64,000 nucleotides of DNA. It comes from Candidatus Cloacimonadales bacterium (lineage in GTDB: Bacteria; Cloacimonadota; Cloacimonadia; Cloacimonadales; JAIOQZ01). The DNA lies in the NCBI GenBank assembly GCA_963665815.1, contig OY762463.1, positions 1 to 64,000 of the forward strand. Reading direction: 5' to 3'. How positions within the stretch are numbered: the stretch's first letter is position 1; each line of letters begins with the position of its first letter. The translations under genes were made by a program, and so were the position numbers. Below the pieces are notes generated by a model, which was not told the DNA's origin, did not search any database, and saw only the letters and a list, made by a program, of their open reading frames with translations. Shown here one piece after another: positions 1-64,000 of the stretch.

Positions 1-187
1 CATCCTGGCTTAGCACCATGGATTTACCTTTAAACTCCAGTATCAAGGTTTTACCAATAACACCGGTTATGTTTATGTCTGGTCTCATTTTCGAGGTTTC
101 ATTCTAAAGGGATAATAATCTCGAGAATAATTTTCTTGACCATTTGCCACTAATGAATGCAATTTAGCTATAATATGGAGTAAGGAG
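1..187. repeat. Cassette-linker repeat, copy 1 (cut by the window edge)
   Basis: Colinear with 2903-3089 (offset 2902): identical over 1-133, near-identical to 156, then shares TATGGAGTAAGGAG. Confidence 0.95.
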
Positions 188-193
188 GATGGA

Positions 194-1015
194 TTGTACG
201 TAGGTAACACAGCTTTAGTAGTACAGGAAGACCATTATTATCCACTGAGCAGGTTTGGAATGAGACTTGGCGAAATGTCCACAGATACCGGACAGGACAA
301 TAAATTCCTTTACAATGGAAAGGAATTTAATGATGAGTATGATCTTGATTTATACCATTATAGAGCTCGTAATTATAATCCGCAGCTTGGGAAATGGCTG
401 CAGATTGACCCGGCTGATGAGTTCTTTAGCCCTTATGTGTATTGCCATAATGACCCAATTAGTTATAAAGATTCTAATGGTTTTTGGGAAGATCAGGTAG
501 ATAATGGAGCATTAAGAGGGTGGTATGGTCCAAAGTGGAATCCAAATGCTAGTAAGTTTGGCAAAGTAAGAACAAATAATACTGTATGGCATCAGGGTAT
601 TGATATCGATGTAAACTCTTTACAGAACAACGAAAAAGGATATCTCATAATCTCGCATGAAACCGGGCATTCTTTCTTCTTACTTCTAGATCGTTATTTC
701 GAGCATTCTGTTGGTTATCTTATGCACTATAATTTAAATGAATCTGGTAAACTTATCCCGAATCAAGTAGTGGAAAAAATTGTGTTGAATGAGAAATATA
801 CACTCCAAGAGGAAATTGCTAATTATTTTTCATTTGATAAGCATTTACAGGAGTATCAAGATTATTGTGAACGAATAGAAAAGAAGAGTAAAACTCCTAA
901 GTCTGAAAAAGAATTTTTTTTTGCTAATCACGCGACCACACAAAAAATGTATGGAGATAATATCAAGAGCAGTGGTAATATATTTGATTGGATTCAAAAT
1001 GCCCTTTCAAAATAG
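194..1015 (+). CDS. Orphan RHS-core C-terminal fragment with HExxH metallopeptidase-like toxin tip (possibly degenerate)
   Basis: RHS core motifs QEDHYYP..FG, FLYNGKE, YHYRARNYNPQLGKW, IDP..SPYVYCHNDP..DSNG; HETGH motif; AAGGAGG RBS before TTG. Confidence 0.8.
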   Translation: MYVGNTALVVQEDHYYPLSRFGMRLGEMSTDTGQDNKFLYNGKEFNDEYDLDLYHYRARNYNPQLGKWLQIDPADEFFSPYVYCHNDPISYKDSNGFWEDQVDNGALRGWYGPKWNPNASKFGKVRTNNTVWHQGIDIDVNSLQNNEKGYLIISHETGHSFFLLLDRYFEHSVGYLMHYNLNESGKLIPNQVVEKIVLNEKYTLQEEIANYFSFDKHLQEYQDYCERIEKKSKTPKSEKEFFFANHATTQKMYGDNIKSSGNIFDWIQNALSK

Positions 1016-1028
1016 TTTAAGGAGTTTC

Positions 1029-1718
1029 ATGAAAACAACATTGTCTGTTTTGATTTTCATAGTGACTGTTTCCATTATGTATTCCATAGAAAAGCAAGAT
1101 ATATTTTGGTGGAAAAAGTGCGATGCTATTGCCATTGTTAAGGTAACATCAAATAAGAATTCTATGTATTTTGAATCAGAGGTTATAAGGAATGTCAAAA
1201 ATTACAATATCCCCCAGAAGCTATATCTTTGGGATTATCAGTTATATGATCACGATTGCAGTGAAATAGGAAAGTCATTTTCAAGTGGGTTGTCAATACA
1301 AGTTTCGGCTGATTCAGATACAATTAGATCGGACAATTTTTTCGCAGATAATATTGAAATTGATTCATTAATTAATTTGAGTTATCAACCAGCAAAAAGG
1401 TATTTCACAAACATCAATATAGGAGATACTTTGATAGCTGTTATGAGTAAGCAGGAAAAAGGATGCAGATTAATATCTTTTGGTACAACTGAGTTCCTAA
1501 CACAACATGAATCAGGGGATATTGATATAGAAATAAACATAAAAAATAATGTTAATCATTACTATATTTTCATGAATGCAAGCTTCATTGTCAAAGGAGA
1601 AAAGGCTTACATGTTTTCAAATCCAGACCATAAATATAGCAGCTTACTAAATGTGTATAACAAAGAGTACATCTTGAAAGATATATTAAATCTTGTGGAG
1701 AATTCAATTGAGAAATAA
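1029..1718 (+). CDS. Exported putative immunity protein (type A)
   Basis: AAGGAG RBS, ATG 1029, signal peptide, directly after toxin tip; homologous to 3498-4157 (W..DAIA...T, IGDTLIAV). Confidence 0.65.
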   Translation: MKTTLSVLIFIVTVSIMYSIEKQDIFWWKKCDAIAIVKVTSNKNSMYFESEVIRNVKNYNIPQKLYLWDYQLYDHDCSEIGKSFSSGLSIQVSADSDTIRSDNFFADNIEIDSLINLSYQPAKRYFTNINIGDTLIAVMSKQEKGCRLISFGTTEFLTQHESGDIDIEINIKNNVNHYYIFMNASFIVKGEKAYMFSNPDHKYSSLLNVYNKEYILKDILNLVENSIEK

Positions 1719-2622
1719 ACATAAAAAATATCTGTCGATCGGATTTGCAGTATTAATAATTATTTCGTGTTCCAAAAAAGATACAGTTGGTTCATTCTAT
1801 GATGCAGTTGAGAAAGCAGATATAGTCATTGCTATTCAAAAAACCTCATATACTCATGCTATGTTGAAACATTACGATATAGAACTTGAATATGAAATTT
1901 ACAAAGATATTAATTTTCCACGTTTTTTACTTTATGAACCTCAATATACCGACTTAGGGTATATGAATGGTAATACCGGCATGAAGTTTTCAATCAGATT
2001 GATAGCTGATTTCCATAATGATCTTATGAAAAGATTTAATAATGATATTACAAACGGTTTACTGAACAAAGTTGAAAACAAGAGTGAAGTTTATGGTAAT
2101 GTATTCATATCACCGAAATCACCTGAGGAGTTAGAGTATCTTCAGTCTCATGATTTCCAACGAACATTGAAAGATGCGATTATTGACAGATATGGATCTT
2201 ATTTTGATGACAATCTATTTGCTGAATTGTTATATGTTTCTAATGAGTTCAAAAGGTATTGTGTCTCTTACAGTTTTTATAAAGAATTCTATAGATACAA
2301 TTTCATAGGTAATACTATTGGCACAAAGCGAAAGTTAAAAAAAATAGAATTTGGTGATACATTGTTAATTGCGTTAAAGAGAATGACAAAGAAAAACGTC
2401 GTCAAAGGCAAGGAAGTAACAATAACGGAATATCCTAAAGGTTATGTTTTTGTTCCGTTTGAAGACTGTACAAGTTTTGTGAGAATCCATGGGGATATGT
2501 GCTACGGGCAGTTTGATCATCCATATAGTATTACAGAACCTGAAAAATACCCGTTTAAACATGAAGTATATCCTGTAAAAGATGTAATAGATAAAATTAA
2601 AAGGATTAAAGGAATTAAGTAA
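1708..2622 (+). CDS. Putative immunity lipoprotein (type B)
   Basis: Lipobox IISC; GGAG RBS before TTG 1708; homologous to 4150-4935 with identical C-terminus. Confidence 0.65.
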   Translation: MRNKHKKYLSIGFAVLIIISCSKKDTVGSFYDAVEKADIVIAIQKTSYTHAMLKHYDIELEYEIYKDINFPRFLLYEPQYTDLGYMNGNTGMKFSIRLIADFHNDLMKRFNNDITNGLLNKVENKSEVYGNVFISPKSPEELEYLQSHDFQRTLKDAIIDRYGSYFDDNLFAELLYVSNEFKRYCVSYSFYKEFYRYNFIGNTIGTKRKLKKIEFGDTLLIALKRMTKKNVVKGKEVTITEYPKGYVFVPFEDCTSFVRIHGDMCYGQFDHPYSITEPEKYPFKHEVYPVKDVIDKIKRIKGIK

Positions 2623-2629
2623 AACATAC

Positions 2630-2654
2630 AGCCCTTTGTTTCGAAGGGCTTTTT
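2630..2654 (+). terminator. Intrinsic terminator of cassette 1
   Basis: AGCCCTTTG-TTT-CGAAGGGCT hairpin plus T run after the stop at 2622. Confidence 0.8.
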
Positions 2655-2735
2655 CTCACTCCAACTCCATTCTGTTATCCATCAACTTATTCTCACTTTT
2701 GCTCGATCAATAAGGTGTCTCCTATGATTCTCGGA

Positions 2736-2990
2736 TTAACATCCTGCGAATTCAAAAGAAAGATTCTCACCTTTGGTTACGAACTTATACAGAAACGTTC
2801 TCTCGCCTACGACTACGAGCTTATTAGTGAAGAGATCGTCTTTAACCTGCACAATAACGGAATCCGGTTCTATGCTGTAAATCAACCCGAATTCTGCCTG
2901 TTCATCCTGGCTTAGCACCATGGATTTACCTTTAAACTCCAGTATCAAGGTTTTACCAATAACACCGGTTATGTTTATGTCTGGTCTCAT
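2736..2990 (-). CDS. Small linker-encoded protein or gene remnant, possibly a PilP/GspC-HR-like beta domain
   Basis: 84-aa ORF; synonymous changes against the copy at 5049-5177; pattern ITGVIG..LILEFKGKSMVL..IYSIEPDSVIVQ; no clear RBS. Confidence 0.45.
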   Translation of the reverse strand: MRPDINITGVIGKTLILEFKGKSMVLSQDEQAEFGLIYSIEPDSVIVQVKDDLFTNKLVVVGERTFLYKFVTKGENLSFEFAGC

Positions 2991-3095
2991 TTTCGAGGTT
3001 TCATTCTAAAGGGATAATAATCTCGAGAATAATTTCCTTGACCATTTACCACTAATGAGCCCAATTTTGCAATATTATGGAGTAAGGAGACAGTA

Positions 3096-3476
3096 TTGTT
3101 TCAGGGGAATACTGATGATGTCGGTATTAGTTTAAGAAGTGATTTCCTGAAGAAAAATGGTATTTATAGCCCTTATTCTATTCACCTTATTGCACACGAA
3201 GGAGGACACCAGTATTTTTTACTTGTTGACAAATCATCTCCCGAATCAAGTGATTTACTTATGTTTGCGTTTTCCATTGATGAAGATGGAAATTTAGTTT
3301 CAGGTACAAGGATTGTAGGTGCTGAAATTGCAAAAATTGCTAAAGATGATTATACTGAGAAACAAAATGAGACCGTTAAGGATAAACGTGATAGATTACA
3401 TTTTCATGAGAATGTTAAAAAGGTATTGGGAGGATCAGTACTAAATTGGATGATGAGTTTTTTTACTGGAAATTAA
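3096..3476 (+). CDS. Orphan HExxH toxin tip (no RHS core)
   Basis: LIAHEGGHQYFLLVDK aligns with IISHETGHSFFLLLDR of 194-1015; AAGGAG RBS before TTG. Confidence 0.7.
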   Translation: MFQGNTDDVGISLRSDFLKKNGIYSPYSIHLIAHEGGHQYFLLVDKSSPESSDLLMFAFSIDEDGNLVSGTRIVGAEIAKIAKDDYTEKQNETVKDKRDRLHFHENVKKVLGGSVLNWMMSFFTGN

Positions 3477-3497
3477 GCAGTAACAAGTGAGAGTAAA

Positions 3498-4157
3498 ATG
3501 ATGTTTGATAAGAAAAGGTTTTTCTTCTTTTGTTTATTTCTATCTTCTGCTATATGTTTTGCATTAAAGCCATATATCTGGGATTGGCAGGAAGCAGATG
3601 CAATAGCATTGATTAGAATTACATCATTACAGGAACATGAATTTTCTGTGGCAGAAGTTATTGAACCAATCTACCCTAAGGAAATGAATAATTTTATTCT
3701 GATTGATCACAGATTTGTATTGATTGAGGCTATTAAAATTAGGCATATCGATACAGAAATTGATAAAAAGCGAAAAGCATTTATGGATTCTCTAAAAGCT
3801 GTGCAAACAAATCCTTCAGGCAACTTAAATTCCTGTAGAAAAAAGAATAACACAATCAGTTCACCTGAGAGATTTTACACAAATTATACTATTGGAGATA
3901 CTCTAATAGCTGTGTTCTTTAATTCACATATTGACACTTCTTCAATACCTGTTTTAGAATGGAAATCATGTGATCTAAAAGCCTATAAGCTGAATCTGGC
4001 TCCAAGCCTGATTGTAAAAAACAACAAATGTGTTTTCTTTTCAGATTTTTATTCTTTATTCAATATTTACGTTAACAAGCACAAAGCTTTTGAGCTAAGA
4101 GATATAATTGACAGAATAAAATCTGAGATAAGAAAGAAGGATGATCCTAATGAATAA
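3498..4157 (+). CDS. Exported putative immunity protein (type A)
   Basis: Signal peptide; homologous to 1029-1718. Confidence 0.65.
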   Translation: MMFDKKRFFFFCLFLSSAICFALKPYIWDWQEADAIALIRITSLQEHEFSVAEVIEPIYPKEMNNFILIDHRFVLIEAIKIRHIDTEIDKKRKAFMDSLKAVQTNPSGNLNSCRKKNNTISSPERFYTNYTIGDTLIAVFFNSHIDTSSIPVLEWKSCDLKAYKLNLAPSLIVKNNKCVFFSDFYSLFNIYVNKHKAFELRDIIDRIKSEIRKKDDPNE

Positions 4158-4935
4158 ATCATTCTATTTACTCATTGTCTTGATTATTCTGATGGGATGC
4201 AGAGAGCAAAGTATTGGCTCTTTTATGCAAGCAGTGGCTAAAGCAGATTTAGTATTAATCGTGGCAAGAAATGACTACTATTATCAGGTAGATAAAAAGT
4301 TAAAAATGCCTGAAGGAATGCATAGATTTCAATCTCATAGAGAGAACTTGAAATCATTCCGTAATATTTCCTACAGGTTTGATATTGTCCCAAAAGTATA
4401 TCGAGATGATTCCCTCTTTGTGAAGGAGTACAAAGAAAATTATAATGAGTTTGTTAATTCTATTGTTGTAAAGAAATTATACTCAGAGGTCGATGGAGAA
4501 ATCCCATACATCACTTTCAAGCCGAATGCTCGATTTTCATTTCAAACATTATTCAACGAAGCTGAAATAGTATACTCAAAATATAATGATCTTCCGAACT
4601 TTGTTGAAGTAAATAATAATATCATTGGGAATAGAAGAAAACTCAGGAATATTGTCTATGGAGACACTCTTATTCTTGCCTTGAAAAGACTTGATGAACC
4701 AATTATTCATAAAGGTAAGTACGTGACCTATATTGAAAATCCGGGGAGAAGAAACCAAATCTATATTCCATTCGAGAACTGTACTAGTTATGTTGAGATT
4801 CATGGAGATAGCTGTTACGGTCAATTTGACCATCCATATAGTATTACAGAACCTGAAAAATACCCGTTTAAACATGAAGTATATCCTGTAAAAGATGTAA
4901 TAGATAAAATTAAAAGGATTAAAGGAATTAAGTAA
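4150..4935 (+). CDS. Putative immunity lipoprotein (type B)
   Basis: Lipobox LMGC; homologous to 1708-2622. Confidence 0.65.
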   Translation: MNKSFYLLIVLIILMGCREQSIGSFMQAVAKADLVLIVARNDYYYQVDKKLKMPEGMHRFQSHRENLKSFRNISYRFDIVPKVYRDDSLFVKEYKENYNEFVNSIVVKKLYSEVDGEIPYITFKPNARFSFQTLFNEAEIVYSKYNDLPNFVEVNNNIIGNRRKLRNIVYGDTLILALKRLDEPIIHKGKYVTYIENPGRRNQIYIPFENCTSYVEIHGDSCYGQFDHPYSITEPEKYPFKHEVYPVKDVIDKIKRIKGIK

Positions 4936-4942
4936 AACATAC

Positions 4943-4967
4943 AGCCCTTTGTTTCGAAGGGCTTTTT
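4943..4967 (+). terminator. Intrinsic terminator of cassette 2
   Basis: Identical to 2630-2654. Confidence 0.8.
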
Positions 4968-5048
4968 CTCACTCCAACTCCATTCTGTTATCCATCAACT
5001 TATTCTCACTTTTGCTCGATCAATAAGGTGTCTCCTATGATTCTCGGA

Positions 5049-5177
5049 TTAACATCCTGCGAATTCAAAAGAAAGATTCTCACCTTTGGTTACGAACTTA
5101 TACAGAAACGTTCTCTCGCCTACGACTACGAGCTTATTAGTAAAAAAACTGTCTTTCACCTGCACAATAACAGAATC
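5049..5177 (-). pseudogene. 5'-truncated copy of the linker ORF 2736-2990
   Basis: DSVIVQVKDSFFTNKLVVVGERTF..EFAGC; homology stops at the TGA of the adjacent gene. Confidence 0.6.
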
Positions 5178-7602
5178 AGTGTTCCAACCTTTTTCTAACA
5201 ATCTTGAATGCACTGGCTTTTTCACGAGTAAAACCAAATACGTGTTCCAGAATATCGAAAATACTAACCGATTGCAGAGTCTTTTTCACATACAATGTAT
5301 TATCTGAGACTTTCATTGATTCAACAAGCATTTTAAGATTATACGATTTTTCTTTCTTTTTACGGATCCTGGAATATATCAGTTCATCAAGCTGATTGTA
5401 ATGAGCCAGTTTCTGAGCAAAATGTTCTTCAAGCTCTTTAGGGAAGTACACTTCCACATATTCATAGTTAAAGTATTCCATAGAACGCTTTTTCTTGTCA
5501 AAAGCAGGTTCTACATGGCTTATTGTTATTCCGGCAGGCAGTACTGCAGAAATAGCCTCTTTAATCTTTTCTGTATCCATCTTATAGCAGAGAGCAACAT
5601 CAACAAATTCCGTTTCACCTTCCACACCAATTGAGAGTGGTGCACTCAGGCTGATTTTCGGGTGCTTATTGAATCCCTGAGTATAAGCAAGCGGAATGTC
5701 GGCTACTCTGAGGAGTCTGTGGAACATTCTGAGAACATCGAGATGAGCTACATATTGCAGGTAATCCGTTTTGCCATAGTAGAATCTGTAGTAAAATGTT
5801 TCGTCCTGCTCAACAGGCAGTGGGGGAGTAGGTACTTCCAGCTTAGTGTCTCTTGAATAAACAGGTTTGGTTACGGAATCACATAAACCGCAGAGAGTAC
5901 AGTTTTCACGGCAGTCAGGAGTTGTGGCAGCCTGTTCGGATTTTGTCCATTCTTCTGCGAGAAACTCTTTCTTCACTCCAATGTCGAATCTGTCCCAGAC
6001 AAGATCACTGTCAAAATCTCTACCGTTCAGATAGCTCATATAATCAATATCGGATTTCTCCCAGTTGGCAAAGTCAAAATGTTCATCCCAGCCGTCGAAT
6101 TTAGCACCATTTTTATAGGCGGAATAAATCCATTCACTGATAGACTTGTCACCTCTGGTAATAACGCCTTCCAGCATTGAGCTTTCTATCTGGTGGTACT
6201 TCATTTTTATGAATCGGTAACGCTTAAGAGCATTTTTTATGATATATACTTTTCGAATAAGGTTTTCTCTTGTGTCCATCGGTGCCCACTGGAATGGGGT
6301 AAATGGTTTTGGCACAAACGGAGAAACAGTAATGTTAATTCGCAGTTTCTTACCGGAAATCGCTATGATTTTCTCAACAATATCAACTATTCCCTGAATA
6401 TCTTCATCTGTTTCGAATGGCAGTCCGATCATGAAATACAGCTTTATCAACTGCCAGCCGTTTGCCAGAGCGATTTTAACTCCGTCGAGAATGTCTTTTT
6501 CAGTAAGCTGTTTATTGATGATATCTCTCAGTCTCTGACTTCCTGCTTCCGGTGCAATTGTCAGACCTTTCGATCCCATTCTGTTCAGCAGATTAATGAG
6601 GTCGTCATCAAGAGAGTCAACCCGTAAGGATGGGAGAGATAATTTAGCTCTATCATTCTTCAGGCTTCCGGAAAGTGTTATCAAAACATCTTTTATGCAG
6701 GTGTAATCAGATGAGGATAACGAAACAAGTGCTGCTTCTTCCCAGCCGTATTTCCCGACTTCTTCCAGTAACGGTTTAATAATATCTTCAGGATTTCGTT
6801 CTCGTACAGGTCTGTAAAAGTATCCTGCGTGGCAGAAACGACATCCACGAGAACATCCACGCATGATTTCTGCTGTGTAACGATTGTGAACCGGTTGAAT
6901 CCAAGGCACTAACTGGTTATCATGCATGCTTTCGGATGTATGGAAATCATTGTATTTTCTGATTTTAATGGAATCGTCTTTATGTATTGAAGGAACGAAA
7001 AGACCTGCAATGCTACTCAATTCTCTGAGTTTCTCTTCTTTGGAAAGCCCTTTTGTCTTTTTCACCACCTCATAGATTTCTACAATAGCTTCTTCACCTT
7101 CACCAATGAGAATTGCATCGAAGAACATACTGACCGGAAGAGGATTACTGGCTGATGGTCCGCCGGCAATTACGAGTGGATAGCTATCATTTCTATCATC
7201 CCTGTTAATAGGGATTCCTGCCAGATCAAGCATATAAAGAATGTTGGTAAAAGTCAGTTCTGACTGTAGAGTGAAACCTACAACATCGAAGTCTTTCACT
7301 GCGACTCTGCTTTCAATACCGAATAACGGTATTTTCTCTTCTGTGAGAAGGTTTCCCATGTCTGGCCATGGACAATATACTCTGTCTGCTGCACAACCAT
7401 TTGTTTTATTCAGAATGGAATACAGAATCTTAATTCCCAGGTGAGAGACTCCAACTTCATAGACATCCGGGAAAGCGAAACAGAAATTAATATCCGAATC
7501 GTCTTTTACTTTGTTTATAGAGTTGAGTTCGTGGTTAATATATCGGGCAGGCTTTTCTACAAGTGGAAGAACGTGGTCTATTTCGAGAGGTCTTAATTCC
7601 AT
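5176..7602 (-). CDS. TIGR03960-type B12-binding radical SAM protein fused to a TIGR03936/DUF2344 domain
   Basis: FPDVYEVG, CSRGCRFC motif, APEAGSQRLR; C-terminal HLDVLRMFHR..YTQGFNKHPKIS. Confidence 0.88.
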   Translation of the reverse strand: MELRPLEIDHVLPLVEKPARYINHELNSINKVKDDSDINFCFAFPDVYEVGVSHLGIKILYSILNKTNGCAADRVYCPWPDMGNLLTEEKIPLFGIESRVAVKDFDVVGFTLQSELTFTNILYMLDLAGIPINRDDRNDSYPLVIAGGPSASNPLPVSMFFDAILIGEGEEAIVEIYEVVKKTKGLSKEEKLRELSSIAGLFVPSIHKDDSIKIRKYNDFHTSESMHDNQLVPWIQPVHNRYTAEIMRGCSRGCRFCHAGYFYRPVRERNPEDIIKPLLEEVGKYGWEEAALVSLSSSDYTCIKDVLITLSGSLKNDRAKLSLPSLRVDSLDDDLINLLNRMGSKGLTIAPEAGSQRLRDIINKQLTEKDILDGVKIALANGWQLIKLYFMIGLPFETDEDIQGIVDIVEKIIAISGKKLRINITVSPFVPKPFTPFQWAPMDTRENLIRKVYIIKNALKRYRFIKMKYHQIESSMLEGVITRGDKSISEWIYSAYKNGAKFDGWDEHFDFANWEKSDIDYMSYLNGRDFDSDLVWDRFDIGVKKEFLAEEWTKSEQAATTPDCRENCTLCGLCDSVTKPVYSRDTKLEVPTPPLPVEQDETFYYRFYYGKTDYLQYVAHLDVLRMFHRLLRVADIPLAYTQGFNKHPKISLSAPLSIGVEGETEFVDVALCYKMDTEKIKEAISAVLPAGITISHVEPAFDKKKRSMEYFNYEYVEVYFPKELEEHFAQKLAHYNQLDELIYSRIRKKKEKSYNLKMLVESMKVSDNTLYVKKTLQSVSIFDILEHVFGFTREKASAFKIVRKRLEH

Positions 7603-8234
7603 TCATACTCCGTTTTTATTTTTACATTCAGAGGGTTATCTTTTCCTTCAAAGATAATGAGATCTACATAATCAGTGGTGTCTCGCAGTGCTTCTTCATT
7701 GAAACTTGATTCTGGTGAAGCAACTTCGGTTATTGCAGCAGTACTTTCAGCAGGTTCAGTCTGATTTTTCTCAATTTCTTTTGACTCTTTGGTTACCTTA
7801 TTATGAGCAAGCTCTGTTTTACGGTTTTTAACTTCCTGCTTCAGAGGGAATTCCAGCATGCCATTGCGGTGAAAGTACATGTATATTGAGACAAAGATTA
7901 TAATGATTATTCCAAGAACAGGATAAAGAAATACAGAGCTTGGAATAAGCAATTTCTTTTCTCTTTTTTTGTTGTATACGCTTTGAATTTCTGAATCTTT
8001 GGAGGTGAATTGCTGCTGGAACAACATAAGTATATTGCCTGAATCCATTTCAAGGTATCTTGCATATGTATAAATCATTGCTTTTGCATAACCATATCCG
8101 CCTAACTCATGAAAGAAATCCTGCTCTATAGAGTGGATGATATGAGGCTTTATCTTTGTTTCTTCCGAAACATCTTCTATAGACAGATTTAACTCTTCTC
8201 TGCGTTTTTTTATACGACTTCCGATAGATTCCAT
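7593..8234 (-). CDS. RodZ-like HTH membrane protein (short C-terminus)
   Basis: IGSRIKKRRE..SIEDVSEETKI, YARYL, single TM helix. Confidence 0.75.
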   Translation of the reverse strand: MESIGSRIKKRREELNLSIEDVSEETKIKPHIIHSIEQDFFHELGGYGYAKAMIYTYARYLEMDSGNILMLFQQQFTSKDSEIQSVYNKKREKKLLIPSSVFLYPVLGIIIIIFVSIYMYFHRNGMLEFPLKQEVKNRKTELAHNKVTKESKEIEKNQTEPAESTAAITEVASPESSFNEEALRDTTDYVDLIIFEGKDNPLNVKIKTEYEWN

Positions 8235-8248
8235 TTTATCCTCTGTGT

Positions 8249-8584
8249 CTAAATTTTAATATTATTATAGATAACAGCTCCAATTGCTATACCGGCTATA
8301 TCGGCTGTAATATCCTTCCAGCTCCATTCAGTTTTCTTTATTTTCAGATCAATCAATTCTTTAACTCCACCGATACTTATTGTGATACCGGCAGAAATCT
8401 GTAGATTATTGTTCTTTACTTTAGCAAAATTTTTATTGAATGACATTGTCCAGTACATTATTGAGGCACTGTATGCCACATGTTTTACTTTGTCGTAAGT
8501 ATACCAGTCTTTTTCAATTTCCGGTAGTGCATAACAGGAAAAAGCAAACATCAGCAGAATAAATAAAGATATAATATGCTTCAA
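8249..8584 (-). CDS. Small membrane/exported protein, YfiM/VanZ-like
   Basis: DKVKH, GGVKELID, WSWKDITADIAG. Confidence 0.6.
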   Translation of the reverse strand: MKHIISLFILLMFAFSCYALPEIEKDWYTYDKVKHVAYSASIMYWTMSFNKNFAKVKNNNLQISAGITISIGGVKELIDLKIKKTEWSWKDITADIAGIAIGAVIYNNIKI

Positions 8585-9363
8585 ATTTCAACTATTCCTT
8601 CGTACACAATTCTTACATCTCCGGTCAGAATACTCTCATTAGTAAGTTCATCATAACTGACAAGTACAGAACCACCCGGCTGATTTACTGTGACAAACTC
8701 CTGCATCTTTGTTATAAGATGAGCAGATTCAGCACAACAACATGCACCGGTTCCGCAGGCAAATGTGATTCCTGAACCTCTTTCCCAGATTTTTATAGTG
8801 ATATCAGATTCACTGTTAATCCGCATAAAGTGGACATTTACGCCATTTACGAAATACGGATGGCACGATATTTTTTCTGCAAGATGAAAATCCTTCTCAA
8901 TGTCATCTGTGTTAATGACAAAATGAGGATTACCTATATTCAGATACATTCCTTCAATATCAAGATCCTTGAGAAGTACATTTCTTTCTATCAGTTTAAC
9001 TTCGCCCATCGAGACACTGACGTTGTCATTGGATCCTACTTTGCCGGATCTATATCCTGCTTTAGTCATTACTTTGCATTCACGTTTTCCGGTTTTTCTG
9101 TAGAAGTAATATGTTACCGATCTCAAGGCTGATCCGCACATTTCTGCTTCAGAACCATCTGCATTGAAAATTCTCATTGATATATCATGGTCAGGCTGAT
9201 TGAAATCCATCAGGACAATTCCGTCAGCGCCAATATCAAGCCTTCTTCTGGAAAACTTGGCTGCAAGCTCCGGAATCTTAGATTCCGAGATGAAATCATT
9301 ATCCAGATCGAAATAGATATAGTCATTTCCCTGAGCGGTCATCTTTGTGAAAGGGAGTTTCAT
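8581..9363 (-). CDS. dapF: Diaminopimelate epimerase
   Basis: FTKM..QGNDY, IGADG, NADGSEAEMCG, GNPH, ERGSGITFACGTG. Confidence 0.95.
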   Translation of the reverse strand: MKLPFTKMTAQGNDYIYFDLDNDFISESKIPELAAKFSRRRLDIGADGIVLMDFNQPDHDISMRIFNADGSEAEMCGSALRSVTYYFYRKTGKRECKVMTKAGYRSGKVGSNDNVSVSMGEVKLIERNVLLKDLDIEGMYLNIGNPHFVINTDDIEKDFHLAEKISCHPYFVNGVNVHFMRINSESDITIKIWERGSGITFACGTGACCCAESAHLITKMQEFVTVNQPGGSVLVSYDELTNESILTGDVRIVYEGIVEI

Positions 9364-10094
9364 TATACCTTCATAATTTCATCGAAAACGTTATAAAACT
9401 CATGTATACCTTTTTTGTCTCTGATCCATTTTGCAGCGAGAATTGCACCAACTGCAAAACCTTCTCTGGTTCTGGCAGTGTGCTTCAGCTCTATAGTATC
9501 GAAAGGTGAGTCAAAAGTTATAGAGTGAGTTCCTGGAATACTCCCGCATCTGACACTCGAAAACTGTAGCTCTTCCTTCTCGATTTTCCTGTTGCATGTT
9601 TCATACAAAGGCAAATGCTTGGTTTCAGAATTTTTTATGATTAGATCTGCAAGCTTTTTTGCAGTTCCTGACGGACTGTCAAGTTTACCTGTGTGATGAG
9701 CTTCGAATCCGGAAACATCGTATTGCTTAAGATTATTCATCAAGGTTGTTGATGTTTCAATCATTTTGAAGAAAGCATTCATTCCAACAGAGAAGTTTGC
9801 TCCAAAAATCATACCTTTGTCGGATTTATTGATTGCCAGTTCGATTTCTCCGAGATTGTTCTGCCATCCAGTTGTCCCAACAACAATGGGTTTGTTGCTG
9901 TCTATTGCAAAGAAAATATTTTCTGTTGCTGATTTTGGAGTTGAAAAGCTTATGAGTACATCCGCATCTTCAACTCTTCCTTCGATGATGTCCAGTCCCG
10001 GATCATTAATATATGTAATTCTGCAATCATAAGATTGGGCAAGATGCTCAATCATTTTTCCCATCCTGCCGTATCCAAGCAGTCCAATCTGCAT
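9363..10094 (-). CDS. dapB: 4-hydroxy-tetrahydrodipicolinate reductase
   Basis: GYGRMG, GTTGW, ANFSVG, EAHH..KLDSPSGTA, REGFAVGA. Confidence 0.95.
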   Translation of the reverse strand: MQIGLLGYGRMGKMIEHLAQSYDCRITYINDPGLDIIEGRVEDADVLISFSTPKSATENIFFAIDSNKPIVVGTTGWQNNLGEIELAINKSDKGMIFGANFSVGMNAFFKMIETSTTLMNNLKQYDVSGFEAHHTGKLDSPSGTAKKLADLIIKNSETKHLPLYETCNRKIEKEELQFSSVRCGSIPGTHSITFDSPFDTIELKHTARTREGFAVGAILAAKWIRDKKGIHEFYNVFDEIMKV

Positions 10095-10106
10095 AAATTC
10101 TCCGTA

Positions 10107-11219
10107 TTATCTATAGTTTTCGATTAATTTCTTAACCCATTTGTAACCGTATTCAAGTTCGGAAACTTTTATCTGCTCTTCAGTTGTGTGAACTTTATCC
10201 ATTCCTGATCCACAGATAATCATTTTGATGCCGTGTTTGTTGATTATGTTAGCATCTGAACCACCACCGCCTTTAACGGTTTTTGGTTTTAGACCAATTT
10301 CCCCAGCTGCTTTTACTGCAATATCAACAACTTCTTCATTATCCTGCATGAAGAATGCATCATACTCTCTTTCAATGTGAATATCAGCTGTTGCTTTCCA
10401 ATCTCCAAGAGAGTATCCGGCAACGGTTTCCTCAATGGCTTTTACCATGGATTCAGTAACTTTTTCCAGCTTCTCAACATTGTGTGATCTGGCTTCACCG
10501 TTCATTTTAACATAATCCGGTACGATATTTGTAGCTACTCCACCTTTAATGATACCTATGCTGCAGGTAGTTTCTTCGTCTATTCTGCCAAGAGTCATTT
10601 TTGAGATTGCTTCAGCAGCAATAGCAATAGCGTTAACGCCATTTTCAGGTTCTGCTCCTGCATGAGCTTTTTTACCGTGGATTTCGAAGCATACTGAGTT
10701 CTGGGATGGTGCACCGCAGACAAATTCACCAACATGATGAGAGTCCAGAGCATATCCGATTTTAGATTTCAGTTTAGAGTAATCTGTGTATTTTGCTCCA
10801 AGAAGTCCGATCTCTTCAGAGATTGTGAAAAGAACTTCGATTGGAGCATGGTCTTTATCTTCTTCGATTATTTCTTTAATTCCCCAGTAGATTTCTGCAA
10901 TACCTGATTTATCGTCTGAACCGAGAATTGTTGTTCCGTCAGATTTGATAATACCATCTTCAATTACCGGTTTGATTCCGTTACCTGGTTTAACCGTATC
11001 GAGATGAGCACAGAAAAGGATTGGATCTTTTTTGATATTGCCATCAAAATAAGCATAGAAATTACCTACATTTCCACCTGTTTTTTCGTTAGCGTTATCG
11101 AACTCAACTTTTGCACCGAGAGCTTCGAAATCAGATTTAATTTTAAGAGCAACTTCTTTTTCATTAAGTGATTCACTGTCGATAGTAATTAGTGAAAGAA
11201 AATAATCTACAACTGTCAT
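10107..11219 (-). CDS. M20 family metallopeptidase (peptidase T-like)
   Basis: AHLDTV, GSDDKSG, EEIGLLGA, GGGSDAN, HTTEE. Confidence 0.9.
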   Translation of the reverse strand: MTVVDYFLSLITIDSESLNEKEVALKIKSDFEALGAKVEFDNANEKTGGNVGNFYAYFDGNIKKDPILFCAHLDTVKPGNGIKPVIEDGIIKSDGTTILGSDDKSGIAEIYWGIKEIIEEDKDHAPIEVLFTISEEIGLLGAKYTDYSKLKSKIGYALDSHHVGEFVCGAPSQNSVCFEIHGKKAHAGAEPENGVNAIAIAAEAISKMTLGRIDEETTCSIGIIKGGVATNIVPDYVKMNGEARSHNVEKLEKVTESMVKAIEETVAGYSLGDWKATADIHIEREYDAFFMQDNEEVVDIAVKAAGEIGLKPKTVKGGGGSDANIINKHGIKMIICGSGMDKVHTTEEQIKVSELEYGYKWVKKLIENYR

Positions 11220-11602
11220 AATATATCCTTTTTGCGAGACCAGTGCATAACTCAGGAATATAAACTATTCATGATATGCAGTGATTTCTAAATGTTTTTT
11301 TCAGATTAAACAAACAATATTGTCAAAAAACTGTCAATAACAATGTTTGATTTGAAGACAGTCAATCTGACGAAATGTATTACATAGAATGAATTGCATG
11401 GATAGGAAGTGTATTATAATGAGTAAATATTGATAATGTACATTGAATGTGATTTATCTTAACATCATGCAAACAAGAACTTAACAAAAAGTTAATACCG
11501 GAAAAAATATTGGAAAACAATTGACATGATTTCGCAATATTATCCTATAGAATGCTTTCTTGTTGAAAGCTATTAGTAACTAAATACTTATAATAGGAGT
11601 TT

Positions 11603-13555
11603 ATGATGAAAAAAGGACTTAGTGCTTTAACCTTGTTTTTTATTTTTTTGATGGCAGGCAATTTGTTTGCTGTGGATCACTTTACTGAAAGTTTTGAAAA
11701 TCCTGATGTCTGGAGTAGTTATACTACAGGAACCGTTACATTTGATAGTGGAGCCTGGGAATTTGTTTCTGTATACCCTGAAGCTTCAACACAATCTTAT
11801 GACGGATCAAAAGCATGCCGTATCAACGATGATACTGTAGGAGCATCCATTACATCCCCTGCAGTTAATACTGTTGGTACAATTTCATTCTACTATCACA
11901 GACCATTCACAGGAACCGGAGACTTCATTCTTCAAAAATCATACGATGGCACAAATTTCGTTGACCTTGATACTGTTAACTTTGATAATGTCACAACACC
12001 TACACTCTATTCATTCAATGTTAATGATTTAAATTCAACAATTTATATGCGTATTTTAAATGAGGATAACACTGCTCACCTGGCAATTGATTATGTTACA
12101 ATTACAGATTTCAGTGGAGTGGCCAATCCTGTTGTAAATCTCAGCCTTAGTTCTAATACAGCAACCGAAAATTTTGAGTCGATTGTAACTGTTACTGCAA
12201 GTACAGATGCTGCTGTAACCGGTGACCAGACTGTTGACGTAACTGTTACAGGCGGAAATATAACAGCAAATGATTATGTTCTGTCCAACACATCCATTAC
12301 AATATCTGATGGAACAACATCTGGAATCATTACTTTTACTGTAAGCGATGACTCCGATTTTGAAGGTACTGAGTATGCAACAATAGCAATCTCTAATCCT
12401 TCAGCAGGACTCAGCCTTGGTTCCACTCTTTCTGATGTGGTAACTATCACAGATAATGATACACCGTCTTTACCTCTTACTGAGGATTTCGAAAGTCAGA
12501 CTCTTGGAATCTTTACTGCCTACAGTTCAGCAAGTAACAAGGACTGGGGGATATCAACATATAACAGTAATTATTATGCCTATGTAAACGGTTATCAAGG
12601 TGATGTAAATTCAAATGACTGGCTGATTACTCCTGCTCTTGACCTTACATCTGCAACATATCCTCAAATCACATTCGATAACGCAAAAAACTACACAGGT
12701 CCAGACCTTGAACTTGTTGTTTCTACTGATTATGACGGAACTTCTGATCCTGCATTACAAGGAACATGGGACTCAATTCCATTTGCTATGTCTACAGGTT
12801 CATGGGCTTGGATTTCTTCAGGAGCTCTTGACTTATCTCCATATATAAGCTCATCTACATATATTGCTTTCCATTATACTTCTGATGCTAATGCAGCCGG
12901 CTGGGAAATTGATAATATTGTTATCGAAGATGGAGATGGATCTCTTCCTGTTACATTGTCTTCATTCAATTGTGTTTTAACAGAAAACAATTTTGTAGAA
13001 CTAAACTGGGTAACAAAGTCAGAAACAGAAATGGAAGGATATTACCTTTACAGAAACAACAATGATGACCTGAATAATGCAATTAGAGTTAATCCACAAT
13101 TAATCTTTGCTGAAAATCTTTCAAGTGGATCAAACTATTCTTACACAGATAGCGATGTATATGAAAGTGGAACTTACTACTACTGGTTAGAGTCTGTAAG
13201 TATTACAGGTAATGTACAATTCTACGGACCTGTTACTGCAACAATCAAGGACGGAAGCAATGGTGATGCCCCTGAAGTTTGCGAAATTACAGAACTGAAA
13301 TCAGCTTTCCCAAATCCATTTAACCCTGAAACAACAATCAGTTTCAGTATTAAAGATGGCGAAACAGGAAATCTTGTAATCTTCAACCTTAAAGGTCAGA
13401 TTGTTAAATCTTATAACGATTTTAGTGAAGGAACACACGAAGTAAAATGGTATGGTAAAGACAATAACGGAAGTAAAGCTGCTTCAGGCACTTACTTCTA
13501 TAAACTTACTACACCATCTACAAATGAAACTAAAAAACTTATTCTTATGAAATAG
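11603..13555 (+). CDS. Secreted modular protein: Calx-beta-like plus DUF5017/choice-of-anchor-J-like domain, FlgD-Ig sorting domain
   Basis: Signal peptide; D..FEG.E / ITDND Calx-like motifs; NDWLITPALDL; LPVTLSSF; PNPFNPETTI C-terminal domain. Confidence 0.8.
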   Translation: MMKKGLSALTLFFIFLMAGNLFAVDHFTESFENPDVWSSYTTGTVTFDSGAWEFVSVYPEASTQSYDGSKACRINDDTVGASITSPAVNTVGTISFYYHRPFTGTGDFILQKSYDGTNFVDLDTVNFDNVTTPTLYSFNVNDLNSTIYMRILNEDNTAHLAIDYVTITDFSGVANPVVNLSLSSNTATENFESIVTVTASTDAAVTGDQTVDVTVTGGNITANDYVLSNTSITISDGTTSGIITFTVSDDSDFEGTEYATIAISNPSAGLSLGSTLSDVVTITDNDTPSLPLTEDFESQTLGIFTAYSSASNKDWGISTYNSNYYAYVNGYQGDVNSNDWLITPALDLTSATYPQITFDNAKNYTGPDLELVVSTDYDGTSDPALQGTWDSIPFAMSTGSWAWISSGALDLSPYISSSTYIAFHYTSDANAAGWEIDNIVIEDGDGSLPVTLSSFNCVLTENNFVELNWVTKSETEMEGYYLYRNNNDDLNNAIRVNPQLIFAENLSSGSNYSYTDSDVYESGTYYYWLESVSITGNVQFYGPVTATIKDGSNGDAPEVCEITELKSAFPNPFNPETTISFSIKDGETGNLVIFNLKGQIVKSYNDFSEGTHEVKWYGKDNNGSKAASGTYFYKLTTPSTNETKKLILMK

Positions 13556-13577
13556 GTTTTGTAAACATATATCTTTT

Positions 13578-13608
13578 AAGGCAGTCTTAACGGGCTGCCT
13601 TTTTTTTT
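13578..13608 (+). terminator. Intrinsic terminator
   Basis: AAGGCAGTC-TTAAC-GGGCTGCCTT plus T run. Confidence 0.85.
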
Positions 13609-13908
13609 AGTGATCCCTTTTGTCTTGTGGACATTTTTCCAGTTTCAGAAGAACAAATGGATGATTTCTGCTGTAAACTATGTAGGAATTTTTGGCATCC
13701 CCCTTTTTTCTTGAAAATCATTCCTGATAAGATAATGTTACTAAAATTATTTTTTTTGGAATAATTTTTGCGTATCAAAATAGTAACAGATTTATTAGTA
13801 TTATGAAGAATTTTTGTTCTTGAAATTGTTATACAGATTTATTGGCTAAATGATTGACATGAAATTAAATAAGCTGCTTAAATCGATTAATGTACAAAGG
13901 AGGAGATT

Positions 13909-16900
13909 ATGAGTGTAAGAAAATTGACTACTATTCTATTTTTAGTTGTGTTGAGCGCGCTGAACGCAGATATTCATTTTACGGAAAGTTTTGAAAATCC
14001 TGATAACTGGAGCACTTATGTGACTGGTAACGTGACATTTGACAGTGGGATCTGGGGATTCGTTTCAGTATTTCCTGAAGCTTCGACTGCTTCATATGAT
14101 GGTGTTAAGGCTTGCCGTATTAATGATGATACTGCAGAGGCTTCTATTACTGCACCAGCTGTAAATACTGTAGGGACTATATCTTTTTATTATCATAAGC
14201 CATTTACAGGAGAAGGGAGTTTTATTCTTCAAAAGTCAACGGATGGAGGTACAACATTTGTTGATCTTGATACAGTTGACTATGGAAATGCCACAACTCC
14301 GACATTCTATTCATACAATGTCAATGATATAAGTGCAAGTGTGATTATGAGAATTCTAAATGACAATAACACTGCTCATCTGACAATTGACTATGTTACT
14401 ATTACTGATTTTTATGGGGTAAGTAGTCCTGTTGTAAACCTCAGTTTAAGTGCAAATGCAGGAACAGAGCTTGAGCAGACTGTAATAACGGTTACAGCTG
14501 CAACTGATTCTGTAGTGACTGGTGATCAGACTATTGATGTAGAAGTTTCGGGTGCTGATATTGATATGAACGATTATGTTCTTTCAAATACTGTAATTAC
14601 AATTTCGGATGGTACAACTTCAGGTAATGTCACTTTTACAATCAGTGATGATTCGTTTTTCGAAGGCAATGAAGATGCAATCATTGCGATTACAAATCCT
14701 TCTATGGGACTCAGGCTTGGTACGACTACTTCCGATATTGTAACTATTGTTGACAATGAAACGCCAGTGTTACCGATAACTGAAAACTTCGAAAGCAATA
14801 CTCTCGGCGTTTTCACAGAATACAGTTCTGCAAGTAACAGAGATTGGATTGTTCAATATTTTGACAATAATTACCATGCAAGAATGAGTGGATATCAGGG
14901 TGATGAGTATTCTGACGACTGGCTGATATCACCGGCAATTGATTTATCAAACTCTATTAATCCAACAATCATGTTTGATAATTCTACATGTTATATCGGA
15001 CCTGCTCTGGTGTTAAAGGTTTCAACAGATTATGATGGACTATCCGATCCCACAACTCAGGGAACATGGACAGCTTTGCCATTCAATTTATCTACCGGTA
15101 ATTTTAACTGGGTTTCGTCAGGCGCAGTCAATCTTTCAGCATATATCAGTGCTTCTACCTATGTGGCTTTTCATTATACTTCAGATGCAACAGGTTCGAG
15201 TAACTGGCTGATTGATAACATTGAAATTACTGATTCTAATGTTGTGCCAACTGTTAATATTGCTCTTGGTTTAAGTAGTGGCTCTGAACAATATATGACA
15301 TCGTTTGGAGTTTCTGCATATACAGATGTAAGTGTATCGGGGGATCAGACAGTGGATGTAGTAATATCCGGTACAAATATTGACAGTAATGATTATATGT
15401 TGTCAAGCTCGACAATTACAATACCGGATGGAGCAACAAGCGGTGGAGTGATTTTTTATGTTCTTGATGATGCAGAGTGGGAAGGGAATGAAACGGCAGT
15501 CATAACATTATCAAATCCTTCAGACGGCATTATTCTTGGTTCAATGATTAACGATAATTTTATAATTCGAGATAATGAAGTTAACGATACTACATTAATT
15601 GTGACTGAAGATTTTGAAAGTAACACGCTTGGAATATTTACTTCTTACAGTTCGGCGAGTAATGCTGATTGGAGTGTAATGAGTAATGGAAGTAATCACT
15701 ATGCCCGAGTAAACGGCTTTAATGCTGATGAGGCTTCAGACGACTGGCTGATTTCTCCCGCTCTGGATTTATCATTAGCTGCCAATCCACATATGATTTT
15801 TGATAATTCAATGAACTATTCAGGCCCTGATTTGGAATTAATGATTTCTATCGATTATGACGGATTTTCTGATCCAAACTCTCAGGGAACATGGATAACA
15901 TTACCATTCAATCATTCTACCGGGGCTTATAACTGGGTTTCATCAGGTACAGTAGATTTGTCATCACATATAAGTACTTCGACATATGTTGCATTCCATT
16001 ACACATCAACTGATACTCATAGTGCGTCCTGGCAAATAGATGATATACAATTTTTTAATATTTTGTCTGTTCCTACTGTAAGCCTTGATCTCAGTTCGAA
16101 TCAAGGCACAGAAGAATATCAGTCAGTATTGACAATATCAGCAGTTGCTAATGCGAGTGTAACAGGAGATCAGACGGTTGATGTTTTAATATCCGGAACG
16201 AACATTAATAGTGATGATTATCACCTTTCAAACACAACAATAACTATACCGGATGGGGCAACCAGCGGCAGTGTGGCTTTTACAATTCTTGATGATCCGA
16301 GATGTGAAGGTGATGAAACAGCAATTGTAACTTTATCCAATCCTTCAGACGGAATTTATCTCAGTTTAACCAGTTCAGGTAATATCGCAATCATTGATAA
16401 TGATATCAGTGACAGTACATTAATCGTGTCAGAAGATTTCGAAAGTAATACGCTTGGAATATTTACTTCTTACAGTTCGGCGAGTAGCAGAGACTGGGCG
16501 GCAAATTTTTATGGCGGTAGATATTATGCAAGAATGGACGGCTTTAATGCAGATGAGGATTCAAATGACTGGTTGATATCTCCGGCTCTTAATTTATCAT
16601 TTTCTTCTAATCCAAGTGTTATTTTTGAGAATTCAAAGAATTATGCCGGTCCGGATGTTGAATTGAAAGTTTCCATGGATTATGACGGATTCTCCGATCC
16701 GACAACTCAGGGTACCTGGACAACATTGCCTTTCAATCAATCTATCGGTGCTTTTAACTGGGTATCATCCGGAACTGTAGATTTATCAGCTTTTATCAGT
16801 CCTTCAACCTATATTGCCTTCCATTATACATCAAATGATACAGGGTGTGCAAGCTGGGAAATTGATGATATACGGATTTTTAATGCTGTAATTGCACCTG

Positions 16901-17541
16901 CTGTAAATCTTGAACTCAGTTCAAATAGTGGTTCCGAGGAAGAGGAAACGGTAATAACAATAACAGCAAATGCGAATATGCCGGTATACGGGGTTACTAC
17001 TCTGGATGTATTAGTATCTGGAGAAGATATTGACAGTGATGATTATGAATTGTCCGGTACAACAATTACAATTTCTAATGAATCAAACACAGGTAGTGTG
17101 ACTCTTACGATTCTGGATGACCTTGAACATGAGGATCCTGAAACGTTAAATGTTGCAATATCGAACTTCTCAATGGGAATTGTACCCGGTCAGACTGTTT
17201 CCGGAACTATTACCATTGCAGATAATGATTCACTCGTTGCAACGACACCGGTGCTGGAGTGTTTCAGAACGGAACTGCACAGTGTCTACCCAAATCCGTT
17301 CAATCCGGAGACAACAATAGCATATTCTCTTAAGTCAGAAAGCAATGTGTCTATTGAAGTGTTAAATGTAAAAGGGCAGAAAGTTAAATCTATATACAGA
17401 GGTTTCACTCCTGCCGGAAATCATAGTGTGAAATGGTTTGGCAGGAATGACGAAAACAAGCGAGTTGGTTCAGGTATTTATTTTGTGCGGATGGTAACAG
17501 ATAACTATCGGGAAGTTCGAAAGATCATTCTGCTAAAATAG
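13909..17541 (+). CDS. Paralogous secreted modular protein with three Calx-beta/DUF5017-like modules, an extra Calx-like domain and FlgD-Ig domain
   Basis: Same N-terminal domain as 11603; EDFESNTLG..DWLISPA.DLS module repeated three times; PNPFNPETTI C-terminal domain. Confidence 0.8.
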   Translation: MSVRKLTTILFLVVLSALNADIHFTESFENPDNWSTYVTGNVTFDSGIWGFVSVFPEASTASYDGVKACRINDDTAEASITAPAVNTVGTISFYYHKPFTGEGSFILQKSTDGGTTFVDLDTVDYGNATTPTFYSYNVNDISASVIMRILNDNNTAHLTIDYVTITDFYGVSSPVVNLSLSANAGTELEQTVITVTAATDSVVTGDQTIDVEVSGADIDMNDYVLSNTVITISDGTTSGNVTFTISDDSFFEGNEDAIIAITNPSMGLRLGTTTSDIVTIVDNETPVLPITENFESNTLGVFTEYSSASNRDWIVQYFDNNYHARMSGYQGDEYSDDWLISPAIDLSNSINPTIMFDNSTCYIGPALVLKVSTDYDGLSDPTTQGTWTALPFNLSTGNFNWVSSGAVNLSAYISASTYVAFHYTSDATGSSNWLIDNIEITDSNVVPTVNIALGLSSGSEQYMTSFGVSAYTDVSVSGDQTVDVVISGTNIDSNDYMLSSSTITIPDGATSGGVIFYVLDDAEWEGNETAVITLSNPSDGIILGSMINDNFIIRDNEVNDTTLIVTEDFESNTLGIFTSYSSASNADWSVMSNGSNHYARVNGFNADEASDDWLISPALDLSLAANPHMIFDNSMNYSGPDLELMISIDYDGFSDPNSQGTWITLPFNHSTGAYNWVSSGTVDLSSHISTSTYVAFHYTSTDTHSASWQIDDIQFFNILSVPTVSLDLSSNQGTEEYQSVLTISAVANASVTGDQTVDVLISGTNINSDDYHLSNTTITIPDGATSGSVAFTILDDPRCEGDETAIVTLSNPSDGIYLSLTSSGNIAIIDNDISDSTLIVSEDFESNTLGIFTSYSSASSRDWAANFYGGRYYARMDGFNADEDSNDWLISPALNLSFSSNPSVIFENSKNYAGPDVELKVSMDYDGFSDPTTQGTWTTLPFNQSIGAFNWVSSGTVDLSAFISPSTYIAFHYTSNDTGCASWEIDDIRIFNAVIAPAVNLELSSNSGSEEEETVITITANANMPVYGVTTLDVLVSGEDIDSDDYELSGTTITISNESNTGSVTLTILDDLEHEDPETLNVAISNFSMGIVPGQTVSGTITIADNDSLVATTPVLECFRTELHSVYPNPFNPETTIAYSLKSESNVSIEVLNVKGQKVKSIYRGFTPAGNHSVKWFGRNDENKRVGSGIYFVRMVTDNYREVRKIILLK

Positions 17542-17551
17542 AATTTTGTGA

Positions 17552-17581
17552 AAGGCAGTCTTAACGGGCTGCCTTTTTTTT
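17552..17581 (+). terminator. Intrinsic terminator identical to 13578-13608
   Basis: Same hairpin sequence plus T run. Confidence 0.85.
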
Positions 17582-17688
17582 ATCTAATTTCCGAGAACTG
17601 AAGCATTAAAAACTATTACCTTTACAAAAATTGTTTATTACTCTAGGATGTATTTAATCAGATTCCAATAATGAGAAATTAAGGGGGA

Positions 17689-20439
17689 GTGGTGAACAGC
17701 AAAATTACATTTCATGTATTGATATTTGTTTGTCTCATGTTTATATGTTATCCCGAGTCTCTATTCTCGGTGTGCCCCGATGAGGTAGATTACATAGAAA
17801 AAGTTGAGAACAGTTTACCGTTGACAAAAGGTGAATTATTTAGAATAAGACAAATGAGAGACTATCATTCTAATAAGAAAATTGAACCCTATTTGTTCAA
17901 AAGGTTAACAAATCAGGCACGTCTAACATCTGAAGAAAAGGCGCACTTAAAATGGATAAAAAGCCTAATCCGCAATACAGATGATTCAATTTATTTTGTG
18001 GATTCAAAGTTTCTTAATGATAAGGGGAATAAAGAGTTATATACAACTATGCGAACATCTTGTAATAGGGTTAGGTGTAGAGTTGTTTTGAGGAATGATG
18101 AGTGTTACCTGTTTAAACTTGAAAATACACAAACGAAGAATCACTCTGTTTTAGAATTAGTGGAATATGATAATTGTGAATGGCTTTTAGAGAAATGTGA
18201 ATATTTAGAAACACAGTTAGATCCAGATAGGAAATATATTGTTTACAATCTTTATCCATTGGCAAAACTCAATAAGGTAAACAGTGTTGAGGAATACAGG
18301 AAGCGCATCGAAGCATTTTCAGGAGACTCGTATAAATCGAATGCTAAAAGCGTAAGAGTAAGAGATTATAAGCTCAACGTTACTAATATCGGAAATTACA
18401 TGATAGCTAGAATGAATGGAAAAGATCTAAGATTTAATATGGTTACCGGAGAAGTTGATTCAAACTTTGATTTCATACAAAGCTTATACGAAAAAGAAAA
18501 GTTTCAGGATGTTCTAAACGAGATAAGATTCCAAAACTTTGTTACAAGTTCAATCATCTACTCAAAGAGTATTATAAATAGTCATCAAGATACTCTAAAA
18601 AGTTTGTTCCTGAACTCTCATGCTGCAAAAGAAAGCTTGGGTCTTTCAGTTGGTCTGAAAAGAAGACTTGAGGATATTTTAGAGCACCTTCAAAATGAAA
18701 TTATCAGAACTTACAAAAAGCATCTAAATATCACTGGAGAAAATTATCTTTTTTGTGTAAAGAGAGTTGAAAGCTATGATGATTTCTGGATAGTATTTGA
18801 ACTTCCGGCTCAGGATCGTAATCATTATATTATATGTCGAAACAAGGATATTGTTGCGCGAGTAAAAGCATACTCTCATGAACAGTACAAAAGCAGATTC
18901 TTTGATGTAGTTAAGTTCGGAGAAAAATCATTATTGCCATATTCTATTGAGACAGTACATGATGATAAAATTACTTCTCGATTTTGCCTTTTAAATCTAG
19001 ATGAGAAAGAAAATAAGAAGAACCTGATTTCAGAATATGAATTCGATGGACATGTAATTGATGTTCATGATAATAAAATTACCTTGAAAACTGATGAAAG
19101 TGAAGCTTATAAGAATTACTATTTCGTGGAAAACATATTAAAGTCAGAGAAAATGATGAAGGCTGATTCACTGTTCTTCTCAGGTAAATATAATGAAGCA
19201 TATCAAATTTATTCGGAAATATCAAGAAAAAATCAATTCGTTTTTCAATTGCGTAATAAGATAATTGGATGTGAGTTTAATCTTAAAAAATGGAACAAAC
19301 TTGTAGGAAACCTGATTGATACAAGATATTATGGATTAAAGGATTCTCTGGATAATAACAGATATATAATTGCATCAGCTCTACGGAAAGTTAAATTACT
19401 TCAACCGTATATACTGGAAGAATATACAATGAAGGAAAACAGGGAAGAGGGTATAGTAACAGATGATGACTTAAGCCAATATGGTAATCAATTTCCGGAT
19501 TTCATACCTGAAGAATCACAAATTGATTACCGTGGTCCCAGTATATTAACAACCCATAGATACAGAGATTACTTCTACAAATTTTTTACTTTTGAAGGTA
19601 AAATCTTTTTATATGATGCAAACACTGAGAACATGATATTTGAAAGACAAATAGACAAGTCAGTTAATTACGTATACGCAAAAGGGAATAAGTTCATCAT
19701 AAGCTGTTATGATAGTTTGTATACATTCAGGGATAACAATTATGGTTATGCTTATAATATGTCATGCAGTATTTACAGAATGAATCTGGATGATGATTAC
19801 AGCATTGATACATTGATAACAGGGATTGATGGTTTTTATGAAAGCTATAATTATGGTATTCATTTAGCTGGAATGAAATTAGTTGACATTGATGAAGATG
19901 GCGATTCGGACTTACTTATATCAAGATGTGAATGGGGGGAAGGTGGAAACTCAACTTTTACAGATGAAGTATATATCGATATGAGTGGAACCTGGGTTAA
20001 AGGGAGAATACCAGATCCAAATCGAAATTACTATAGTTCTAATCAATTAGATGTAAACATGAATGGTATTGATGAATACTTCGGATCTGAATTACTTGGT
20101 TGGGAATGTTGTGATCCCATATTTATAGTCAGGGTGAAGGAACAAAAAGAGAACAAGGTTGATACCCTCTATGCACTACTGGGAGATCTTCATTTTCATT
20201 CCATTAAAGATTATGATGGAGATGGAATAAGAGATGTCTTGTTGCAGAGGAGTTTTAAAGATCATGGATTATCGGAATACTACTATATTTTGAGAAACTC
20301 TGATGAAGACCCTGAAAAGTATACAGAGCGCATGATAAAATATTATTTCAGACAAACAATGACAAAAGAGTATTTTGATACTGAATTAAGAGAATATTTT
20401 GAGAGAGGCGTGGATCTAGATCGCTTGAATGAAATATAA
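17689..20439 (+). CDS. Large exported hypothetical protein with TPR-like segment and FG-GAP-like Ca-binding motifs
   Basis: 916-aa ORF, signal-like N-terminus, ADSLFFSGKYNEAY, DIDEDGDSD, DYDGDGIRD. Confidence 0.6.
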   Translation: MVNSKITFHVLIFVCLMFICYPESLFSVCPDEVDYIEKVENSLPLTKGELFRIRQMRDYHSNKKIEPYLFKRLTNQARLTSEEKAHLKWIKSLIRNTDDSIYFVDSKFLNDKGNKELYTTMRTSCNRVRCRVVLRNDECYLFKLENTQTKNHSVLELVEYDNCEWLLEKCEYLETQLDPDRKYIVYNLYPLAKLNKVNSVEEYRKRIEAFSGDSYKSNAKSVRVRDYKLNVTNIGNYMIARMNGKDLRFNMVTGEVDSNFDFIQSLYEKEKFQDVLNEIRFQNFVTSSIIYSKSIINSHQDTLKSLFLNSHAAKESLGLSVGLKRRLEDILEHLQNEIIRTYKKHLNITGENYLFCVKRVESYDDFWIVFELPAQDRNHYIICRNKDIVARVKAYSHEQYKSRFFDVVKFGEKSLLPYSIETVHDDKITSRFCLLNLDEKENKKNLISEYEFDGHVIDVHDNKITLKTDESEAYKNYYFVENILKSEKMMKADSLFFSGKYNEAYQIYSEISRKNQFVFQLRNKIIGCEFNLKKWNKLVGNLIDTRYYGLKDSLDNNRYIIASALRKVKLLQPYILEEYTMKENREEGIVTDDDLSQYGNQFPDFIPEESQIDYRGPSILTTHRYRDYFYKFFTFEGKIFLYDANTENMIFERQIDKSVNYVYAKGNKFIISCYDSLYTFRDNNYGYAYNMSCSIYRMNLDDDYSIDTLITGIDGFYESYNYGIHLAGMKLVDIDEDGDSDLLISRCEWGEGGNSTFTDEVYIDMSGTWVKGRIPDPNRNYYSSNQLDVNMNGIDEYFGSELLGWECCDPIFIVRVKEQKENKVDTLYALLGDLHFHSIKDYDGDGIRDVLLQRSFKDHGLSEYYYILRNSDEDPEKYTERMIKYYFRQTMTKEYFDTELREYFERGVDLDRLNEI

Positions 20440-20680
20440 TACAAGAATCAGCTACGACAAATTCTCCCAAACCTGAGTATAGTCACATTTATACACAATC
20501 TATCAGCATAGTCCTATATAGTTCAACAGGCAGCCAGTTCAACAGGAAAAATGAATATAGATTCAACACCTTTCCTTCTAATATCCATTGACAAAAAATC
20601 CTCAGAAAATAATTTATATAATGAGAAAAAATAATTATTTAACAAAATGTATCGCCGTAAGATACTAAAGAGAGGATACT

Positions 20681-22270
20681 TTGAAAAAGACTGCACTACT
20701 TTTATTGCTGGTAAGTCTGGCATTTTTTATTTCTGCCGATTTCAGCATTTCATCTTATGATCTGGATTTCGGCTCATGCAGTAAGAACCAGAATGTTAAC
20801 AGAACTATTACTATTACAAACACATCCGCAACATCATCTCAGTTTAACCTTTTCATTGAAGGTGCTAACTTCAGTATAGATTCTCAGTCTGTTAGTATTG
20901 ATGCCGGCGGATATCATGATTTTACTATCTCTTTCTCAGGAGTTCAGAATATTACTTATAACGGGTTTATAGCTGTACGTAAAGAAAACGAACTGCGAAC
21001 AAAAATCATCGAACTGACAGCTGAAGTTCATTATACAGGCTACAGCACTACTTTCGATTTATGGGATGATGCACTTGAAAGTGCTCTCAGTACAATTGTT
21101 AACGGATATAATACTATCGGATACATTCCTGCCAAAGAAGAGATGTTCGGATATATAGATAATGAAAACGGACAGGTTATGGGCGTTTATACAGGTCAAT
21201 ACTATAGTATACCTGTTGGTGGAATGCCGAATCAGAATACATTCAATTGCGAGCATACATGGCCGCAGAGCAAATTTGACGGTAGTACTCCTAAGGAAGA
21301 TTTGCACCATTTATATCCAACTTATTCAACTGTAAACAGCCGTCGCGGTAATTATCCGTTCGGTGAAGTTGTTAACCAGACCTGGACACAGGGTGGATCA
21401 AAGATGGGTACAAATTCCGGTGGAACTACAGTTTTTGAACCTCGCGATCCTCACAAAGGTAATTGTGCGAGATCAATGTTCTATTTTACCGTGCAATACA
21501 ATAATCCATATGACTTCCTTGATTCACAGGAATCTATACTCAGACAGTGGAATGTTCAGGATCCCGTAGACACTGCAGAATTAACCAGAACAGGCGAAAT
21601 TGAAGATGTGCAGGGCAACAGAAATCCTTTCGTGGATAATCCCGAGTTTGTTGAAAGAATTCAAAGTTTTACATCAAATGCAACACATACATTCTCACCG
21701 GAAGTTTATTGTCCGGTTACACAGTATCCGCTTTCTACAAACGAAACAAGGATTGCAATAGCGAATTCAGGAATGGCAACACTTAATATTACAGGAATCA
21801 ATTTACCGGATGATATTGATTATGATACTTATGATAATACTCTCGAACCGGGTGAATCAACTACAATTCCTGTATATGCTTTAACAACTGTAACAACAGA
21901 GCAAACTATGACGATACACACAAATGCAGGTGATGCAACAATTCAGCTTGTACCAATGTCAGTTGATGTGAAAGATGAGACTAAGGAAGTTGTGTCAGGC
22001 ATTTCCTGCATGGTATATCCTCAACCTTTCTCAATTGCTTCAGGAAACAATATAAAATTTTCAATTAAATCCGGATCAGATGCTCCGGTAAATCTTGAGA
22101 TATTCAACATAAAAGGTCAGAAGCTCTATAATGAGACATATTCCAGACCGGGTAATGTTGTCTGGAACGGTAAAACAGTCTATGGTAAAAATGTTTCAAC
22201 AGGTGTATACTTTGTAAGAATGAAACAGAATGATACCGAGACAGTTAAGAAACTTGTAATTTTACAATAG
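20681..22270 (+). CDS. Secreted endonuclease I-family nuclease with Ig-like and FlgD-like C-terminal domains
   Basis: NCEHTWPQS, DLHHLYPT, NSRRGNYPFG, KGNCARSMFY, QGNRNPFVD. Confidence 0.85.
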   Translation: MKKTALLLLLVSLAFFISADFSISSYDLDFGSCSKNQNVNRTITITNTSATSSQFNLFIEGANFSIDSQSVSIDAGGYHDFTISFSGVQNITYNGFIAVRKENELRTKIIELTAEVHYTGYSTTFDLWDDALESALSTIVNGYNTIGYIPAKEEMFGYIDNENGQVMGVYTGQYYSIPVGGMPNQNTFNCEHTWPQSKFDGSTPKEDLHHLYPTYSTVNSRRGNYPFGEVVNQTWTQGGSKMGTNSGGTTVFEPRDPHKGNCARSMFYFTVQYNNPYDFLDSQESILRQWNVQDPVDTAELTRTGEIEDVQGNRNPFVDNPEFVERIQSFTSNATHTFSPEVYCPVTQYPLSTNETRIAIANSGMATLNITGINLPDDIDYDTYDNTLEPGESTTIPVYALTTVTTEQTMTIHTNAGDATIQLVPMSVDVKDETKEVVSGISCMVYPQPFSIASGNNIKFSIKSGSDAPVNLEIFNIKGQKLYNETYSRPGNVVWNGKTVYGKNVSTGVYFVRMKQNDTETVKKLVILQ

Positions 22271-22342
22271 TCACAGGAAAAGTTAACTTGACAGTGGATA
22301 ATGTCGAAGACAATAAATGAATAGAATAAATATGGAGGAGTT

Positions 22343-23245
22343 ATGCAAGTAACTAAATTGCAACACTTATTAGACTTAGCAAAACAAAAGGAAAAGAAAC
22401 GCGTTTCAGTGGCCTATGCTCAGGATCATAACACTATTGCAGCAATTAAGAATGCAGTAGAACTTGGAATAGTCGATGCTACTCTGGTTGGAGACCAGGA
22501 AGTTATCACATCAGTTTGTAAGGAACTTGAGTGTGATCCGGCTATGTTCGAGATTGTTCATGAACCTGATGAAATGAAAGCCGGTACAACAGCTGTAGAT
22601 CTTGTTAACGCAGGCAAAGCTGATTTAATCATGAAAGGACTTATCAGTACAGATAAATACATGAGAGCACTTCTTAACAAGGAAAAGGGTCTTATGAACA
22701 AAGGCGCTATTCTCAGCCACATTACAGTTGTAGAAGTTCCTTCATACCACAAATTGTTACTGGCAAGCGATGTTGCAATTATTCCACAACCGGATATCAA
22801 ACAAAAAATAGCTATTACAAACTATCTGATTAATGCAGCTCACAGACTTGGTATAGAATGCCCTAAAGTTGCAGTAATTACAGCCACAGAAAAAGCTAAT
22901 CCTAAGATGGAAGCTTGTATAGACGCTTCTATACTCTCAAAAATGAGTGATAGAGGACAGATAAAAGGTGCTAAAGTAGACGGACCTCTGGCTCTTGACC
23001 TGGCAGTAGATATGGAATCCGTAAAAATCAAGAAAGTTAAAAGCGAAGTTGCTGGTGATGCAGATTGTCTTGTATTCCCTTCACTTGAAGCCGGAAACGT
23101 ATTCTATAAATCAATGACAAAACTTTTAAAAGCAGAATTGGCAGCAGTAGTTGTCGGAACAAGAAAACCTGCTATTCTCTCATCTCGCGGTGACAGCGAA
23201 GAAACAAAATTATATTCAATTGCACTTGGTGCATTATTATCATAA
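22343..23245 (+). CDS. ptb: Phosphate butyryltransferase/acyltransferase
   Basis: ADLIMKG, LSH, DGPLALDLA, EAGNVFYK, SRGDS. Confidence 0.88.
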   Translation: MQVTKLQHLLDLAKQKEKKRVSVAYAQDHNTIAAIKNAVELGIVDATLVGDQEVITSVCKELECDPAMFEIVHEPDEMKAGTTAVDLVNAGKADLIMKGLISTDKYMRALLNKEKGLMNKGAILSHITVVEVPSYHKLLLASDVAIIPQPDIKQKIAITNYLINAAHRLGIECPKVAVITATEKANPKMEACIDASILSKMSDRGQIKGAKVDGPLALDLAVDMESVKIKKVKSEVAGDADCLVFPSLEAGNVFYKSMTKLLKAELAAVVVGTRKPAILSSRGDSEETKLYSIALGALLS

Positions 23246-23261
23246 TAAAAAGGAGAAATTT

Positions 23262-23597
23262 ATGAGACCAGTTGATGGATTCATTGCTATGTGTTATATT
23301 CTTTCCGATTCAGATCATGTTGTTGATATGGCTGAACTTGTGGAGTTAAAAGAAGTACTTGTTGATAAAGGTTTCGATCTTCATGATATTAACAGAATTG
23401 AAACTCAGATTATGAATTTGAGTAACGATGACAAACTTGAATATGGTATTAAAACTATGTCTGCAGTTTCCAAACTTCCCGCTGAACAATTGGAATTACT
23501 GGTCGAATGCATGACCAAAATTTCCACTGCAGACGGTAGAGCTGATACTCATGAGCTTGAGTTGATTCAGCTTGTAAAAGGTGTTTGCGCCAGATAA
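23262..23597 (+). CDS. TerB-like small helical protein
   Basis: AAGGAG RBS; SDHVVDMAE and ADGRADTHE repeats typical of TerB. Confidence 0.6.
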   Translation: MRPVDGFIAMCYILSDSDHVVDMAELVELKEVLVDKGFDLHDINRIETQIMNLSNDDKLEYGIKTMSAVSKLPAEQLELLVECMTKISTADGRADTHELELIQLVKGVCAR

Positions 23598-23609
23598 ACG
23601 GAAGAGTCT

Positions 23610-24506
23610 ATGAAAACAGTAAAAACTCTTGCTGATCTGAAAGGAAAAACCAAAAAGAAGCTTGCTGTAGCTTACGCGCAAGATCCGAATACTATTGAGG
23701 CTATTGCCAGAGCAGTTAAAGAGAACATTGTTGATGCTTATATGGTAGGAGACAAGTCTGAGATAGAGAAAGTAGCAGCAGATAATAATATCGATCCCGC
23801 TATCTTCAGCATTGTAGATGTTCAAGGTGATATTGCTTCAACAAAAGAAGCTGTACGCATGGTTAAATCCGGCGAAGCAGATATTCTGATGAAAGGACTT
23901 GTAGCTACAGATAAGTACCTTAAAGCAGTTCTAGATAAACAGGATGGACTTCTTCCTCCTAAAAAGGTTCTTAGCCATATCTGTGCTGTGGAACTTCCGA
24001 AATACGATAAGCTTCTTCTTATTACAGATGTTGCAGTTATTCCTTTTCCTACTCTTCAGCAGAAAGTTGATATGATTCACTATGCAGTTAAAGCTGCAAG
24101 GAAACTTGGAATCGAAGTTCCCCGAATAGCTCTTCTTTCTGCGACTGAGAAAGTAAATCCAAAGTTCGAAAGCACAACTGATGCAGCCGTTCTTTGCAAA
24201 ATGGCAGATCGCGGAGTTTTCGGAGATGTTATAATTGACGGACCTCTTGATGTCTTTCTTGCCTGTGATAAACCAAGTGTAGCAATTAAAGGTGTTCCTA
24301 CTCCTGTGGATGGTGATGCTGATGTTCTTGTGTTCCCGAACATTGAAGCGGGAAACATTTTCTATAAAGGTCTCATGCGTTTTGCGGGGGGAGAGCTTGC
24401 AGGGCTTCTGCAGGGAACTGAAAAACCGGTAATCGTTACATCCAGATCCGAAAGTACTGATTCGAAGTATTATTCGATTGGATTTGCAGCTCAGATGTCT
24501 GAATAG
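23610..24506 (+). CDS. ptb: Phosphate butyryltransferase/acyltransferase (second paralogue)
   Basis: ADILMKG, LSH, DGPLD, IEAGNIFYK, TSRSES. Confidence 0.88.
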   Translation: MKTVKTLADLKGKTKKKLAVAYAQDPNTIEAIARAVKENIVDAYMVGDKSEIEKVAADNNIDPAIFSIVDVQGDIASTKEAVRMVKSGEADILMKGLVATDKYLKAVLDKQDGLLPPKKVLSHICAVELPKYDKLLLITDVAVIPFPTLQQKVDMIHYAVKAARKLGIEVPRIALLSATEKVNPKFESTTDAAVLCKMADRGVFGDVIIDGPLDVFLACDKPSVAIKGVPTPVDGDADVLVFPNIEAGNIFYKGLMRFAGGELAGLLQGTEKPVIVTSRSESTDSKYYSIGFAAQMSE

Positions 24507-24515
24507 GGAGATGAT

Positions 24516-24962
24516 ATGAAAATAGCAATAGCAAGTGATCATGCAGGTTTCCCAATGAAAGAACACATCAAGGAATATCTCAGCTCAAAGTATGTTGTAA
24601 TAGATTTTGGGACATATAGTACTGATTCTGTTGATTATCCTGATTTTGGTGCAAAAGCAGCTGAAGCTGTCGCATCCGGAGAGTGCGAAAGAGGTATTCT
24701 GGTATGCGGTTCCGGTATTGGAATGAGCATAATTGCCAACAAAGTTGATGGAGTCAGAGCAGCTCTCTGTTATCAGAAAGATCTGGCAATAATGTCTCGC
24801 AGACATAATAATTCCAATGTTTTAGTCCTTGCCGGCAGATACACTGCAAAGGAATATGCTGAAGAAATTATTGACAGCTGGATAGCTGAAGAATTTGAAG
24901 GCGACAGACATAATCGCAGAATAGAAAAGATTAAAAAGTATGAAGAACGAGGTATAAAATGA
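24516..24962 (+). CDS. rpiB: Ribose-5-phosphate isomerase B
   Basis: ASDHAG, DYPD, CGSGIG, RHNNSN, RHNRR. Confidence 0.96.
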
Positions 24963-26266
24963 AAAGAATACAAATGCAGGATCCTGAAGTTTTCGGATTC
25001 ATGAAACAGGAACTGGAAAGACAGTCTGAAAATCTCGAGCTTATCGCATCTGAGAATTTTGTGTCCAGAGCAGTTATGGAAGCTCAGGGCTCTGTTTTAA
25101 CAAACAAATATGCTGAAGGTTATCCATACAGATGGAGCAAGAAAACAGGCAAAATCAATTATAAACTTTACGGACGCTATTATGGTGGATGTGAATATAT
25201 TGATAAAGTTGAAGAGCTTGCAATAGAGAGAGTTAAAAAACTTTTTGGTGCTGAGCATGCAAATGTACAACCTCATTCGGGTTCACAGGCAAATATGGCT
25301 GCATATTTTTCACTTGTAAAACCTGGTGCAAAAGTACTCAGTCTTGAACTTGCTCACGGTGGTCACCTCACTCACGGTCATCCACTGAGTTTTTCAGGAT
25401 CTCTTTACAATATTATTCATTACGGAGTTGATCAGAAAACGGAAGCTTTCGATTATGATAAAATTCGTGAACTTGCTTTAGAACATAAACCTGACATGAT
25501 TCTTACAGGTGCAAGTGCGTACCCAAGAGCTATTGATTTCAAGATATTCAGAGATATCTGTGATGAAGTTGGTGCTAAATTCATGGTTGACATGGCTCAT
25601 ATCGCCGGTTTAGTAGCTGCTGACCTTCACATGAATCCTGTTCCTTATGCAGATGTTGTAACAACAACGACTCATAAAACTCTCAGAGGTCCAAGAGCAG
25701 GACTCATCCTCTGTAAAGAAGAACATGCCAAAGAAATAGATAAGTGGACATTCCCGGGTATTCAGGGTGGACCGCTCATGCACGTTATTGCTGCAAAAGC
25801 AGTAGCATTCAAAGAAGCTCTTTCAGATGAATTCAAGACATACCAGCAGCAGGTTGTTAAAAATGCAGCAGCTCTTGCAAATGCTCTTATGGAAAGAGAC
25901 TTTAACCTTGTTTCCGGTGGAACAGACAATCACCTTATGCTGATCAATCTTGGAACAGAAGAACAAGGTGGACCTTCCGGTAAAAAAATGGAAGGATGTC
26001 TCGATAAAGCAGGAATCACAGCAAACAAAAATACAGTACCTTTCGATACAAGAACTCCATTTGTGGCTTCCGGTATCAGAATCGGAACTCCGGCAGTAAC
26101 AACGAGAGGCATGAAAGAAGATGCCATGGTACAAGTTGCTGAATTCATTAAACGTGTATACACTAACTATGGTGATGATGAAGCTCTTGCTGCTGTTAAA
26201 AACGAAGTAAGAGAATTCTGCTCGAAGTATCCTCTCTATGCGGATATCCTTGAAGAATTATCATAA
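24959..26266 (+). CDS. glyA: Serine hydroxymethyltransferase
   Basis: [35 protein letters not shown]. Confidence 0.98.
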
Positions 26267-26332
26267 TATATAGAATTTAATTGACATTTTAGCCGCACAG
26301 TTTTGTGTGGTTTCAACAGTTAAGAAATAGGC

Positions 26333-26370
26333 TACGCCACCCTGACTGAAGGGGTGGCGTATTTTTTTTT
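26333..26370 (+). terminator. Strong intrinsic terminator just upstream of the ABC binding-protein RBS
   Basis: TACGCCACCC..GGGTGGCGTA plus T9. Confidence 0.85.
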
Positions 26371-26384
26371 AAGGAGTCGTAAAA

Positions 26385-27284
26385 ATGAATATAATTCAGA
26401 AAGTGTTTGTCGTATTGTTGCTGTCAGTTTTTTTGGTGGCATGCGGAAAGGATGATAAGCCGATTATTGGTATTATTAATCCGTCGATGAATCACTTACC
26501 TGTTGATATTGCATTGAACCGGAATATGCTTGATGAATATAAAATTCACAGATTTAAGTCAGGCTGGGAGCTCAATGAAGCGTTAGTAAACGATAAAGTT
26601 GATATTGCAGTAATGCCTTTTACGTATGCTGTAAAGAATGCTATAAATGGAAAAGGAACAAAGATTGTCTCGCACTTTGAAAGAGAAAGTGACGGGATAG
26701 TCTGTCGAAAAGACATAAAAACTATTAGTGACTTAAACGGTAAGAAAATTGGAGTTCTGCGAGCTTCGACTCTTGATGTGTTCTGCTCCATGTATGCAAA
26801 TGATAACGATATTGAATATGAACCGATATATTTCAGAACTCCCATGGATATGGTTGCAGCACTGAAAAACGGCTCTGTTGATGCTTTAAGTTTTTACGTA
26901 CCTTCAATATTTAAGCTTGAAGACAAGTTCCATATTCTTGACTGGTATGGAAATTATTATCCGAAGCATCCATGCTGTAACATTATTGCTGGTAACAGAA
27001 TCCTTAAGGAGAATTCTGATTCAGTAAGAGAATTCCTTGAAGTGATTAATGAAGTTATTGATAACCGGGCTGTCTCAGTTGATTTATGGAATCAGACGGC
27101 TAAATCTGTTTATAAATTTGATACTGACTGTGATACTGTTTTCAATCACATATTCTATATTACCGGGCTGAAAGATTCAGACAAAGAATTTGAACTTAAA
27201 GCAGCTGCTGAAATGCTTAATATGGGATATATTCCCAGAAATATAAATCCAGACGATTTGTATGAAGATCTGGGTAATCTGTAA
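26385..27284 (+). CDS. ABC transporter substrate-binding lipoprotein (SsuA/NMT1-like)
   Basis: Lipobox LVAC; DLNGKKIGV; ALKNGSVDA; HPCC. Confidence 0.85.
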   Translation: MNIIQKVFVVLLLSVFLVACGKDDKPIIGIINPSMNHLPVDIALNRNMLDEYKIHRFKSGWELNEALVNDKVDIAVMPFTYAVKNAINGKGTKIVSHFERESDGIVCRKDIKTISDLNGKKIGVLRASTLDVFCSMYANDNDIEYEPIYFRTPMDMVAALKNGSVDALSFYVPSIFKLEDKFHILDWYGNYYPKHPCCNIIAGNRILKENSDSVREFLEVINEVIDNRAVSVDLWNQTAKSVYKFDTDCDTVFNHIFYITGLKDSDKEFELKAAAEMLNMGYIPRNINPDDLYEDLGNL

Positions 27285-27996
27285 ATTTCTCTCTCTCATA
27301 CTCATAGCAGGTCTTATTCTAGCTATGACTGTAGCTTGTGGTCTCGATTTCTCCTTCTACCATGGAATCAGATTGTCTTTCGCAGTCTTAGTTGAAGACC
27401 TGCTAACTTCTTTTTTACGAGTAACTATTGTATCTTTAATAGTGTCATTTCTCGCTGTGCTCATCGGTAAGATATATCAGTCAAACAGGATATTCTATCT
27501 TATTACTCATGAGACAATTCATTTTCTCAGACATATATCTCCGTTTGTCTGGATACCTTTTGCGATAATCTGGTTCGGACTCGGAGAAGCTCCGGTTGTA
27601 TTCGTGCTTTCCGTATCGTTATTTTTCCCGGCAGTCTTCATGATAAAAGAGATCTTCGCTAAAATACCTCAAGAGTATATAGATGAGGCTCAGGTCTGCG
27701 GTAGCTCCTTTTATCAACAGTTCATTTTAATTGAATTACCTGTATGTGCTGATGAGTTAGTTAATGTATTCCGGATCGTGTGGGGCATGGGGTGGACGAT
27801 TATCATAGCTGTGGAAATGCTTGGTGTGCAGTCAGGGTTAGGGTACAGACTGTTGGATTTTCGGTATCTGTTGAAGTATCCTGAAATGATAATCTATATA
27901 ATTGTCATGGGAGTGTTCGGGATAATTATCAATCAGCTGATTCTTTTTATAGTTCGAAAGTTGAAAGGAAGAATTTATAAAGATAACACAGGTTAA
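27262..27996 (+). CDS. ABC transporter permease (SsuC/TauC-like)
   Basis: ISPFVWIPFAIIWFGLGE, EAA-like loop, AVEMLGVQSGLG. Confidence 0.85.
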   Translation: MKIWVICKFLSLILIAGLILAMTVACGLDFSFYHGIRLSFAVLVEDLLTSFLRVTIVSLIVSFLAVLIGKIYQSNRIFYLITHETIHFLRHISPFVWIPFAIIWFGLGEAPVVFVLSVSLFFPAVFMIKEIFAKIPQEYIDEAQVCGSSFYQQFILIELPVCADELVNVFRIVWGMGWTIIIAVEMLGVQSGLGYRLLDFRYLLKYPEMIIYIIVMGVFGIIINQLILFIVRKLKGRIYKDNTG

Positions 27997-28350
27997 ACTA
28001 ACAGAGATCTTTACAGAATATTAAAATCACTGAGTCTTGGCGAAAAACTTTGATTAGATTTTCGAATTAAGCCAGTAAGTTTCATAAAGAAGCTAATTTT
28101 GGCTCAGCAAATTAATTAGGAAATCGAGCAACTATTCCAATTATTCAAGGGAAACAATCATTTTAGGTGAAGTTACTATCAAAAATGATAGTAGAATCCA
28201 AAATTTTACAAACAACTATATTTTTTAAAAACTGCTTTAATTGCATAAAAACTTGTTTTGTATATAGTTATAAGATAACAATCTATTCTGATTCTGTTTG
28301 GCACAGCTCTTGTTTTATATATGGGAAAAAAAGAAAACAGGAGTTTCAAA

Positions 28351-28935
28351 ATGAAAAAAGTAATTACAATAACAATAATTATGATTTTGTCCATGGGATA
28401 TCTCAGTGCATTTGATGGTAAAAGAAAAGGTTTTATACTCGGATGGGGAATTGGTATGGGCAAGTTGGACATAACAGAGAAGTATGATAGACTGAAAACA
28501 GAGGGTAACAGACGGGACTTCAATTTTACAACAAATTCAAAAATTGGCTGGGGATTTAATGAAAATCTTGAAGTGTTTTATACAAGTAAGAATTACTGGG
28601 GAAGTCACAGGAATAATGATGGAAAGAAAGAAACTTTCGTAACATGTCTTTCATCCGTAGGTGCATCATATTATTTTAACAAAAATGCTGAAACTAATTG
28701 GAAACCATCTGTGTTTGTCAGTGGTGGTGCTGGAATTGCCGGTTGGCAGAATCCATTTGAAGAGGATGACGATACAGAAACTCTCTCCGGATTTGGAATG
28801 TTTGGAGGAGTCGGTTATGAGTTTGCTAAACATTTCAGTGTTGAAGCCAGTGTCTTAATGGGTAATCCTCATAAAGGTTCACATAAACTTGACTTTAAAG
28901 GTGTTGGTTTAACAATAAATGCACTGGCATTCTAA
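28351..28935 (+). CDS. Outer-membrane beta-barrel protein
   Basis: AGGAG RBS, signal peptide, GASYYF, GVGYEF, C-terminal Phe. Confidence 0.7.
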   Translation: MKKVITITIIMILSMGYLSAFDGKRKGFILGWGIGMGKLDITEKYDRLKTEGNRRDFNFTTNSKIGWGFNENLEVFYTSKNYWGSHRNNDGKKETFVTCLSSVGASYYFNKNAETNWKPSVFVSGGAGIAGWQNPFEEDDDTETLSGFGMFGGVGYEFAKHFSVEASVLMGNPHKGSHKLDFKGVGLTINALAF

Positions 28936-28990
28936 ATAAAAAAACTTGATAAATTTATTGGAAAATAAAGATATATAATAGAGGTACAAA

Positions 28991-29689
28991 ATGAGAAATA
29001 CAGTAATAATTATGATCATGATACTTTTGCTGGCAATTACACAGATTTGTTCAGAAGAAGTTTCAACAGAAGAACTGAGTAAAAAAATAGAAGAACTTGA
29101 AACAGAACTTGAGAAACTCAGAATCGAAGTTAGTGAAAACAATCCATTAAATAACGGAGAGACAAGAGACTGGGCTAAAGGGTGGTTCTTTCAGGGATTC
29201 ACAACAGGAGAAGATCATATGTCGGCAGATATAGGATACTCAGTTGTTCTGGAAAAATTTGTCCCATTCTGGCAAGAGGAATATCTTGAAGGACGATCCG
29301 GCTATAGACTGGCTTTTTCATTAGGTGCGGAAACAGCTAATGAGATATACATAGATGCTGATAAACAGGATATATATAAGAGTGAATGGCTTTCCGGAAA
29401 TGTGTCAGTACACTGGGGAACTCCCGTGATGCTTAACTTTATAAGTTTCAATGTCAGTACAAAATTCATGTTTATGTTCAGTACTGAGAATGACGATAAG
29501 AATATAAAAGGGAATGACTTTGGAGTCAGTGTCGGAACTGAAGGAGAAATCTGGTTATCAAATAAATCAGCGATAGTAGTAGGTTTCAGGAATGATACGG
29601 TTGATTTTGATGATGAAAAGAAAAGCGGTAGAAGGGATATAATTGAAGACAACTTTTACCCTACTTTTGGGTTTAGAAAATTTTTCTAA
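28991..29689 (+). CDS. Exported protein with coiled coil and probable beta-barrel
   Basis: Signal peptide, heptad segment, C-terminal FGFRKFF. Confidence 0.55.
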   Translation: MRNTVIIMIMILLLAITQICSEEVSTEELSKKIEELETELEKLRIEVSENNPLNNGETRDWAKGWFFQGFTTGEDHMSADIGYSVVLEKFVPFWQEEYLEGRSGYRLAFSLGAETANEIYIDADKQDIYKSEWLSGNVSVHWGTPVMLNFISFNVSTKFMFMFSTENDDKNIKGNDFGVSVGTEGEIWLSNKSAIVVGFRNDTVDFDDEKKSGRRDIIEDNFYPTFGFRKFF

Positions 29690-29692
29690 ATT

Positions 29693-30202
29693 ATGATATA
29701 CGATTACATTGTTAAGCTTATGAATGGGGGAATAGCATCTATACTGGTGCTGTCCCTTGTTTCATTGATTTATACGGAAGACAGGCTTGAAATCCAGCTC
29801 AGGCTGGAAAAACCGATTACCAGAGAAATAGTTAAGCTTGTTGATCAGGGATATGAATTCAAAGTTGAATTCTACTGCTCTTTCATTATTAATGATAAGA
29901 GAACATTGAGGAGAACAGGGAATGTTTCATTGAAAAAGAAGAATGATAGTTATTTTATCAACGGTGAGATAGTTGAGAAAGCTCAGCTGAATGAGAAATT
30001 CGGAGATGTTAAGCTTATTATCCAGGATGCTGGTTTCAAAGATCAGGATGAGCTGTTGTTTTTCTCCAAAGTGAGAATTCTGCCGGATGAAACATTTACT
30101 CAGTCAACAGGATTGAAAACAGGTATACTTTGGGATCATTATATACCCAAGTTGAAGCATAAATATATATTCAAAAACAAAAAACTCTATAAACAGAAGT
30201 AG
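29693..30202 (+). CDS. Hypothetical periplasmic protein, DUF4390-like
   Basis: N-terminal hydrophobic segment; LVDQGYEFKVEF pattern; lies upstream of an NtrY/NtrX-like pair. Confidence 0.4.
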   Translation: MIYDYIVKLMNGGIASILVLSLVSLIYTEDRLEIQLRLEKPITREIVKLVDQGYEFKVEFYCSFIINDKRTLRRTGNVSLKKKNDSYFINGEIVEKAQLNEKFGDVKLIIQDAGFKDQDELLFFSKVRILPDETFTQSTGLKTGILWDHYIPKLKHKYIFKNKKLYKQK

Positions 30203-30207
30203 TAAAT

Positions 30208-31263
30208 ATGAGAAGAGACAGTATTTCAATTCTAAGAAAAAGATTCGTTCTGTTCTTCATTGTCTTCGCAGTTATACTTACTGCATTGGTGACAGTCGTT
30301 TCTATTCAAACTCTGGAAAGTGCATTCGATCGCTTCAGGGAGGCTGAGAATAAAGAATTTGTGTCAGTTCTTGCTGATAGGCTTATTACAAAAACCATCG
30401 TAAGTTATGTATTTCTTGTGGTAATTATATCGGCTGTTATTATTCCGTTAAGTCTCATTCTGTTTAATATCATGTCTGAGGTATATTTAAAATACTTTGA
30501 GAAAATCACTAAGCTGATTCTCAATAAAGAGAAAAGTTTTTCAGGAAGGGAAGAGCCAGTACAGAAGCAACTGGAGCATTTACTTAATGTAGTCATTCAG
30601 GATCAGAAAAAGTTAAGAGAGTATGAAAAAATGAATTCATGGAAAGATGGCGTCAGAATGCTTCTCCATGAACTGAAAAACCCTTTAACTCCTCTGAAAC
30701 TAACTACTCAGGGATTGATGTTTGAAGAATCAAATGATTCAATCATGCCTGAGATTATCTCAATCAATGAGTCAGTTACTGATATTGAAAGAGTTATCAG
30801 GATATTCCAGCAGATTGTAAATATCAAATTTGATATTCCTGAAAAAATGGACATTGTCAATTTTCTGAAAACTTACATACAGCAGAATGAAATGCAGTAT
30901 GATTCGGATATGTTTGATCTGGATATCGACTCTGAAGTCATTTTGGTGACAGGTGAACAGATCCTGCTGAAGATGCTCTTTAACAACTTGATTAACAATG
31001 GACTTGAGGCGAATAAATCCGGATTCTCAGTTAAAGTAAAAGAGAAAGAGAAAGATGTGCAGATCAAGTTTGTAACTTTGGATGTACAGATTGAGTCAAC
31101 CGGAACAATATTTAAGCCGGGTGTATCAGGGAAAGGAGATGGAAGAGGCTACGGACTTTTCCTGTGTAAACTGATTTCCGAATACCTTAATCTGAACATA
31201 TCTGTCGAGAATACAGATAGTAATGTTGAATTCACAATTAACATGACAAAAATAAAGGAATAA
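30208..31263 (+). CDS. Sensor histidine kinase (NtrY-like H box)
   Basis: Two TM helices; SWKDGVRMLLHELKNPLTP; NLINNG; GRGYGL. Confidence 0.85.
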   Translation: MRRDSISILRKRFVLFFIVFAVILTALVTVVSIQTLESAFDRFREAENKEFVSVLADRLITKTIVSYVFLVVIISAVIIPLSLILFNIMSEVYLKYFEKITKLILNKEKSFSGREEPVQKQLEHLLNVVIQDQKKLREYEKMNSWKDGVRMLLHELKNPLTPLKLTTQGLMFEESNDSIMPEIISINESVTDIERVIRIFQQIVNIKFDIPEKMDIVNFLKTYIQQNEMQYDSDMFDLDIDSEVILVTGEQILLKMLFNNLINNGLEANKSGFSVKVKEKEKDVQIKFVTLDVQIESTGTIFKPGVSGKGDGRGYGLFLCKLISEYLNLNISVENTDSNVEFTINMTKIKE

Positions 31264-31265
31264 AT

Positions 31266-32600
31266 ATGGCGGTTATTTTTACTATTGATGATGATGAAAA
31301 AATACTGACAAGCCTTGACCGGCAGTTAAGCAGACAGGGATACAATGTTTCCTGCTTTAACAAACCGGAAGTTCTTTTTGATATCCTTAAATTACAGCAA
31401 CCGGACTTGATTATCTCTGATATAATATTTAAAAACAGTGAGTTATCCGGAGTAAATATTCTTGAGCATTTAACAGAACATTATCCGGATATTGGATGCA
31501 TTGTCATTTCAGGGGAATCAGATATTGAGAAAACACTGAAATGTATGAAGCTGGGGGCTCTTGATTTTATTGAGAAGCCGGTATCTATACCGCGTCTTGT
31601 TACTTCTGTCAAGAATGCCATTGCTTTAACGAGAATGAAACAGTCATTAAAGGATAGCAGATCTCTTATTGGTACGAGCTCTAAAATCGTTGAGCTTCGA
31701 AACAGATTAATAAAATTGGCTAAGCTTTCTGAACCGGTTTTAATTATTGGTGAGAGTGGTACCGGAAAAGAGCTTGTTGCCGAGAATCTTCATGCATATT
31801 CGGGCAGGTATTCAGAGAAGTATCTGAAAGTAAATTGCACGGCACTCAATACTAACCTGGTTGAATCAGAACTGTTCGGACACAAAAAAGGAGCATATAC
31901 AGGGGCAATTACGGATAAAAAAGGTTACTTTGAGATTGCTGACAAAGGAACTCTTTTTGTTGATGAAATTGGTGATTTTAATCCTGATCTTCAGGCAAAG
32001 CTTTTAAGAGTAATTCAGGAGAAAATTATAACTCGAGTTGGTGAAACAGAGGAACGGAAGATAAACACAAGGTTGGTTTTTGCAACGCATCAGAATCTTG
32101 AGACCTTGATTGAAGAAGGTAAATTCAGAAATGATCTGTTTTTCAGGATAGCTACATTTAAAATCCAAGTTCCATCGCTAAGGGAAAGACTGGAAGATAT
32201 CCCATTGTTAGCAGATCATTTTCTCAAATTGTTCATAGCAGAAAATAATCTCAATTACATGGAATTTTCAGGTGAAGCAATTGAAAAACTTCAGAATTAT
32301 ACATATCCGGGAAATATCAGAGAGCTGATCAGTATTGTGAAAAATGCTGCATGTTTCTGTAGTGGAGATGTTATAAAGCGTGAGGATATTGAATTTCAGA
32401 ATATTACCGATAGTGATTTCTGGGGGAGAGTACAGGATAAGACTCTGAAAGAAAGCAAAATATTGATGGAGACTGAGTTGATAAAAAAACGGTTGAAATT
32501 ATACAAAAACAGTGTAAATCATGCTGCAGAGAGTCTTGGAATACTTCCTAATAACCTTTACAGGAAGATGAAGGAACTGAATATTCAGAACATAAAATAG
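31266..32600 (+). CDS. Sigma-54-dependent response regulator (NtrC/NtrX family)
   Basis: Receiver domain, GESGTGKE, GAYTGA, YPGNIREL, C-terminal HTH. Confidence 0.93.
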   Translation: MAVIFTIDDDEKILTSLDRQLSRQGYNVSCFNKPEVLFDILKLQQPDLIISDIIFKNSELSGVNILEHLTEHYPDIGCIVISGESDIEKTLKCMKLGALDFIEKPVSIPRLVTSVKNAIALTRMKQSLKDSRSLIGTSSKIVELRNRLIKLAKLSEPVLIIGESGTGKELVAENLHAYSGRYSEKYLKVNCTALNTNLVESELFGHKKGAYTGAITDKKGYFEIADKGTLFVDEIGDFNPDLQAKLLRVIQEKIITRVGETEERKINTRLVFATHQNLETLIEEGKFRNDLFFRIATFKIQVPSLRERLEDIPLLADHFLKLFIAENNLNYMEFSGEAIEKLQNYTYPGNIRELISIVKNAACFCSGDVIKREDIEFQNITDSDFWGRVQDKTLKESKILMETELIKKRLKLYKNSVNHAAESLGILPNNLYRKMKELNIQNIK

Positions 32601-32701
32601 TAATTATATTTTCCTTTTATGTTTATTTTAAGAGATAAATTTATTGACTTTTTTACAATGAATTAACTATTTCGAGAAAAAATATACGGGAAGGTGATTA
32701 T

Positions 32702-34513
32702 ATGTCGCGACTAAAAACAATTATTCTGATTGTTTTACTACTATTCATTCTGGAATCAGTGTTTTGCTCTGATGTAACTAAAAACATATACAGAGACTAT
32801 ACTTTTACGAGTGAAGGAGATGATGTAAAAGTTGAAATATCAAGGAAACGTCAATTCATTTACAATTCGGAAAAGAGTCTGAAATACAACACATATTATA
32901 ATTCGATTCATAATTCTGCAAAAAATGTAAAGGTTATTACTAAATACAATGAAAAAGAAGATCGTCATGTGAAGCACTCATGGAGAACTAATCAGAGTTC
33001 AAGTATTTTTGCCAGCGACTCGAAAGTTCACAGATTCAGCATTCAGAAGAAAATTCAGGTAGGAGATCAATTTGAATATGAATTGAAGTTTAGTTATGAT
33101 TCGCTGAAAGAAATTGACATTATTCCTGTTGAAAATCATGAAGATATAGACAAACAGATAATTACGGTTTATCACGCATCAGATATCAGACTTGAATATG
33201 ATGTACTGCTATATGATAACACAATAAAGCTTAATGAGGAGACCGGGGATGGTTTTACACGTATATCTGTAGAGCCCGGAGAAAATCTTAAACCTCTGGA
33301 TTATTATCCGTTAAATGGAATAGGTGGATATGTAGCGCTGAGAATTTATAAAGGTGATAAAGCCTATTCTATAGATTCTAAAGAAGCCCTGATAGACTAT
33401 TACAATCAAAATTTTTCCCTTACACCAGAAGTGTTAGGTGATACACTGAATCTTCCTGAAATTAATGACAATGATGATTATTACACCAAGGCAAGGAAGA
33501 TACATGAATTTGTGAGAGATGAAATCAGATATGTGGCTATTCTCAATAACAACCACTCCTTGTTCCCTCACAAACCTTCTGAAGTGCTTAAACTGGGTTA
33601 CGGAGACTGTAAGGATATGGCATTTTTGGTACATGCTCTGTCTGCAAAGTATGGAGTAAAGGCTTATCCTGCGTTGCTGGCAATGGATGTTGCTCCGGAA
33701 TTTGAGTATCCTCATCTGAACAGTTTTGATCATGTGATTGCCGCATATGAAATTGATGGAGAGATAGTGTTTTCCGATCCGACTGCTATAAATTTTGATT
33801 TTGGTCAAGTTCCTGAAATTGAGAGAAATAAACGGGCATTTATTTTGGATAAGGATAATCCTGCCTTTGTTGTAATCAAGGGTAATAAGACGAAACCGGA
33901 TGCGAAGGTGACAATTGATCTTGATTTTGAAAACTTGAAACATTGTAATGTGAAGGTTGAACTCAACAATTCATTTCATAATGTGATTGAGAAGGAAAGC
34001 AAGTTCATGAAGAATATTGATATTGAGAACGCTGTATCTAACTCAATAACATCAATGCTGAGAAATGTAGCCGTAGACTATTTCGATATTCAAAGTAATA
34101 CCGATGAGAAAATGATTTTAACTGCTGAGGCAGACCTAAGCAAGTTTGTTATAGAATCAAAAAGAAATTACTACTTCCCTAAAATGCCTTTCCTGTTCAT
34201 TCAGAATGATATTCTTGAACGAGATGACAGTTTGATGATTGAACTCAGTACAATTTATGATATTGATCTCAAAGTAAACATCCCTGTGAAAAGCAGGATT
34301 GCAGGAGACAATTTTGTTGTTAACAATAATAGTATAGTCAAGCTTGAATCAAATGTTGAATATGTCAAGAACTCCGGTAATTGTATTAATTACTCTATCA
34401 GTCAACATGACAATATCATTGATGGTTCAGAAAAGACAGCTTTTTTAACTGATATGAAGAAATTGCTCAACAGCAAGAAACTGATGTATATACTTTCAAA
34501 GGAGAAGTTATAA
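32702..34513 (+). CDS. DUF3857/transglutaminase-like exported protein
   Basis: IRYVA, GYGDCKD, FDHVI, FSDPT (Cys-His-Asp). Confidence 0.82.
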   Translation: MSRLKTIILIVLLLFILESVFCSDVTKNIYRDYTFTSEGDDVKVEISRKRQFIYNSEKSLKYNTYYNSIHNSAKNVKVITKYNEKEDRHVKHSWRTNQSSSIFASDSKVHRFSIQKKIQVGDQFEYELKFSYDSLKEIDIIPVENHEDIDKQIITVYHASDIRLEYDVLLYDNTIKLNEETGDGFTRISVEPGENLKPLDYYPLNGIGGYVALRIYKGDKAYSIDSKEALIDYYNQNFSLTPEVLGDTLNLPEINDNDDYYTKARKIHEFVRDEIRYVAILNNNHSLFPHKPSEVLKLGYGDCKDMAFLVHALSAKYGVKAYPALLAMDVAPEFEYPHLNSFDHVIAAYEIDGEIVFSDPTAINFDFGQVPEIERNKRAFILDKDNPAFVVIKGNKTKPDAKVTIDLDFENLKHCNVKVELNNSFHNVIEKESKFMKNIDIENAVSNSITSMLRNVAVDYFDIQSNTDEKMILTAEADLSKFVIESKRNYYFPKMPFLFIQNDILERDDSLMIELSTIYDIDLKVNIPVKSRIAGDNFVVNNNSIVKLESNVEYVKNSGNCINYSISQHDNIIDGSEKTAFLTDMKKLLNSKKLMYILSKEKL

Positions 34514-36558
34514 TGAAAAAGATATATTTATTGTTAGCTATCGCATACATGTTTCTTTCCGGATGTGTGGTCTCAAAGCAATTGTATTACATGACTGATG
34601 AAGTTAAAAACGAGCAGACCAGAATTTCTGATGAAGAGCTTGCCGAAATATACGAGACATACAGAGATCAGCCTGCATATTATCTGAAGTATTTAAAATC
34701 AGTAGAATATCACGGGCAAAATGGTTTTGGTGCATACTGGAACAAAACAATTATACGCAGAAGAAAATATATCATCATTGATCCTGAATCTGATGCGTAT
34801 ACTTCCATTACAATGCCCTCCAGCTCAATTGAAGACTCCATGATCGTTAAACTTACTTATCCTGACGGAACAAATGACATTTATACGACAAGTGACTTTT
34901 TTCGTGAGGAAAGTTCTTTTTCCATAGATACATATAAGCTGGCTTTTCCTCGTGTTGTACGAGGTACGATTGTAGACTTTTACTCCAGAAATACATATGC
35001 CATCTATTATCCGGATGTTGAACAGGAATATGCTCTGAACCTTTATGTGCCATGCAGGGATTATACTTTTCAGTTTGCAATACCTGACTGGTGGAGCTTT
35101 GATGTAAAGAAAATGGGGGATTCCCGTTATCTTAACTTCAGGAAAGAATCTTTCTACTCAGAAAAGAAAACTGTATATGAATATCACAAAATGGATGTTG
35201 AGGTTCTCGCTGATGAGATTTATTCACCCATGGAACACGAGATTTCCGATTACTTTTCCATAATGTTTACAAGATTTATCTGTGGACCTTATCAATACAA
35301 CAATGCCAGAAGCTGGGCAAGTATTGCTCATTCTATTCGTTCTAAATGTATAAATAATGACAGCTGGTTTTCTCGTCGTGTGAGTAAGACAACCGATTCC
35401 CTAATGACAGATAGTATGACTGATAAGGAAAAGATTGAAGCTATAAATGATTTTATTCATGAGAATATTGAAGTTACAACAAAGTTTGATGACAAAAATT
35501 TCTCAGAAATACTAAAAACACGAGAAGGTGATTACTTCAGTGTTACTGGATTAATGTTTACTATGCTGCAGGAAGCTGATTTAGATCCAAAGTATGTTCT
35601 GGTGCACTCCAATGAATTGGGGTATCTGGACTATAAGCTTCCTTCAATTTCTCAGACTCCATTTCCTGCTGTTGTTGTGCAGAAGAAAAAACAAACTTAC
35701 GTTCTGTTTCCATGGTTAAAGTATCTCGCAGTGGATGAAATTCCGGAGATGTTCCGAAATGAAGCTGCTATTGTAGTCCCTGCTTATGCTAACAGATCAA
35801 TTGATCCAATGTATTCAGAGCTTAAACGCAACAAGAACTATCTGGATCTGGATATCTTATTTGAAAAGGGAGATGTCTATTTTGTAAAGCTCCCTGAAGG
35901 ACGGATTGATAAAGATTATTCTATGGAAAACTATAATATTACTATCAATGATGATGGCACGATGAACGTTGAAGAAGAGAAAATCATTAAAGGTAGAATG
36001 GCTTATGCTCTCAGAAATATGCTTGAAGAGATTGAAGATGAGAAGTTGAACAAGGAATTGAACAAATTAGTAACATATTATGACGGTGCAGTTGAAACAG
36101 AATCCGTTGAGATGCTAAATAAAGATGAATACAAAAAACCACTTGTAATAAAGCTCAAATATAAAGTGAGTAATCTTGTTTCTGTTTTCGAGGATGAAAT
36201 ACTGTTCCAGACAAGTGGACTCTTATCATCTACATCACTAACAAAATACAAGATTGAAAGTGAGAAAAGAAAGAATCCTATTGAAATTGATTATGATGCA
36301 GGTTTCAGAAAAAATATTGTAATCACATATCCTGAAACATGGACTATTGAAACTGAACTGAAGAATATTGATTATTCAAACAAATTTGGTCAGGTTATCG
36401 CCCTTTACAAACAAAACGGTAATACACTTGAGATTGATCAGGATGTTGTTCTTAAGAAAAGCAGTGAACCTAAAGAAGAGTTTAAAGAGCTCCTCAATGT
36501 GATGGGTAAACAATCAAAACTACAGATTCCAACGATTATTTTCCGAAATAATTCATAA
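34513..36558 (+). CDS. DUF3857/transglutaminase-like lipoprotein, catalytic Cys absent
   Basis: Lipobox LSGC; FPRVVRGTIVD; GDYFS in place of GDCKD; RKNPIEI C-terminal domain. Confidence 0.75.
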   Translation: MKKIYLLLAIAYMFLSGCVVSKQLYYMTDEVKNEQTRISDEELAEIYETYRDQPAYYLKYLKSVEYHGQNGFGAYWNKTIIRRRKYIIIDPESDAYTSITMPSSSIEDSMIVKLTYPDGTNDIYTTSDFFREESSFSIDTYKLAFPRVVRGTIVDFYSRNTYAIYYPDVEQEYALNLYVPCRDYTFQFAIPDWWSFDVKKMGDSRYLNFRKESFYSEKKTVYEYHKMDVEVLADEIYSPMEHEISDYFSIMFTRFICGPYQYNNARSWASIAHSIRSKCINNDSWFSRRVSKTTDSLMTDSMTDKEKIEAINDFIHENIEVTTKFDDKNFSEILKTREGDYFSVTGLMFTMLQEADLDPKYVLVHSNELGYLDYKLPSISQTPFPAVVVQKKKQTYVLFPWLKYLAVDEIPEMFRNEAAIVVPAYANRSIDPMYSELKRNKNYLDLDILFEKGDVYFVKLPEGRIDKDYSMENYNITINDDGTMNVEEEKIIKGRMAYALRNMLEEIEDEKLNKELNKLVTYYDGAVETESVEMLNKDEYKKPLVIKLKYKVSNLVSVFEDEILFQTSGLLSSTSLTKYKIESEKRKNPIEIDYDAGFRKNIVITYPETWTIETELKNIDYSNKFGQVIALYKQNGNTLEIDQDVVLKKSSEPKEEFKELLNVMGKQSKLQIPTIIFRNNS

Positions 36559-36571
36559 ATGATATTGAGAT

Positions 36572-36597
36572 AACAGCAGGTGAAAGCCTGCTGTTTT
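36572..36597 (+). terminator. Intrinsic terminator
   Basis: AACAGCAGGT-GAAA-GCCTGCTGTT plus TT. Confidence 0.75.
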
Positions 36598-36788
36598 ATA
36601 TTTTCGGAATACAGTTGTTTCCCTTTCCCGACTTTATCGGGACTCATGGAGCTTTTATATCATAGCATATCAATTAGTTAAGTTGGTTGAGCGGAGTCGA
36701 AGGGTCAAAAAAAAACCTTTGATAGCATCAAGTCAATGCACTCCAAAATAGCCCTTAGAGCCTGTTATGACCACCGTTGCGAACTTCA

Positions 36789-36887
36789 CTGGATGTGTTC
36801 TTTCAGAAACATCTACGTCAATTCTGGATGTATTTCTTCGAAAACATCTACGTCAATTCTGGATGTATTTCTTCGAAAACATCTACG
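36789..36887. repeat. 35-bp tandem hairpin repeat (~2.8 copies), REP-like
   Basis: CTGGATGTRTTYYTTCRRAAACATCTACGTCAATT units at 36789, 36824, 36859. Confidence 0.9.
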
Positions 36888-36921
36888 GGTCAGTGATCAT
36901 TTGCAAGGGTACTATATCAAC

Positions 36922-36961
36922 AAAAACAGCCCACTGATTTCTCTGCAGGCTGTTTTTTTTT
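36922..36961. terminator. Bidirectional terminator-like hairpin between convergent genes
   Basis: AAAAACAGCC..GGCTGTTTTTTTTT. Confidence 0.65.
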
Positions 36962-36994
36962 AAAAGAGAAGTATTAAAGCTTGAGTTTATTGTT

Positions 36995-38137
36995 CTATAA
37001 CTTCTTGATAAATCCCATGAATCCTTTCTGCTTGTGAGAGGATGCCCCAAAATAGTCATAATGGACACAACCATAGATATACAGTTCATCATCAATTGTC
37101 TTAAGATATGCGTACATGACAGGATTGTGGGGTCCCATTTCGCTTACTAACTCAAGATTACCGGATTTATATCTGTATGTTCTCAAAATAGATGTGTTTT
37201 CTGAGACCTTTTTATTTTCGTTAGTAAGGATCAGAGCTTCACCATTATGTAAATCAATATCCTCTATCCTGCCGGTAACAGGGATTTCTTTCAAATCTTT
37301 GTTTTCATACACGAGTAGTTTGTATGCCCAGTCAGAATCAACTGATACTTTTTTATACTTGTAACTCATGAAAGCCTGCTTATCATTAATGCATATTTCA
37401 GTCAGTTTCCCATCTCCCAAAGTGAAATTAATTTCAGCAAACACTTCCGAGATTTCTTTATCAAAGTATATTTCCCCAATTGAGAAATGATCTTCCTGGG
37501 CAGAATAAGAATATACCCCATTGTCATCGTAGAAAATGTTTGAAATCGGCATCTCAGGAACATGTGTATGCGAACTCAAGCTTTCGGACAGAACTTCCGT
37601 GATGTATAACTTGCCATCAAAATTTTCGGAGAAATAAGTTTTACTGCCAACATTAAACAATTTCTTAACAGAAGGTCTGTTGCTGCATTTAATTTCAAAC
37701 CTGTTCAGAATATTCCCAGTCATGTCTAATCTGTAAAACTCATCATATACTGTATTAGTGGCTTGATCTTTGTATATTGTAAGAAGAGTGAAAACTGAAT
37801 CTAACAGAACTGAACTTCTCAACATGCAACCATTTTCAAGGGGAATAGATTTCACCGTCTTTTCCATGGTTTTATTGTTGATCTTAAGTATTCTGAATTC
37901 AGATGAGAAAAAACCACCAGCAGAGGGTTTAACTCCTCCTGCAACAGCTATAAGTGAATCCGGATGGAATTGATACAAACTACTGAGGTTGGATCTTCCT
38001 CCATATTCATCATCAAGAATAAGGTTTTCTTCTCCTGTAATAGGACGCCAGTCCCTTTGAGTGCAGGAGGTGATAAATGGAATGATTACTAACGTAAATA
38101 TAAACAAGCTAAGATAAAATGATCTTTTTAGAACCAT
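36995..38137 (-). CDS. Hypothetical lipoprotein, beta-rich (propeller-like)
   Basis: GAAGGGGG RBS before ATG 38137; lipobox ITSC. Confidence 0.65.
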   Translation of the reverse strand: MVLKRSFYLSLFIFTLVIIPFITSCTQRDWRPITGEENLILDDEYGGRSNLSSLYQFHPDSLIAVAGGVKPSAGGFFSSEFRILKINNKTMEKTVKSIPLENGCMLRSSVLLDSVFTLLTIYKDQATNTVYDEFYRLDMTGNILNRFEIKCSNRPSVKKLFNVGSKTYFSENFDGKLYITEVLSESLSSHTHVPEMPISNIFYDDNGVYSYSAQEDHFSIGEIYFDKEISEVFAEINFTLGDGKLTEICINDKQAFMSYKYKKVSVDSDWAYKLLVYENKDLKEIPVTGRIEDIDLHNGEALILTNENKKVSENTSILRTYRYKSGNLELVSEMGPHNPVMYAYLKTIDDELYIYGCVHYDYFGASSHKQKGFMGFIKKL

Positions 38138-38195
38138 GAGTCCCCCTTCATGGATATTTGCTACAAACTTATACTGCATTCCAAACCCAGTCAAC

Positions 38196-38227
38196 AAAAA
38201 AAGCCTGTCGGTTTCCCGACAGGCTTT
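38196..38227 (-). terminator. Terminator of the hsp20 operon
   Basis: GCCTGTCGG/CCGACAGGC stem plus T7 on the minus strand. Confidence 0.88.
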
Positions 38228-38243
38228 CGTCTCACTATGGTTT

Positions 38244-38660
38244 TTATGATTCGATAAGAATTTTCTTATCAGGTTTTGGTTCTATCTTCTGGATTGTGAG
38301 TTCCAGGACTCCGTCGTTCAGTTTAGCTTTGATACTATCCACATCGCAGTTGTCAGGCAGTTTTATGATTCTCTGGTAGCAACCCTGGAATCTTTCTCTG
38401 TGGTGAATAACTTCGTTCTCCTTGTTCTCTTCTTTTTCAATGCAGCTTTCTATCATCAGTTCGTTGTGCTTAACGGATACTTTCAGGTTATCTTTCGGGA
38501 CACCCGGCATATCTGCAATAAGTTGATAGTGCTTATCGAATTCAAGGACATCGATCGGCATTAATCTGCTGTCATCAGTGATGTTGTCATTAAAGAAGCT
38601 ATTGAGAAAATCATCGAATAATGACAGATCTGAGTGGCGTCTGGGTTTGATCATTTTCAT
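38244..38660 (-). CDS. Hsp20/alpha-crystallin small heat-shock protein
   Basis: ADMPGV, RERFQG.YQR.IKLP, AKLNDGVLELTI. Confidence 0.93.
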   Translation of the reverse strand: MKMIKPRRHSDLSLFDDFLNSFFNDNITDDSRLMPIDVLEFDKHYQLIADMPGVPKDNLKVSVKHNELMIESCIEKEENKENEVIHHRERFQGCYQRIIKLPDNCDVDSIKAKLNDGVLELTIQKIEPKPDKKILIES

Positions 38661-38669
38661 GGTAACCTC

Positions 38670-39101
38670 CTAACTTATTTTTATTTCTTTTTTAATATTG
38701 TCTGTTTTAGGGACTGTGAGTGTGAGAACACCGTTTTTTAACTTAGCTTTGACATTTTCGATATCGCAATTGTCCGGAAGGAAGATTCTTCTTGCATAGC
38801 TTCCTGTGTACCTTTCCGAATAATGTACCTTGGATTCATCCTGCGGTTGTTTGTGTTTCACAGCTTCAATAAGGATATAGTTCTCTTTGCTGGTTAGCTT
38901 TATGTTCTCTTTCTGAACTCCGGGCAAATCGGCTTTGACTTCAAATTCAGTTTCTTTTTCGATAATATCAAGAGCCATGAGTCCGTCATTTCTCTTTCTA
39001 CCTTTGCTATACACCCTGTCTACATATTCATCGAACATGGGGAACAGCGAGAATCGATCCTTTAATGAAAGCTTGTTAGCATTAAATGGATAAATAATCA
39101 T
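38670..39101 (-). CDS. Hsp20/alpha-crystallin small heat-shock protein
   Basis: ADLPGV, ERYTGSYARRIFLP, AKLKNGVLTLTVPK. Confidence 0.93.
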   Translation of the reverse strand: MIIYPFNANKLSLKDRFSLFPMFDEYVDRVYSKGRKRNDGLMALDIIEKETEFEVKADLPGVQKENIKLTSKENYILIEAVKHKQPQDESKVHYSERYTGSYARRIFLPDNCDIENVKAKLKNGVLTLTVPKTDNIKKEIKIS

Positions 39102-39214
39102 CTTTCTCTCCTTTTCGAAGTCTTTTCACTAATATTCTGTTTAGTGAAAGCTCGTTGTTTTTCTTTGTTTCTGAAAACATAATAATTAGAATTCAAAATA
39201 AAGCAAATTATTTT

Positions 39215-39241
39215 TTAGCACTCTTATATTGAGACTGCTAA
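39215..39241. promoter_or_regulatory. CIRCE element (HrcA operator)
   Basis: TTAGCACTC-N9-GACTGCTAA, one mismatch to consensus, upstream of the hsp20 pair. Confidence 0.9.
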
Positions 39242-39251
39242 AATTAGTCAA
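39223..39251 (-). promoter_or_regulatory. Sigma70-type promoter of hsp20 overlapping CIRCE
   Basis: TTGACT-N17-TATAAG on the minus strand. Confidence 0.7.
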
Positions 39252-39439
39252 GAAATTTTTAGTTTTAGCATTTCATATTTTCTTAAATTACATATTCACA
39301 ATTATATAGAATTGCATAGGCAGGTCAAAGGATTTATTAAGAAAAATATTCAAAATCTTTTCATTTATATTTTCTTGCAGATTTTATCATATATATTAAT
39401 ATGGCTTTTAAGTAAAAAATCAGCTTTAAGGAGCAAAGC

Positions 39440-42400
39440 ATGAATACTAAACTCAGGTTAGTACTTATTCTAATCATCTTTACTATCTGTGGATTAAACG
39501 CGGATATTTCTGTAAATCTTGATAAATACGATATCAGTAGAATTGACTCGGTAGAAGAATTTAGACCGGGTAAGCCTGCAATCAGTTTTCTACCTCTTAA
39601 GGTTCTTATACCAATGGGTGAGAAAGTTACCGATATTGAAATCGAGCTAAGCAATCATACAGACGAGTTTAACTATAGTTTAAGACATGTGAACTCAATA
39701 GTGCCGACAGATGGACGAAATTATTCATCTACGTCTGCTGACGAAGCAGTTTACAGTTCAAACAGATTCTATCCTTACACCGATTTCCAGAATGGTGGAA
39801 GCCATCTGCTCAACGGATACAAAATTCTACTTCTTAATGTATATAATGAAAAATACAATCCTGTAGAAAAAACTCTCAGAACATTCAACCAGGTCAATGT
39901 TACAGTTTATACAGAATCAGACAGGAATGTTTATTCTGATGAAAACAGTATGCTGCTTGAAACGGCAGAGAAAAGGGAGCAGATTAAAAGCATGGTTGTC
40001 AATCCTGATCAGGTTTCAACTTACTGTAAGACTAATATTGAAAGACCTCCTGTACTGCTGGATCCTCTTGATCCGCATGCAATGATCATTATCACTGATG
40101 TTCAACGTGCAAGCTGGTTTGACGGATTTGTTCAATGGAAGGCTTCTAAAGGTATCAATGCAGATGTTTTCACAACAGAAAGCATATTGGCAGCATATAA
40201 CGGAGTAGATGATCAGGAAAAGATCAGAGAGTTCATTAAAGATGCATACACGACATATTCAGCATCAACTGATCCGCTCAGATATGTTATTCTTGGTGGT
40301 GATGATGAGATTATACCTGTACGTTATGCCTGGGCAGCAATCGATTCAACATTCAGTCCTGAGCATGTGTATGATCTGGTTGAAGATGTTCCGACAGATT
40401 TTTATTACAGTGCTCTGGATGGTTCCTGGAATGATGATAATGATAATGATTTCGGAGAGCCGGGAGATAATCCTGATATGTTCCCGGAAGTAGCTCTTGG
40501 CAGAATTCCATGTGAAACTCAAGAGGAATTTAATCATTTCTTCAATAAACTCTATCATTATGTAGATGTGAATACAGATGGAAATGACTTTGTTTATCTG
40601 ATAGGAGAAGATCTGGACTGGACACCTCAGACATGGGGTGGAGACAGTATGGACGAACTTGCCGAAATGATGCCTGAAGAGTATCATTATGTGAGACTGT
40701 ATGAACGAGAAGGAACATATAGTCAGGAAGCAGTTGTTGATGCATTGAACTTTGGTCCTGCAATTATCTTCCATGATGGTCATGCAAATTCTGATTATGT
40801 TTTGGGGATTCCATCCGGTGCTATTGCGAATCTCGAGAATACTCAATATGGTTTGATTTATACACATGGCTGTCACTCAGCGGGATTTGATGAGCTTGAA
40901 TCCGGTCCTGAAGAAGCGATTTCAGAAAAACTGATTTTCAATGAAGGCGGACTTTTTGCTTACTTTGGAAATACAAGATATGGCTGGGGAGAACTCGGTA
41001 CAACTAATGGTGGATCACAATGGTATCACAGAGCTTTTGTAGATGCAATTTTTGCTGATGGTATCCATGAACTTGGCTGGGCATTACAGCAGTCAAGAAT
41101 TGATTTGGCTAATCAGGCTGTGAACATCGAAGTATGGCGCTGGATTCATTATGAGCTTGTAATGTTCGGAGATCCTTCAGCAGAGCTAAAAATGCCTCAG
41201 GGTATTTTCCCTGAACTTATTCCTGAGAATGTTCAGGTTGTGGAAGAAACCGGTGATTTTGACGGAATATTCAATCCTGGTGAAACTGTGAACATTGAGT
41301 TTACACTTGCCAGCAGCATTGAAAGAGCTGATGCAGACAGCGTGAGAGTATCTGTTGAATTTCCTGATTCAGTAGCAGAAGTTCTATCTGAAGATGTTTA
41401 TATTGGTGGAATAACTGCCGGTTCAGGTGCAGATATAACCGGAAACAGCATAAGTGTGAGAATTCTGGAAGAAACAGATATATATGACATAGATTACAAG
41501 ATAGTGGTTGATGCGGCAATTGTTGGTGGTGAATATCATAAGGAATACGATCAGGAGTTCGAGCTGAGTATGATGCAGAGTGACTGGCCGAAAACACTGA
41601 ATTATTTCTGTTACAATGATCCGGTAATTCTGAAGGTAAATAACAGAAGAAAAATAATCAACATATCTTCAGGTGGTGAGATAATCATATCCGGTGTTTA
41701 TGGAAATGAAGAATCGGTCATTGATCTGGGTGAAATAACCTATAAAAACGCTTCGTTTGCTGATCTGAATAATGATGGTGTAACGGATGTTGTTGTTGGA
41801 GTTGATGATTCACTGTTTGCCTATTCTTTAAATGGACAGAGATTGTGGGCAAAAGGACTTTCTCATGATTTCAATGGTACCGAATATGAAGCTTTTCTGG
41901 ATTCTGATCCTGTTATCGCTCATGTAACCTCAACAACTGAATATAATGTAGTATTCTCGAATATCTTTGGAGATTTGTACTGTCTTGATGCAAATGGAAA
42001 TGAAGTAATAAGCTTTCCTGATTTTGGTAATGGCAGAGGAAAACTGACAGTTTCAGGATTTGATAATGACGGATTGAATGAGATTGTATACTACATCAAC
42101 GATGTAATCCATGTATTTAACAATACGGGGGCAGAGCTGAATTCTTTCCCCGCAAGTCAGACAAATGCAGATGCAGAAATGACAGTTAATAATGTTTATG
42201 TGTACTTCTACGATGGAAATGGTATCAAAAGAGTGAGTATGGATGGTAATGTAAATAATGTTATCGATTTACCTGAGTGTTTTATTAAGGAAATTGCATT
42301 TGGAGAAATGGATAATGTCTCCGGTGATGAACTTGTATTTACTCTTGAAAATGGAGATGTTTACATATCAGATACAGCCGGACAGCTTCTCAACGGATTT

Positions 42401-43045
42401 CCTGTAAGCCTTGGAGAAGATTGTTCAGTTGCTCCACTTCTTGCCGATGTAAATGACGATGATCGTGTAGATGTTATTCAAATCTCAGAAGCCGGTAATG
42501 TTTATATCATTCAGAGCGATGGAACACTGCTGAATTCTGCTCCATTTCAGATTGGACTTGATAACATAACTTCGGGTACAATAACAGATATTGATTATGA
42601 TGGTGATTTCGAGTTGCTTTTCAATGTGGAGTCTGCTATTGCGGCAATCGACTTCAAGTATGCACTCGGTAGTAAAAGCCCCTGGATCCATTCAAGAGGT
42701 AACTTAAGAAGAACAGGTAATTTCGATGATAATGAGCTTGTTCCTGTTAATGAAGATGTGAATAAGTACAGTAAAACTGAGATAGCTAATTATCCCAATC
42801 CATTTAATCCTGAAACCACAATAAGCCTATCCCTGAAAGATGAGAAACTGAACTCTGTGAAGATATATAATATTAAAGGTCAACTTGTTACTACTCTCTG
42901 GGATGAACAGACAGATGCATCAGAAATGAAGGTTATCTGGAAAGGTGTTGATAGCAAAGACAAAGCTGTTGGTTCGGGAGTATATTTCTATAAAGTACAA
43001 ACAGATAAAAACGTTTATACGGAAAAAATGCTGTTACTCAAGTAG
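39440..43045 (+). CDS. Gingipain-like C25 cysteine peptidase with propeptide, FG-GAP-like repeats and FlgD-Ig domain
   Basis: YVILGGD, TDFYYS.LDG.W, GRIP, HDGH, THGCHS, FGDP; PNPFNPETTI C-terminal domain. Confidence 0.9.
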   Translation: MNTKLRLVLILIIFTICGLNADISVNLDKYDISRIDSVEEFRPGKPAISFLPLKVLIPMGEKVTDIEIELSNHTDEFNYSLRHVNSIVPTDGRNYSSTSADEAVYSSNRFYPYTDFQNGGSHLLNGYKILLLNVYNEKYNPVEKTLRTFNQVNVTVYTESDRNVYSDENSMLLETAEKREQIKSMVVNPDQVSTYCKTNIERPPVLLDPLDPHAMIIITDVQRASWFDGFVQWKASKGINADVFTTESILAAYNGVDDQEKIREFIKDAYTTYSASTDPLRYVILGGDDEIIPVRYAWAAIDSTFSPEHVYDLVEDVPTDFYYSALDGSWNDDNDNDFGEPGDNPDMFPEVALGRIPCETQEEFNHFFNKLYHYVDVNTDGNDFVYLIGEDLDWTPQTWGGDSMDELAEMMPEEYHYVRLYEREGTYSQEAVVDALNFGPAIIFHDGHANSDYVLGIPSGAIANLENTQYGLIYTHGCHSAGFDELESGPEEAISEKLIFNEGGLFAYFGNTRYGWGELGTTNGGSQWYHRAFVDAIFADGIHELGWALQQSRIDLANQAVNIEVWRWIHYELVMFGDPSAELKMPQGIFPELIPENVQVVEETGDFDGIFNPGETVNIEFTLASSIERADADSVRVSVEFPDSVAEVLSEDVYIGGITAGSGADITGNSISVRILEETDIYDIDYKIVVDAAIVGGEYHKEYDQEFELSMMQSDWPKTLNYFCYNDPVILKVNNRRKIINISSGGEIIISGVYGNEESVIDLGEITYKNASFADLNNDGVTDVVVGVDDSLFAYSLNGQRLWAKGLSHDFNGTEYEAFLDSDPVIAHVTSTTEYNVVFSNIFGDLYCLDANGNEVISFPDFGNGRGKLTVSGFDNDGLNEIVYYINDVIHVFNNTGAELNSFPASQTNADAEMTVNNVYVYFYDGNGIKRVSMDGNVNNVIDLPECFIKEIAFGEMDNVSGDELVFTLENGDVYISDTAGQLLNGFPVSLGEDCSVAPLLADVNDDDRVDVIQISEAGNVYIIQSDGTLLNSAPFQIGLDNITSGTITDIDYDGDFELLFNVESAIAAIDFKYALGSKSPWIHSRGNLRRTGNFDDNELVPVNEDVNKYSKTEIANYPNPFNPETTISLSLKDEKLNSVKIYNIKGQLVTTLWDEQTDASEMKVIWKGVDSKDKAVGSGVYFYKVQTDKNVYTEKMLLLK

Positions 43046-43067
43046 TAACGGAGATTTATAAAACTAT

Positions 43068-43095
43068 AGGCCTGGTGATTATTCATCAGGCTTTT
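43068..43095 (+). terminator. Probable intrinsic terminator
   Basis: GGCCTGGTGA..TCATCAGGCT plus T run. Confidence 0.6.
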
Positions 43096-43172
43096 ATTGT
43101 TAGTAAGAAATATTGACAAAATAACTAAATCAGATTCATTTACATAATCAAATTCAATTGTTCGAGGTAATT

Positions 43173-43757
43173 ATGAGATTTCTTATTGTTATTATATTTG
43201 CATTGTCTTTAACAACCTGTGGCTATGATTTATCACAGTATCAGCACCTTAAAAATCCGGAAATCAAAGTAAAAACAGATCAGCCTGTAATTGTTTATAC
43301 GGTAAAAGGTGATCCCGGGGAATCCGGTAAAGAAGCATTTAAAGCACTTTTCTCAGCATTTTATGCACTTAAAGGAAAGCATAAAATTAAGTCTTCTGCT
43401 CCGATTGCAAGATGGTATGGGGATGTAAATGGTCCTAAAGACCAGTGGACAGGTGAGTTTGCATTAAAAATCAATGAATCTGTAAAGGAGATACCGGAAA
43501 AGATTATAAAGAAATATCCAAAGCTGGAACTGAAAGTCTGGACTTACGGAGAAACAGCTGAGATTCTTCATATTGGTGCTTACGACAATGAGACTGAAAC
43601 AATTAAAAGGCTGCATGAGTATATTGAAAAATCCGGTTATGAGATAAATGGGCAGCATGAAGAAGAGTACATAAAGGGACCGGGAATGTTCTTTAACGGA
43701 AATCCAGACAAGTACCAGACAATAATCAGATATCCTGTTAAGAAAATTGAGGATTGA
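43173..43757 (+). CDS. GyrI-like small-molecule-binding lipoprotein
   Basis: Lipobox LTTC; AEILHIGAYD.E, HEEEY, TIIRYPV. Confidence 0.8.
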   Translation: MRFLIVIIFALSLTTCGYDLSQYQHLKNPEIKVKTDQPVIVYTVKGDPGESGKEAFKALFSAFYALKGKHKIKSSAPIARWYGDVNGPKDQWTGEFALKINESVKEIPEKIIKKYPKLELKVWTYGETAEILHIGAYDNETETIKRLHEYIEKSGYEINGQHEEEYIKGPGMFFNGNPDKYQTIIRYPVKKIED

Positions 43758-43826
43758 CGAAATATTAAGTGCAAATCAATTAATAAAGATTATACTATAA
43801 TAATATATTACATAATGGAGATATTT

Positions 43827-44294
43827 ATGCAGAGAAAGATATTAGTAATCATACTGCTTTTCAGTTTAAGTTCAATTTTTGCACTGAATGGATTTACAAA
43901 TTTTGATAAAGCATACGAATCAGCTAAAGCAAATCATAAATACATGTTGATGATATTTCAGGGTTCGGACTGGTGCACATACTGTATGAGTACGGAAAAG
44001 AAAGTATGGAGTACAGAAGCTTTTGATAGTTTTGTAAAAGAGAACTGTGTCGTCATAAACGTAGATTTCCCAAAACTCAAAAAGAACAAACTTCCTGAAG
44101 AACAGCACGAGAAGAATAAGAAGTTATTCAAGGAATATAACTCAATCGGAGGAGTTCCACTCGCTGTACTTCTTGATGAAAACTGTAAAGTACTGGGATC
44201 AATCCCATATTCTGATTTCACTCCGGAAGAGTATATTAGTAAGCTGAAGTCATTCATGACAAAAAAGTCGGTAGAGTCTTCCGAAAAGAACTGA
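43827..44294 (+). CDS. Exported thioredoxin-like protein
   Basis: GGAG RBS, signal peptide, FQGSDWCTYC, VDFP, GVP. Confidence 0.88.
   Translation: MQRKILVIILLFSLSSIFALNGFTNFDKAYESAKANHKYMLMIFQGSDWCTYCMSTEKKVWSTEAFDSFVKENCVVINVDFPKLKKNKLPEEQHEKNKKLFKEYNSIGGVPLAVLLDENCKVLGSIPYSDFTPEEYISKLKSFMTKKSVESSEKN
44261..44267 (+). other. Candidate -1 frameshift heptamer A_AAA_AAG joining the thioredoxin and ApbE frames
   Basis: In frame ACA AAA AAG; the -1 frame reads VGRVFRKELILMGCRF into ApbE. Confidence 0.5.
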
Positions 44295-44299
44295 TCCTG

Positions 44300-45205
44300 A
44301 TGGGATGTCGGTTTGATATTACAGTTGTATCGGAAGATGAAGACGAAGCAGATAAGTATATTGAACTTGCAGTTGAAAGAATTCACAATATTGAAGATAT
44401 AATTTCTTCATGGGTTCCGGGTTCTCAGACTGCAGAGATTAATAAAAACGCAGGGATAAAACCGGTAATGGTTGATGATGAACTTTTCAGTTTGATTAAG
44501 CGATCTAAAGCAATCTCCGGAATAACTGATGGTGCTTTTGATATCAGTTATGCGTCTATGGACAAAATCTGGAAATTTGACGGAAGTATGAAATCAATGC
44601 CGTCGGAAGAAGAAATAGGAAACTCTGTTGAGAAAGTCGGATACGAGAATATTATTCTTGATGAAATTGATAAGAGTGTTTTTCTTAAGAAAAAAGGAAT
44701 GAAGATTAATTTCGGAGCAATTGGCAAAGGATATGCCGCGGATCAGGCTAAAGCTCTGTTAATAGAACATGGAGTAAAAGCCGGTATTATCAATGCATCC
44801 GGAGATCTCTCTGCCTGGGGAAAACAACCTGATGGCAGCAGCTGGACGGTTGCCATTACTAACCCGTTGAACAAAAATAAACAGTTCGCTGTTTTACCAG
44901 TGGACAACAGAGCAATTGTTACGTCCGGTGATTATGAAAGATATGTTGAGTTTGACGGAAAGAGATACTCACATATAATTGATCCGAGAACTGGTTATCC
45001 TGCAACCGGAATTGTGAGTGTAAGTGTTATTGCCGATGATGCTGAACTTGCTGATGCTCTTGCAACAGCCATATTCGTTATGGGAAAAGATGCCGGGATT
45101 GACAGGATCAATCAGCTTGATAATGTAGACTGTATAATTGTAGATGATAAGGGAAATGTGTTTCATTCCAAAAACATAAGGATAAATGAAGATGAAAAGT
45201 TTTAG
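44300..45205 (+). CDS. apbE: FAD:protein FMN transferase (N-terminus and signal peptide missing in this frame)
   Basis: MGCRFDITVV, GAFDIS, FGAIGKGYAAD, TSGDYE, YSHIIDPRTG, ADALATA. Confidence 0.92.
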   Translation: MGCRFDITVVSEDEDEADKYIELAVERIHNIEDIISSWVPGSQTAEINKNAGIKPVMVDDELFSLIKRSKAISGITDGAFDISYASMDKIWKFDGSMKSMPSEEEIGNSVEKVGYENIILDEIDKSVFLKKKGMKINFGAIGKGYAADQAKALLIEHGVKAGIINASGDLSAWGKQPDGSSWTVAITNPLNKNKQFAVLPVDNRAIVTSGDYERYVEFDGKRYSHIIDPRTGYPATGIVSVSVIADDAELADALATAIFVMGKDAGIDRINQLDNVDCIIVDDKGNVFHSKNIRINEDEKF

Positions 45206-45404
45206 AGTAGTAATATTTCTGGCACTGGTTTTTGTAGTTTCCTGTGCTAATGTACAAGGCTTTGAGAAGATGAGACTCAATGATGAAGATATGAGTCTGT
45301 CTGAAAGAGACAGTAAAAAGTTCGAGACAACTTTCCAGACATACAGAGAAGGTTCTTCTGGTGCTAATGGAGGAAAATCCGGAGGTGGCTGTGGATGTAA
45401 CTAA
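45192..45404 (+). CDS. DUF4266-family small lipoprotein
   Basis: Lipobox VVSC; YREGSSGANGGKSGGGCGCN C-terminus. Confidence 0.85.
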   Translation: MKSFRVVIFLALVFVVSCANVQGFEKMRLNDEDMSLSERDSKKFETTFQTYREGSSGANGGKSGGGCGCN

Positions 45405-46836
45405 ACAAACTTTATTGTTGATTTTTCTTTTGATTTCGACTTTCTGCATAAGTATGGAAATAGCTTCGGGTCCCGGGACAGGTTACAAAAAAAGAGTTCT
45501 GGATAAAGCAGAAGTTTCCATACTTACAAGCTATTACTCTCAGGATGGAGATAATGCTGCAGTAACCGGAGGTCTTGGAAATGAAGAGCTTACGAATTCA
45601 GCTACAAATATTAATATATCTATTCCGGTAAAGGAAGATAACATTCTCAAGATTGATGCGACTGTTTCAGCTTATACCTCCGCATCATCAAGTAACCTGA
45701 ATCCATTCAGTTCGGCTTCAGCCGGGGGGACTCCCAGTGCTGTTTCTACTGTAAAAGGCAGTCCATGGGTTGAGTCTACAGGAGCTTCCAAAAGTGATGT
45801 CTGGATTAACACAAAGCTGGATTACAGTCATTATAACGATAAAAGGACAGGAATTTTTTCTGCAAATGCGAGCTACTCAAATGAATTTGATTATACATCT
45901 TTCGGATTCGGAGGAAGTTTCACCGGATTTTATAATGACAAGAATACGGAGTTTGATCTTAAACTGAATATGTTTCTTGATAAATGGCGTCCTAAACAGC
46001 CTAAAGAATTATCAAGATATTTCCAGTACAGCGGAGACCTTAATGCCGGTCATTTTGAAAATGTACTAATCTATGACAGTAACGGAAATGCAACAGATAA
46101 AACGAGTATCAATACCTGGAAGCCGATGACGGATAAAATGCTTGAAAGTGAGGATCGTAACAGTTTTTCAATGTCTATCAGGCTGTCTCAGATGATAAAT
46201 ACCAATTCACAAGTATCCTTTTTTTCTGATTTCGTATTGCAGAAGGGGTGGTTAGCTAATCCAATGCAAAGAGTATATTTTGCTGACAGAGAGAATTATT
46301 TCATAGGTGAACCGGAATATATTGATGAGTATGATTCGAAGTCTAATACCGGAGTATTTCATCTTGCTGATGATTATGAAAGACTACCTGATGACAGGTA
46401 CAAGTATCCTGTAGGAATGCGATACAGTCATTACCTTAATGATTATTTTATATTAAAGCTGTACTATAGATTCTATCAAGATTCATGGGAACTAAAGTCT
46501 CATACTGCAAGTATAGAAGTACCGGTGAAGCTTACATCAAGTTTGACAATCTATCCCGGTTACAGATACTACTCTCAAACATCGGCTAAGTATTTTGCCG
46601 CATATGATTCGCATTTATCAACGGATGAATTTTATACATCTGATAATGACCTTTCAGAATTCAGCTCCTATCAGTTGAGTTTAGGAGTTAAACTGTATGA
46701 TATGGTAACGACGAAGTATTTCTGGGTATTTGGCTATAAAAATATACAGATGAATTACAGTTATTATAAACGTGATACAGGATTTGAAGCTTTTATTGTA
46801 TCACTGGGAACTCAATTACAGATAACGAAGAAATAG
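45391..46836 (+). CDS. DUF3570-family outer-membrane protein
   Basis: GGAGG before GTG 45391; SYYSQDG..AVTGG.G.E.LT, AYTSASS, ERLPD.R.K, YRFY.D.W, YTSD.DLS. Confidence 0.82.
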   Translation: MDVTKQTLLLIFLLISTFCISMEIASGPGTGYKKRVLDKAEVSILTSYYSQDGDNAAVTGGLGNEELTNSATNINISIPVKEDNILKIDATVSAYTSASSSNLNPFSSASAGGTPSAVSTVKGSPWVESTGASKSDVWINTKLDYSHYNDKRTGIFSANASYSNEFDYTSFGFGGSFTGFYNDKNTEFDLKLNMFLDKWRPKQPKELSRYFQYSGDLNAGHFENVLIYDSNGNATDKTSINTWKPMTDKMLESEDRNSFSMSIRLSQMINTNSQVSFFSDFVLQKGWLANPMQRVYFADRENYFIGEPEYIDEYDSKSNTGVFHLADDYERLPDDRYKYPVGMRYSHYLNDYFILKLYYRFYQDSWELKSHTASIEVPVKLTSSLTIYPGYRYYSQTSAKYFAAYDSHLSTDEFYTSDNDLSEFSSYQLSLGVKLYDMVTTKYFWVFGYKNIQMNYSYYKRDTGFEAFIVSLGTQLQITKK

Positions 46837-46895
46837 ACTTATCATGTTCTTATTTTGATGAGTTGGTTAAACAATATTGATTAGAGAAACAAACA

Positions 46896-49337
46896 ATGAT
46901 TAATACCAGGTGTAAACTTAAACTGGAAGATATCCAATTTAAACTGTTTCTGGAAGAAATTTCAGAGGTAATATCTACTGCAGATATGAATGGGAATATA
47001 ATTTTCTTGAATAAAGCAGGTCTTAAAATTCTTCAGTATGAAGAAAATGATATTGATGATCTGTGTATAGAGGAACTTCACCCCAAAGATACATACAAAT
47101 TTTTAAAAGAAGTAGCTCTTCCTGCTACAATTGAGAGTGGATCCTGGAAAGGTGAAACAAAACTGCTTCGTAAAGATGGGAAAGAAATAGATGTATTACA
47201 GGTGATTGTTGCACATAGAAATGATGATGGAGAGCTGGAATATCTTTCTACAATTCTTAAGGATATCAGTGAAGAAAAACAAATTGCGAAGAATCTGCAT
47301 GACAGTGAAGAATATAGAAAAATGCTGTTTAGTCAGACGTATGCACCAAATGTTATAATCGATCCTTCAAGAATGTGTGTTGTTGAGTGTAATGAAGCTG
47401 CAGCAAAGGTTTTTGGTTTCACTGATAAGGAAGATTTAAAGAAGACATCAATTCTTGATGTATCTGATATTGGAGATAGTGATAGTACTGAAATTGAATT
47501 TGAAGCAGTCAGAAAGATAGAGCAGGCAATAAAAGAAGGTGAAAGCTATTTCACGTGGAAGCTTAAAAAAGCTGATGGAACTCCATGGGTTGCAGATATT
47601 CATTTAATTGCTCTTCCCTGGGGAGAGAAAACATTATTACAAGCATTTGTAAAAGATATCACAGAAGCCCTGAATATTGAGAATGAGAAAAAGGTTATTA
47701 ATGAGATTAACAAAATCTTTGTTTCAACTGATAACTATAAGGTAGTGTTAGATAGAATATTACATACAATGATGGATTTTTTTGATGCTGACAGAATCTG
47801 GTTGTTGAATCCACATGATCTTGATAATAACATTTTCGAAATACCTATGGTTGTCTGTAAGCCAGAATGGGTTGGTCCCTATGATATGAAAGGTCCTTTT
47901 AATGTTTCAGATGAAGCAAAAAAACACATAGAAATGGTTTTACATTCAGAATATGCATTGATTCAAAATCAAAATACTGCTATAAAAATCCCTGATGAAA
48001 TTGTGAGATCATTAGGTGCCAAATCAGAAATTCTAAAAAAAATGCCATTTACTGTCGGATATCCATGGGTAATTGGTATGCACTTTTGCGAATTTGACAA
48101 ACATTGGACGATGTCAGAGCAAAAGTTTTTTGAAGAGTTAGCAAATACAGTTGCTCATGGTCTAAGTAGTTGGTTGCTAAACATGGAATTACAGGATTCA
48201 AAAGAGTATATAGACAGGATTCTTGATTCAATGCCGTCAATTATTATTGGAATTGATGAGAGATTACGTATTACTCATTGGAATGAAGTAGCTATTGACA
48301 AAATCGGTTTTACTGCTCAAGATGTTATTGGAGAAGTAGTATATGATGTTGTTCCTTTGTTTTCAGTTAGTGCAGAAGAGATAAATGAGGCAATCACAAC
48401 AAAAAAAACTATCAAACGTAACCGAGAAAAAAGAGTTTTGGGAGAATACACAGCATATATGGATACTATTATATATCCTGTTAAAACAGAGAAACTTAAT
48501 GGGGCTGTTATTCGTATTGATGATGTAACTGAAAAAGTAAAGCTTCAGGAAAGTGCAATAAAAGCAGATAAGATGGCTGCTATCAATGGTCTTGCAGCAG
48601 GAATAGCTCATGAAATTAAGAATCCTCTTGCAGGTGTAATGCAGACTATGCAGGTTATGGAAAACAGATTGAAATTAGATTCTCCAAAGAATAAAGAAAT
48701 TGCAGAAACAGCCGGACTCAGCATGGAAGCACTAAGAAAATATATAAGTTTGAGGAAGATTGACATTATGATGAATTCTGTGAAAGTGTCTGGTAAGAGA
48801 GCTGATTCGATAATAAACAATATGTTGAATTTTACTCAGACAGATATGGATCGCAAATCGCAGAACAGCGTCAAGGACATACTTGAAGATGCTGTTGAGC
48901 TGGCTTCAAATGACTATGTTTTGAAAACCAGATATGATTTTCATAAGATTCATATTGTCAGAAATTATGAAGAAGTGCCCTATATTAATTGTGAACCTGT
49001 AAAACTGAAGGTTGCTTTCTTTAATCTTTTGAAGAATGGTACTGAGGCTATGTCTAAAAAGAACTATAAAGATGGGGATCACCCAGAGTTTGTTTTTTCA
49101 ATAAAAAATAAAGACAGTTACATTGAAATAGGAATTGAAGATAATGGTAAAGGTATAATAGAGAACAATCTGAAACAGATATTCAATCCGTTTTATTCTA
49201 CAAAACCTGAAGTGTATGGTACTGGACTAAGTCTTCCAATTTCTTATTTCATTATTAGGAATTATCATGACGGAGATATGACAGTTGATTCAATAGAAGG
49301 GGAATGGGCGAGATTTACAATAAGGCTTCCGATTTAG
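46896..49337 (+). CDS. Cytoplasmic PAS-PAS-GAF-PAS histidine kinase
   Basis: WKGETKLLRKDG PAC, LAAGIAHEIKNPL, NLLKNG, EDNGKG, FNPFYSTK. Confidence 0.9.
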   Translation: MINTRCKLKLEDIQFKLFLEEISEVISTADMNGNIIFLNKAGLKILQYEENDIDDLCIEELHPKDTYKFLKEVALPATIESGSWKGETKLLRKDGKEIDVLQVIVAHRNDDGELEYLSTILKDISEEKQIAKNLHDSEEYRKMLFSQTYAPNVIIDPSRMCVVECNEAAAKVFGFTDKEDLKKTSILDVSDIGDSDSTEIEFEAVRKIEQAIKEGESYFTWKLKKADGTPWVADIHLIALPWGEKTLLQAFVKDITEALNIENEKKVINEINKIFVSTDNYKVVLDRILHTMMDFFDADRIWLLNPHDLDNNIFEIPMVVCKPEWVGPYDMKGPFNVSDEAKKHIEMVLHSEYALIQNQNTAIKIPDEIVRSLGAKSEILKKMPFTVGYPWVIGMHFCEFDKHWTMSEQKFFEELANTVAHGLSSWLLNMELQDSKEYIDRILDSMPSIIIGIDERLRITHWNEVAIDKIGFTAQDVIGEVVYDVVPLFSVSAEEINEAITTKKTIKRNREKRVLGEYTAYMDTIIYPVKTEKLNGAVIRIDDVTEKVKLQESAIKADKMAAINGLAAGIAHEIKNPLAGVMQTMQVMENRLKLDSPKNKEIAETAGLSMEALRKYISLRKIDIMMNSVKVSGKRADSIINNMLNFTQTDMDRKSQNSVKDILEDAVELASNDYVLKTRYDFHKIHIVRNYEEVPYINCEPVKLKVAFFNLLKNGTEAMSKKNYKDGDHPEFVFSIKNKDSYIEIGIEDNGKGIIENNLKQIFNPFYSTKPEVYGTGLSLPISYFIIRNYHDGDMTVDSIEGEWARFTIRLPI

Positions 49338-49354
49338 CAGAGAGATTGTGTTTG

Positions 49355-49975
49355 TTATAAAACTCGGATTATTCCAATAAGAACTGAGGCTGTTCTTGAT
49401 TTTGCTTTAATATCTTCACCGAAAGTCGGACTATTCAAATCTGTCAGCCCAAGATCATATATGAATTCAATCTTGAAGAACTCATTGATATAAAAACCTG
49501 ATGAAAACACGGCACTGAGTTCAAGCAAGGAAACATTGTCCAGATCACCATCACCTTTTTCACCATCTTCTTTTTTATATTCATACTTGGAGGATATTTT
49601 GAAATTAGTACTGATTCCTGCACCGATAAAGAAGTTTGTTTCTTCATCTCTCGAAGATGTAAGCTTGAACTGAAGAGGTAACGTTATGTAGTTGTAGGTA
49701 TTAGTCTGGTCATAAAAAATATCGTCAGATTCAAAATATCTTTTCTGCTTGTAACCCTTTTTAGAAAAATTTACACCAAAACTCCAGGCAGTATTGTCCG
49801 AAATGGGTTTGTCCAAAAAAATTCCAAACATGTAGCCGTTAATTGATTCCGGATCTTCACCCTGATCAACTTTCATTGTTGCGAAATTCATTCCACCATG
49901 AATACCTTCATAGAATTCATCAGAAAAGAGAATACAGGCTGATATCAGAATAAGAAATATTATCAATCTTTTCAT
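49355..49975 (-). CDS. PorT-like/OMP beta-barrel protein
   Basis: GIHGGMNF, FSKKG, YITLPL, YDLGLTD. Confidence 0.78.
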   Translation of the reverse strand: MKRLIIFLILISACILFSDEFYEGIHGGMNFATMKVDQGEDPESINGYMFGIFLDKPISDNTAWSFGVNFSKKGYKQKRYFESDDIFYDQTNTYNYITLPLQFKLTSSRDEETNFFIGAGISTNFKISSKYEYKKEDGEKGDGDLDNVSLLELSAVFSSGFYINEFFKIEFIYDLGLTDLNSPTFGEDIKAKSRTASVLIGIIRVL

Positions 49976-50067
49976 AAGTTAAACTCCTGAAAAAGATTAT
50001 AGATATACCATGAGTATGAGTCAAGCAAAATAGTTGAATTAGAATATATTTTGCACTGAGAGTACTA

Positions 50068-50097
50068 AAAAGAAATGCAGGTAGTTGAGCTACCTGC
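50068..50097 (-). terminator. Probable terminator between the barrel paralogues
   Basis: GCAGGTAG/CTACCTGC stem followed by ATTTCTTTT on the minus strand. Confidence 0.6.
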
Positions 50098-50228
50098 TTA
50101 TAACAAAGCAATTTTTTATTCTATTATTTTTATGAACTTTATTCAGGATAGTTCATCACTGATTTTATACATTTTTATGCTTATGTGAAATCAATAATAA
50201 ATCTAAGCTGTAAATGGGCAAGAGACTC

Positions 50229-50834
50229 TTAAGAGTCAATGACAACTCCCAAAGTTATCATGATAGTGCGTGTTTTTATCTCAACAGGATTTTCTTCATC
50301 AGAATCATTAACATCTGTTAAGCCAATATCGTACATTATTTCGAATTTGTATTTGTTTTTAATATATGCTCCAACAGAAAGAATGCTGCTCATTTCGAAA
50401 ACTGAAACATCAGTAATATCTCCTTTTTCATCATTATTGCTCTTATCTACATATCTACCGCTCATGATAAGACTTCCGCATAAACCACCTCCAATAAACA
50501 GTCTGTAGTCATTTGAAACAGATCTGGAAATCCTGTATTGAACAGGAAGTGAGAACATGTGATAAGTGTTTTTTCTATTGTGCCTGTATCTTTTTTTAAC
50601 AACACTTCCTTTTTGAGTATAATTTACACCCAGTACTACAGATGAGTTCCTGTGAAGGTAAAAATCGCTGAATACGCCAAGACAGTAGCCGGATTGTGGA
50701 TCGCTAGATCCCCCGGGTGTTAATCTGGCTGAAGCAATATTCAATCCTGCGTGAGCACCAAAGATTATGTTTTCAGCGTGGAGAATTGTAAAGCTTGTAA
50801 TTATGAATATAAAAATTACTAATGTCCTTTTCAT
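50229..50834 (-). CDS. PorT-like/OMP beta-barrel protein (paralogue)
   Basis: GAHAGLNI, YTQKG, FSLPV, YDIGLTD. Confidence 0.78.
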   Translation of the reverse strand: MKRTLVIFIFIITSFTILHAENIIFGAHAGLNIASARLTPGGSSDPQSGYCLGVFSDFYLHRNSSVVLGVNYTQKGSVVKKRYRHNRKNTYHMFSLPVQYRISRSVSNDYRLFIGGGLCGSLIMSGRYVDKSNNDEKGDITDVSVFEMSSILSVGAYIKNKYKFEIMYDIGLTDVNDSDEENPVEIKTRTIMITLGVVIDS

Positions 50835-51036
50835 GTGTGTTTTCCTTTTTTCATGAGAGTTTAATATAATTCTCAATTATGTGCTTTTATTGTCAATATT
50901 TTTGCTGAATGATCATTAAAATAACATTCTCGAAAATTAATAACTTTATTCAGGAAACAGATTGACATGAAATGGCATTGCAATTCTCTTAACAATATGT
51001 TTTAATGTGAGAGAATTTTAAATTCAAGCAGGTATT

Positions 51037-52371
51037 ATGAATCAGACTTTACAAAGGACGTTACCACAGGATATTAATGCTGAAGCCGCTGTGCTTTCTG
51101 CAATGATGATAGATACATACACGGTCTCTAAAGCTATTGAAGCTCTTGGAGAAGAGCACTTCTATAAAACTGCTCACAAACTGATCTACAGAGCTGTATC
51201 CTCTCTTTATGAAGATGGTATTGAGATTGATATTATTACTCTTATAGATCGGCTCAAGATGCAGAATAACTTGGAAAAAGTTGGCGGAGCAGTTTATATA
51301 AACGAGCTTTCCGATGTTGTTCTCAGTGGAGCAAATCTGTCTTATCACCTTGATATCATGTTATCAAAGGCGCATCTCAGGCAACTGATAGAAACATCCA
51401 ACCAGATTATAGAATCTGCATACAATGCAGAGAAAGATGTTGATGAAATTGTTGACGAAGCAGAGCAGGCGATATTCAAAATAGCAGAACATTCTAACAT
51501 GAAGTCCTTTGTGAAAGTTGCTGATATTATCCCTGAAACACTGCACATGATTGAGGAAGTTGCAACGTTGAAGAAATCAGTTGTTGGAATTCCAACCGGA
51601 TTTGCCGATCTGGACAGACGACTTGGTGGATTCCGTCCGGGACAATTAGTTGTACTAGCTGCAAGACCTGCTATGGGAAAAACATCTTTTGCATTGAATA
51701 TAGGTTTTTATGCTGCAATGTACCACAATATGAACGTTGCTTTCTTTACTCTTGAGATGACAGCCGATGAACTTCTGATGCGTATATTCAGTTCTGCAGC
51801 GGAAGTAAGTATGGATAATATGCTGAAGGGTTATGGAATGAACTCCGAGAAGATCAACAGGATTATTCAGGTTGGTGAAGCATTAAACGAAAAAAACATA
51901 TATATAGATGATTCAGGTTCTAACTCTGCTCTGGATATCAGAGCTAAATCAAGAAGGCTTAAAGCTGAATTGAAAGGGCTTGACCTGATCATTATAGATT
52001 ACCTCCAGCTTATGAACGGATCAAAAAGAACCGATAGTCGTCAACAGGAGATTTCAGAGATTTCCAGAGCTCTCAAGGTTTTGGCAAAGGAACTGGAATT
52101 GCCGGTGATTGCTCTATCTCAGCTTAATCGTGGATTGGAGTCCAGACCGGATAAACGCCCGATTCTTTCTGACTTGAGAGAATCCGGTGCGATTGAGCAG
52201 GATGCTGATATTGTGATGTTCATATATAGGGATGAATATTACAATGCCGATTCTGAAAAACCGGGTGTTGCTGAAATCATTGTAAGTAAAAACAGACACG
52301 GACCTACCGGTTCAAATGATCTGAGATTCATTGGAGAATATACTTCTTTCAGAAATCTTGAAGAATATTAG
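51037..52371 (+). CDS. dnaB: Replicative DNA helicase
   Basis: AARPAMGKT, IDYLQLM, LSQLNR, SDLRESGAIEQDAD, KNRHGP; no intein. Confidence 0.98.
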   Translation: MNQTLQRTLPQDINAEAAVLSAMMIDTYTVSKAIEALGEEHFYKTAHKLIYRAVSSLYEDGIEIDIITLIDRLKMQNNLEKVGGAVYINELSDVVLSGANLSYHLDIMLSKAHLRQLIETSNQIIESAYNAEKDVDEIVDEAEQAIFKIAEHSNMKSFVKVADIIPETLHMIEEVATLKKSVVGIPTGFADLDRRLGGFRPGQLVVLAARPAMGKTSFALNIGFYAAMYHNMNVAFFTLEMTADELLMRIFSSAAEVSMDNMLKGYGMNSEKINRIIQVGEALNEKNIYIDDSGSNSALDIRAKSRRLKAELKGLDLIIIDYLQLMNGSKRTDSRQQEISEISRALKVLAKELELPVIALSQLNRGLESRPDKRPILSDLRESGAIEQDADIVMFIYRDEYYNADSEKPGVAEIIVSKNRHGPTGSNDLRFIGEYTSFRNLEEY

Positions 52372-52573
52372 AAGAGATTTGAATAATGGCAGTGCTATAA
52401 AGCTCCAGGGAAAAGTATAGATAAGATTTTCGAGTTCATCATACAAGTTTTTCTTTAGAAATTGTTTTTAACAGAATTAGATGAAGTTTAAAATCGAATC
52501 AACTTGTATTTTGAGTGAATATTGGATAAGGCTATGTCAAATATTAAAATATAATTAGAAGAGAATAAAATAA

Positions 52574-53323
52574 ATGAATGCAATCAGAATTATTGGTGCT
52601 TATGTGATTTTCTTGTTTCATGTTGCTTCCAAAATAGGATGTCTTAGAAAAAGAGTTTTCGAAACTATACAGCAGATGAAGAAATCGGGTTATGATTCGC
52701 TGATTCTCATAAGCGTGACAGCCGGATTTACAGGGCTTGTTACAGCTGTTCAGGCATCTTACCAGACAAAGGGATATATTCCGGACAGGCTAATAGGCGT
52801 TCTTGTTGGCAAATCGACCATGATAGAGCTTGCACCGGTTTTGACAGCTCTTGTGTTGGCAGGTAAGGCAGGTGCTTCTATTGCTGCTGAGATCGGGACA
52901 ATGAAAGTAACTGATCAGATTGATGCTCTGGAATCAATGGCAATAGATCCTTATGACTTTCTGTATTTCCCACGCATTCTGGCAGGAATAATTGTAGTTC
53001 CATTACTAACAATTTATGCAAATCTAATAAGTATCATGTCTGCTTTTGTTTTGTCGAAATACATGTATAACATCACAGCTTACAATTTCTTTATCAACAT
53101 GAAGCAGTATTTTGATACATGGGATTTATGGGGTGGACTGGTAAAATCAGTATTTTTTGGATTTGTCATTACATCCATAGGCTGCTTTATTGGCTCAAAC
53201 ACTGTCAATGGGGCAGAAGGAGTTGGTAAATCAACTACTCAAACTGTTGTTTATGCTTCAATCCTGATACTGTTCGTAGATTTTGTTGTAGCTTCATTTT
53301 TATTCGGAGGATTTACTCAGTGA
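52574..53323 (+). CDS. mlaE: MlaE-family lipid ABC permease
   Basis: ELAPVLTAL..AG..GA.IAAEIGTMKVTDQIDALE, GAEGVG. Confidence 0.9.
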   Translation: MNAIRIIGAYVIFLFHVASKIGCLRKRVFETIQQMKKSGYDSLILISVTAGFTGLVTAVQASYQTKGYIPDRLIGVLVGKSTMIELAPVLTALVLAGKAGASIAAEIGTMKVTDQIDALESMAIDPYDFLYFPRILAGIIVVPLLTIYANLISIMSAFVLSKYMYNITAYNFFINMKQYFDTWDLWGGLVKSVFFGFVITSIGCFIGSNTVNGAEGVGKSTTQTVVYASILILFVDFVVASFLFGGFTQ

Positions 53324-54396
53324 TCAGAAAATTTCTATTCTTTGCCGTTATTGCAATATTCTTAATAAATTGCGGTGCTCCACCTGAGGAAAAAGTTAAG
53401 GAGAAACTTTCAGATTCGCTGGATGTTTTTGTTACGAAGGATTTTTTCTCACTTAATTATATGCAGGACATTACATCTGAATTTACCAGAACTAACAAGA
53501 TGAAACTCAATAATGTCATCTTTGAGAATTTTGGGCAGTTAAAGGATTCTTTGTATGCAATAAGACGCTTTAATAACAAGATTGTAAACGATAGTCTGGA
53601 TGTTGAAAGCATTAAAATGCCTGATCTGGTAGTAGGTGTTAATCAAACATTCTACAGAGAAATGATGAGGGATTCTATATTTACTGTTAACCGTAAGTTT
53701 GAGATAGAGAAAATGCATGATTACCTGAATCTTAAAAAATTCCCGGGTTTTATTCCATTATCCTGGTCATATCTTGCGTTTATGGTTGATAGAGAGTATA
53801 TGAACAAATATCCCGAGACATTCGGTCAGCTTCAGGATGGTAACTATAAAGGTCGTATATTGCTTAGTCAGCCTTTTGATACATGTATTGGTAACGCTTT
53901 TGTATACTGGGTAGGAGGGATATTCAAGAAATGGGGATTTTCTCATTATACCAGAGCAATCAAGGATAACATCGGGGAGATTGAAGATAATGCCGAGGAT
54001 GCATATAATAAGTTTCTTGCCTCTGAGCATAATTTTGTCCTGACATATTCCTCGAGAATCGGATATCACTTTTCTAAAGGTGAGAATAAGAGATATGAAG
54101 TTATTGTGCCATCGGAAGGTCATTTCCGACAGGTTCTTGGGATGGCTGTACCTAAAGAAACAGAATTGAACATGAAAACAGATAAATTGATAGAGATGAT
54201 GCTGGAATTTAAGAATCAGGAGTTAATGCAGACGAGATTATTTATGTTCTCTGTGCTCAAAGATGTTGAAGCTCCCAAGAATTTCACTTTATCCAATATA
54301 CCGCCTCAGGATGTAACAAAAATCCTGTGGGATAAAAAAGTGGACGAATACTATAATTACTGGAAAAAAAGATGGAAAATTCTAATAAAGATGTAA
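53320..54396 (+). CDS. ABC solute-binding lipoprotein, thiamine-binding (TbpA/ThiB)-like
   Basis: Lipobox LINC; PDLVVG, AYNKFL...VLTYSS, EGHFRQV. Confidence 0.55.
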   Translation: MIRKFLFFAVIAIFLINCGAPPEEKVKEKLSDSLDVFVTKDFFSLNYMQDITSEFTRTNKMKLNNVIFENFGQLKDSLYAIRRFNNKIVNDSLDVESIKMPDLVVGVNQTFYREMMRDSIFTVNRKFEIEKMHDYLNLKKFPGFIPLSWSYLAFMVDREYMNKYPETFGQLQDGNYKGRILLSQPFDTCIGNAFVYWVGGIFKKWGFSHYTRAIKDNIGEIEDNAEDAYNKFLASEHNFVLTYSSRIGYHFSKGENKRYEVIVPSEGHFRQVLGMAVPKETELNMKTDKLIEMMLEFKNQELMQTRLFMFSVLKDVEAPKNFTLSNIPPQDVTKILWDKKVDEYYNYWKKRWKILIKM

Positions 54397-54845
54397 CTTT
54401 CAGAATAGTTCTATATGAACCTGAGATACCTGCAAACACTGGTAATATAGGTAGATTATGCGTTGGAGCTAATGCTGAACTTCACATAATAAAGCCTATG
54501 AGATTTTTTATCAATGATAAATATGTCAAAAGAGCCGGATTGGACTACTGGAAAGACCTGAAGTTAACTCTTCATGATAGTCTTGAAGACTATCTTCTTA
54601 TGTATCCGGAAGTTAACCACTATTATTGTACAACCAAAACAGATAATAAATTTACTGATTTCAGTTATAAAAAAGGTGATTCGTTCATTCTGGGTCCTGA
54701 ATCCAGAGGATTACCGGAATCATTACTTGACGAAAACAAAGAGAAATCAATAACTATTCCTATGTCTGACAAGATCAGATCAATCAACCTCAGCAATAGT
54801 GCCGCCATCGTATTATACGAAGGTTTACGGCAGATAGGCTTTTAA
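54372..54845 (+). CDS. trmL: tRNA (cytidine/uridine-34 2'-O)-methyltransferase
   Basis: EPEIPANTGNIGRLC, RAGLDYW, GPESRGLP, RSINLSN. Confidence 0.95.
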   Translation: MENSNKDVTFRIVLYEPEIPANTGNIGRLCVGANAELHIIKPMRFFINDKYVKRAGLDYWKDLKLTLHDSLEDYLLMYPEVNHYYCTTKTDNKFTDFSYKKGDSFILGPESRGLPESLLDENKEKSITIPMSDKIRSINLSNSAAIVLYEGLRQIGF

Positions 54846-54858
54846 TCCGGAGGAAAAA

Positions 54859-55734
54859 ATGCTTAAAGGATCATATGTAGCACTTGTTACACCGTTCACT
54901 AATGGTGAAATTGATTATAATGCACTTGAAAAGCTAATAAAATTTCATATTGAGAACAAAACCGATGGTATTCTTTTATGTGGAACTACCGGTGAAACAC
55001 CTACACTTGCCGGAGACGAGAAAGAACGTCTTATCCGTTTCTGTGTTAAACTCATCGATAAGAGAGTTCCGGTAATGATAGGAACAGGCACCAATAATCT
55101 TAATCACACAATTGCAGCAACTACGAGAGCTTCTCAATGGGGAGGAGATTATGCTTTAATCAGTACTCCTTACTATGTGAAACCAACTCAGACCGGTTTA
55201 TACCGTTTTTACAAAGCAGTGCATGATGCAACAGATATTCCCATAGTTGTTTATAATGTACCGGGAAGAACAGGTTGTAATATTGCGGCAGAGACTGTGA
55301 TAAAACTTGCCAACGACTGTGAGAGAATAGTTGGACTGAAAGCTGCGAGTGGTGATCTGATTAAGACTTCAATTGTTGTAAAGGGTACCTCAGATGATTT
55401 TTCAGTAATGTCCGGCGAAGACGGGTTGAACCTTCCTTTGCTTTCCTGCGGAGCTAAAGGAGCTATTTCCGTTACTGCAAATGTTGCTCCTAGCAAAGTA
55501 CACGATCTTATTGAGGCTTATGCAAATAAAGATAACGATACAGCTTTAGAGATTCATCAGGCATTGATAGAACTTAATGAAGCATTGTTTGTTGAGACAA
55601 ATCCTATTCCGGTTAAAGAAGCACTGGTAATGATGGGATATATAAAAAGAGAATTCAGGCTTCCAATGTGTGAGTTGTCTGAAAATAACAGAGTCTTTCT
55701 TAATGGAGTTCTGAAAGAGAACGGCTTAATCTGA
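54859..55734 (+). CDS. dapA: 4-hydroxy-tetrahydrodipicolinate synthase
   Basis: GTTGE, PYYVKP, YNVPGRTG, SGED, ETNPIPVK. Confidence 0.96.
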   Translation: MLKGSYVALVTPFTNGEIDYNALEKLIKFHIENKTDGILLCGTTGETPTLAGDEKERLIRFCVKLIDKRVPVMIGTGTNNLNHTIAATTRASQWGGDYALISTPYYVKPTQTGLYRFYKAVHDATDIPIVVYNVPGRTGCNIAAETVIKLANDCERIVGLKAASGDLIKTSIVVKGTSDDFSVMSGEDGLNLPLLSCGAKGAISVTANVAPSKVHDLIEAYANKDNDTALEIHQALIELNEALFVETNPIPVKEALVMMGYIKREFRLPMCELSENNRVFLNGVLKENGLI

Positions 55735-55746
55735 TAGAGTTATTTA

Positions 55747-56127
55747 ATGCTTAGAAACAGGAAAAAAGTAGATAAAACTAGTATAGTATGTCCCAAGTCA
55801 AAAAGGCATGAAAGTCTTTTTGTCTGTGCAATCAATTGTCATAAAAAATGTCCTAAATACATAGAAACTATAACAATTGGCTTACTTCTGGAATTTGTTC
55901 AACAACATCCGGAATACAAAATAGTTGGAGAAATGATGGCTGCACCAAAAGCAAAAAAGACAGCAGGCGAAAAAAAATACTGGGTTGTGACCGAAGATAA
56001 TCATTTTGTAGAATTAACAGAACAAGAAATTCTTGAGAATCCTCTGGATTATATTGGCAAACAGGTTTTTGACAAACCTCCTGCACAATACGAAATAGTA
56101 GTAGCTTTGAAAAAAGTTAAAAAATAA
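55747..56127 (+). CDS. Hypothetical protein with Cys-rich N-terminus
   Basis: 126-aa ORF within the operon; four Cys; possible internal start at 55936. Confidence 0.6.
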   Translation: MLRNRKKVDKTSIVCPKSKRHESLFVCAINCHKKCPKYIETITIGLLLEFVQQHPEYKIVGEMMAAPKAKKTAGEKKYWVVTEDNHFVELTEQEILENPLDYIGKQVFDKPPAQYEIVVALKKVKK

Positions 56128-56166
56128 GATAACTCTTACAAGTACATAAGTGAAAGGATTCTTAAA

Positions 56167-57609
56167 ATGGAGTATAGGTATCTCAAAGGCTGGATAAAGG
56201 AATCTGATTATATCAAGGGATTCAGGTTTCAGGGACTTTCTGTGTTTGAAGACCAATATGTAATTTCCTTTAAAAAACGAAAAGAGATACTACAGATTGA
56301 TCTGTCAAAAGGCTCAGTCTTTTACACAAAACAAAAAACACCTTTCACTGATGAGAATGGATTCTGCAACTATTGCAATGATCATCTCAAAAGCAGTACA
56401 TTAAGCGATATCAATATTCTGGATAACGACAGGATAGTAGAACTTTTCTTTACCAGAGTTAATATCTATAACCAGCAGGAAAAATTCAGACTGATTCTGG
56501 AGCTTATACCTCGTTACTACAATATTATTCTGGTAAACGACTCCGATCAGGACGGATTGATTTCCGATTCTCTGAAACGCATATCCTTTGCAGAGAATAC
56601 AACTCGGCAGGTACTGCCCGGAGTAATATATCAATCTCCAAGCAGTGATTTTAAGATAACAGATACTGATGTCGAATTTCCTATAATCTTTAATTACAAC
56701 TCTTTTGATTCAATCAATCAGTTTCTGGAATACCAGTATTTCAATGTAATTCTGGAGAAAAGAATTAACGGTGAACGAAGCAGAATCCTTAAAACGCTGA
56801 GGAAAAAGCTCAAATCCAAAGAAAAAAAACTGGAAAAGCTTAAGGTAGAACTGGAAGATTCACTTAACGAAACAATTTATTACCAGAAAGCAGAGTTATT
56901 GAAAGCTTCGTTTCATGCATTAAAAAAGGGTATGAAAGAAGTGGAACTGCAGAACTATTTCGCTGAAGACTACCCGATGATAACCATTGAGCTGAATGTA
57001 GAAAAATCTCCTCAACAGAATGTTGAGTGGTACTTCAAGAAGTATCGCAAGGCAAAATCAGGAAAAATCAGGATACAGGAAGAGGTAGAGAAGACAGATA
57101 CCTTTATCGATGAGATAAACCGTGAGATCTTTGATATAGAAGAACAGAATGACTATGTTCAACTGAAGAGTTATTCACAGAAGACAGATACTAAAGTAAC
57201 TAAAAAGAAGAAAAGTTATAGAAAAATGTTTATAGATGACTGCTGGGAAATTTTCATAGGTAGAACCAACAGGGAAAATGACGAATTGACTACTCGTTTT
57301 GCCAAACCTCATGACTGGTGGTTTCACTCAAGGATTTTCCGAGGCTCACATATTATTATCAGGAATTATAAGAAGAAAGCAGATCTGCCGGATGAATTGC
57401 GCAATCTGGCTGCAAGAATTGCAGCATACTACAGTAAGGCAAAGAAATCTGAGAATGTGCCTGTGGACTTTACTCAGATTCGGTATGTGCGGAAACCAAG
57501 GGGCTCTGCAGCAGGTTTTGTAACATATAAGAACCAGAAAACACTGTATGTCAATCCATTGAGTATGAGAGATGCAGCAGATATTATTAAGAAAATGACC
57601 AAGGAGTGA
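56167..57609 (+). CDS. NFACT/RqcH-family (FbpA-like) protein
   Basis: DRIVEL, LELIPRYYNIIL, YFKKYRKAK, GRTNRENDELT, WFH..GSH, VDFTQ. Confidence 0.9.
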   Translation: MEYRYLKGWIKESDYIKGFRFQGLSVFEDQYVISFKKRKEILQIDLSKGSVFYTKQKTPFTDENGFCNYCNDHLKSSTLSDINILDNDRIVELFFTRVNIYNQQEKFRLILELIPRYYNIILVNDSDQDGLISDSLKRISFAENTTRQVLPGVIYQSPSSDFKITDTDVEFPIIFNYNSFDSINQFLEYQYFNVILEKRINGERSRILKTLRKKLKSKEKKLEKLKVELEDSLNETIYYQKAELLKASFHALKKGMKEVELQNYFAEDYPMITIELNVEKSPQQNVEWYFKKYRKAKSGKIRIQEEVEKTDTFIDEINREIFDIEEQNDYVQLKSYSQKTDTKVTKKKKSYRKMFIDDCWEIFIGRTNRENDELTTRFAKPHDWWFHSRIFRGSHIIIRNYKKKADLPDELRNLAARIAAYYSKAKKSENVPVDFTQIRYVRKPRGSAAGFVTYKNQKTLYVNPLSMRDAADIIKKMTKE

Positions 57610-57612
57610 TTG

Positions 57613-57975
57613 ATGATTGTCAAATCACTGAATAGAATTAAAAGTATAAATGCTCTCGATGGGACAGTAGTAAAAGAGATTCTACATCCGGATAAGGATG
57701 CCCTCGAGATGAACTTCAGCCTTGCTCACGCAGTGCTGGCACCACAGGAGAAATCTCTTAAGCATAGAATTACTACTGGTGCCGAGATTTATGTTATTAT
57801 AAAAGGTTATGGATTAATGCATATAAATGATGATGAGCAGATTGTCAAACCGGGAGATACAATTTACATCCCGGCAGGAGCTGTTCAGTTTATTGAAAAC
57901 ACCGGAGAAGAAACCCTTGAGTTCTACTGTATGGTAGATGGGGGATGGTCTCAGGATTGCGAGGAATTATGCTGA
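57613..57975 (+). CDS. Cupin domain protein
   Basis: SLAHA, H..EIYVI.KG.G, PGDTIYIPAG, ENTG. Confidence 0.88.
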   Translation: MIVKSLNRIKSINALDGTVVKEILHPDKDALEMNFSLAHAVLAPQEKSLKHRITTGAEIYVIIKGYGLMHINDDEQIVKPGDTIYIPAGAVQFIENTGEETLEFYCMVDGGWSQDCEELC

Positions 57976-58649
57976 AAAAATCAATCGTACTGCTAAGTGG
58001 AGGTATGGACTCACTTGTTACACTGGCTATCGCAGCAAAGGAATCAGATGAGCTTTATTTTCTGCATGTGAACTACGGGCAGAAAACAGAAGCAAAAGAG
58101 CTGGAATGCTTTAATAATCTGGTGAAGCACTATAAACCTGCAGATATACTTGTAGCAGATATCGAATATCTCAAAAAAATTGGTGGTTCTAGTCTGGTTG
58201 ATGATTCTATGGAAATAAAAGACTATACCGGGGAAGATCGTGTGCCGAATACTTATGTGCCTTTCCGGAATGCTCACATGATCTGTATTGCTGTTTCCTG
58301 GGCAGAGGTTATTGGTGCTCAAAGAATATACATCGGAGCAGTGGAAGAAGACAGCTCGGGATATCCTGATTGTCGAGAAGAATTCTACATGCATTTTAAT
58401 AAAACTATAGATACCGGAACACAGGATGAAACTAAGATAGAGATTGTTACTCCGGTAATCCATAAAAAGAAATCTGAGATTATTACACTTGGTAAAGAGC
58501 TGAACGCTCCATTTAAGTTTAGCTGGAGCTGTTACAGAGAAAACGACAGAGCATGTGGAACCTGTGACAGTTGTGTTCTGCGTATAAACGCATTTAAGGA
58601 AGCCGATTTAGTTGACCCTAACCCTTACAAGATTGACATCGACTGGTGA
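57969..58649 (+). CDS. queC: 7-cyano-7-deazaguanine synthase
   Basis: SGGMDS, YVPFRN, YPDCR, SWSCY, CGTCDSC. Confidence 0.96.
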   Translation: MLKKSIVLLSGGMDSLVTLAIAAKESDELYFLHVNYGQKTEAKELECFNNLVKHYKPADILVADIEYLKKIGGSSLVDDSMEIKDYTGEDRVPNTYVPFRNAHMICIAVSWAEVIGAQRIYIGAVEEDSSGYPDCREEFYMHFNKTIDTGTQDETKIEIVTPVIHKKKSEIITLGKELNAPFKFSWSCYRENDRACGTCDSCVLRINAFKEADLVDPNPYKIDIDW

Positions 58650-58653
58650 AGCA

Positions 58654-59736
58654 ATGAATAAATATGGCTATATGAAGCAGGCGATTGCTATTGCTGAGCA
58701 GGGAAGAGCCAGAACATCTCCTAATCCTTTTGTCGGGGCAATCATTGTAAATGATGGACGTGTTGTGGGTAAGGGTTTTACTCAGCCTGCCGGGAAGAAT
58801 CATGCGGAAGTAGAAGCAATTCTTGATGCCGGAGAACGATGTAAAGGTGCAGATATTTATGTAACACTTGAGCCATGCTGCCATTTTGGCAAGACACCTC
58901 CCTGTACTAATGCAATCATCAGCAGCGGGATAAATCGTGTTTTTGTTGGTATTGAAGATCCTGATCAGAGAGTTGCAGGAAAAGGCATTGATATCATGCG
59001 AAAAGCCGGAATTCATGTAGAAGTAGGGTTGTATGACGAGCAAATACGTAAGCAACTGGAAGCATATATTTTTTCAAGGCTGAATACCGGGTTGTTTGTT
59101 CATAGCAAGATTGCAGCTTCTATGGATGGTAAAACAGCTCTTGAAAATGGTAAATCTAAATGGATAACAAATGAGAAGTCCAGAATAAAAGTCCATGAAA
59201 TGCGGAACAGATCAGATGTCGTAATTACAGGAATTAATACCGTTCTTGCAGATAATCCAATGCTGAATGTACGAGGAATTGAGAATTCCCGAAATCCTTT
59301 GAGAGCAATTCTGGATACAAATCTGAGAATCCCTTTGGATTGTTATATTGTAAAAACTGCCAGAGAACAAAAGACAATTGTATTTCATGTAAAAGATGAG
59401 AAAGATAAGGTTAAAGAACTGGAAAAATTAGGAATAGAGTGTGTTAAAGTCGCCGAGGAATATGGACATGTAAATCTTGAGCAGGTGACAGGTATCCTCA
59501 AGAACAGGGGATTTATGCTGTTGATGCTTGAAGCCGGCAGGACATTGAATACTTCATTTTTACAGCGTGGTTTGCTCAATCGGATCTCGTATTATGTCGG
59601 TGGAAAAATTCTGGGGGGAGATCACAGTATTTTCAGTGGATTCAAAATTGATGAAGTTGATCAGGCTGTAAAGTTGTCGGTAGATGATGTTGTTAGACTG
59701 GACAACGATGTGCTAATTGAGTATAGGGTAGAGTAG
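58654..59736 (+). CDS. ribD: Riboflavin biosynthesis deaminase/reductase
   Basis: PNPFVG, HAE, LEPCCH.GKTPPC, SKWIT, DNP.L. Confidence 0.96.
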   Translation: MNKYGYMKQAIAIAEQGRARTSPNPFVGAIIVNDGRVVGKGFTQPAGKNHAEVEAILDAGERCKGADIYVTLEPCCHFGKTPPCTNAIISSGINRVFVGIEDPDQRVAGKGIDIMRKAGIHVEVGLYDEQIRKQLEAYIFSRLNTGLFVHSKIAASMDGKTALENGKSKWITNEKSRIKVHEMRNRSDVVITGINTVLADNPMLNVRGIENSRNPLRAILDTNLRIPLDCYIVKTAREQKTIVFHVKDEKDKVKELEKLGIECVKVAEEYGHVNLEQVTGILKNRGFMLLMLEAGRTLNTSFLQRGLLNRISYYVGGKILGGDHSIFSGFKIDEVDQAVKLSVDDVVRLDNDVLIEYRVE

Positions 59737-59979
59737 AGATAATAGAACCGGACTAGTAGGGGTAGGGCAAGCAGAGACTTGACTCATTGGATGTCTACAC
59801 TTCGATTTCCCTGATTTTGTGTATATGTTTCAGTAGGCTCAAATCCATCAAACAAGGTAGTGGGGACATAACATGTGAATGTTTTTAAAGTTTATTCAAA
59901 GCAAATCCACCGACAATTAAATTGACAAATCAAATTCTCTGATGTACAGCATAAAATATCAAAAATAAGGATAGTTGTT

Positions 59980-62900
59980 ATGCAATGCAAACTGAATACG
60001 ATCGGTAACCTCAAATATAATAATGGATTACACGAACTTAGAGTTGATCAGAAGTACGTTAAGGGTCTTAAAAATCTGGAGATGTTCAGTCACATTCTTC
60101 TGATTACAGCTACGGAAATTCAAGAACGAGCAGGTTTTAAGATTCTTACAGCCGGGATTAAAGATATTGATCTGCTTTCCGGGTACTTTGCTCTGAACAT
60201 AAACGAAAATGTCGAATCTGCTTCGATTTATGACATTAAACCTTATATCCCTTGCGAAGATAGAGTTATTGACTTAGTATCATGTGAAAACAAGCAGAAT
60301 TCGCAAAAGCTTGTACAGAAAGAAGAAATTTTTTCTGATTCTATTGGCAGGATAGATCGTTTTCAAGGTAGGCAACTTCTGATTATGGATGAAGATTTGA
60401 ATGCTATGTTCAATGCAGGTGATTATATCAGAGTTATATGGTGGTTCTCAAGGTTTGATAAGAAAGCATTCCGAAAAACCTTGCTGGTTAATCCTCCATA
60501 TGAAGATGCACCCAAAAGCGGTGTTTTTGCAACAAGATCACCTGTTCGTCCCAATCCCATTGCTATAACTACTGCAAGAATTCTGGAAATCAATGGAAAT
60601 CATATCATAATTTCAGATATTGAAGCATATAATAATACTCCGGTTCTGGATATTCTGTCATATAATTCTAAGGATATAAATATCGAAGAAATCAGAGTCC
60701 CTGAATGGATGAATCATTGGAAAAGTCATTTTATTTACAGTAATGAAAATTCTGTAAAAAAAGAAAATAAATATGTAGATTTAAACAAATACTTTAAATA
60801 TGAATTAAGCAAAGAAGCTCCAACCGAGAAGGATGTAACAGAGGATTCTGACCTTAACCACATTGTTGTTAAAAGAGCCAGACAGAATAATCTTAAGGAT
60901 GTATCCGTCAGAATTCCCAAACATAAATTTACAGTTGTCACTGGATTGAGCGGTTCAGGAAAATCATCTCTTACCTTTGATACGATCTATGCAGAAGCAG
61001 AACGTCGATTTACCGGTAGTTTCAGTACGGCAGGTTCCGGAACTGTTCCTGATAAACCTGACTTTGATGTTATAACAGGGCTATCTCCGGCAATAGCAAT
61101 TGAGCAGAACAGGATTATAAGGAATTCCAGATCAAATGTCGGTTCTCTTTCGGGAATATATGGTTTGCTGAGAACACTGTATTCAACATTCGGAACCAGA
61201 TTCTGTGAAGTATGCGGAACACAGCACCATTTTTTTACTGTGCATGATCTAGTTGATCTATGTAAAAATTTGAACGATGAAGCTGATGTTATAATTCGGA
61301 GTAATGGCAGAGTTTTGGTTGAGAGTGTCAAAAAAGCAATTTCAGAAGATTTAAGGGGTATCGAGTATAGATTAGCATCTGAGTATGAAAGGTATCACAA
61401 ACTGACTCTTTTGTTTAATGACGGGAAATTGATTGATGTGACGGACAGAAAAAGCTGTGTTGAATGTGGAAATTTGTTTTTCGACCTGAAACCTTACATA
61501 TTCAGCAGTAATAATCCTGAAGGGATGTGTTCTGACTGTAATGGTACGGGTAGAATAATGAAGGTGGAAGAGGAATCAGTAATAAATGATCCGGACAAAT
61601 CAATACTGGACGGTGCATCAGCCTGGTGGGGAGATTTGCGAAAATTCAGGGATAAGCCTTCAGCAAACTGGATGCGGGGGGAAGTATTTGCATTAGCAGA
61701 GCATTTTAAGGCCGATCTGGAAAAACCCTGGAAGGATTTACCGAAAGACTTCAGGCATAAACTGCTCTATGGGTATTCTGATGAGAAAGTGACATTCATG
61801 TATGAATCTGCATCTGGTCGTTCAGGTAATATTTCTCGTTTTACTTCCGGAGCAATTACAAATATTGAGAGGTTGCTCGCACAGAATAAAGAGAGTACAA
61901 ACGGTATGTTGGGTCGATTCTGCACAGAGCAAATATGTCCCTCCTGTAATGGAACAAAGATTGGACCTGTAGGTCGAAATGTAAGTTTTGCAGGAGAATA
62001 TTATACAGATATAGCTTCTGTTTCAATAGAATACATAAAAGAATGGTGTAAAAATATATATGACTATAAATATAAACCTATACTTGAACAGATAATTGAG
62101 ATCTGTGATTCGGTTTCAGGAGCAGGATTAGAGTACTTGACTCTAAATAGACCGGTACCGACATTATCCGGTGGGGAAATGCAGAGACTGATTCTGTCAA
62201 CCAGAATGCACAGTGGATTAACAGATCTTCTTTATGTACTTGATGAACCATCCAAGGGGTTGCATCCTTATGACTACAGAAAGATATCTCAACAGATAAA
62301 GCGTCTGGCAGAAGCCGGTAATACTTTAATCGTTGTTGAACACGCCGAGGATATAATCAGACAGGCTGATCATGTAATTGATATGGGACCGGAAAGCGGT
62401 GCTAACGGTGGAGAGATTGTTGCTCAGGGCAGTGTGCAGGAGATTATGGAAAATCCGGAATCTGTAACCGGTAGATATCTGAGGGGGAAACATAATATTA
62501 CTTCTGAGAAAAAATCTGTTAAGAAAAGAAACACAATCTTTGTCAAGGGAGCATGCAGGAACAATCTGCAAAATATTGATCTGGAAATTCCTCTGGGTAA
62601 TATTATATCTGTCACGGGTGTAAGTGGTTCCGGTAAGAGCAGTCTGTTATATGATGTTCTCGGAAGAGCCTGGAAGGATTACAGAGAAGACAGAAAGCCA
62701 GGCGGTGACTACTGCAAGGCTGAAGGATTTGAACATGTATCAAGGCTTGTTGTTATTGATCAGAGACCTGTATGGAAATCTATTCGTTCCAATGCGGCTA
62801 CTTATCTTGGTGTGTTTGACGAGATCAGAAAAGTTTTTGCTTCTACGCCAGAGTCAAATGAGAGAAAGTACACCGATGGGATGTTCAGCACAAACTCACC

Positions 62901-63519
62901 AAAAGGACAGTGTCCTGTTTGTAAGGGGCTGGGATTCAAGAAAATATCACTTGGTTTCATGAGTGATATTCATATAAAATGTGATTCCTGTAAAGGATTG
63001 AGATATAAAGAAGAGATTCTGGAGATAGAATACAAGGGGAAATCCATTGCTGATGTTCTGGAAATGGATATATTGCAGGTTCTTGAACTGTTTCATGATA
63101 GCATAAAGATCCGGAATACTCTAATCTGTCTCGTCAGTCTTGGGTTGGATTACATTAAGATAGGGCAATCCACAGCGACATTAAGCGGGGGAGAAGCGCA
63201 AAGACTGAAGCTTGCAGCAGAACTGAATTCACCTGACCTTAAGGATGCCTTGATAATTCTTGATGAGCCGACATCCGGGCTTCACTTTGCGGATGTTCAC
63301 AAGTTCATGGACTTCATCAGGACTATGAATAGTCAGGGAGCAACGATAATCATGATTGAACATGACATGAACGTTGTTGCTCATTCGGACTGGATAATTG
63401 ATATGGGACCGGGTGGCGGAGTAAACGGTGGACGTATTATTGCCGAAGGTACCATCGATGAAGTAGTGAGGACCGGGGAAGGTTTTACTGCTGAATATTT
63501 ACGCAAAATAACTAAATAA
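59980..63519 (+). CDS. Fusion of two TrmO/YaeB-like domains to a UvrA-like ABC ATPase
   Basis: GL..FSH and DIKPY; GVFATRSPVRPNPI; then two GSGKSS Walker A, two LSGGE and CxxC zinc sites. Confidence 0.88.
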   Translation: MQCKLNTIGNLKYNNGLHELRVDQKYVKGLKNLEMFSHILLITATEIQERAGFKILTAGIKDIDLLSGYFALNINENVESASIYDIKPYIPCEDRVIDLVSCENKQNSQKLVQKEEIFSDSIGRIDRFQGRQLLIMDEDLNAMFNAGDYIRVIWWFSRFDKKAFRKTLLVNPPYEDAPKSGVFATRSPVRPNPIAITTARILEINGNHIIISDIEAYNNTPVLDILSYNSKDINIEEIRVPEWMNHWKSHFIYSNENSVKKENKYVDLNKYFKYELSKEAPTEKDVTEDSDLNHIVVKRARQNNLKDVSVRIPKHKFTVVTGLSGSGKSSLTFDTIYAEAERRFTGSFSTAGSGTVPDKPDFDVITGLSPAIAIEQNRIIRNSRSNVGSLSGIYGLLRTLYSTFGTRFCEVCGTQHHFFTVHDLVDLCKNLNDEADVIIRSNGRVLVESVKKAISEDLRGIEYRLASEYERYHKLTLLFNDGKLIDVTDRKSCVECGNLFFDLKPYIFSSNNPEGMCSDCNGTGRIMKVEEESVINDPDKSILDGASAWWGDLRKFRDKPSANWMRGEVFALAEHFKADLEKPWKDLPKDFRHKLLYGYSDEKVTFMYESASGRSGNISRFTSGAITNIERLLAQNKESTNGMLGRFCTEQICPSCNGTKIGPVGRNVSFAGEYYTDIASVSIEYIKEWCKNIYDYKYKPILEQIIEICDSVSGAGLEYLTLNRPVPTLSGGEMQRLILSTRMHSGLTDLLYVLDEPSKGLHPYDYRKISQQIKRLAEAGNTLIVVEHAEDIIRQADHVIDMGPESGANGGEIVAQGSVQEIMENPESVTGRYLRGKHNITSEKKSVKKRNTIFVKGACRNNLQNIDLEIPLGNIISVTGVSGSGKSSLLYDVLGRAWKDYREDRKPGGDYCKAEGFEHVSRLVVIDQRPVWKSIRSNAATYLGVFDEIRKVFASTPESNERKYTDGMFSTNSPKGQCPVCKGLGFKKISLGFMSDIHIKCDSCKGLRYKEEILEIEYKGKSIADVLEMDILQVLELFHDSIKIRNTLICLVSLGLDYIKIGQSTATLSGGEAQRLKLAAELNSPDLKDALIILDEPTSGLHFADVHKFMDFIRTMNSQGATIIMIEHDMNVVAHSDWIIDMGPGGGVNGGRIIAEGTIDEVVRTGEGFTAEYLRKITK

Positions 63520-63592
63520 TTGTATTTTAGCTTTACACTCATTTATAGTATTTTATTATTGAATGTTAGAAAAAATATTAGATGAGGATAAA

Positions 63593-64000
63593 ATGAGATA
63601 CTTAATAATATGCTTTATGTTATGTATGGCAAGTTTATATGCTGTAAATATATATGATGTGCAGTATACGGATGTTTCAGGGGATGGAACTTATCCGTCA
63701 TTACTGGAAGACCAGATTGTGACAGTCAGTGGAATTGTCACATGCAATAATTATTTAACTGACAGATTCTTTATTGCCGATTCAAATGGTGGATACTGGA
63801 ACTGCATATTTGTCTATGATAGGGAAAATGTCAATATAGGTGACTACGTTACAATAACTGGAGAAGTACGAGAGTACAACGGACTTACTGAAATGGCGTC
63901 CCTTACAGGTATGCAGGTCATAAGCAGTGGAAATCCTGTGCCGACTTTCTATCAGGCTACAACTGGGGAAGCATCTTCCACTGAAGCACTCGAAGGAGCA
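63593..64000 (+). CDS. Exported OB-fold (YhcR/ExeM-like) protein, truncated by the window end
   Basis: Signal peptide; IYDVQY, VTVSGIVT, FFIAD, IFVY, GDYVTITGEVREYNGLTE; open to 64000. Confidence 0.7.
   Translation, partial: MRYLIICFMLCMASLYAVNIYDVQYTDVSGDGTYPSLLEDQIVTVSGIVTCNNYLTDRFFIADSNGGYWNCIFVYDRENVNIGDYVTITGEVREYNGLTEMASLTGMQVISSGNPVPTFYQATTGEASSTEALEGA

Follow-up and report, generated by a model that had tools for sequence, protein, structure and literature searches.

Tandem TrmO-like barrels fused to an accessory UvrA paralogue: a candidate DNA-protection ATPase

The window, that is, the whole stretch of 64,000 nucleotides of Candidatus Cloacimonadales DNA analysed here, contains a gene whose product joins two TrmO-like barrels to a UvrA with two nucleotide-binding domains (NBDs). 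What does a tRNA-methyltransferase-like unit do on a DNA-scanning ATPase? The architecture, a single ORF of 1179 amino acids, had been proposed in a sequence-only reading and was confirmed by profile searches, profile-profile comparison, and AlphaFold models. The coordinates of its features are listed in Table 1. The initiating methionine is invariant among 61 aligned homologues. An Rfam scan of positions 59600-60100 at E <= 1 revealed neither a riboswitch nor a leader. In the region 59600-64000, 19 promoter-like sites were found against 14.1 expected, and no terminators. The GC content was 0.35-0.42 all along positions 52000-64000, and no island signal was seen. The neighbours of the gene in the window are ribD upstream, then queC. 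A regulator is not adjacent, and the closest GyrI-like ORF is a stand-alone one located 16 kb away.

Table 1. Features of the TrmO-UvrA fusion gene, in window positions
Feature	Position	Strand	Basis or remark
Shine-Dalgarno-like AAGGA, 8 nt 5' of the ATG	59967..59971	+	read from sequence
Whole ORF, 1179 aa and stop, tandem TrmO-like unit and UvrA paralogue	59980..63519	+	ATG start
Module 1, residues 1-100, TrmO-like barrel	59980..60279	+	TrmO_N, hhalign, AlphaFold model and Foldseek
K87, DIKPY lysine of module 1, equivalent to TrmO K136/AF0241 K122	60238..60240	+	invariant, 61/61
Module 2, residues 112-248, TrmO-like barrel	60313..60723	+	TrmO_N, phmmer, VIA-align
R186, equivalent to AF0241 R82/E. 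coli R92	60535..60537	+	alignment; invariant, 61/61
E215, equivalent to AF0241 D111/E. coli D125	60622..60624	+	alignment; D 43, E 18 (n = 61)
Linker, residues 250-293, low confidence, poorly conserved	60727..60858	+	pLDDT 47-64, variable columns
UvrA part, residues 294-1179, two ABC nucleotide-binding domains	60859..63516	+	TIGR00630, alignment
Walker A of NBD-I, GLSGSGKS, residues 322-329	60943..60966	+	motif
First zinc module, C409/C412/C493/C496, enclosing the 80-aa UvrB-binding remnant	61204..61467	+	alignment, motif
UvrA insertion (DNA-binding) domain, residues 532-637	61573..61890	+	PF17755, E 2.6e-20
Walker A of NBD-II, GVSGSGKS, residues 880-887	62617..62640	+	motif
C-terminal zinc finger, C978/C981/C1001/C1004	62911..62991	+	motif

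The N-terminus matched TrmO profiles, module 2 above the Pfam cut-off and module 1, taken alone, below it. In the case of module 2, TrmO_N (PF01980) covered residues 147-229 with an E-value of 8.5e-24 and 84.4 bits (gathering cut-off 26.8), phmmer retrieved AF0241 (PDB 2nv4_A, E 4.5e-13), and VIA-align of model residues 112-248 gave Z-scores of 9.7-11.8 to six TrmO/YaeB entries. Module 1 alone (residues 1-116) matched the same profile in two stretches, with an E-value of 6.1e-5 and 23.7 bits. When the profiles of the two modules were compared by hhalign, a probability of 97.8 and an E-value of 1.1e-12 were obtained over 93 columns, with a single gap, ~30 columns wide, that coincides exactly with the ..NPPYE.AP..GVFATRSPVRPN loop. 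The AlphaFold model of module 1 (residues 1-105) had a pLDDT of 87.5, and all of its top ten Foldseek matches in the PDB were TrmO/YaeB structures (E 5.7e-5 to 5.6e-3, TMq 0.62-0.69). The two-barrel unit as a whole was also modelled confidently (pTM 0.82). On the basis of these alignments and models, the TrmO fold of both modules can be regarded as confirmed. The modules differ in the motifs they keep. Module 1 retains FSH (36-38) and DIKPYIPCEDR (85-95, DIKPY at 85-89), and lacks the GVFATRSP SAM loop of ~30 residues. Module 2 carries the GVFATRSPVRPNPI loop (181-194) and a VPxWxxHW tail, and has DILSY (224-228) in place of DIKPY, with loss of the lysine.

This division can be read against TrmO/TsaA (YaeB), a class VIII beta-barrel SAM methyltransferase with the same barrel fold as both modules, whose nearest solved member is AF0241 (2nv4). 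As given in the TrmO report (PMC4132733), the AdoMet site of AF0241 (E. coli TrmO numbering in parentheses) consists of Gln22(25), Arg82(92), Asp111(125), and, from the other subunit, Lys122(136); Arg82(92) binds the SAM carboxylate, while Asp111(125) and the Gln of the PRQ loop contact the SAM amino group. In our alignment, R82, D111, and K122 correspond to R186, E215, and L226 of module 2. Position 226 is free to vary among the 61 homologues (most commonly L 18, S 8, I 7). K87 and R186 are invariant and residue 215 is always acidic, so that the SAM-contacting arginine, the acidic residue, and the trans-acting lysine of TrmO are all conserved in the fusion. These data bear out the earlier idea that the tandem is an intramolecular TrmO pseudo-dimer and that each half has lost what the other retains. 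The GVFATRSP/RPNP loop (R186, R190, N192) comes from module 2, as does the acidic residue 215, and K87 comes from module 1. Because this complementary decay matches the inter-subunit SAM site of TrmO and is kept across the 61 homologues, we infer one composite pocket; judging from the conserved residues, the ancestor had a pair of inter-subunit pockets, of which only one appears to have been retained. The barrels would then pack like the TrmO homodimer, and K87 would meet R186/E215, as expected from homology to that dimer. Where the TrmO homodimer has two pockets, the covalent pseudo-dimer of the fusion would have one. The presumed ligand of this composite pocket is SAM or a similar small molecule. 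The PRQ loop with its SAM-contacting glutamine is missing from the alignments of both modules, and also from a subfamily of stand-alone barrels, so SAM binding is not assured. In contrast to TrmO, the fusion also has no C-terminal tRNA-binding domain, and the scan-and-methylate role suggested by the sequence-only reading is a hypothetical one.

The whole protein scored 847.5 bits with the UvrA model TIGR00630, above its cut-off of 729.8, and 861.3 bits with the stricter NF001503, below its cut-off of 1147. It has ABC signature motifs (LSGGE at 729 and 1068) and the VEH and IEH motifs, and D755/E756/P757 and D1095/E1096/P1097 are conserved in the fusion family. The full set of ATPase motifs is kept, as are three zinc modules, the insertion domain, and the zinc finger at the C-terminus; the protein should therefore form dimers and, like UvrA, scan distorted DNA or clamp onto it. 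The segment between C412 and C493 spans 80 aa, compared with 131 aa, counted on the alignment, in the canonical UvrA of the same genome, which upholds the earlier remark that the UvrB-binding segment is short. The UvrB-binding domain has thereby lost about 50 residues, and profile positions 148-214 are left out of the match to TIGR00630. The four cysteines of the first zinc module are present in 59 of the 61 family members. The remnant, which is moderately conserved, measures 63-95 aa in 57 of the 61 (median 73), so that family-wide the domain has ~60% of its normal length. A complex prediction for residues 403-502 (59-row alignment) with domain 2 of the genome's own UvrB, residues 148-252 (30-row alignment), gave a score of 0.00, which in this run without controls weighs neither way.

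Among known UvrAs, the UvrA part resembles class I (9gxk, 2r6f, 3pih, 3zqj), with which it shares two ABC ATPase domains, three zinc modules, the insertion domain, and the C-terminal zinc finger. Its PDB scores were 674 bits (9gxk) and 643 bits (2r6f) for class I and 533 bits (2vf7) and 445 bits (Ecm16, 7sh1) for class II. Unlike class I enzymes, the fusion has an additional N-terminal TrmO-like tandem with linker (290 aa) and a shortened UvrB-binding domain, and it is always found beside a canonical UvrA. Class IIa is defined, in the Ecm16 report (PMC9328131), by loss of the first zinc finger and the UvrB-binding domain. With the members of this class, i.e., Ecm16 (7sh1), DrrC, and D. radiodurans UvrA2 (2vf7), the fusion shares its status as an accessory paralogue and an impaired UvrB-binding domain; by analogy, it is also likely to confer tolerance of DNA-binding compounds and to be driven by ATP, and it may not need nucleotide excision repair (NER). 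In contrast to class IIa, it retains the first zinc ligands and the 80-aa remnant, occurs in non-producers behind multidrug-type sensors and outside antibiotic gene clusters, and carries the TrmO-like unit. The fusion is therefore not a UvrA of class IIa, the DrrC/Ecm16 type, as zinc module 1 and the remnant are kept and class I scores higher. That the drug-resistance proteins of class II are more distant than those of class I was noted as a point against a role in drug protection.

The genome also encodes a complete, canonical UvrA that matches positions 2-924 of the profile with 1442 bits and is 42% identical to the fusion, so the gene in the window is an accessory paralogue, as had been supposed. 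The chromosome has one uvrB, at 2.65 Mb, and one uvrC, at 3.90 Mb, and neither lies inside the window, in line with the first description. A full-length UvrA accompanies the fusion in all five complete fusion-bearing genomes; the fusion is always an extra, accessory UvrA paralogue. It is also not unique to the source assembly. The family comprises at least 257 protein clusters and at least 129 genome loci, mostly of anaerobic Bacillota and Thermotogota. The Cloacimonadota fusion sits on a long branch, yet it keeps all family-invariant residues, and it is an outlying, probably horizontally acquired member. Stand-alone relatives of the barrels (~155-180 aa) carry the same motifs, and the N-terminal unit derives from this short subfamily, with a length of about 158 aa. 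At the Cloacimonadota loci L029, L036, L037, L018, and L034, such stand-alone barrels adjoin AraC/GyrI-like genes. Among 51 tandem-type proteins picked, 13 had no Walker A motif; all were <=362 aa, and they may be products of truncated or split genes or genuine stand-alone forms. The TrmO-UvrA architecture was not found in a literature search covering UvrA paralogues and classes and TrmO-like proteins, although an earlier UvrA classification might include it.

The genes upstream of the fusion were counted at 75 loci with an upstream ORF, among 80 related loci. The gene directly upstream encoded a MerR+GyrI-like regulator in 28 cases, an AraC+GyrI-like regulator in 18, MerR only in 2, and a GyrI-like domain only in 2, i.e., 50 of the 75. 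The 48 regulators with a helix-turn-helix are on the same strand as the fusion, with gaps from -38 to 444 nt. The association of GyrI-like regulators with TrmO-UvrA fusions is new here. As in the window, a regulator neighbour is missing at 25 of the 75 loci, and this absence speaks against the drug-protection reading. Among the neighbour families named at the related loci, a set that covers the rarer ones in part, regulators are the only recurring ones. The MerR and AraC types fall in separate clades of the fusion tree. The regulator has swapped its DNA-binding domain and retained the GyrI-like sensor. Because regulator type tracks phylogeny, the association represents few independent events, and this too weighs against the drug-protection reading. 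BmrR-type (MerR+GyrI-like) and Rob-type (AraC+GyrI-like) regulators usually control efflux pumps. Like regulators stand directly upstream of the fusion at 48 of the 75 related loci, but here the putative target is a DNA-scanning ATPase rather than a pump, and the pairing is absent in the window. Since a drug-sensing regulator lies upstream in most other bacteria, the probable role of the fusion is to shield DNA from toxic compounds that bind to it. The earlier idea of DNA protection gains independent support from the sensors that precede the gene at 50 of the 75 loci.

By analogy with Ecm16 and DrrC, the fusion may be a xenobiotic-induced DNA-protection ATPase with a pocket for SAM or another ligand, and we regard this reading as having about an even chance of being right. 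The most likely targets would be DNA-binding xenobiotics, e.g., intercalators or alkylating genotoxins. In most lineages, a BmrR-like or Rob-like regulator would sense a toxic planar compound and switch the fusion gene on. The UvrA motor would then dislodge or mark the DNA-bound compound, as Ecm16 does with echinomycin, and the TrmO-like unit would capture or methylate the released compound or a flipped base, or else gate the ATPase. The UvrA-like Ecm16 confers echinomycin resistance in E. coli, for which its ATPase activity is required and UvrA, UvrB, UvrC, and UvrD are dispensable (PMC9328131). In a more specific form, which we consider improbable, the UvrA motor would find and expose a genotoxin on the DNA or an adducted base, and the single-site pseudo-dimer would use SAM to methylate it, so that the compound is inactivated or the lesion tagged.

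The class I likeness, zinc module 1, and the partial UvrB-binding domain mean that the protein could still contribute to ordinary NER. Much as alkyltransferase-like proteins offer alkylated guanine to UvrA, the fusion might be a specialised damage sensor, its TrmO-like unit reading a class of modified or adducted bases and its UvrA part passing the site to UvrB via the shortened domain. This is rather unlikely, although much of the UvrA part agrees with it: the closeness to class I, zinc module 1 with a 63-95-aa remnant in 57 of 61 members, and the intact insertion domain and C-terminal zinc finger. A gene for an Fpg/Nei-like glycosylase lies directly upstream at two Thermotogota loci (L080 and L084), and TrmO naturally acts on a modified adenine that is flipped out in tRNA (PMC4132733). 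Against a repair role stand the ~50 deleted UvrB-binding residues, the lack of linkage to uvrB and uvrC in the window and, among the neighbours named at the related loci, of recurring ones other than regulators, and the nature of the main neighbour, which senses small molecules and is not an SOS or repair gene. SAM or SAH could instead be a signal that tunes the ATPase or the DNA binding of a UvrA to the methylation or metabolic state, with neither methyl transfer nor a drug involved. The strong purifying selection on one pocket and the absence of the C-terminal DPRxxY domain and PRQ loop, which TrmO needs for tRNA methylation, fit such gating, but the GyrI-like regulators and the same neighbours beside stand-alone barrels of the subfamily would be left unexplained, and we find it quite unlikely.

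Two further readings have very little probability. The protein might be a true tRNA m6t6A methyltransferase with an incidental UvrA fusion, given that it is the sole TrmO_N match in the genome and that TIGR00104 is the best family match of its N-terminus. However, the TIGR00104 score is below the cut-off of 93.25 both with the whole protein (84.1 bits) and with residues 1-250 (90.9 bits), the 22 Pfam matches include no further TrmO family, and the linker (residues 250-293) has no DPR motif. E. coli TrmO requires a C-terminal domain with a DPRxxY motif (PMC4132733); here, moreover, the PRQ loop is missing and one of the two active sites is deleted. A UvrA-like ATPase working with DNA methylation in a MADS-related epigenetic or anti-phage system is just as hard to credit: the PADLOC model mad3 does match the NBD region of UvrA (E 4.9e-71), but only in the generic UvrA/ABC part (residues 861-1168). 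No PADLOC model matched the N-terminal 250 aa, and neither a defence-gene set nor other mad genes were found in the window or at the 75 related loci.

UvrA paralogues are common, and to our knowledge their known roles are limited to class II drug-resistance proteins of antibiotic producers; the fusion family would add a further class of UvrA paralogue, a finding that does not depend on the source genome. In its single-chain TrmO dimer, evolution has marked the residues of the working pocket, and together with the half-deleted UvrB-binding domain and, mostly, a dedicated sensor regulator, this makes the proposal directly testable. Should dislodging be coupled to methylation, the fusion would be the first ABC-ATPase-coupled methyltransferase of small molecules or lesions and a new UvrA class, and it would provide widespread inducible resistance to DNA-binding drugs in anaerobes, including gut-associated Eisenbergiella, Robinsoniella, and Enterococcus. 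If the link to drugs is true, the short TrmO-like proteins currently annotated as tRNA methyltransferases would gain a function, and many anaerobes would possess a defence against DNA-binding compounds that is inducible and does not work by efflux, with relevance to antibiotic warfare in nature.

An AAGGA box lies 8 nt 5′ of the ATG of the fusion gene. Pfam assigned TrmO_N to residues 147-229 of the product (E 8.5e-24) and the UvrA DNA-binding (insertion) domain to residues 532-637, together with ABC ATPase domains. The protein scored 847.5 bits with the NCBIfam UvrA model TIGR00630, above the cut-off of 729.8, and 84.1 bits with the TrmO model TIGR00104, below the cut-off of 93.25. Module 2 (residues ~112-248) is clearly a TrmO-like barrel. 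It matched AF0241 (2nv4) with E 4.5e-13 in phmmer, and VIA-align gave Z values of 9.7-11.8 against six TrmO/YaeB entries. The AlphaFold model of 300 aa, built from 61 sequences, had a pLDDT of 86.4 and a pTM of 0.82, and its ten best PDB hits in Foldseek were all TrmO/YaeB chains. For module 1 (residues 1-100), the support from sequence alone is weaker: the match to TrmO_N (E 6.1e-5, 23.7 bits) was below the cut-off, and PDB sequence matches were marginal only. Three other lines back this module. A profile-profile comparison of the two modules across 61 homologues gave a probability of 97.8 and E 1.1e-12 over 93 columns, the one long gap falling exactly at the module 2 stretch ..NPPYE.AP..GVFATRSPVRPN. 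A model of residues 1-105 alone reached a pLDDT of 87.5, and 10/10 of its top Foldseek hits were TrmO/YaeB chains (E 5.7e-5 to 5.6e-3, TMq 0.62-0.69). The predicted strand order is identical in both modules, and a tight hairpin of module 1 stands where module 2 has a loop. Since the profile comparison, the models and the strand order agree, the sequence-only reading, which had described two TrmO-like barrels, was correct, as judged by Pfam, profile-profile comparison and AlphaFold/Foldseek.

Features of the fusion protein, its upstream genes and other genes discussed (conservation counted in 61 homologues; upstream genes by Pfam, n = 75 loci)
Feature	Position	Strand	Observation
Fusion ORF, 1179 aa	59980-63519	+	single open frame read in the window
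NFACT-family ORF, 480 aa	55747-57609	+	in the window
Stand-alone GyrI-like ORF, 199 aa	43158-43757	+	in the window
Double UvrA, 1648 aa	G000:C1:2566332-2571167	-	own genome, outside the window
Fpg/Nei-like glycosylase genes	L080:9023-9955; L084:8980-9915		Thermotogota loci
Trans lysine, module 1	K87		conserved 61/61
DIKPY segment, module 1	D85, P88, P91		conserved 61/61
SAM loop, module 2	R186, R190, N192		conserved 61/61
Acidic contact, module 2	215		D 43, E 18
Former trans lysine, module 2	226		free: L 18, S 8, I 7 ...
MerR + GyrI-like	directly upstream		28 loci
MerR alone	directly upstream		2 loci
AraC + GyrI-like	directly upstream		18 loci
GyrI-like alone	directly upstream		2 loci
All MerR/AraC/GyrI-like	upstream		50/75 loci
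Assorted others, incl. Fpg/Nei-like (two Thermotogota loci), GntR, MFS, ABC-2, GNAT	upstream		25/75 loci

TrmO homologues are described as homodimers, in which Gln22, Arg82 and Asp111 of the AdoMet site come from one subunit and Lys122 from the other; the E. coli equivalents are Q25, R92, D125 and K136, and activity was abolished in R92A and K136A (Kimura et al. 2014, PMC4132733). By alignment, R82, D111 and K122 correspond to R186, E215 and L226 of module 2, and the matching lysine is kept in module 1, in its DIKPY motif. By this pattern, one of two ancestral inter-subunit pockets has been retained under strong selection and the second was deleted. The pTM of the 300-aa model suggests that both barrels pack like a TrmO dimer.

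The PRQ loop is missing in both modules and in their closest stand-alone relatives, a family of ~155-180 aa (for example P0169, P0178, P0222 and Cloacimonadota ORFs in loci L016-L035). These proteins have the same motifs, namely IG not followed by a PRQ loop, GFSH, WW..xD, PYxxxP..G[VI]FATRSPxRPNPI, DIKPYxPxxDR and VPxWCxHWP. Thus, the tandem barrels originated when a barrel of this short subfamily was duplicated, and the PRQ absence is a subfamily trait, not decay within the fusion. At Cloacimonadota loci L029, L036, L037, L018 and L034, short stand-alone TrmO-like genes (152-176 aa) without the PRQ loop and with the tail VPxWCxHWP were found. With 33 of 83 neighbour ORFs scanned, they adjoin AraC+GyrI-like genes at L029, L036 (one genus) and L037, and AraC genes at L018 and L034. 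This suggests that the short barrel subfamily is tied to xenobiotic responses, not tRNA methylation. The two-barrel unit also occurs without the UvrA part in proteins P0128 (255 aa), P0131 (288 aa), P0137 and P0147 (257 aa), which may represent split genes or pseudo-dimers in stand-alone form; P0128, present on 5 contigs of up to 79.6 kb, ends directly after the VPKWAEHF motif.

In the UvrA part, the Walker A motifs and LSGGE signatures (two each), the H-loops and the three zinc modules are all intact. The fusion is 42% identical to the canonical UvrA of its own genome. The first zinc ligands enclose a segment of 80 aa, compared with 131 in the canonical protein; in 57/61 family members it has 63-95 aa (median 73), and the values of 0-9 in the remaining four may be alignment artefacts. 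The TIGR00630 match of the fusion leaves out profile positions 148-214; five other genomes show gaps of similar range. Among PDB sequences, class I UvrA scored 674 bits (9gxk) and 643 bits (2r6f), whereas class II gave the lower scores of 533 bits (D. radiodurans UvrA2) and 445 bits (Ecm16). Class IIa is defined in PMC9328131 as lacking the first zinc finger along with the entire UvrB-binding domain. Membership of the fusion in this class was ruled out because the first zinc ligands and the 80-aa segment are kept and the scores to class I are higher. The fusion is covered by neither the class I nor the class IIa definition consulted, the 2013 classification paper cited in PMC9328131 lying outside that set.

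The fusion is an accessory gene. Its own chromosome, one contig of 3.96 Mb, carries a full canonical UvrA (1442 bits) as well as a single uvrB and a single uvrC, each of them far from the window, and the fusion is the sole TrmO_N match. A full-length UvrA was also present in 5/5 complete genomes carrying the fusion. The double UvrA of this genome, found also in loci L002, L003, L005 and L006, consists of two complete tandem UvrA units in one open frame; each matches TIGR00630 at 2-116/125 and 258/259-923, so both are without the UvrB-binding domain. The genes around the fusion are unrelated housekeeping genes: a DHDPS-family gene, an NFACT-domain gene, a cupin gene, queC and ribD on the 5′ side, and, on the 3′ side, an ORF (≥467 aa) with no more than a weak OB-fold match. 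GC content is even over the region. Of the NFACT_N profile, the NFACT-family ORF covers positions 274-450 alone, and a 126-aa ORF without a Pfam match precedes it; this may be a split gene or one with a divergent N-terminus.

A word-index search with residues 1-300 returned at least 257 proteins at E ≤ 0.001. Among the matches listed, most had 1100-1270 aa and combined PF01980 with PF17755, under the names 'excinuclease ABC subunit A' or 'TrmO family methyltransferase domain-containing protein'. Searched with a profile, 1.84 billion representatives yielded 65 clusters at E ≤ 1e-30. For inspection, 51 tandem-type proteins were picked; a Walker A motif follows the barrels in 38, and the 13 without it are all of ≤362 aa. 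P0109 (1003 aa, 16-kb contig) was listed with PF00145 (C-5 cytosine DNA methylase) besides the TrmO_N and UvrA domains. In 185,579 species genomes, 129 fusion loci were confirmed, and the 80 kept for analysis came mostly from Clostridia, Lachnospiraceae, other Bacillota and Thermotogota. Single cases were found in Spirochaetota, Planctomycetota, Bacteroidota, Calditrichota, Dependentiae and Cloacimonadota. The two-module form was present in 3/232 Cloacimonadota genomes; the other 77 matches of this phylum begin at query residue 76 or later, in short frames. The nearest relative of the window's protein, from a Cloacimonadales genome, shares 68% identity over the N-terminus and 76% overall. In a tree of 76 full-length fusions built with FastTree (fusion ORFs <1000 aa, at five loci, were excluded), this pair forms a long branch (1.16) within a mixed Bacillota/Thermotogota clade. 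The seven phylum labels change 11 times, against a minimum of 6, and the unrooted tree fits horizontal spread of the fusion.

ORFs were called and clustered in the 80 loci, and Pfam was run on 75 upstream ORFs (five loci had none). Two ORF clusters recur immediately upstream of the fusion on the same strand. In two loci, a gene for an Fpg/Nei-like DNA glycosylase (H2TH domain) stands directly upstream, in the regulator's place. The MerR-type and AraC-type loci form separate clades of the fusion tree, and therefore the regulator count reflects few independent events. Even so, the DNA-binding domain was exchanged while the GyrI-like sensor stayed, and this speaks for a real functional tie between regulator and fusion. 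BmrR and Rob, which respond to toxic planar compounds, have these MerR+GyrI-like and AraC+GyrI-like architectures. The fusion of the window has no such regulator next to it. The own genome has 7 GyrI-like matches; the nearest of them is the stand-alone ORF 16 kb upstream of the fusion, which has no HTH domain.

The best-supported reading is that the fusion is a xenobiotic-responsive DNA-protection paralogue. Its UvrA-type ATPase would recognise the distortion that a bound compound or adduct causes in DNA, and the one-pocket TrmO-like unit would bind SAM or another small ligand, possibly with methyl transfer; a putative drug spectrum and putative independence from UvrB go with this reading. The precedent is Ecm16, for which PMC9328131 describes echinomycin resistance as requiring ATP hydrolysis and no NER partner. 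A rival explanation, on which the kept zinc ligands and the short segment between them both bear, is a lesion-specific NER sensor still using UvrB. If the ligand were SAM, the single pocket could instead belong to a SAM-gated UvrA. Against the reading as a true tRNA TrmO stand the score below the TIGR00104 cut-off and the absence of the TrmO C-terminal domain from the fusion by Pfam and alignment.

A MADS-like defence role was also considered. Residues 861-1168 are matched by mad3, a PADLOC model for the MADS defence system (E 4.9e-71), but this match is generic only: it covers the UvrA ATPase region, so mad3 itself is UvrA-related. No other mad-like genes were found among the genes near the fusion.

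A description of a TrmO-UvrA fusion was not found in the literature searched, supplementary files lying outside that search; the domain combination is already visible in database names. We rate the fusion as an undescribed class of UvrA paralogue. Its single-pocket pseudo-dimer and its link to a sensor-regulator make it directly open to experiment.
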